Assembly: GCF_003334385.1 (NCBI RefSeq) | Contig: NZ_QOWN01000190.1 | Reading direction: 5' to 3' (one strand) | From: Escherichia coli | Lineage (GTDB): Bacteria > Pseudomonadota > Gammaproteobacteria > Enterobacterales > Enterobacteriaceae | DNA length: 363 bases | In this document: piece after piece, positions 1 through 363 of the stretch | How positions within the stretch are numbered: the first letter of the stretch is position 1 | Layout of the letters: every line of letters begins with the position of its first letter | Position numbers and translations under genes: made by a program | Notes under the pieces: generated by a model | What the model was told of the DNA's origin: nothing | Database searches by the model: none | The model's input: the letters and a program-made list of their open reading frames with translations, nothing else

Positions 1-363
1 CTGCCTGATGGTGTGGAGACATACGGGGTGTGGGGACTCTCCCTGCCGTCACTGCGCCGTCGCCTGTTCCGCTGTGTGGCCATCCGGGAAAACACGGACG
101 GCACCTTTGCCATCACGGCGGTGCAGCACGTACCGGAAAAAGAAGCCATCGTGGATAACGGTGCCCGCTTTGAGCCGCAGTCAGGCTCCCTGAACAGCGT
201 CATCCCACCGGCAGTGCAGCACCTGACGGTGGAGGTGAGCGCAGCTGACAGCCAGTATCTGGCGCTGGCGAAATGGGACACGCCGAGGGTGGTGAAGGGC
301 GTGCGCTTCAGTCTGCGCCTGACCAGTGGAAGCGGTGAGAACAGCCGCCTGCTGACCACCGCC
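1..363 (+). CDS. J: Internal fragment (both ends outside the window) of a lambdoid-phage host specificity protein J homologue (tail tip attachment protein), central region upstream of the C-terminal receptor-binding part
   Basis: Seen in sequence: frame +1 is open across all 121 codons; third-position GC is about 77% against about 64% overall; CTG, GTG, CGC and GCC codons dominate, as in enterobacterial coding sequence. Recognition from memory: the translation aligns colinearly with the lambda J segment I recall as ...PDGVAEYSVWELKLPTLRQRLFRCVSIRENDDGTYAITAVQHVPEKEAIVDNGAHFDG...PPAVQHLTAEV...WDTPKVVKGVSFLLRLT..., including an identical block AITAVQHVPEKEAIVDNGA. Not verified by any search. 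Confidence 0.87.
   Translation, partial: MPDGVETYGVWGLSLPSLRRRLFRCVAIRENTDGTFAITAVQHVPEKEAIVDNGARFEPQSGSLNSVIPPAVQHLTVEVSAADSQYLALAKWDTPRVVKGVRFSLRLTSGSGENSRLLTTA
1..363. mobile_element. Part of a lambdoid phage or prophage tail-gene module; only context is implied, and no element boundary lies in the window
   Basis: Inference from the J-like CDS: J homologues occur in the late structural operon of lambdoid phages and prophages. No att site, integrase or element end is visible, so phage genome versus integrated prophage cannot be distinguished. Confidence 0.7.

Follow-up and report, generated by a model that had tools for sequence, protein, structure and literature searches.

The stretch of DNA analysed here, 363 nucleotides in length and called the window throughout, is almost certainly an internal 121-codon piece of the tail tip J gene carried by a lambda-like siphophage, or a prophage of that type, in Escherichia coli; by homology with lambda, the protein segment that it encodes would belong to the hinge and gate of the tail tip. 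By every feature testable here it is a member of the lambda TipJ family, and it is already known, being identical to deposited and correctly annotated genes. The first-pass annotation had taken the window to be phage tail structural DNA coding for a J-family tail tip protein, and BLASTP, profile searches and the flanking genes all agree. Its further view, that this is a known gene family and not a novel system, is borne out by the match of all 363 nucleotides, at 100% identity, to J genes that are already annotated. The window hides neither a second gene nor an RNA element, and no new system, and we found no evidence contradicting its explanation as a J fragment.

Coding frame and selection

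Frame +1 had been described as uninterrupted, and it is indeed open, with no stops in the 121 codons of the window; the same frame stays open along the whole 1176-codon J gene of the STEC17-183 prophage. Frames +2, +3, -1 and -3 contain 6, 5, 2 and 3 stops, respectively, within the window. The GC content of the window is 64% (66% at first, 50% at second and 77% at third codon positions), a base composition of the coding type. The features assigned to the window, all on the plus strand, are the following.

1..363, plus strand: internal fragment of the J gene (tail tip attachment / host specificity protein), codons 549-669; based on frame +1, identity, profiles and dN/dS
1..63, plus strand: putative C-terminal end of the beta-sandwich (OB) domain inserted in hub domain IV, residues 549-569 (window residues 1-21); based on the 1:1 alignment with lambda
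64..90, plus strand: predicted hub domain IV strand corresponding to lambda beta25, residues 570-578 (LFRCVAIRE; window residues 22-30); 8 of 9 residues identical to lambda
91..180, plus strand: predicted linker from the hub to FNIII-1 (long loop and short helix), residues ~579-608 (window residues ~31-60); boundaries approximate
181..363, plus strand: predicted FNIII-1 (Ig-like / fibronectin type III), first 60 of 104 positions, residues 609-669 (window residues 61-121); based on Pfam PF24421

The window was compared codon by codon with five homologues by the Nei-Gojobori method, which gave dN/dS values of 0.15 for JLK-2012, 0.25 for PPompW_699, 0.31 for Stx2c_2409, 0.17 for Gifsy-2 and 0.26 for lambda. 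Third codon positions hold most of the differences (for example 6, 1 and 12, or 31, 24 and 68, at positions 1, 2 and 3). This third-position bias, together with dN/dS values of 0.15-0.31, indicates that frame +1 is the frame under purifying selection.

Family membership and likeness to lambda J

When the proposed profile searches were run, Ig_J, lambda_TipJ and the PHROG J families all matched. Residues 61-120 of the window align with positions 1-60 of the 104 of the Pfam model Ig_J (PF24421; E 1.3e-18), so that the end of the window cuts FNIII-1 short and about the first 60% of this domain is encoded. The NCBIfam model lambda_TipJ (NF049904) scores 225.9 bits against the 121-residue translation (E 6.6e-67, profile positions 549-670); its curated cut-off of 1950 bits applies to a whole protein, for which a 121-residue fragment alone is too short. 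The parent protein, encoded at 7357-10884 of the STEC17-183 locus, scores 2124.6 bits against the same model and passes. Furthermore, the PHROG families of tail fibre, host specificity and central tail fibre J proteins match the window with E values from 1e-46 to 1e-73. The parent protein has five Pfam domains, arranged in the same order as in lambda:

FNIII-A_GpJ, parent residues 86-207, E<=1.7e-29
Phage-tail_3, parent residues 331-492, E<=1.7e-29
Ig_J, parent residues 609-712, E 7e-40
Ig_J_second, parent residues 714-816, E<=1.7e-29
Phage_Tail_Tip, parent residues 871-997, E<=1.7e-29

The BLASTP comparison called for by the first-pass annotation was made against lambda J (NC_001416, 15505-18903; the protein that we take to be UniProt P03749). 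The window translation aligns with residues 549-671 of lambda J with an E value of 7e-54, 83 identities in 123 positions (67%) and 80% positives, very near the two-thirds identity that had been estimated. There are two gaps of one residue each; relative to lambda gpJ, the window lineage has a one-residue deletion past the linker and a second one in FNIII-1. The alignment runs from window residue 1 to 121, which agrees with the proposed colinearity with the central region of lambda J. Six blocks had been named as identical in the two proteins; the window has all six, each is found a single time in lambda J, and their order is kept:

LFRCV: window residue 22, lambda J residue 570
IREN: window residue 28, lambda J residue 576
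AITAVQHVPEKEAIVDNGA: window residue 37, lambda J residue 585
PPAVQHLT: window residue 69, lambda J residue 618
WDTP: window residue 92, lambda J residue 641
VVKGV: window residue 97, lambda J residue 646

The third of these is a block of 19 residues, identical in lambda, that lies in the linker. Over their whole length the parent protein and lambda gpJ have 62% amino-acid identity, against 67% within the window, and they have in common the family, the residue coordinates 549-671, the order of Pfam domains and the gene neighbourhood. Counted per 50 residues, identity is highest in the hub (70-88%), with 48% in residues 501-550 and 80% in residues 551-600. Lambda gpJ is also the protein for which structures have been solved (PDB 8IYK, 8IYL, 8K35, 8XCG, 8XCI and 9E7M). 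PDB chains named 'Tip attachment protein J' (8IYK and relatives, and 9E7M) match the window at E values of about 1e-47 over residues 549-670, and the F2-pyocin tail fibre is a more distant match among the solved chains.

Identical copies and gene neighbourhood

A megablast search of the phage collection found 153 records that match the window. Two of them, Escherichia phages PhiR12_2 (PV340550) and PhiR12_5 (PV340554), are identical to it over all 363 bases, and the annotation beneath the match is 'tail tip host specificity protein J' in both. Another 118 records, mostly of Stx-converting phages, have 90-99% identity, and the lambda-type records fall in the 60-80% band of DNA identity and represent a different lineage. 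Prophages of E. coli STEC17-183 (NZ_CP075652) and JNEC-KY177 are likewise 100% identical to the window, with the annotation 'gpJ: phage attachment tail tip protein J'. The word 'diverged', which the first-pass annotation had applied to the window, is thus right relative to lambda and not otherwise, because this J lineage is common and annotated: 120 phage records have at least 90% DNA identity to the window, and 3134 of 5426 complete E. coli genomes contain a match, the median number of places per genome being 2 and the highest 13.

The four identical copies (PhiR12_2, PhiR12_5, STEC17-183 and JNEC-KY177) show no differences in the window, whereas J elsewhere differs by about 1.6-2.3% among these records. 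Within the window, J genes of Stx-converting and other lambdoid prophages (BP-4795, JLK-2012, Stx2a_WGPS2 and PPompW_699), annotated as tail fibre or host specificity protein J, are 90-96% identical as DNA and 92-95% identical in amino acids, and their few substitutions are mostly synonymous (dN/dS 0.15-0.25).

In both PhiR12_2 and STEC17-183 the window occupies positions 9001-9363 of the locus and J starts at 7357, which places 1644 bases, or 548 codons, ahead of the window and in phase with it. The window translation begins at residue 549 of the 1176-residue STEC17-183 protein (WP_215735927.1), and all four identical records have the window in phase within an annotated J gene. Examination of the flanks of the identical copies, another of the proposed checks, found the expected tail-assembly genes upstream, as homologues of Z-U-V-G-T-H-M-L-K-I, and side tail fibre genes downstream of J. 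The order H-M-L-K-I-J-side fibre, found in PV340550, NZ_CP075652 and PV340554, is that of lambda. The first-pass annotation had also named the results that would speak against it, and none occurred: J hits were obtained, the best hits were not to an unrelated family, and no in-frame stops appeared in the flanks along the full STEC17-183 gene.

Split J genes and alternative readings

J is annotated in two pieces in both phages that are identical to the window, at 7357-10221 and 10395-10886 in PhiR12_2, and at 7357-10281 and 10359-10886 in PhiR12_5. The frameshift that splits these genes lies about 400 codons downstream of the window, and consists of a single-base deletion near position 10190 of the PhiR12_2 locus and near position 10243 of the PhiR12_5 locus, a G6 run being shortened to G5 in one phage and a C6 run to C5 in the other. 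Each of these sites is intact in the other PhiR12 phage, the J gene of STEC17-183 is intact with its 1176 codons, and in the sister phages PhiR12_1, _4 and _2_star the J annotation reaches the C-terminus. Because the deletions affect different homopolymers, each of them intact in the other phage, the frameshifts in PhiR12_2 and PhiR12_5 are probably sequencing errors. Were the window derived from a split copy of this kind, a genuine frameshift could make the gene defective, and the receptor-binding end would then form an ORF of its own.

These split annotations bear on the reading of the window as a piece of a J pseudogene that has decayed and lost its function within the remnant of a cryptic prophage. 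In favour of this reading, J-like copies number 2 per E. coli genome at the median and 13 at most, many prophages are defective, and both phage records at 100% identity carry J in two pieces. However, purifying selection acts on the window, which is itself intact, the identical J of STEC17-183 is complete, with 1176 codons inside a full tail module, and the frameshift pattern of PhiR12_2 and PhiR12_5 is typical of sequencing error, with the J genes of their three sister phages annotated through the C-terminus. Furthermore, PhiR12_2 and PhiR12_5 were deposited as phage genomes with named hosts, and are presumably plaque-forming isolates. We therefore regard a pseudogene as improbable. Still less probable, by a small step, is that the window stems from a split copy of this sort, that the frameshift (near codon 950-975) is real and that an infective tail tip is nevertheless assembled from two polypeptides, one with the hub and FNIII part and the other with the receptor-binding part. 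Were this so, the arrangement would be like that of the separate pb3, pb4 and pb5 of T5, and the window would still be ordinary J coding sequence.

A second gene could in principle lie antisense to J, given that frame -2 (minus strand, window 1-362) has no stops in its 120 codons and that an ORF of 201 codons on the minus strand of the PhiR12_2 locus, at 8811-9416, spans the window. This frame, however, has its third codon positions in common with the sense frame, in a GC-rich region (64%, and 77% at third positions), and it stays open in 26% of synonymous re-codings with J gene codon usage and in 38% of synonymous permutations within the window. In four of the five homologues (JLK-2012, with 95% amino-acid identity, Stx2c_2409, Gifsy-2 and lambda) it contains a stop, its translation matched no PHROG family, and the substitution pattern agrees with selection on the sense frame. 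The shared third positions, the chance openness of 26-38%, the stops in homologues and the missing PHROG match are our reasons for concluding that frame -2 is not a gene, and we rejected the antisense gene as a candidate, its probability being negligible: the openness is expected by chance, is broken in relatives and goes with no family match. A structured RNA or regulatory element within the coding sequence was given an equally negligible probability and rejected. It would draw on a minus-strand hairpin of terminator type at 114..97 (a stem of 7 pairs with a T-rich tail behind it; one found against 0.1 expected in shuffles) and on an imperfect direct repeat of 21 nucleotides, with copies at 116-136 and 209-229 of the window. 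One such hairpin is nonetheless nothing unusual for 363 GC-rich bases, the Rfam scan of the window returned no family at E values up to 1, and the scan for promoter-like sites found none in the window. The two copies of the repeat, 81% identical and 93 nucleotides apart, code for TAVQHVP and PAVQHLT, so that the peptide motif AVQH is encoded twice, and both copies of the motif are kept in the lambda protein; the nucleotide repeat may be due to chance. The only other internal repeat in the window is one of 11 nucleotides, and internal repeats were set aside as a feature, since their significance is limited to the protein sequence.

Position of the window in the tail tip and its proposed role

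The results described above show directly which frame of the window is coding, to which family and which part of the protein it belongs, in what gene context it lies and that it is under purifying selection; its inner division was taken from the lambda tail tip. In lambda the inserted beta-sandwich comprises residues 483-569 and lies in HDIV ahead of beta25 (570-578) (PMC10721106), and a linker from the hub to the first fibronectin-type domain has been described (PMC10721106, PMC11101478). The segment assignments and the linker boundaries given for the window are transferred by homology from these descriptions and should be read as predictions; for the linker, the downstream limit is the start of Pfam Ig_J at window residue 61, and the upstream limit is inferred. 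On this division, the encoded stretch would open with the closing part of the inserted beta-sandwich, take in the last hub strand and the long linker, and break off within the first fibronectin-type domain.

Further on, lambda gpJ has a helix bundle, the central fibre and then the receptor-binding domain (PMC10721106, PMC11101478), and the tube is closed by three FNIII strings (PMC11101478). On binding of LamB the helix bundle is rearranged, and the FNIII strings part from one another and come to lie, on the elongated linker, at right angles to the hub; outward rotation of the hub domains then gives a channel of about 3 nm (PMC11101478). By homology with lambda, three copies of the J protein considered here, together with gpL, would form the hub, a cone by which the tail tube is shut at its end and which bears the central fibre. 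Binding of an outer-membrane receptor by the C-terminal receptor-binding domain would send a twist up the fibre, and the fibronectin strings would then separate and swing out on the linker, so that the hub may open for DNA ejection. That J is a trimer here, that it gates the tube by such a motion and that the linker plays this part is likely by extension from lambda, at 67% identity.

A comparable organization is found in T5, where the baseplate hub protein pb3 (PDB 7ZQB, cited in PMC10721106) likewise has hub domains, a linker and two FNIII domains that move on receptor binding. A sequence-level match between T5 pb3 and the window was not detected. Furthermore, in T5 the HDI domain lies within pb3 and the fibre and receptor-binding protein are separate (pb4 and pb5), and the FNIII strings leave the cone unclosed, unlike those of lambda (PMC10721106).

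The window was also considered as an attachment site for side tail fibres, and this was rejected: in the part of the Ur-lambda account available to us the collar binds gpV and gpM, and that part describes no contact with gpJ here. Since the window corresponds to the hinge between hub and fibre and not to the receptor-binding end, it is uninformative on host range. It is to be filed as tail structural DNA of a lambdoid phage or prophage of Escherichia coli, and its value is one of bookkeeping only.

The receptor-binding end of the parent protein

The C-terminal 176 residues of the parent protein (STEC17-183 locus 10357-10884), which lie beyond the window, have about 30% identity to lambda, and only the first 67 of them can be aligned with it (lambda 975-1042); over the last 130 residues of the protein, identity to lambda is about 25% or less. 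In the phage collection this C-terminus is common to only the five PhiR12 phages, at 96% identity, the next best match being lambda at about 30%. The receptor of lambda is LamB (PMC11101478); with a C-terminal identity to lambda of about 30%, the use of LamB is therefore not to be assumed for the parent J.

Additional observations on the related loci

A full-text literature search on the PhiR12 phages returned only unrelated papers. The J gene of Stx2c_2409 (locus 301-669, against window 1-363) is a mosaic, the 5' part (to about alignment column 165) being of the window lineage and the 3' part nearly base-identical to lambda. The crossover lies near window 145-165, within a near-invariant stretch that codes for EKEAIVDNGA in the hub-to-FNIII linker; lambdoid tail genes are known to be mosaic, and this case agrees with that. 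In STEC17-183, the prophage with the identical J adjoins a 5'-truncated ydfJ (locus 16278-17561), the gene at which we take Qin to be integrated in E. coli K-12, and this suggests that the STEC17-183 prophage uses the Qin site. In PhiR12_2, two genes on the minus strand at locus 12827-15108, noted as transposase/integrase and ATP-binding transposition helper, lie amid fragments annotated as side tail fibre genes, and the pair looks like an IS21-type insertion that breaks the side fibre region. Finally, PhiR12_5 has four extra genes between L and K (locus 3720-5732) that are missing in PhiR12_2 and STEC17-183: two small hypothetical genes on the minus strand, and on the plus strand one small ORF and one gene noted as an antirepressor.

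Follow-up and report, generated by a model that had tools for sequence, protein, structure and literature searches.

A divergent patch in tail-tip gene J of a lambda-like phage is probably a weakly constrained inter-domain linker loop and a natural recombination junction

The window, meaning here the whole 363-nucleotide stretch of Escherichia coli DNA that was analysed, is open over all 363 nt in frame +1; the other frames hold only open reading frames of at most 61 amino acids, and the minus strand has nothing longer than 26 amino acids. It is an internal piece of gene J, which encodes the trimeric tail-tip and host-specificity protein of a lambda-like siphophage, and it spans codons 549–669 in the numbering of Escherichia phage PhiR12_2. 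By megablast, the window is 100% identical in phages PhiR12_2 and PhiR12_5, where the gene is annotated as “tail tip host specificity protein J”, and 90–97% identical in more than 100 Stx-converting and other lambdoid phages. A match is present in 3,134 of 5,426 complete E. coli genomes, and the genomes that have one carry two copies at the median; two STEC strains carry it in prophages at 100% identity. A phmmer search against PDB sequences aligns window amino acids 1–120 with lambda gpJ 549–670 (E = 5.2e-48 for 9e7m_Ja and 8.3e-48 for 8iyk_J). Around the match in PhiR12_2 (PV340550.1) the gene order is M-L-K-I-J, the same as in lambda, Gifsy-2, and Stx2a_WGPS4. The Pfam architecture, read from the J open reading frame of this 100%-identical GenBank record and not from the window alone, comprises FNIII-A_GpJ, Phage-tail_3, Ig_J, Ig_J_second, and Phage_Tail_Tip (E between 4e-40 and 6e-18), with Ig_J (PF24421) assigned to J 609–712 (E = 2.4e-38). 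The features of the window are collected in Table 1.

Table 1. Features of the window, with positions in nucleotides of the window and residues or codons in J numbering.
Feature	Position	Strand	Basis
End of the beta-sandwich (OB-like) insertion in hub domain IV (HDIV), J 549–569	1..63	+	PMC10721106; lambda alignment; AlphaFold2 strand 558–562
Last two HDIV beta-strands, J 570–578 and 584–590 (predicted)	64..126	+	AlphaFold2 strands; beta25; conserved residues
Conserved block AITAVQHVPEKEAIVDNGA, J 585–603, end of HDIV and helix	109..165	+	19/19 identical to lambda; pN = 0.00, pS = 0.51
Short alpha-helix of the linker, J 594–600 (predicted)	136–156	+	AlphaFold2 model
Recombination junction seen in the J gene of a Stx2c phage (L003), codons 587–591	115..129	+	Fisher test; sliding identity
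Whole coil of the linker from HDIV to FNIII-1, J 601–620 (predicted)	157..216	+	DSSP on AlphaFold2 model
Divergent patch RFEPQSGSLNSVI, J 604–616, with anchors F605 and S/T611	166..204	+	Lambda identity; pN/pS; entropy; pLDDT
Least confident stretch of the model, J 609–614	181–198	+	pLDDT <50
Tract differing from Stx2a_WGPS4, codons 602–611	160..189	+	Nucleotide alignment; breakpoint codon 611 = nt 187–189
PPAVQHLT, J 617–624, linker end and start of FNIII-1 strand A	205..228	+	8/8 identical to lambda; pN = 0.00
N-terminal part of the FNIII-1 / Ig-like domain (Ig_J)	217..363	+	Pfam PF24421; AlphaFold2 strands

Outside the window, two of the related J genes appear interrupted. The annotated J of PhiR12_2 ends at 954 amino acids, and the remainder of the gene continues in another frame after a run of five G (L001:5191-5195, PV340550.1 ~43046-43050). 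This out-of-frame remainder resembles the C-termini of lambda and WGPS4 J, and the annotation calls a portion of it a separate “tail fiber protein” (L001:5395-5886). Adding a single G would restore a full-length J, and either a homopolymer sequencing error or a real frameshift could explain the interruption. Gifsy-2 J (L004:2369-5718) is likewise annotated as an 815-aa open reading frame plus a C-terminal pseudogene fragment. A literature search found no paper describing the PhiR12 phages.

The initial annotation, made from the letters of the window, had singled out a sharp switch from a segment identical to lambda J to one differing from it at most positions. Window amino acids 37–55 are indeed identical to lambda J 585–603 at 19 of 19 positions, and the lambda segment given for comparison, HFDGEQSGTVNGVT, proves to be the exact lambda sequence. 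Against it, window amino acids 56–68 differ in 8 of 14 aligned columns, with 6 columns identical, 7 substituted, and 1 occupied by a gap; several of the substitutions are conservative (R/H, E/D, S/T, L/V). The single gap accounts for the patch being one residue shorter than in lambda, as had been proposed. Its start at nucleotide 166 stands, but its end had been placed at 207, which takes in the first Pro codon of PPAVQHLT. Conservation had been said to resume at that motif, and this holds among close relatives: PPAVQHLT is identical to lambda at 8 of 8 residues and conserved among the J proteins of lambdoid phages of E. coli and Salmonella, but in a deep set of 92 representatives only P618 is well conserved.

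Within J, the divergence of the patch from lambda is low in identity but not extreme. Identity to lambda is 73.8% over J 1–820 and 67.5% in the window, and 70 of 809 14-column windows of J 1–820 (8.7%) are at least as divergent as the patch, with J 509–542, 649–672, and 761–772 matching or exceeding it. Runs of at least 12 identical residues occur twelve times in J 1–820. Both counts lend something to the idea that the switch arose by chance, as identity rises and falls along an alignment that is 68% identical, with nothing structural behind it. Against chance, the 603/604 boundary recurs both in the 92 representatives, which reach down to 31% identity, and in 71 close alleles, and it coincides with the transition from helix to coil in a structural model. 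Chance is thus a most improbable explanation of the switch.

The structural setting of the patch is provided by an AlphaFold2 model of J 1–830, computed as a monomer from a 40-sequence alignment and having a mean pLDDT of 85.8. The model predicts strands at 570–578 and 584–590, a helix at 594–600, coil at 601–620, and a strand at 621–630, with further strands at 558–562, 633–641, 650–657, and 664–671. Because the modelled strand 570–578 is the same as beta25 published for lambda gpJ (residues 570–578; PMC10721106), the two numberings agree. DSSP assigns no secondary structure to J 601–620 of the model. Inside the patch, J 609–614 is the sole internal segment of the model with a pLDDT below 50, which could partly come from the shallow 40-sequence alignment and from the prediction as a monomer. 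In lambda gpJ the inserted beta-sandwich comprises residues 483–569, and the connection from HDIV to FNIII-1 has been described as a “long loop plus short helix” (PMC10721106). The region modelled here has the same make-up: a short helix and then a long loop connect the final strand of HDIV with the opening strand of FNIII-1. On the model, the patch forms the loop portion of this linker from hub domain IV to FNIII-1. Of the surface loop that had been suspected, the loop is supported, in the form of a predicted 20-residue coil, and its placement is refined to an inter-domain linker and not a loop within a domain.

Published structures indicate that the linker moves in lambda. After binding of LamB, the lambda linker “disengages and repositions”, coming to lie at right angles to the tail axis (PMC11101478). 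The main text of PMC10721106, PMC11101478, and PMC12617516 gives no residue numbers for the linker, and PMC11945409 makes no mention of it. Foldseek matches the model to closed-state lambda gpJ (8k35_A, 8iyk_F, and 9e7m_Ja) with E = 0 over ~831–835 columns at an rmsd of ~27 Å, a value that, despite the full-length alignment, fits rigid domains joined by a movable linker. The open-state hub chains of 8xcg contain only 594–598 residues and match at TMt 0.80–0.81, the FNIII part of the open state being a separate PDB entry, 8xci.

Per-column conservation was examined at two depths. The close set consists of 85 loci (lambda, a Stx2c phage, Gifsy-2, Stx2a_WGPS4, and 80 IMG/VR contigs), from which a codon alignment of J 501–748 with 71 unique alleles was built. 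The deep set derives from a search of 1.84 billion cluster representatives that returned 2,713 homologues, and its alignment of 91 region-spanning homologues plus the query gives 92 representatives, at 31–94% identity to the query. Among the 71 close alleles, polymorphic residues cluster at 604 (R/S/H), at an indel after 606, and at 607, 608, and 611, with J 585–603 and 617–624 almost invariant. In the deep set conservation is high at H591 (0.98), P593 (0.90), and K595 (0.99) as well as at V599, D600, G602, and A603, and residues R572, E578, and G582 upstream are at least 90% conserved. Directly after the conserved block, conservation drops sharply at residue 604, where the column entropy of the 92 representatives jumps. 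The only loop residues clearly above the rest are F605 (0.91) and T611 (0.76). Conservation is next high at P618 (0.80), whose neighbouring columns reach 0.3–0.5. Among the representatives the distance from F605 to P618 is 11 to 15 residues, most often 14; in the window it is 13.

Lambda's additional Gly sits after D606 and occurs in only 21% of the 92 representatives, the other 79% lacking it; the shorter loop is the common state, and it is lambda, not the window, that has the unusual loop length. Lambda J G607 (in HFDGEQ; window equivalent 175–177) is accordingly a minority state, and the shorter form is found in the window and in Gifsy-2.

Two further sequence features were observed beside the loop. 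An H-x-P-x-K motif (window 127–141; J H591, P593, and K595) lies where the last HDIV strand meets the short linker helix. In homologues down to 31% identity H591 is kept in 98% and K595 in 99–100%, far above the surroundings, K595 being invariant in the second, 40-sequence full-length alignment; the motif may be a fixed pivot or anchor of the linker. Separately, an imperfect 21-nt direct repeat is present at window positions 116–136 and 209–229, with 17 of 21 nucleotides identical, the copies lying 93 nt apart and in frame. It encodes AVQHV and AVQHL, which flank the linker and are both found in lambda too. As good a match is reached in 15 of 1000 codon shuffles, and the second motif (AVQHL) is not conserved in the deep family.

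The nature of the contrast with lambda is best seen by separating silent from replacement differences. Nei–Gojobori proportions of synonymous (pS) and non-synonymous (pN) differences between the window and lambda were taken over five segments: pS and pN are 0.55 and 0.22 for J 549–584, 0.51 and 0.00 for J 585–603, 0.58 and 0.36 for the patch at J 604–616, 0.57 and 0.00 for J 617–624, and 0.51 and 0.28 for J 625–669. Over J 1–820, pS against lambda is 0.53. Since pS is flat and pN alone varies, the contrast with lambda reflects weak constraint at the level of the protein and not a foreign insert. The 71 close alleles give a pN/pS of 0.37 for the patch, 0.02 and 0.00 for its flanks, and 0.15 overall, with pS alike throughout (0.14–0.20).

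Variability at a spot like this might also arise from diversifying (positive) selection on the loop, through contact with a partner (gpI, gpL, or a neighbouring J subunit) or recognition of a host factor. Consistent with this, residues 604 (R/S/H/T/C) and 608 (Q/L/M) have changed again and again, one nucleotide at a time, even in alleles that share more than 90% identity, and amino-acid entropy in J 501–748 has three local peaks, of which the patch is one. Recombination, however, inflates apparent recurrent change; the pN/pS of the patch is well below 1; and the host range of J maps far away, to C-terminal residues 960–1132 (PMC6646904). Diversifying selection is, on balance, an unlikely cause of the variability, and weak constraint accounts for it better.

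Recombination has nonetheless left clear marks in and around the patch in close relatives of the window. At the DNA level, the J gene of a Stx2c phage shares 90–99% identity with PhiR12_2 as far as about codon 585 and 90–98% with lambda from there on; over 378 informative sites, the breakpoint from PhiR12_2 type to lambda type falls at codons 587–591 (table [[166,11],[16,185]], Fisher p = 1.4e-72). Stx2a_WGPS4 is of the Stx2c type through codon 611 and of the PhiR12_2 type after it (146 informative sites, table [[43,10],[10,83]], Fisher p = 6.8e-18). This switch of parent at codon 611 explains why the differences between the window and WGPS4 are concentrated in codons 602–611, where 12 nucleotides and a 3-nt indel differ, compared with only 4 differences in the preceding 36 codons and 1 in the following 13. 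Mosaic exchange, offered earlier as a possible cause of the switch, is thus supported by breakpoints in two close relatives, but it does not describe the contrast with lambda, in which silent divergence is equal in patch and flanks.

These breakpoints bear on the main competing explanation, namely that the patch is of foreign origin, a short fragment of another J allele brought in by recombination, so that exchange and not weak constraint makes the difference. The packing of the window–WGPS4 differences between nearly identical flanks agrees with such an origin, as do the two significant breakpoints, the presence of all four allele combinations at sites 604 and 611 in close homologues, and the documented intragenic recombination of J (PMC6646904). 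Against lambda, however, the pS of the patch is close to that of its flanks, so the patch is no older or more foreign than they are, and the same columns are variable in the 92 distant homologues, which a single exchange cannot explain. As the sole cause, a foreign segment is a serious contender but the less probable one. Exchange and weak constraint are compatible and can both hold: exchange produces the differences between close relatives, and constraint explains why variation arises at this spot in the first place.

J has several such junctions, of which the linker is one. A pairwise switch map of 45 full J 1–830 alleles has a cluster of junctions at 570–610, together with equal or larger clusters at 120, 140–160, 650, and 680–800. 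The linker was considered as a special recombination hotspot and rejected as such, because comparable or larger switch clusters lie in 20–200 and 490–800. A Chi site (GCTGGTGG) as the cause of the junctions was likewise dismissed, with only one 1-mismatch match found, no more than chance. Rfam gave no match in or around the patch at E up to 1, RNA folding is not unusual (z-score −0.57), and no inverted repeats were found. Along the gene as a whole, abrupt identity switches between J alleles are almost absent in the hub core (210–480) and frequent in the FNIII-A insertion (20–200) and from the HDIV beta-sandwich insertion onwards (490–800), a distribution that suggests inheritance of the hub core as one block with its partners.

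The linker has close counterparts in known tail tips. The lambda gpJ linker, seen in the closed (8IYK, 8K35, and 9E7M) and open (8XCG and 8XCI) states, belongs to the same family and lies at the same position (lambda 594–620). It shares with the window the two identical flanks, the predicted short helix with a long loop, and the neighbouring domains, and differs from it in the loop columns and loop length described above. The hdIV–FNIII linker of phage T5 pb3 is the same topological element, leading from hub domain IV to two FNIII domains. It is partly tucked in between adjacent subunits and holds the closed cone stable until receptor binding pulls it away “like a zip” (PMC10038345). Foldseek also matched the T5 tip structures 7zhj, 9ioz, and 7zqp, at only ~12–13% sequence identity. 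In T5 a single protein contains the hub domains, and pb3 includes the plug; in lambda-type phages these roles are divided among gpL, gpI, and gpJ (PMC10721106). With regard to mosaicism, Maddamsetti et al. 2018 (PMC6646904) likewise reported intragenic recombination in J, with peaks of variation that coincide with indels and parts of the gene that have different histories; their region is the receptor-binding end at residues 960–1132, and the junctions described here lie at 587–611, between the hub and FNIII.

Taken together, the patch is very probably the weakly constrained loop of the linker from HDIV to FNIII-1, and also a natural recombination junction, in a known J protein. The linker would tie the hub scaffold, HDIV, to the first of two FNIII domains. 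Below the tail tube, these two domains make up the closed cone. Its flanks, the last HDIV strand with the short helix on one side and the first FNIII-1 strand on the other, would pack into folded domains, and they evolve under strong purifying selection. The loop between them would need little beyond its length and the anchors F605, S/T611, and P618. With so few demands on its sequence, replacements and one-residue indels would accumulate in the loop while silent divergence stays equal to that of the flanks, and the sharp switch against lambda would follow. The linker also sits between two structural modules, next to a highly conserved block of DNA. Different J alleles have been joined here by homologous recombination in related prophages, and a short exchanged tract sets the window's own allele apart from those nearest to it.

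A mechanical role of the linker as a strap or “zip”, demonstrated for lambda and T5, can be inferred here by analogy with those structures. In the closed state the linker would run along the hub. After receptor binding it would disengage and re-route perpendicular to the tail axis, and its release would let the FNIII strings swing aside and the tube open. It is conceivable, though a long shot, that the sequence of the loop is not neutral and tunes the release of the zip, setting the trigger threshold for opening of the tail tip and ejection of DNA. If so, the recurrent substitutions at J 604 and 608, together with loops longer or shorter by one residue, would be adaptive adjustments, made each time recombination pairs a hub with an FNIII, fibre, or receptor-binding module of foreign origin.

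The J gene has been described before, including its structure and mosaic evolution, and the linker loop is an ordinary known feature of it; the earlier view of the patch as a normal part of these proteins and not a sign of a new system is upheld. What the natural recombinants add is that J 585–620, the conserved block together with the linker, is a workable splice point for chimeric J proteins, in which the hub of one phage is combined with the FNIII domains, fibre, and receptor-binding end taken from a second phage. Substitutions are tolerated in the loop, as are length changes of one or two residues, and the junction may find a use, of modest practical value, in host-range engineering of lambdoid phages and F-type tailocins.

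Follow-up and report, generated by a model that had tools for sequence, protein, structure and literature searches.

In phage lambda, the tail tip is closed by a trimer of gpJ, whose C-terminus binds the outer-membrane receptor (PMC11101478). [quoted passage not shown] In an F-type pyocin, the FNIII domains lift on tip opening as they do in lambda (PMC12874032), and the FNIII domains of pb3 in phage T5 are kept apart by a negative patch on their surface (PMC10721106). Carbohydrate adhesion has also been cited as an idea for the Ig-like domains of phages (PMC10721106). The known host-range changes in J lie at residues 960-1132, and Maddamsetti et al. tied indels to host-range loops in the C-terminus of J (PMC6646904). 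That study includes an entropy and gap profile over 1207 full-length J homologues, and its text covers only the C-terminal specificity region (PMC6646904). Neither of the texts on the lambda structures (PMC11101478 and PMC10721106) describes the loops of FNIII-1 at the level of residues.

We analyzed a 363-nucleotide stretch of DNA from Escherichia coli (the window), which encodes part of a lambda-type J. Its last 45 nucleotides had drawn attention, in a sequence-only reading, as a Ser/Gly-rich segment that differs from lambda and might be a linker or loop preceding the next domain.

An internal fragment of gene J

The protein encoded by the window is the lambda-type tail tip attachment protein J (the central tail fiber or baseplate hub). 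Frame 1 of the plus strand is open across all 121 codons, with no stops, and the entire window (1-363, +) is an in-frame internal fragment of gene J that corresponds to residues 549-669 of the PhiR12_2 allele; the C-terminus of J is outside the window. The segment of interest, nucleotides 319-363, comprises codons 107-121 or J residues 655-669. The window is 100% identical to positions 41856-42218 of PV340550.1, inside the annotated J coding sequence of PhiR12_2. In that Escherichia phage, as in PhiR12_5, the gene is annotated as "tail tip host specificity protein J"; the window matches the PhiR12_5 gene at 100% as well, and also gpJ from prophages on two E. coli chromosomes. Against J from a large number of other lambdoid phages, Stx-converting ones among them, the identity is 93-97%. 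The translated window is 67% identical to residues 549-671 of lambda J (BLASTP, E = 7e-54), and when the full-length J was compared to PDB sequences with phmmer, residues 1-834 aligned to residues 1-836 of the lambda gpJ chains (E = 0). All five of the Pfam families of lambda-type J were found in the expected order (Table 1), with E-values of 6e-18 to 4e-40. As for gene order, the annotation of PhiR12_2 has M-L-K-I-J, and in the STEC17-183 prophage, the tape measure gene is followed by M-, L-, K-, and I-like genes and then by gpJ. This J is from a lambda-like E. coli phage or prophage, and FNIII-1 is the first of its two FNIII domains after the hub domains.

J fragments of this kind are common: the window matches 3134 of 5426 complete E. 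coli genomes, at a median of 2 places per genome. Since there can be up to 13 such places in one genome, J alleles that share one cell have ample chance to recombine.

We also considered whether the window might encode something else. The alternative open reading frames in the other frames are only 21-61 amino acids long, and none of them is supported. A scan of both strands of the window against Rfam, at E-values up to 1, did not find an RNA element.

The J of PhiR12_2 is annotated as just 954 amino acids, followed by a separate open reading frame for a 163-amino-acid "tail fiber protein." Relative to the 1176-amino-acid gpJ of the STEC17-183 prophage, which is 97% identical, the PhiR12_2 gene is missing one T, and CAGGGTGGA becomes CAGGGGGA. 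The missing T is at about L001 5190-5200 (about 43045-43055 of PV340550.1), outside the window. Because of it, the frame is shifted, and the central fiber and the receptor-binding part are cut off. Either the sequence is in error here, or the receptor-binding end is truly disrupted.

The positions of the domains are listed in Table 1. The domains named Ig_J and Ig_J_second by Pfam are termed FNIII-1 and FNIII-2 in the structural papers (PMC10721106, PMC11101478), and the Ig_J domain of this J is the FNIII-1 of the solved lambda gpJ structures. For the beginning of the window, we transferred the limits for lambda gpJ from PMC10721106, where the HDIV beta-sandwich insertion is at 483-569 and strand beta25 is at 570-578, via an alignment that is free of gaps in that part. 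[quoted passage not shown]

Table 1. Domains of J, features of the window (all on the plus strand), and predicted strands of FNIII-1
Feature	J residues	Window nt	Basis and remarks
FNIII-A_GpJ	86-207		Pfam
Phage-tail_3	331-492		Pfam
End of HDIV beta-sandwich insertion and strand beta25 (lambda 549-578 equivalents)		1-90 (+)	Inferred by homology
HDIV-to-FNIII-1 linker region (long loop and short helix)		91-180 (+)	Limits inferred; holds the highly conserved AITAVQHVPEKEAIVDNGA
Ig_J (PF24421)	609-712		Pfam, model 1-104 of 104, E = 2.4e-38
First 61 residues of FNIII-1 (Ig_J, PF24421)		181-363 (+)	Pfam, AlphaFold, Foldseek; cut by the end of the window
Strand A of FNIII-1	621-630		Predicted (AlphaFold)
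Strand B of FNIII-1	633-641		Predicted (AlphaFold)
Strand C of FNIII-1, RFSLRLTS	650-657	304-327 (+)	Predicted (AlphaFold; DSSP on model); model residues 47-54; the segment at 319-363 starts inside it
Variable core, SGSGENS	657-663	325-345 (+)	C-C' loop GSGENS (nt 328-345) plus the last residue of strand C
Start of strand C' of FNIII-1, RLLTTA	664-669	346-363 (+)	DSSP; strand runs on to J 671
Strand C' of FNIII-1, whole	664-671		Predicted (AlphaFold); model residues 61-68
Strand E of FNIII-1	675-679		Predicted (AlphaFold)
Strand F of FNIII-1	684-693		Predicted (AlphaFold)
Strand G of FNIII-1	703-709		Predicted (AlphaFold)
Ig_J_second	714-816		Pfam
Phage_Tail_Tip	871-948		Pfam

The segment and its place in FNIII-1

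In frame 1, the window ends with LTSGSGENSRLLTTA, preceded by KWDTPRVVKGVRFSLR. The segment is indeed rich in small residues, as the sequence-only reading had noticed: its 15 residues include 5 serines and glycines and 9 small residues (Ser, Gly, Ala, or Thr). Just 18 of the 940 windows of 15 residues in J have as many small residues, and SGSGENS is one of just 3 windows of seven residues with at least 5 serines and glycines. We asked whether the SGSG motif might have arisen from DNA repeats or slippage, but the repeats in the window are short, imperfect, and limited to two copies, its inverted repeats are weak, both are at the level expected by chance, and the codons AGT GGA AGC GGT do not form an exact tandem repeat.

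The lambda segment that had been given for comparison, LTVTADDGSERLVSTA, is exact and corresponds to residues 656-671 of lambda J (NC_001416). It is more acidic, as had been claimed, with 3 acidic residues versus 1 in the peptide from the window, and it is longer by one residue. The BLASTP alignment of the two has a gap of one residue, with identity at 7 of the 15 positions from the window. The strand anchors around the loop, LRLT and RL, are identical in lambda gpJ; the difference lies between them, where the window has SGSGENS and lambda has VTADDGSE, so the loop in the window is one residue shorter and is Ser/Gly-rich instead of acidic. This divergence is moderate, as 98 of 821 windows of 15 residues are equally or more divergent from lambda, and across FNIII-1 as a whole, identity to lambda reaches only about 55-65%. 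Other parts of J, namely 511-548 and 811-870, differ from lambda far more, so we rejected the idea that the segment is where J diverges most.

Outside the fiber, the HDIV beta-sandwich insertion is the part of J that is most divergent from lambda. Blocks of 30 residues in the insertion have 40-53% identity to lambda, and stretches of 15 residues around J 511-548 (L001 3887-4000, which directly precedes the window) share only 2-5 residues with it. The first 20 codons of the window (nucleotides 1-60) belong to this insertion.

To place the segment in the fold, we used an AlphaFold model of J 604-721, built from an alignment of 41 homologues, and assigned the strands with DSSP. The model is a seven-strand FN3 sandwich with a mean pLDDT of 85 and a pTM of 0.75. 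When it was compared to the PDB with Foldseek, the best hits were to lambda gpJ (8iyk, 8k35, 8xci, and 9e7m, with E of about 1e-10), and the next hits were to the FN3 domain of POMGNT2, the FNIII domains of sDscam, monobodies, and cytokine receptors (E of 1e-4 to 1e-3). The core tryptophan in strand B (W640) is invariant among close homologues, and the core tyrosine in strand F (Y686) is 91% conserved among close homologues and at least 90% conserved among distant ones. The domain is an FN3-type Ig-like domain by its full profile match, its seven strands, and its core Trp and Tyr.

In the model, strand C ends with LTS, the C-C' loop consists of GSGENS, and strand C' begins with RLLTTA; four further strands of FNIII-1 (C', E, F, and G) come after the loop. 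GSGENS forms a six-residue gap between strands that is modeled as a short helical turn, and the block of model residues 51-60 has a mean pLDDT of about 90. Because the model has this turn with high confidence, the loop may be ordered rather than floppy. From the standard strand topology of FN3 domains, the C-C' loop would be at the pole near the C-terminus of FNIII-1, towards FNIII-2. A small polar composition of Ser, Gly, and Asn is typical of a flexible exposed turn.

In summary of the comparison to known systems, this J shares its Pfam architecture, its gene neighborhood, and its FN3 fold with lambda gpJ (8IYK, 8IYL, 8K35, 8XCG, 8XCI, and 9E7M), but the window carries another allele class of the whole FNIII-1. 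The J proteins of Stx-converting and other lambdoid prophages or phages (BP-4795, VT1-Sakai, STEC17-183, and PhiR12_2) are closer: they have 93-100% nucleotide identity and the same SGSG-type loop, and they differ in the segment only by point changes such as N662D, S659N/K, E661Q/T, and L666V. More broadly, the PF24421/FN3 class, which includes the FNIII domains of T5 pb3 and the central fiber proteins of F-type pyocins, shares the seven-strand sandwich, the Trp in strand B, and the Tyr in strand F, as well as the location after the hub domains and the lifting away on tip opening. However, most of the distant members have a tight C-C' turn where the lambda-like clade has an insertion of 4-7 residues.

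Variability of the loop among homologues

We compared J to about 100 distinct close relatives, obtained from a search of 5.8 billion proteins, across 173 residues. These sequences are partial fragments of about 300 amino acids or less, so they serve for the FNIII-1 region and not for a comparison across the full length. The residues on either side of the loop are conserved: R654 and L655 never vary, and conservation is 97% for T656, 96% for R664, and 94% for L665. Between them, J 657-663 has seven consecutive columns with an entropy of 1.5-2.3 bits, which is the longest run of high entropy in the 173 residues. Thus the core is variable among homologues of lambda J, and the local divergence that had been described after the conserved WDTPRVVKGV block is confirmed, along with the expectation that the segment would not be conserved across J homologues. 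The variable part is narrower than the 45 nucleotides that had been singled out, as it spans nucleotides 325-345.

Among the close relatives, the core between the LRLT and RL anchors is 7, 8, or 10 residues long. We distinguished three classes of loops: the lambda type, V[TA]ADDGSE (VTADDGSE in lambda itself); the type in the window, SGSG[EQ][ND]S, with SGKGTDA as a variant; and a third class, TGSGKEGDPV. The classes are linked to the neighboring strands (VSFLLR...RLVSTARTTETTYRF versus VRFSLR...RLVTTAITADTEHRFS versus VRFVVR...RLVTTATTSETEYAFH). Because each class is tied to one version of the strands, the loop differs within alleles of the whole domain and is not an independent cassette.

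For a more distant comparison, we used 41 homologues with 27-45% identity, found by searching 1.84 billion cluster representatives exhaustively. In 35 of the 41, there are only 5 residues between the anchor positions, which form a tight turn (for example, KLYRDGKLY), versus 9 residues in the window and 10 in lambda. Relative to these 35, the core amounts to 4-5 inserted residues. This implies that the lambda-like enterobacterial clade carries an insertion of 4-7 residues. A few of the distant lineages have independent insertions, such as RTFDGN, TRTNPE, or TPDGQ.

Within the window's own class, 80 loci from IMG/VR and the reference gave 65 distinct nucleotide sequences across 173 codons. Nine of the 49 extra amino acid alleles are in the 7 codons of the core (out of 173), which makes it the top window of 7 codons (P = 0.007, permutation test on the window maximum). 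Counted as nonsynonymous versus synonymous, the extra alleles give a ratio of 9:7 for the core and 40:108 for the other codons (one-sided Fisher P = 0.019), with counts that ignore phylogeny and recombination. The core is a local hot spot for amino acid changes, and relaxed constraint and positive selection fit this equally well.

A few other positions in this region stood out. The highest amino acid heterozygosity of the 173 codons in this class is not in the C-C' loop but at the junction of FNIII-1 and FNIII-2, PAAP-x-x-x (J 714-718; L001 4496-4510, outside the window), where the alleles are A, K, or V at 714; G, S, or T at 717; and I or V at 718. Three residues of this J are minority alleles: in place of L666 (window 352-354), V is present in 89% of close homologues; in place of G673 (L001 4373-4375), nearly all have D or E; and in place of R698 (L001 4448-4450), nearly all have Q. 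The last two follow shortly after the end of the window.

Explanations for the divergence

The segment is very likely the C-C' beta-hairpin of FNIII-1 in a lambda-like J, with a divergence that most probably comes from relaxed constraint on an indel-prone tip. The C-C' loop lies outside the core of the beta-sandwich, which would relax the structural constraint on it and allow substitutions and indels to be tolerated. Mosaicism of whole-domain alleles among the many copies of J in E. coli would add to the divergence of the loop. Our data show which gene and domain this is, where the segment lies in the secondary structure, and how it varies in sequence and length; the tip of the hairpin is presumably exposed to solvent and without a specific function. 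In the closed cone, the loop could contact a neighboring subunit or FNIII-2.

It is extremely unlikely that the segment is a flexible Ser/Gly-rich linker between domains or a boundary loop before the next domain. SGSG does resemble designed linkers, and the proposal of a loop was correct, but the segment matches positions 47-61 of the 104 positions of the Ig_J model, in the middle of the domain, and the strands that flank it, C and C', belong to the same sandwich in a high-confidence model. The actual linker, between HDIV and FNIII-1, is upstream of the segment at about J 579-608; on the downstream side, about 45 residues separate the segment from the junction of FNIII-1 and FNIII-2, near J 712-714, with the next domain beginning at about J 714. 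A location away from any domain boundary is what the sequence-only reading had itself named as speaking against it, and the segment is in the center of FNIII-1. Another proposal places the loop on the surface as an adaptive determinant, with diversifying selection acting via weak contacts with LPS, O-antigen, or capsule. The core does have the highest density of amino acid alleles in the region and a raised ratio of nonsynonymous to synonymous alleles (9:7 versus 40:108); indels define the allele classes of the loop, which is a pattern that has been tied to host-range loops in the C-terminus of J (PMC6646904); and PMC10721106 cites carbohydrate adhesion for these domains. However, these allele statistics are modest and ignore phylogeny and recombination, and each class of loop goes entirely with one allele class of the domain as a whole, which fits mosaic inheritance. 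Moreover, the changes in J that are known to affect host range are at residues 960-1132 (PMC6646904), and given the standard FN3 topology, the loop would face FNIII-2 instead of facing freely outward. We therefore consider this explanation unlikely. If the loop did have an adaptive role, J would have a second variable surface besides the C-terminal specificity region.

The loop might instead be in an interface of the closed cone, with the neighboring gpJ, FNIII-2, or the helix bundle, so that its charge tunes the dissociation of the FNIII trimers and its classes coevolve with their partners. In lambda, the FNIII trimers seal the tube and dissociate when LamB is bound (PMC11101478), and the negative patch that keeps the FNIII domains of T5 pb3 apart (PMC10721106) means that surface charge on these domains matters. 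The class of the loop also covaries with the rest of FNIII-1, and the acidic residues number 3 in lambda and 1 here. Yet residues at interfaces are usually conserved and are not the most variable stretch, and most of the distant homologues do not have the insertion, so we view an interface as quite improbable. We also doubt that the clade-specific insertion of 4-7 residues in the C-C' hairpin is functional and diversifying, whether through glycan contacts or as a charge-tuned latch for the opening of the FNIII cone; if it were, the allele classes of the loop would mark functionally different tail tips. As for a docking site for the side tail fiber, we rejected this candidate: the collar domains of gpStf in Ur-lambda bind gpV and gpM, not FNIII-1 of gpJ (PMC12617516).

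Relaxed constraint on the tip of the C-C' hairpin is thus our preferred explanation. The sequence, the gene, the domain, and the fold are already catalogued, by Pfam (Ig_J), by the solved structures of lambda gpJ (closed and open), and by thousands of annotated copies in E. coli prophages. The original observation about the segment was correct but ordinary, and its interpretation was partly wrong. For annotation, the correction is that the Ser/Gly-rich stretch is the C-C' hairpin loop inside FNIII-1 and not a linker or a domain boundary. The natural alleles of the loop include substitutions and changes in length of up to about 7 residues. Given this tolerance, tags or peptides could plausibly be inserted in the loop when lambda-type tail tips are engineered.

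Finally, some very large proteins of 1600-5271 amino acids (P0152, P0162, P0166, P0171, P0221, and others) match FNIII-1 in 14-22 separate stretches. These proteins seem to consist of FN3-like repeats, arranged in long arrays and related to Ig_J.

Follow-up and report, generated by a model that had tools for sequence, protein, structure and literature searches.

The window analyzed here, a stretch of 363 nt given 5' to 3' on its plus strand, is a single open frame (frame 1, 121 codons) and is 100% identical to positions 41856–42218 of Escherichia phage PhiR12_2 (PV340550.1), which lie within the coding sequence of the tail tip host-specificity protein J. Nucleotides 1–363 correspond to codons 549–669 of the 954 in the match, and with the first codon of the window being J residue 549, the two AVQH tetrapeptides examined below fall at J residues 588–591 and 619–622. 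In PV340550.1, J is encoded downstream of H, M, L, K, and I, the order of a lambdoid tail module. Full-length J was matched by phmmer to lambda gpJ (PDB 8iyk), with residues 1–834 aligned to 1–836 of 8iyk_J (E = 0, 1502 bits), and five Pfam families, FNIII-A_GpJ, Phage-tail_3, Ig_J (residues 609–712), Ig_J_second, and Phage_Tail_Tip, were all found in the protein with E values of 4e-40 to 6e-18. This full-length similarity and domain architecture place the protein in the TipJ/lambda gpJ family, the hallmark of which, as known for lambda, is a trimer that forms the tail tip and central fiber and binds an outer-membrane receptor (PMC10721106, PMC11101478). The window alone also matches Ig_J (PF24421, E = 1.3e-18), its residues 61–120 being aligned to model positions 1–60. 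The original prediction had assigned the window to J, an assignment borne out by the identity to PhiR12_2 and the phmmer match to lambda gpJ, and had stated that lambda J carries both AVQH motifs, which were indeed found there at residues 588–591 and 620–623.

Lambda gpJ, for which structures are available (PDB 8IYK, 8K35, 8XCG, 8XCI, and 9E7M), belongs to the same family and has the same domain order and both AVQH copies, with the window segment about 68% identical at the protein level. The motifs are spaced 32 codons apart in lambda versus 31 here, the lambda DNA copies share 8 nt (GCC GTG CAG CAT versus GCG GTG CAG CAC), and lambda J has 1132 aa compared with the 954 aa annotated in the best-matching PhiR12_2 record. 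The PhiR12_2 protein is annotated at 954 aa, yet its gene looks frameshifted downstream of the window, near L001:6191–6200 (PV340550.1). In a 1132-aa J homologue, the final 250 residues match L001:6087–6200 in one frame and L001:6191–6556 in another, and the second-frame match enters a separately annotated "tail fiber protein" ORF (6395–6886). Possible causes of this apparent frameshift are an error in sequencing, a genuinely split gene, and programmed frameshifting.

Two exact copies of the 9-mer GTGCAGCAC were located at nt 121–129 and 214–222, and no third was present in the window. Both are in frame 1, where each copy encodes AVQH (window codons 40–43 and 71–74) at a copy-to-copy spacing of 93 nt, or 31 codons, in the translated contexts ITAVQHVPEKE and PPAVQHLTVEV. 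Extended to 12 nt, copy 1 (GCGGTGCAGCAC; GCG GTG CAG CAC, nt 118–129, J 588–591) and copy 2 (GCAGTGCAGCAC; GCA GTG CAG CAC, nt 211–222, J 619–622) differ by a single synonymous change in the Ala codon, and a repeat search lengthened the pair to 21 nt at 81% identity (nt 116–136 versus 209–229). All that had been noted of the 9-mer, the 12-mer, the frame, the codons, and the AVQH contexts was correct in every detail when checked against the sequence.

The repeat is real, but it is no more than expected at chance level. When the window was shuffled, an exact direct repeat of at least 9 nt turned up in 28% of mononucleotide and 42% of codon shuffles, and a repeated tetrapeptide was seen in 10% of protein shuffles. 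Full-length J contains 5 repeated tetrapeptides versus 6.2 ± 2.6 in shuffles, and lambda J contains 8 versus 8.5 ± 3.2. Two other imperfect direct repeats can be seen in the window, GGTGTGGAGAC/GGTGTGGGGAC at nt 10–20 and 27–37 (17 nt apart) and GGTGAGCGCAGCTGACAGC/GGTGAGAACAGCCGCCTGC at nt 234–252 and 334–352 (100 nt apart); each is a short family with two members, a kind often due to chance.

Structural setting of the AVQH copies

An AlphaFold2 model of J 442–808 was built from a 25-sequence alignment (mean pLDDT 85), and a single-sequence AlphaFold2 prediction of the same region was discarded (pLDDT 37). Lambda gpJ structures 8iyk, 8xcg, and 8xci match this model, its hub part being superposed on the open state of lambda (8xcg) at 2.8 Å over 161 columns and its FN3 part on lambda 8xci at 3.9 Å. 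In lambda gpJ, hub domain IV contains a β-sandwich/OB insert at residues 483–569, followed by strand β25 at 570–578 (PMC10721106). The model places the strand equivalent to lambda β25 at J 569–578 (model residues 128–137, nt 61–90), directly after the β-sandwich/OB insert, and the last β-strand of hub domain IV at J 584–590 (model residues 143–149, nt 106–126, pLDDT about 80), with copy 1 at the C-terminal end of that strand. A short linker α-helix is predicted next, at J 593–601 (PEKEAIVDN, model residues 152–160, nt 133–159), and is followed by a long flexible linker loop at about J 601–620 (nt 160–216), in which pLDDT falls below 50 at model residues 160–172.

The connection between hub and FNIII domains in lambda has likewise been described as a long loop plus a short α-helix, and this linker disengages and repositions upon LamB binding while the FNIII cone opens (PMC10721106, PMC11101478). 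The hub chains of the open-state structure 8xcg comprise 594–598 residues, fitting a hub model that ends just past copy 1, within the linker. The first FNIII/Ig-like domain (Ig_J, PF24421, J 609–712) starts within the window and runs past its end (nt 181–363). Copy 2 is modeled at the N-terminal edge of strand A of FNIII-1, for which the predicted strand spans J 621–630 (model residues 180–189); by offset, copy 2 (window residues 71–74) falls at about Ig_J model positions 11–14. An FN3/Ig fold at copy 2 is indicated by the Ig_J profile, by sequence matches to monobody/FN3 domains, by Foldseek matches to FN3 tandems, and by the AlphaFold2 strand. As modeled, one AVQH copy finishes a fold and the other begins a different fold, with a flexible linker enclosed between them. 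The length of this linker is polymorphic, with a motif spacing of 31 codons in 53 and 32 codons in 59 of 112 IMG/VR loci; FEPQSGSLNS and FDGEQSGTVNG are examples of the loop variants.

Conservation of the two copies across the TipJ family

Homologues of J were sought among 1.84 billion representatives, yielding 455 relatives. In an alternative search, the matches were largely short, incomplete pieces of J from E. coli, and distant homologues were taken from the representatives. Forty representatives with <50% identity covered both positions. At copy 1, A was found in 35 of these 40, Q in 33, and H in 39, and the tetrapeptide lies within a family-wide signature, A-[VLI]-Q-H-x-P-x-K, that is retained down to 30% identity. 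Within the 25-sequence alignment, H591 (column H150) is nearly invariant and K595 (K154) is invariant; the text of the lambda structure paper PMC11101478 makes no mention of H591, K595, or Q590. At copy 2, the same 40 distant sequences read [PKQA]-[VI]-[ESQ]-[HN], with AVQH in 0 of 40 and two identical tetrapeptides in 0 of 40, although the common distant form PPVEHL resembles the PPAVQHL of the lambda-like clade. More remote members of the TipJ family, the phage T1 tail tip protein (9l9p) among them, share the hub-linker-FN3 arrangement and keep A-L-Q-H but read PVEH, KVSN, and so on at the copy 2 position, so that no tetrapeptide is repeated. The F2-pyocin tail fiber (PDB 25vf) has the same architecture, with ALQH followed by a helix at copy 1 and PPQN at the copy 2 position, and the phage T5 baseplate hub protein pb3 is also counted among the closest known systems.

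Sequences reading AVQH at copy 2 were found solely in the lambda-like clade (≥55% identity). Across the 76 members of this clade at 55–90% identity, AVQH was present at copy 1 in 72, at copy 2 in 71, and as an identical pair in 68. The exceptions vary independently, with AIQH, AVLH, and AVRH occurring at copy 2 and ALQH at copy 1. Yersinia phage P400 has AVQH at copy 1 versus GIEK at copy 2, and two IMG/VR loci (L072 and L123) read AVQY at copy 2. By these alignments, copy 1 is a true family signature and copy 2 a lineage-specific spelling of the start of an FN3 strand. The suggestion that the repeat is a conserved structural motif thus holds for copy 1, at which H was kept in 39 of 40 distant sequences and K595 is invariant, but fails for the pair, for which none of the 40 had identical copies; the J-family alignment proposed as a check showed copy 1 to be conserved and copy 2 to be variable outside the lambda-like clade. 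In TipJ-family proteins, A-[VLI]-Q-H-x-P-x-K signals where hub domain IV ends, so it can serve as a useful landmark when domain boundaries are annotated.

Within the lambda-like clade, both copies stay while their neighbors vary (VIPP/VTPP and LTVE/LTAE), which makes a clade-specific functional reason for the AVQH of copy 2 conceivable, and such a reason may exist. A stronger form of this idea is that the copies are a functionally coupled pair in lambda-like phages, in which AVQH at both ends of the linker is co-selected as edge strands or latch elements that, for example, dock to the same surface or swap upon tip opening. The copies do sit at both anchor points of a linker that moves upon LamB binding, and both are kept across the lambda-like clade (55–98% identity) while the flanks vary. 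This clade is shallow, however, making retention weak evidence, and a protein as large as J is expected to contain a repeated tetrapeptide by chance. The copies also vary independently where they differ (AVQH/AIQH, ALQH/AVQH, AVQH/AVLH, and AVQH/AVRH), and the identity is missing in all 40 of the 40 distant homologues with the same architecture, including the F2 pyocin; a coupled pair is consequently considered unlikely. More speculative still is the proposal that the AVQH segments are interchangeable edge strands that act as a latch or undergo strand exchange upon tip opening, with copy 2 mimicking the docking signature Q-H-x-P-x-K of copy 1, which is regarded as very improbable. In a weaker variant, the microhomology could repeatedly give rise to J alleles that lack the linker and are triggered differently.

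It had also been suggested that the repeat might derive from an ancient internal duplication, in which a single repeated unit gave rise both to the stretch that ends in copy 1 and to the one that starts with copy 2. An in-frame 12-nt repeat with one synonymous difference, reaching 21 nt at 81% identity, is what such a duplication could leave behind, but no extended similarity was found when the protein was aligned to itself. Outside the four residues, the ungapped BLOSUM62 score of the flanks at offset 31 is -29; a Smith–Waterman comparison of J 549–606 with 607–712 gave p = 0.25; and self-blastp gave no off-diagonal match at E = 1000. Comparison of the hub domain IV end with FNIII-1 by hhalign gave a probability of 0.5%, and the motifs were not paired, whereas the positive control, FNIII-1 versus FNIII-2, was detected (E = 7.7e-4, 71 columns). 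Copy 1 closes a hub-domain strand and copy 2 opens an FN3 strand in the model, so that the copies occupy non-equivalent positions in different folds. A duplication further predicts greater similarity between copies in older lineages, the opposite of what was observed. Similarity of the flanks, equivalence of fold position, and conservation of both copies, the three features by which an internal repeat is recognized, were all absent. There is no internal duplication at this site; the duplication reading is effectively refuted, and its likelihood is put close to nil. A weak resemblance was also noted between the end of the β-sandwich/OB insert (J 519–557, TVNLINGSGKP...LPDGVETYGV(W)) and the C-terminal half of FNIII-1 (J 651–690, SLRLTSGSGEN...LPLGEYTLTV), which are partly contained in the window (nt 1–27 and 307–363); a relationship between them was considered and rejected as not significant (Smith–Waterman p = 0.14, hhalign probability 0.1%).

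Drift of the nucleotide repeat and a natural deletion allele

Across the 112 J loci from IMG/VR that carry both motifs, copy 1 is spelled in 7 ways at the DNA level and copy 2 in 8. Counted in register, the stretch shared exactly by the two copies is between 5 and 14 nt long, and in 47 of the 112 it is 5–8 nt. Of individual phages, PhiR5_1 shares 6 nt and Stx2a_WGPS6 a perfect 12-mer. As the synonymous positions drift, selection acts on the peptide and not on the DNA repeat. The pair nevertheless has what is required of a substrate for microhomology deletion, generally at least about 8 nt on the same strand and within a few hundred nt, with 9 nt shared exactly and 11 of 12 nt overall.

Such a deletion was found in the J of E. 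coli OkiPb01713 (NZ_AP042682.1; WP_134892663.1, 1132 aa), which contains one AVQH copy and no linker. Its junction is ...FAITAVQH|LTVEV..., the protein reading FAITAVQHLTVEV at this point and the sequence across the deletion being ...DGTFAITAVQHLTVEVSAAD..., and the equivalent of the lost segment in the window is nt 130–222, one repeat copy plus the whole linker (93 nt here and 96 nt in the parent allele). The parent is represented by a sister allele in strain 2013C-4974 (L140, NZ_CP027587.1 1749317–1757687), in which the IS66-family element ISEc8 is inserted between I and J, with L, K, and I retained, and which shares the ISEc8–J junction with the deletion lineage. Between the sister and deletion alleles there are 0 substitutions and a 96-nt gap (gene nt 1765–1860) located between GCGGTGCAGCAC and GCAGTGCAGCAC; the second difference is a 1-nt indel that frameshifts J in 2013C-4974. 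One repeat copy is kept and the interval is lost in a gene otherwise identical to its parent save for this indel, and the allele pair thus shows the textbook pattern left when DNA between two short direct repeats is deleted. The end points suggest a slipped-strand or microhomology mechanism as opposed to other illegitimate recombination.

In the two loci with flanking sequence, the OkiPb01713 chromosome and CP027597.1 (another carrier of the deletion protein), J lies directly behind ISEc8. Upstream of ISEc8 in CP027597.1 are chromosomal genes and not tail genes, leaving only J-lom-stf-tfa-NleG, which identifies the locus as a prophage remnant. The deletion protein was present on 24 contigs inspected and is indexed in 36 blocks of the collection. 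Of 8 loci fetched, 7 are identical to OkiPb01713 in the DNA of the gene, and the eighth differs by 1 nt, so the allele looks like the product of a single event that has been inherited clonally. When complete E. coli genomes were searched with a 100-nt and then a 42-nt probe, the junction was matched in 1 of 5426. Probes of 100 nt spanning a junction proved ambiguous, as two wild-type halves are joined into one place, and probes of 42 and 39 nt, whose wild-type halves are below the 28-nt megablast word size, were used instead. A 39-nt probe for the junction of the reciprocal duplication had no match in the 5426 E. coli genomes, and a degenerate 33-nt pattern for the deletion junction had no match in IMG/VR, in which the wild-type control pattern was found on at least 120 contigs. 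With one allele in 1 of 5426 complete genomes and on no IMG/VR contig, the site does not show the recurrence of a hot spot, and the single deletion event found says little about the deletion rate. Linker-less J is probably non-functional, the linker presumably being required; its detection solely in an IS-truncated remnant is consistent with, but does not prove, a need for the linker in tail function. The near-isogenic prophage alleles with and without the linker provide a clean natural example of deletion at a 9-nt direct repeat.

The deletion allele also bears on whether the direct repeat might be a selected DNA element, kept as a recombination or regulatory site that permits, for example, a programmed switch to linker-less J. 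One natural allele does carry an exact inter-repeat deletion, and it is in frame. The synonymous sites of both copies drift, however, and the run in lambda is just 8 nt. The deletion was seen in 1 of 5426 complete genomes compared with 5776 places matching a 100-nt probe from the flanking J sequence, its junction pattern is absent from IMG/VR, and no reciprocal duplication was found. Moreover, the sole carrier is an IS-truncated remnant without upstream tail genes, and the sister allele is frameshifted. A selected element is accordingly held to be extremely improbable. The original prediction that the repeat is not a recombination site stands insofar as synonymous drift argues against a selected site, but it needs amending in that the repeat supplied the deletion end points in one allele.

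Origin of the repeat and comparison with known systems

Taken together, the AVQH copies are very probably unrelated pieces of a lambda-type tail-tip protein J that coincide in the lambda-like clade only. Copy 1 closes the last β-strand of hub domain IV, with its signature leading into the linker helix, and copy 2 opens strand A of FNIII-1 as the clade version of a variable strand start, P-x-[VI]-x-[HN]-L. Between them lies a linker of about 27 residues, composed of a short helix and a disordered loop, which in the published lambda structures tethers the FNIII cone to the hub. The nucleotide repeat is a passive by-product of the peptide identity, arising because both copies use the same few codons, and has no selected role at the DNA level. 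Like any direct repeat of 9–14 nt with copies about 95 nt apart, it is a substrate for slippage or microhomology deletion, and at least one such event appears to have taken place: in a prophage that an IS66 insertion had already inactivated, exactly the linker was removed in frame. The sole visible consequence of the repeat is that one decaying E. coli prophage lost the DNA between the copies. J, its domains, and its linker are already known, and solved structures cover exactly the hub–FNIII junction. The repeat is an ordinary feature of one of the best-studied phage proteins and matters little, and the low interest assigned to it in the original prediction was appropriate.

Replication slippage or microhomology can delete the DNA between short direct repeats, the classical examples being the lacI deletion hot spots of E. 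coli. The J deletion is of this type, with two direct repeats of 9–12 nt about 95 nt apart, of which exactly one copy is kept while the interval is lost. Unlike the lacI hot spots, the J deletion is a single natural event in a defective prophage.

Other altered J genes were noted among the IMG/VR loci. In IMGVR_UViG_2713896789_000019 (L096:6644–6760), the linker helix, ...VPEKEAIVD, is joined straight to ...IENTPDGMQSQ..., a sequence that in the wild-type J gene of L140 lies about 965 nt beyond this point. This J fragment, in an ORF of 328 aa, is without both FNIII domains and the helical shaft and is probably a decayed or mosaic copy. In three further loci (L025, L036, and L105), J is frameshifted in or just past the linker, with stops or nonsense after AVQHVPEK....

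Follow-up and report, generated by a model that had tools for sequence, protein, structure and literature searches.

What can the high GC content of a short piece of phage-like Escherichia coli DNA tell about the host in which it evolved? The stretch that we analysed, hereafter the window, is 363 nucleotides long. It holds 233 G or C residues among its 363 bases (64.2% GC), and the GC content at the first, second and third codon positions of frame +1 is 66.1, 49.6 and 76.9%, respectively. An earlier sequence-only reading had counted about 64% GC overall and about 77% GC at third codon positions (GC3) by hand. Both counts were exact on recount, which did not bring the GC content to a value close to 55%. 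That reading held the composition to be higher than that of phage lambda and took it as a sign of a different lambdoid phage or prophage, possibly one adapted to a GC-richer enterobacterial host.

The window comes from the interior of J, the tail-tip host-specificity gene. In a megablast search it matched positions 41856-42218 of PV340550.1 with 100% nucleotide identity, and these positions lie inside the coding sequence of Escherichia phage PhiR12_2 annotated as “tail tip host specificity protein J”. Six-frame translation showed that frame +1, which is the J reading frame, has no stop codon, and homology supports this frame only, among the six frames of the window. In blastp the translation matched lambda J residues 549-671 with 67% amino acid identity (E = 7e-54); phmmer matched it to residues 549-670 of the lambda gpJ chains 8iyk_J and 9e7m_Ja (E about 1e-47, and 8e-48 for 8iyk_J). 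At the nucleotide level the window is 74% identical to lambda J. The window thus belongs to the J gene (tail-tip / central fibre) of a temperate, lambda-like Escherichia coli phage. The features placed on it are as follows.

1-363, plus strand: internal fragment of J, codons 549-669 of PhiR12_2-type J, homologous to lambda gpJ residues 549-671 (nucleotide identity, phmmer, blastp).
1-180, plus strand: J residues 549-608, between the Phage-tail_3 hub domain (PF13550, residues 331-492) and the first Ig-like domain (Pfam scan, protein alignment).
109-165, plus strand: stretch coding for AITAVQHVPEKEAIVDNGA, identical in amino acid sequence in the window, lambda, BP-4795 and Stx2c alleles (protein alignment).
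181-363, plus strand: first ~61 residues of the first Ig-like domain, Ig_J (PF24421, residues 609-712; Pfam scan, E = 2.4e-38).
1-363, minus strand: antisense frame whose third codon positions coincide with those of J, open throughout the window (six-frame translation).

A Pfam scan of full-length PhiR12_2 J identified FNIII-A_GpJ (residues 86-207), Phage-tail_3 (331-492), Ig_J (609-712), Ig_J_second (714-816) and Phage_Tail_Tip (871-948); the gpJ domain architecture is thus present in the full-length protein that contains the window. Positions 1-180 of the window include its most conserved stretch by protein alignment, and positions 181-363 fall where J is richest in GC, in PhiR12_2 as well as in lambda. 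The C-terminal receptor-binding domain of J, which determines host range, is outside the window. The antisense frame, which in PhiR12_2 is stop-free for 627 nucleotides (41669-42295), was considered as a gene and set aside: an open frame of this kind is expected of GC3-rich coding DNA, and all homology evidence is on the plus frame. We judge it to be a by-product of GC3-rich coding rather than a gene.

The PhiR12_2 record has two further peculiarities. Its J (L001, PV340550.1 40212-43741) is annotated with 954 amino acid residues and is followed by a separate “tail fiber protein” of 164 residues. The region is collinear with an intact J of 1,176 amino acid residues in a prophage of E. coli STEC17-183 (L009 18357-21887; 3,742 nucleotides, 97.8% identity, 3 gap openings), and the phage record therefore has one or more frameshifts near codon 946, which may reflect either a true mutation or a fault of the assembly. 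Downstream (L001 45682-47963), an IS21-like insertion sequence of two genes, annotated as “Transposase / Integrase” and “ATP-binding transposition helper protein”, sits amid the side-tail-fibre ORFs.

The GC content of the window is unusual relative to the host and to the phage average, and not relative to lambda at the equivalent place. Within the structural region of PhiR12_2 (mean 56.2%, SD 3.8) the window is in the top 0.7% of 363-nucleotide windows, and within its own J gene in the top 3.8% of in-frame windows. The whole PhiR12_2 J has 59.1% GC (59.9, 46.5 and 71.0% at codon positions 1, 2 and 3), the first 50 kb of PhiR12_2 51.1%, and lambda 49.9%. In STEC17-183, the prophage part has 54.2% GC and the adjoining host flank 46.9%, and the GC3 of eight E. 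coli genes flanking the prophage is 45-57%. When the window peptide was re-encoded with the codon usage of these flanking host genes, it had 54.4% GC and 51.1% GC3, and none of 5000 resamplings reached the observed values. Re-encoding with the codon usage of the rest of PhiR12_2 J gave 62.1 +/- 1.4% GC and 70.9 +/- 3.9% GC3, which places the observed composition in the upper tail of about 7% (uncorrected).

The homologous segment of lambda (NC_001416 17149-17517, J residues 549-671) has 62.1% GC and a GC3 of 72.4%. The window therefore exceeds it by 2.1 points in GC and 4.5 points in GC3, neither of which is significant (Fisher tests, p = 0.59 and p = 0.46, respectively). The claim that the window is GC-richer than lambda is numerically right and, at this level of significance, only weakly true. 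The accompanying impression that the lambda tail region is lower in GC holds for the whole lambda J gene (57.1%) and for the lambda left arm (56.9%), but is wrong for the segment that is homologous to the window. Paired substitutions between the lambda segment and the window comprise 38 AT-to-GC and 29 GC-to-AT changes (sign test p = 0.33); third positions differ in 56 of the 121 codons, with 20 AT-to-GC and 14 GC-to-AT changes. In non-overlapping 363-nucleotide bins, the GC profile along J is alike in PhiR12_2 and lambda, and the same bin (J nucleotides 1816-2178) forms the peak in both, with 64.5% GC. Re-encoding the window peptide with lambda J codon usage gave 61.7 +/- 1.3% GC and 69.9 +/- 3.9% GC3, the observed values being in the upper tail of about 4% (uncorrected), and 121 codons leave room for a small real upward GC shift of the window's allele family relative to lambda J usage. 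The high GC of the window is real, and we are highly confident that its composition is the normal one for this segment of lambdoid J genes.

Both amino acid content and codon choice enter into this composition. By simple arithmetic, the excess of the window over the whole PhiR12_2 J is about 5 points, of which codon positions 1 and 2 together contribute about 3 and position 3 about 2. With equal use of synonymous codons, the window peptide would have 53.5% GC, as compared with 50.2% for the whole lambda J. Residues encoded by GC-rich codons, namely L, V, S, A, R, G, T and P, abound in the peptide and make up about 60% of what the segment has in excess of the remainder of J. Among its codons, CTG accounts for 12 of 13 Leu, GTG for 11 of 13 Val, CGC for 7 of 10 Arg and CCG for 5 of 7 Pro, while ATC, AAC and CAG are used in 4 of 4 cases each. 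All seven are among the commonest codons of E. coli; this use of common E. coli codons speaks against the GC-richer host that had been proposed. The codon adaptation index (CAI) is 0.38 for the window, 0.33 for lambda J and 0.23-0.36 for the eight flanking host genes, values that were calculated with Sharp & Li w-values and are indicative only.

The third-position component extends well beyond the window. The structural arm has a higher GC content than the rest of the genome both in PhiR12_2 (56.1% vs 47.7%) and in lambda (56.9% vs 44.9%). GC3 is raised in the late genes of both phages, with 0.68 in lambda J and 0.71 in PhiR12_2 J; most lambda late genes have a GC3 of 0.55-0.69, above that of the eight E. 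coli flanking genes (0.45-0.57). The preference for G/C-ending codons (CTG, GTG, CGC, CCG, ATC, AAC, CAG) is typical of the whole late structural arm of lambda-type phages, and this arm-wide preference is probably maintained in E. coli. The phenomenon seen in the window is already known, as a GC3-rich, codon-adapted structural half has been published for lambda: its genome consists of two halves that differ strongly in GC3, and in the structural one GC3 and CAI are both high (Lucks, Nelson, Kudla & Plotkin 2008, PMC2266997). Both patterns are non-random once the amino acid sequence is controlled for, the CAI of structural genes is raised independently of GC3, and the authors ascribe the CAI part to translational selection, by which the genes of structural proteins, virion components made in abundance, would favour the codons preferred by the host (PMC2266997). 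The GC3 component persists when CAI is controlled for (PMC2266997), and translational selection is therefore not a full explanation of the arm-wide bias. The per-gene GC3 table that we made agrees with this published work.

As to what causes the GC3 bias, be it selection or mutation, we infer three candidates, namely translational selection, an old foreign origin and GC-biased gene conversion, all of which apply to lambda as much as to the window. J is a low-copy virion protein, and an argument from expression level consequently carries less weight here than it would for the tail tube or capsid.

Where does the allele occur? Besides J of PhiR12_2, megablast found 100% identity over the whole window in J of Escherichia phage PhiR12_5, and identical sequence is also present in chromosomal prophages of E. 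coli STEC17-183 and JNEC-KY177. Other PhiR phages and BP-4795 are 95-97.5% identical to the window at the nucleotide level, and Stx-converting phages mostly 94-95% (megablast). Judged by these identities, the window belongs to a family of J alleles that is widespread among Stx-converting phages and other prophages of E. coli. Its source is thus indeed a lambdoid phage or prophage other than lambda, as the sequence-only reading had proposed, but what shows this is the divergence from lambda in sequence and not the GC content. The further proposal of a GC-richer enterobacterial host fails on the exact matches, which lie in E. coli phages and prophages of typical composition, an outcome that the sequence-only reading had itself named as a refutation.

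Of the 5,426 complete E. coli genomes searched, 3,134 contain a match to the window, at a median of 2 and a maximum of 13 places each; the matching places total 8,835, including thousands of copies with at least 90% identity. In PhiR12_2 the annotated order of the tail operon is that of a lambda-type J, which follows M, L, K and I and precedes lom and the side-tail-fibre genes. Similarly, in STEC17-183 an intact gpJ of 1,176 codons is preceded by the tape measure gene, M, L, K and I, in a prophage that adjoins a truncated ydfJ. This prophage, with its J segment identical to the window, abuts the truncated ydfJ at L009 27278-28561, a site that we take to be the locus of the Qin prophage in E. 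coli K-12.

One Stx2c-phage allele is mosaic. The J gene of Stx2c_JNE090279 (L007, LC727877.1 2501-2869) is 92-93% window-like before about nucleotide 120 and 90-100% lambda-like thereafter, as judged by identities per 60 alignment columns. The junction falls in or next to the stretch coding for AITAVQHVPEKEAIVDNGA (window 109-165).

Among the tblastn matches listed from the phage collection, all relatives with at least 90% amino acid identity are E. coli phages, mostly Stx-converting ones, and no relative at this level came from outside E. coli phages. For a species-wide search, in which each bacterial species was represented by one genome, we used a degenerate DNA probe for the conserved motif QHVPEKExIVDNGA. 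The probe matched nine contigs. Lambda-type J alleles were found in E. coli E69, E. albertii and Escherichia sp. E1V33, and divergent J alleles in a Raoultella metagenome-assembled genome (MAG) and two Edwardsiella species. Window-type J (~94-95% identical) was met only on two short gut-MAG contigs labelled Collinsella (L012) and Clostridiales (L016), which are probably misbinned enterobacterial / E. coli prophage DNA. A contig of 280 nucleotides from Algoriphagus aestuariicola (L011) is 100% identical to lambda over the 265 nucleotides aligned and is probably contamination with lambda DNA.

Composition of the segment was compared across these alleles. Seven complete Escherichia lambdoid alleles span 61.2-64.2% GC, with the window numerically at the top: E. 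coli E69 has 61.2%, lambda 62.1%, E. albertii 63.1%, BP-4795 63.6% and an Stx2c phage 64.0%, and the lambda-type allele of Escherichia sp. E1V33 (64.2% GC, GC3 77.2%) matches the level of the window. The Raoultella MAG allele, which is only 72% identical to the window at the nucleotide level, has 62.8% GC and a GC3 of 77.7%. Edwardsiella is a genus GC-richer than E. coli, and the segment has 50-57% GC in its alleles. More distant J homologues have 58.3% (Salmonella Gifsy-2), 48.3% (Yersinia), 42.5% (Serratia) and 45.2% (Mannheimia), and at 33-38% amino acid identity they are too remote to inform on the window allele. The idea that the GC of the segment tracks host GC was not upheld: the sampled homologues follow the composition of their own phage, and nothing in them indicates that the value of the window needs a GC-richer host.

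With these data, the origin proposed by the sequence-only reading can be weighed. It would make the window part of a lambdoid phage adapted to, or recently derived from, an enterobacterium of higher GC content, for example Klebsiella, Enterobacter or Raoultella, whose composition it still reflects. A GC3 of 77%, far above that of the E. coli flanking genes (45-57%), is in favour of this, the similar J segment of the Raoultella MAG (62.8% GC, GC3 77.7%) fits it, and so do the roughly 2 points of GC by which the window exceeds lambda. However, the Raoultella allele is divergent (72%) and no GC-richer than the Escherichia alleles, the segment is lower in GC in Edwardsiella (50-57%), and lambda has an equal local peak from which the window does not differ significantly. 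The exact matches are in E. coli phages and chromosomes, accompanied by the thousands of E. coli copies with at least 90% identity; relatives from another genus with at least 90% amino acid identity were absent among the phage-collection matches listed, and the species-wide probe met the window type only on the two short MAG contigs. In view of these exact matches, of how the allele is distributed among taxa and of a composition not significantly different from that of lambda, we reject a GC-richer host and consider it barely conceivable.

Two further explanations concern the arm or the gene as a whole. The entire lambdoid structural arm may be of ancient foreign origin, the head-tail module including J having come from a lineage of ~57% GC and drifted incompletely toward E. 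coli; its GC richness would then be historical and not selected, would apply equally to lambda and would not set the window apart. The sharp GC contrast between the arms of both phages is in keeping with this, as are the GC3 pattern that outlasts CAI control (PMC2266997) and the similar segment composition of alleles that are only ~72-75% identical in nucleotide sequence, the Raoultella one included. On the other hand, GC3 is high in both the window and lambda although 56 of 121 third positions differ between them, and the changes are balanced (20 vs 14), which looks like a maintained equilibrium rather than a decaying relic. The codons are moreover the common ones of E. coli, and the CAI of structural genes is raised independently of GC3 (PMC2266997), so that we regard an ancient foreign origin as unlikely. 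Still less likely, in our view, is GC-biased gene conversion, in which J, as a mosaic gene prone to recombination among co-resident E. coli prophages, would have its GC3 raised locally by repeated G/C-biased repair of heteroduplexes. Recombination partners exist, given the median of 2 and up to 13 copies per E. coli genome, a mosaic junction does lie inside the window in the Stx2c-phage allele, and the GC3 bias is not wholly explained by CAI (PMC2266997). But GC3 is raised throughout the late operon, beyond mosaic junctions, and amino acid content, acting through codon positions 1 and 2, is the source of ~60% of the rise above the remainder of J. A variant of the same idea, which we see as a long shot, is that the GC and GC3 peak on the hub-to-Ig-domain stretch, conserved across alleles that are ~74% identical, might mark a recombination hotspot where GC-biased conversion keeps GC3 high; if this were true, lambdoid J genes would be a natural system in which to measure biased gene conversion in phages.

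The preferred reading, a composition normal for this segment of lambdoid J genes, gives a negative outcome: the window is a J allele common among E. coli prophages, with the composition that lambda has at the equivalent place, an ordinary sequence that in itself matters little. Lambda-type late genes exceed E. coli by 6-14 points in GC, and individual domains by more. Local GC and GC3 over a few hundred bases of a phage structural gene are thus a poor guide to the host.

Among known systems, the closest are the J genes of E. coli lambdoid prophages and Stx phages (PhiR12_2, PhiR12_5, BP-4795, Stx2a_WGPS2, VT1-Sakai and the STEC17-183 ydfJ prophage), which are 94-100% identical to the window at the nucleotide level, have equal segment composition and the same K-I-J order, and differ from it in nothing of substance. 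Lambda gpJ (PDB 8IYK, 9E7M) is collinear with the window, with two one-residue gaps only, and its segment is likewise located between the hub domain and the first Ig-like domain and shares the local GC peak. It is, however, a different allele, with 106 nucleotide differences over the 121 aligned codons. Finally, the window lies within the half that is equivalent to the GC3-rich structural half of lambda (PMC2266997) and shares with it the high GC3 and the use of common E. coli codons, while differing as a local maximum within that half, partly owing to its amino acid content.
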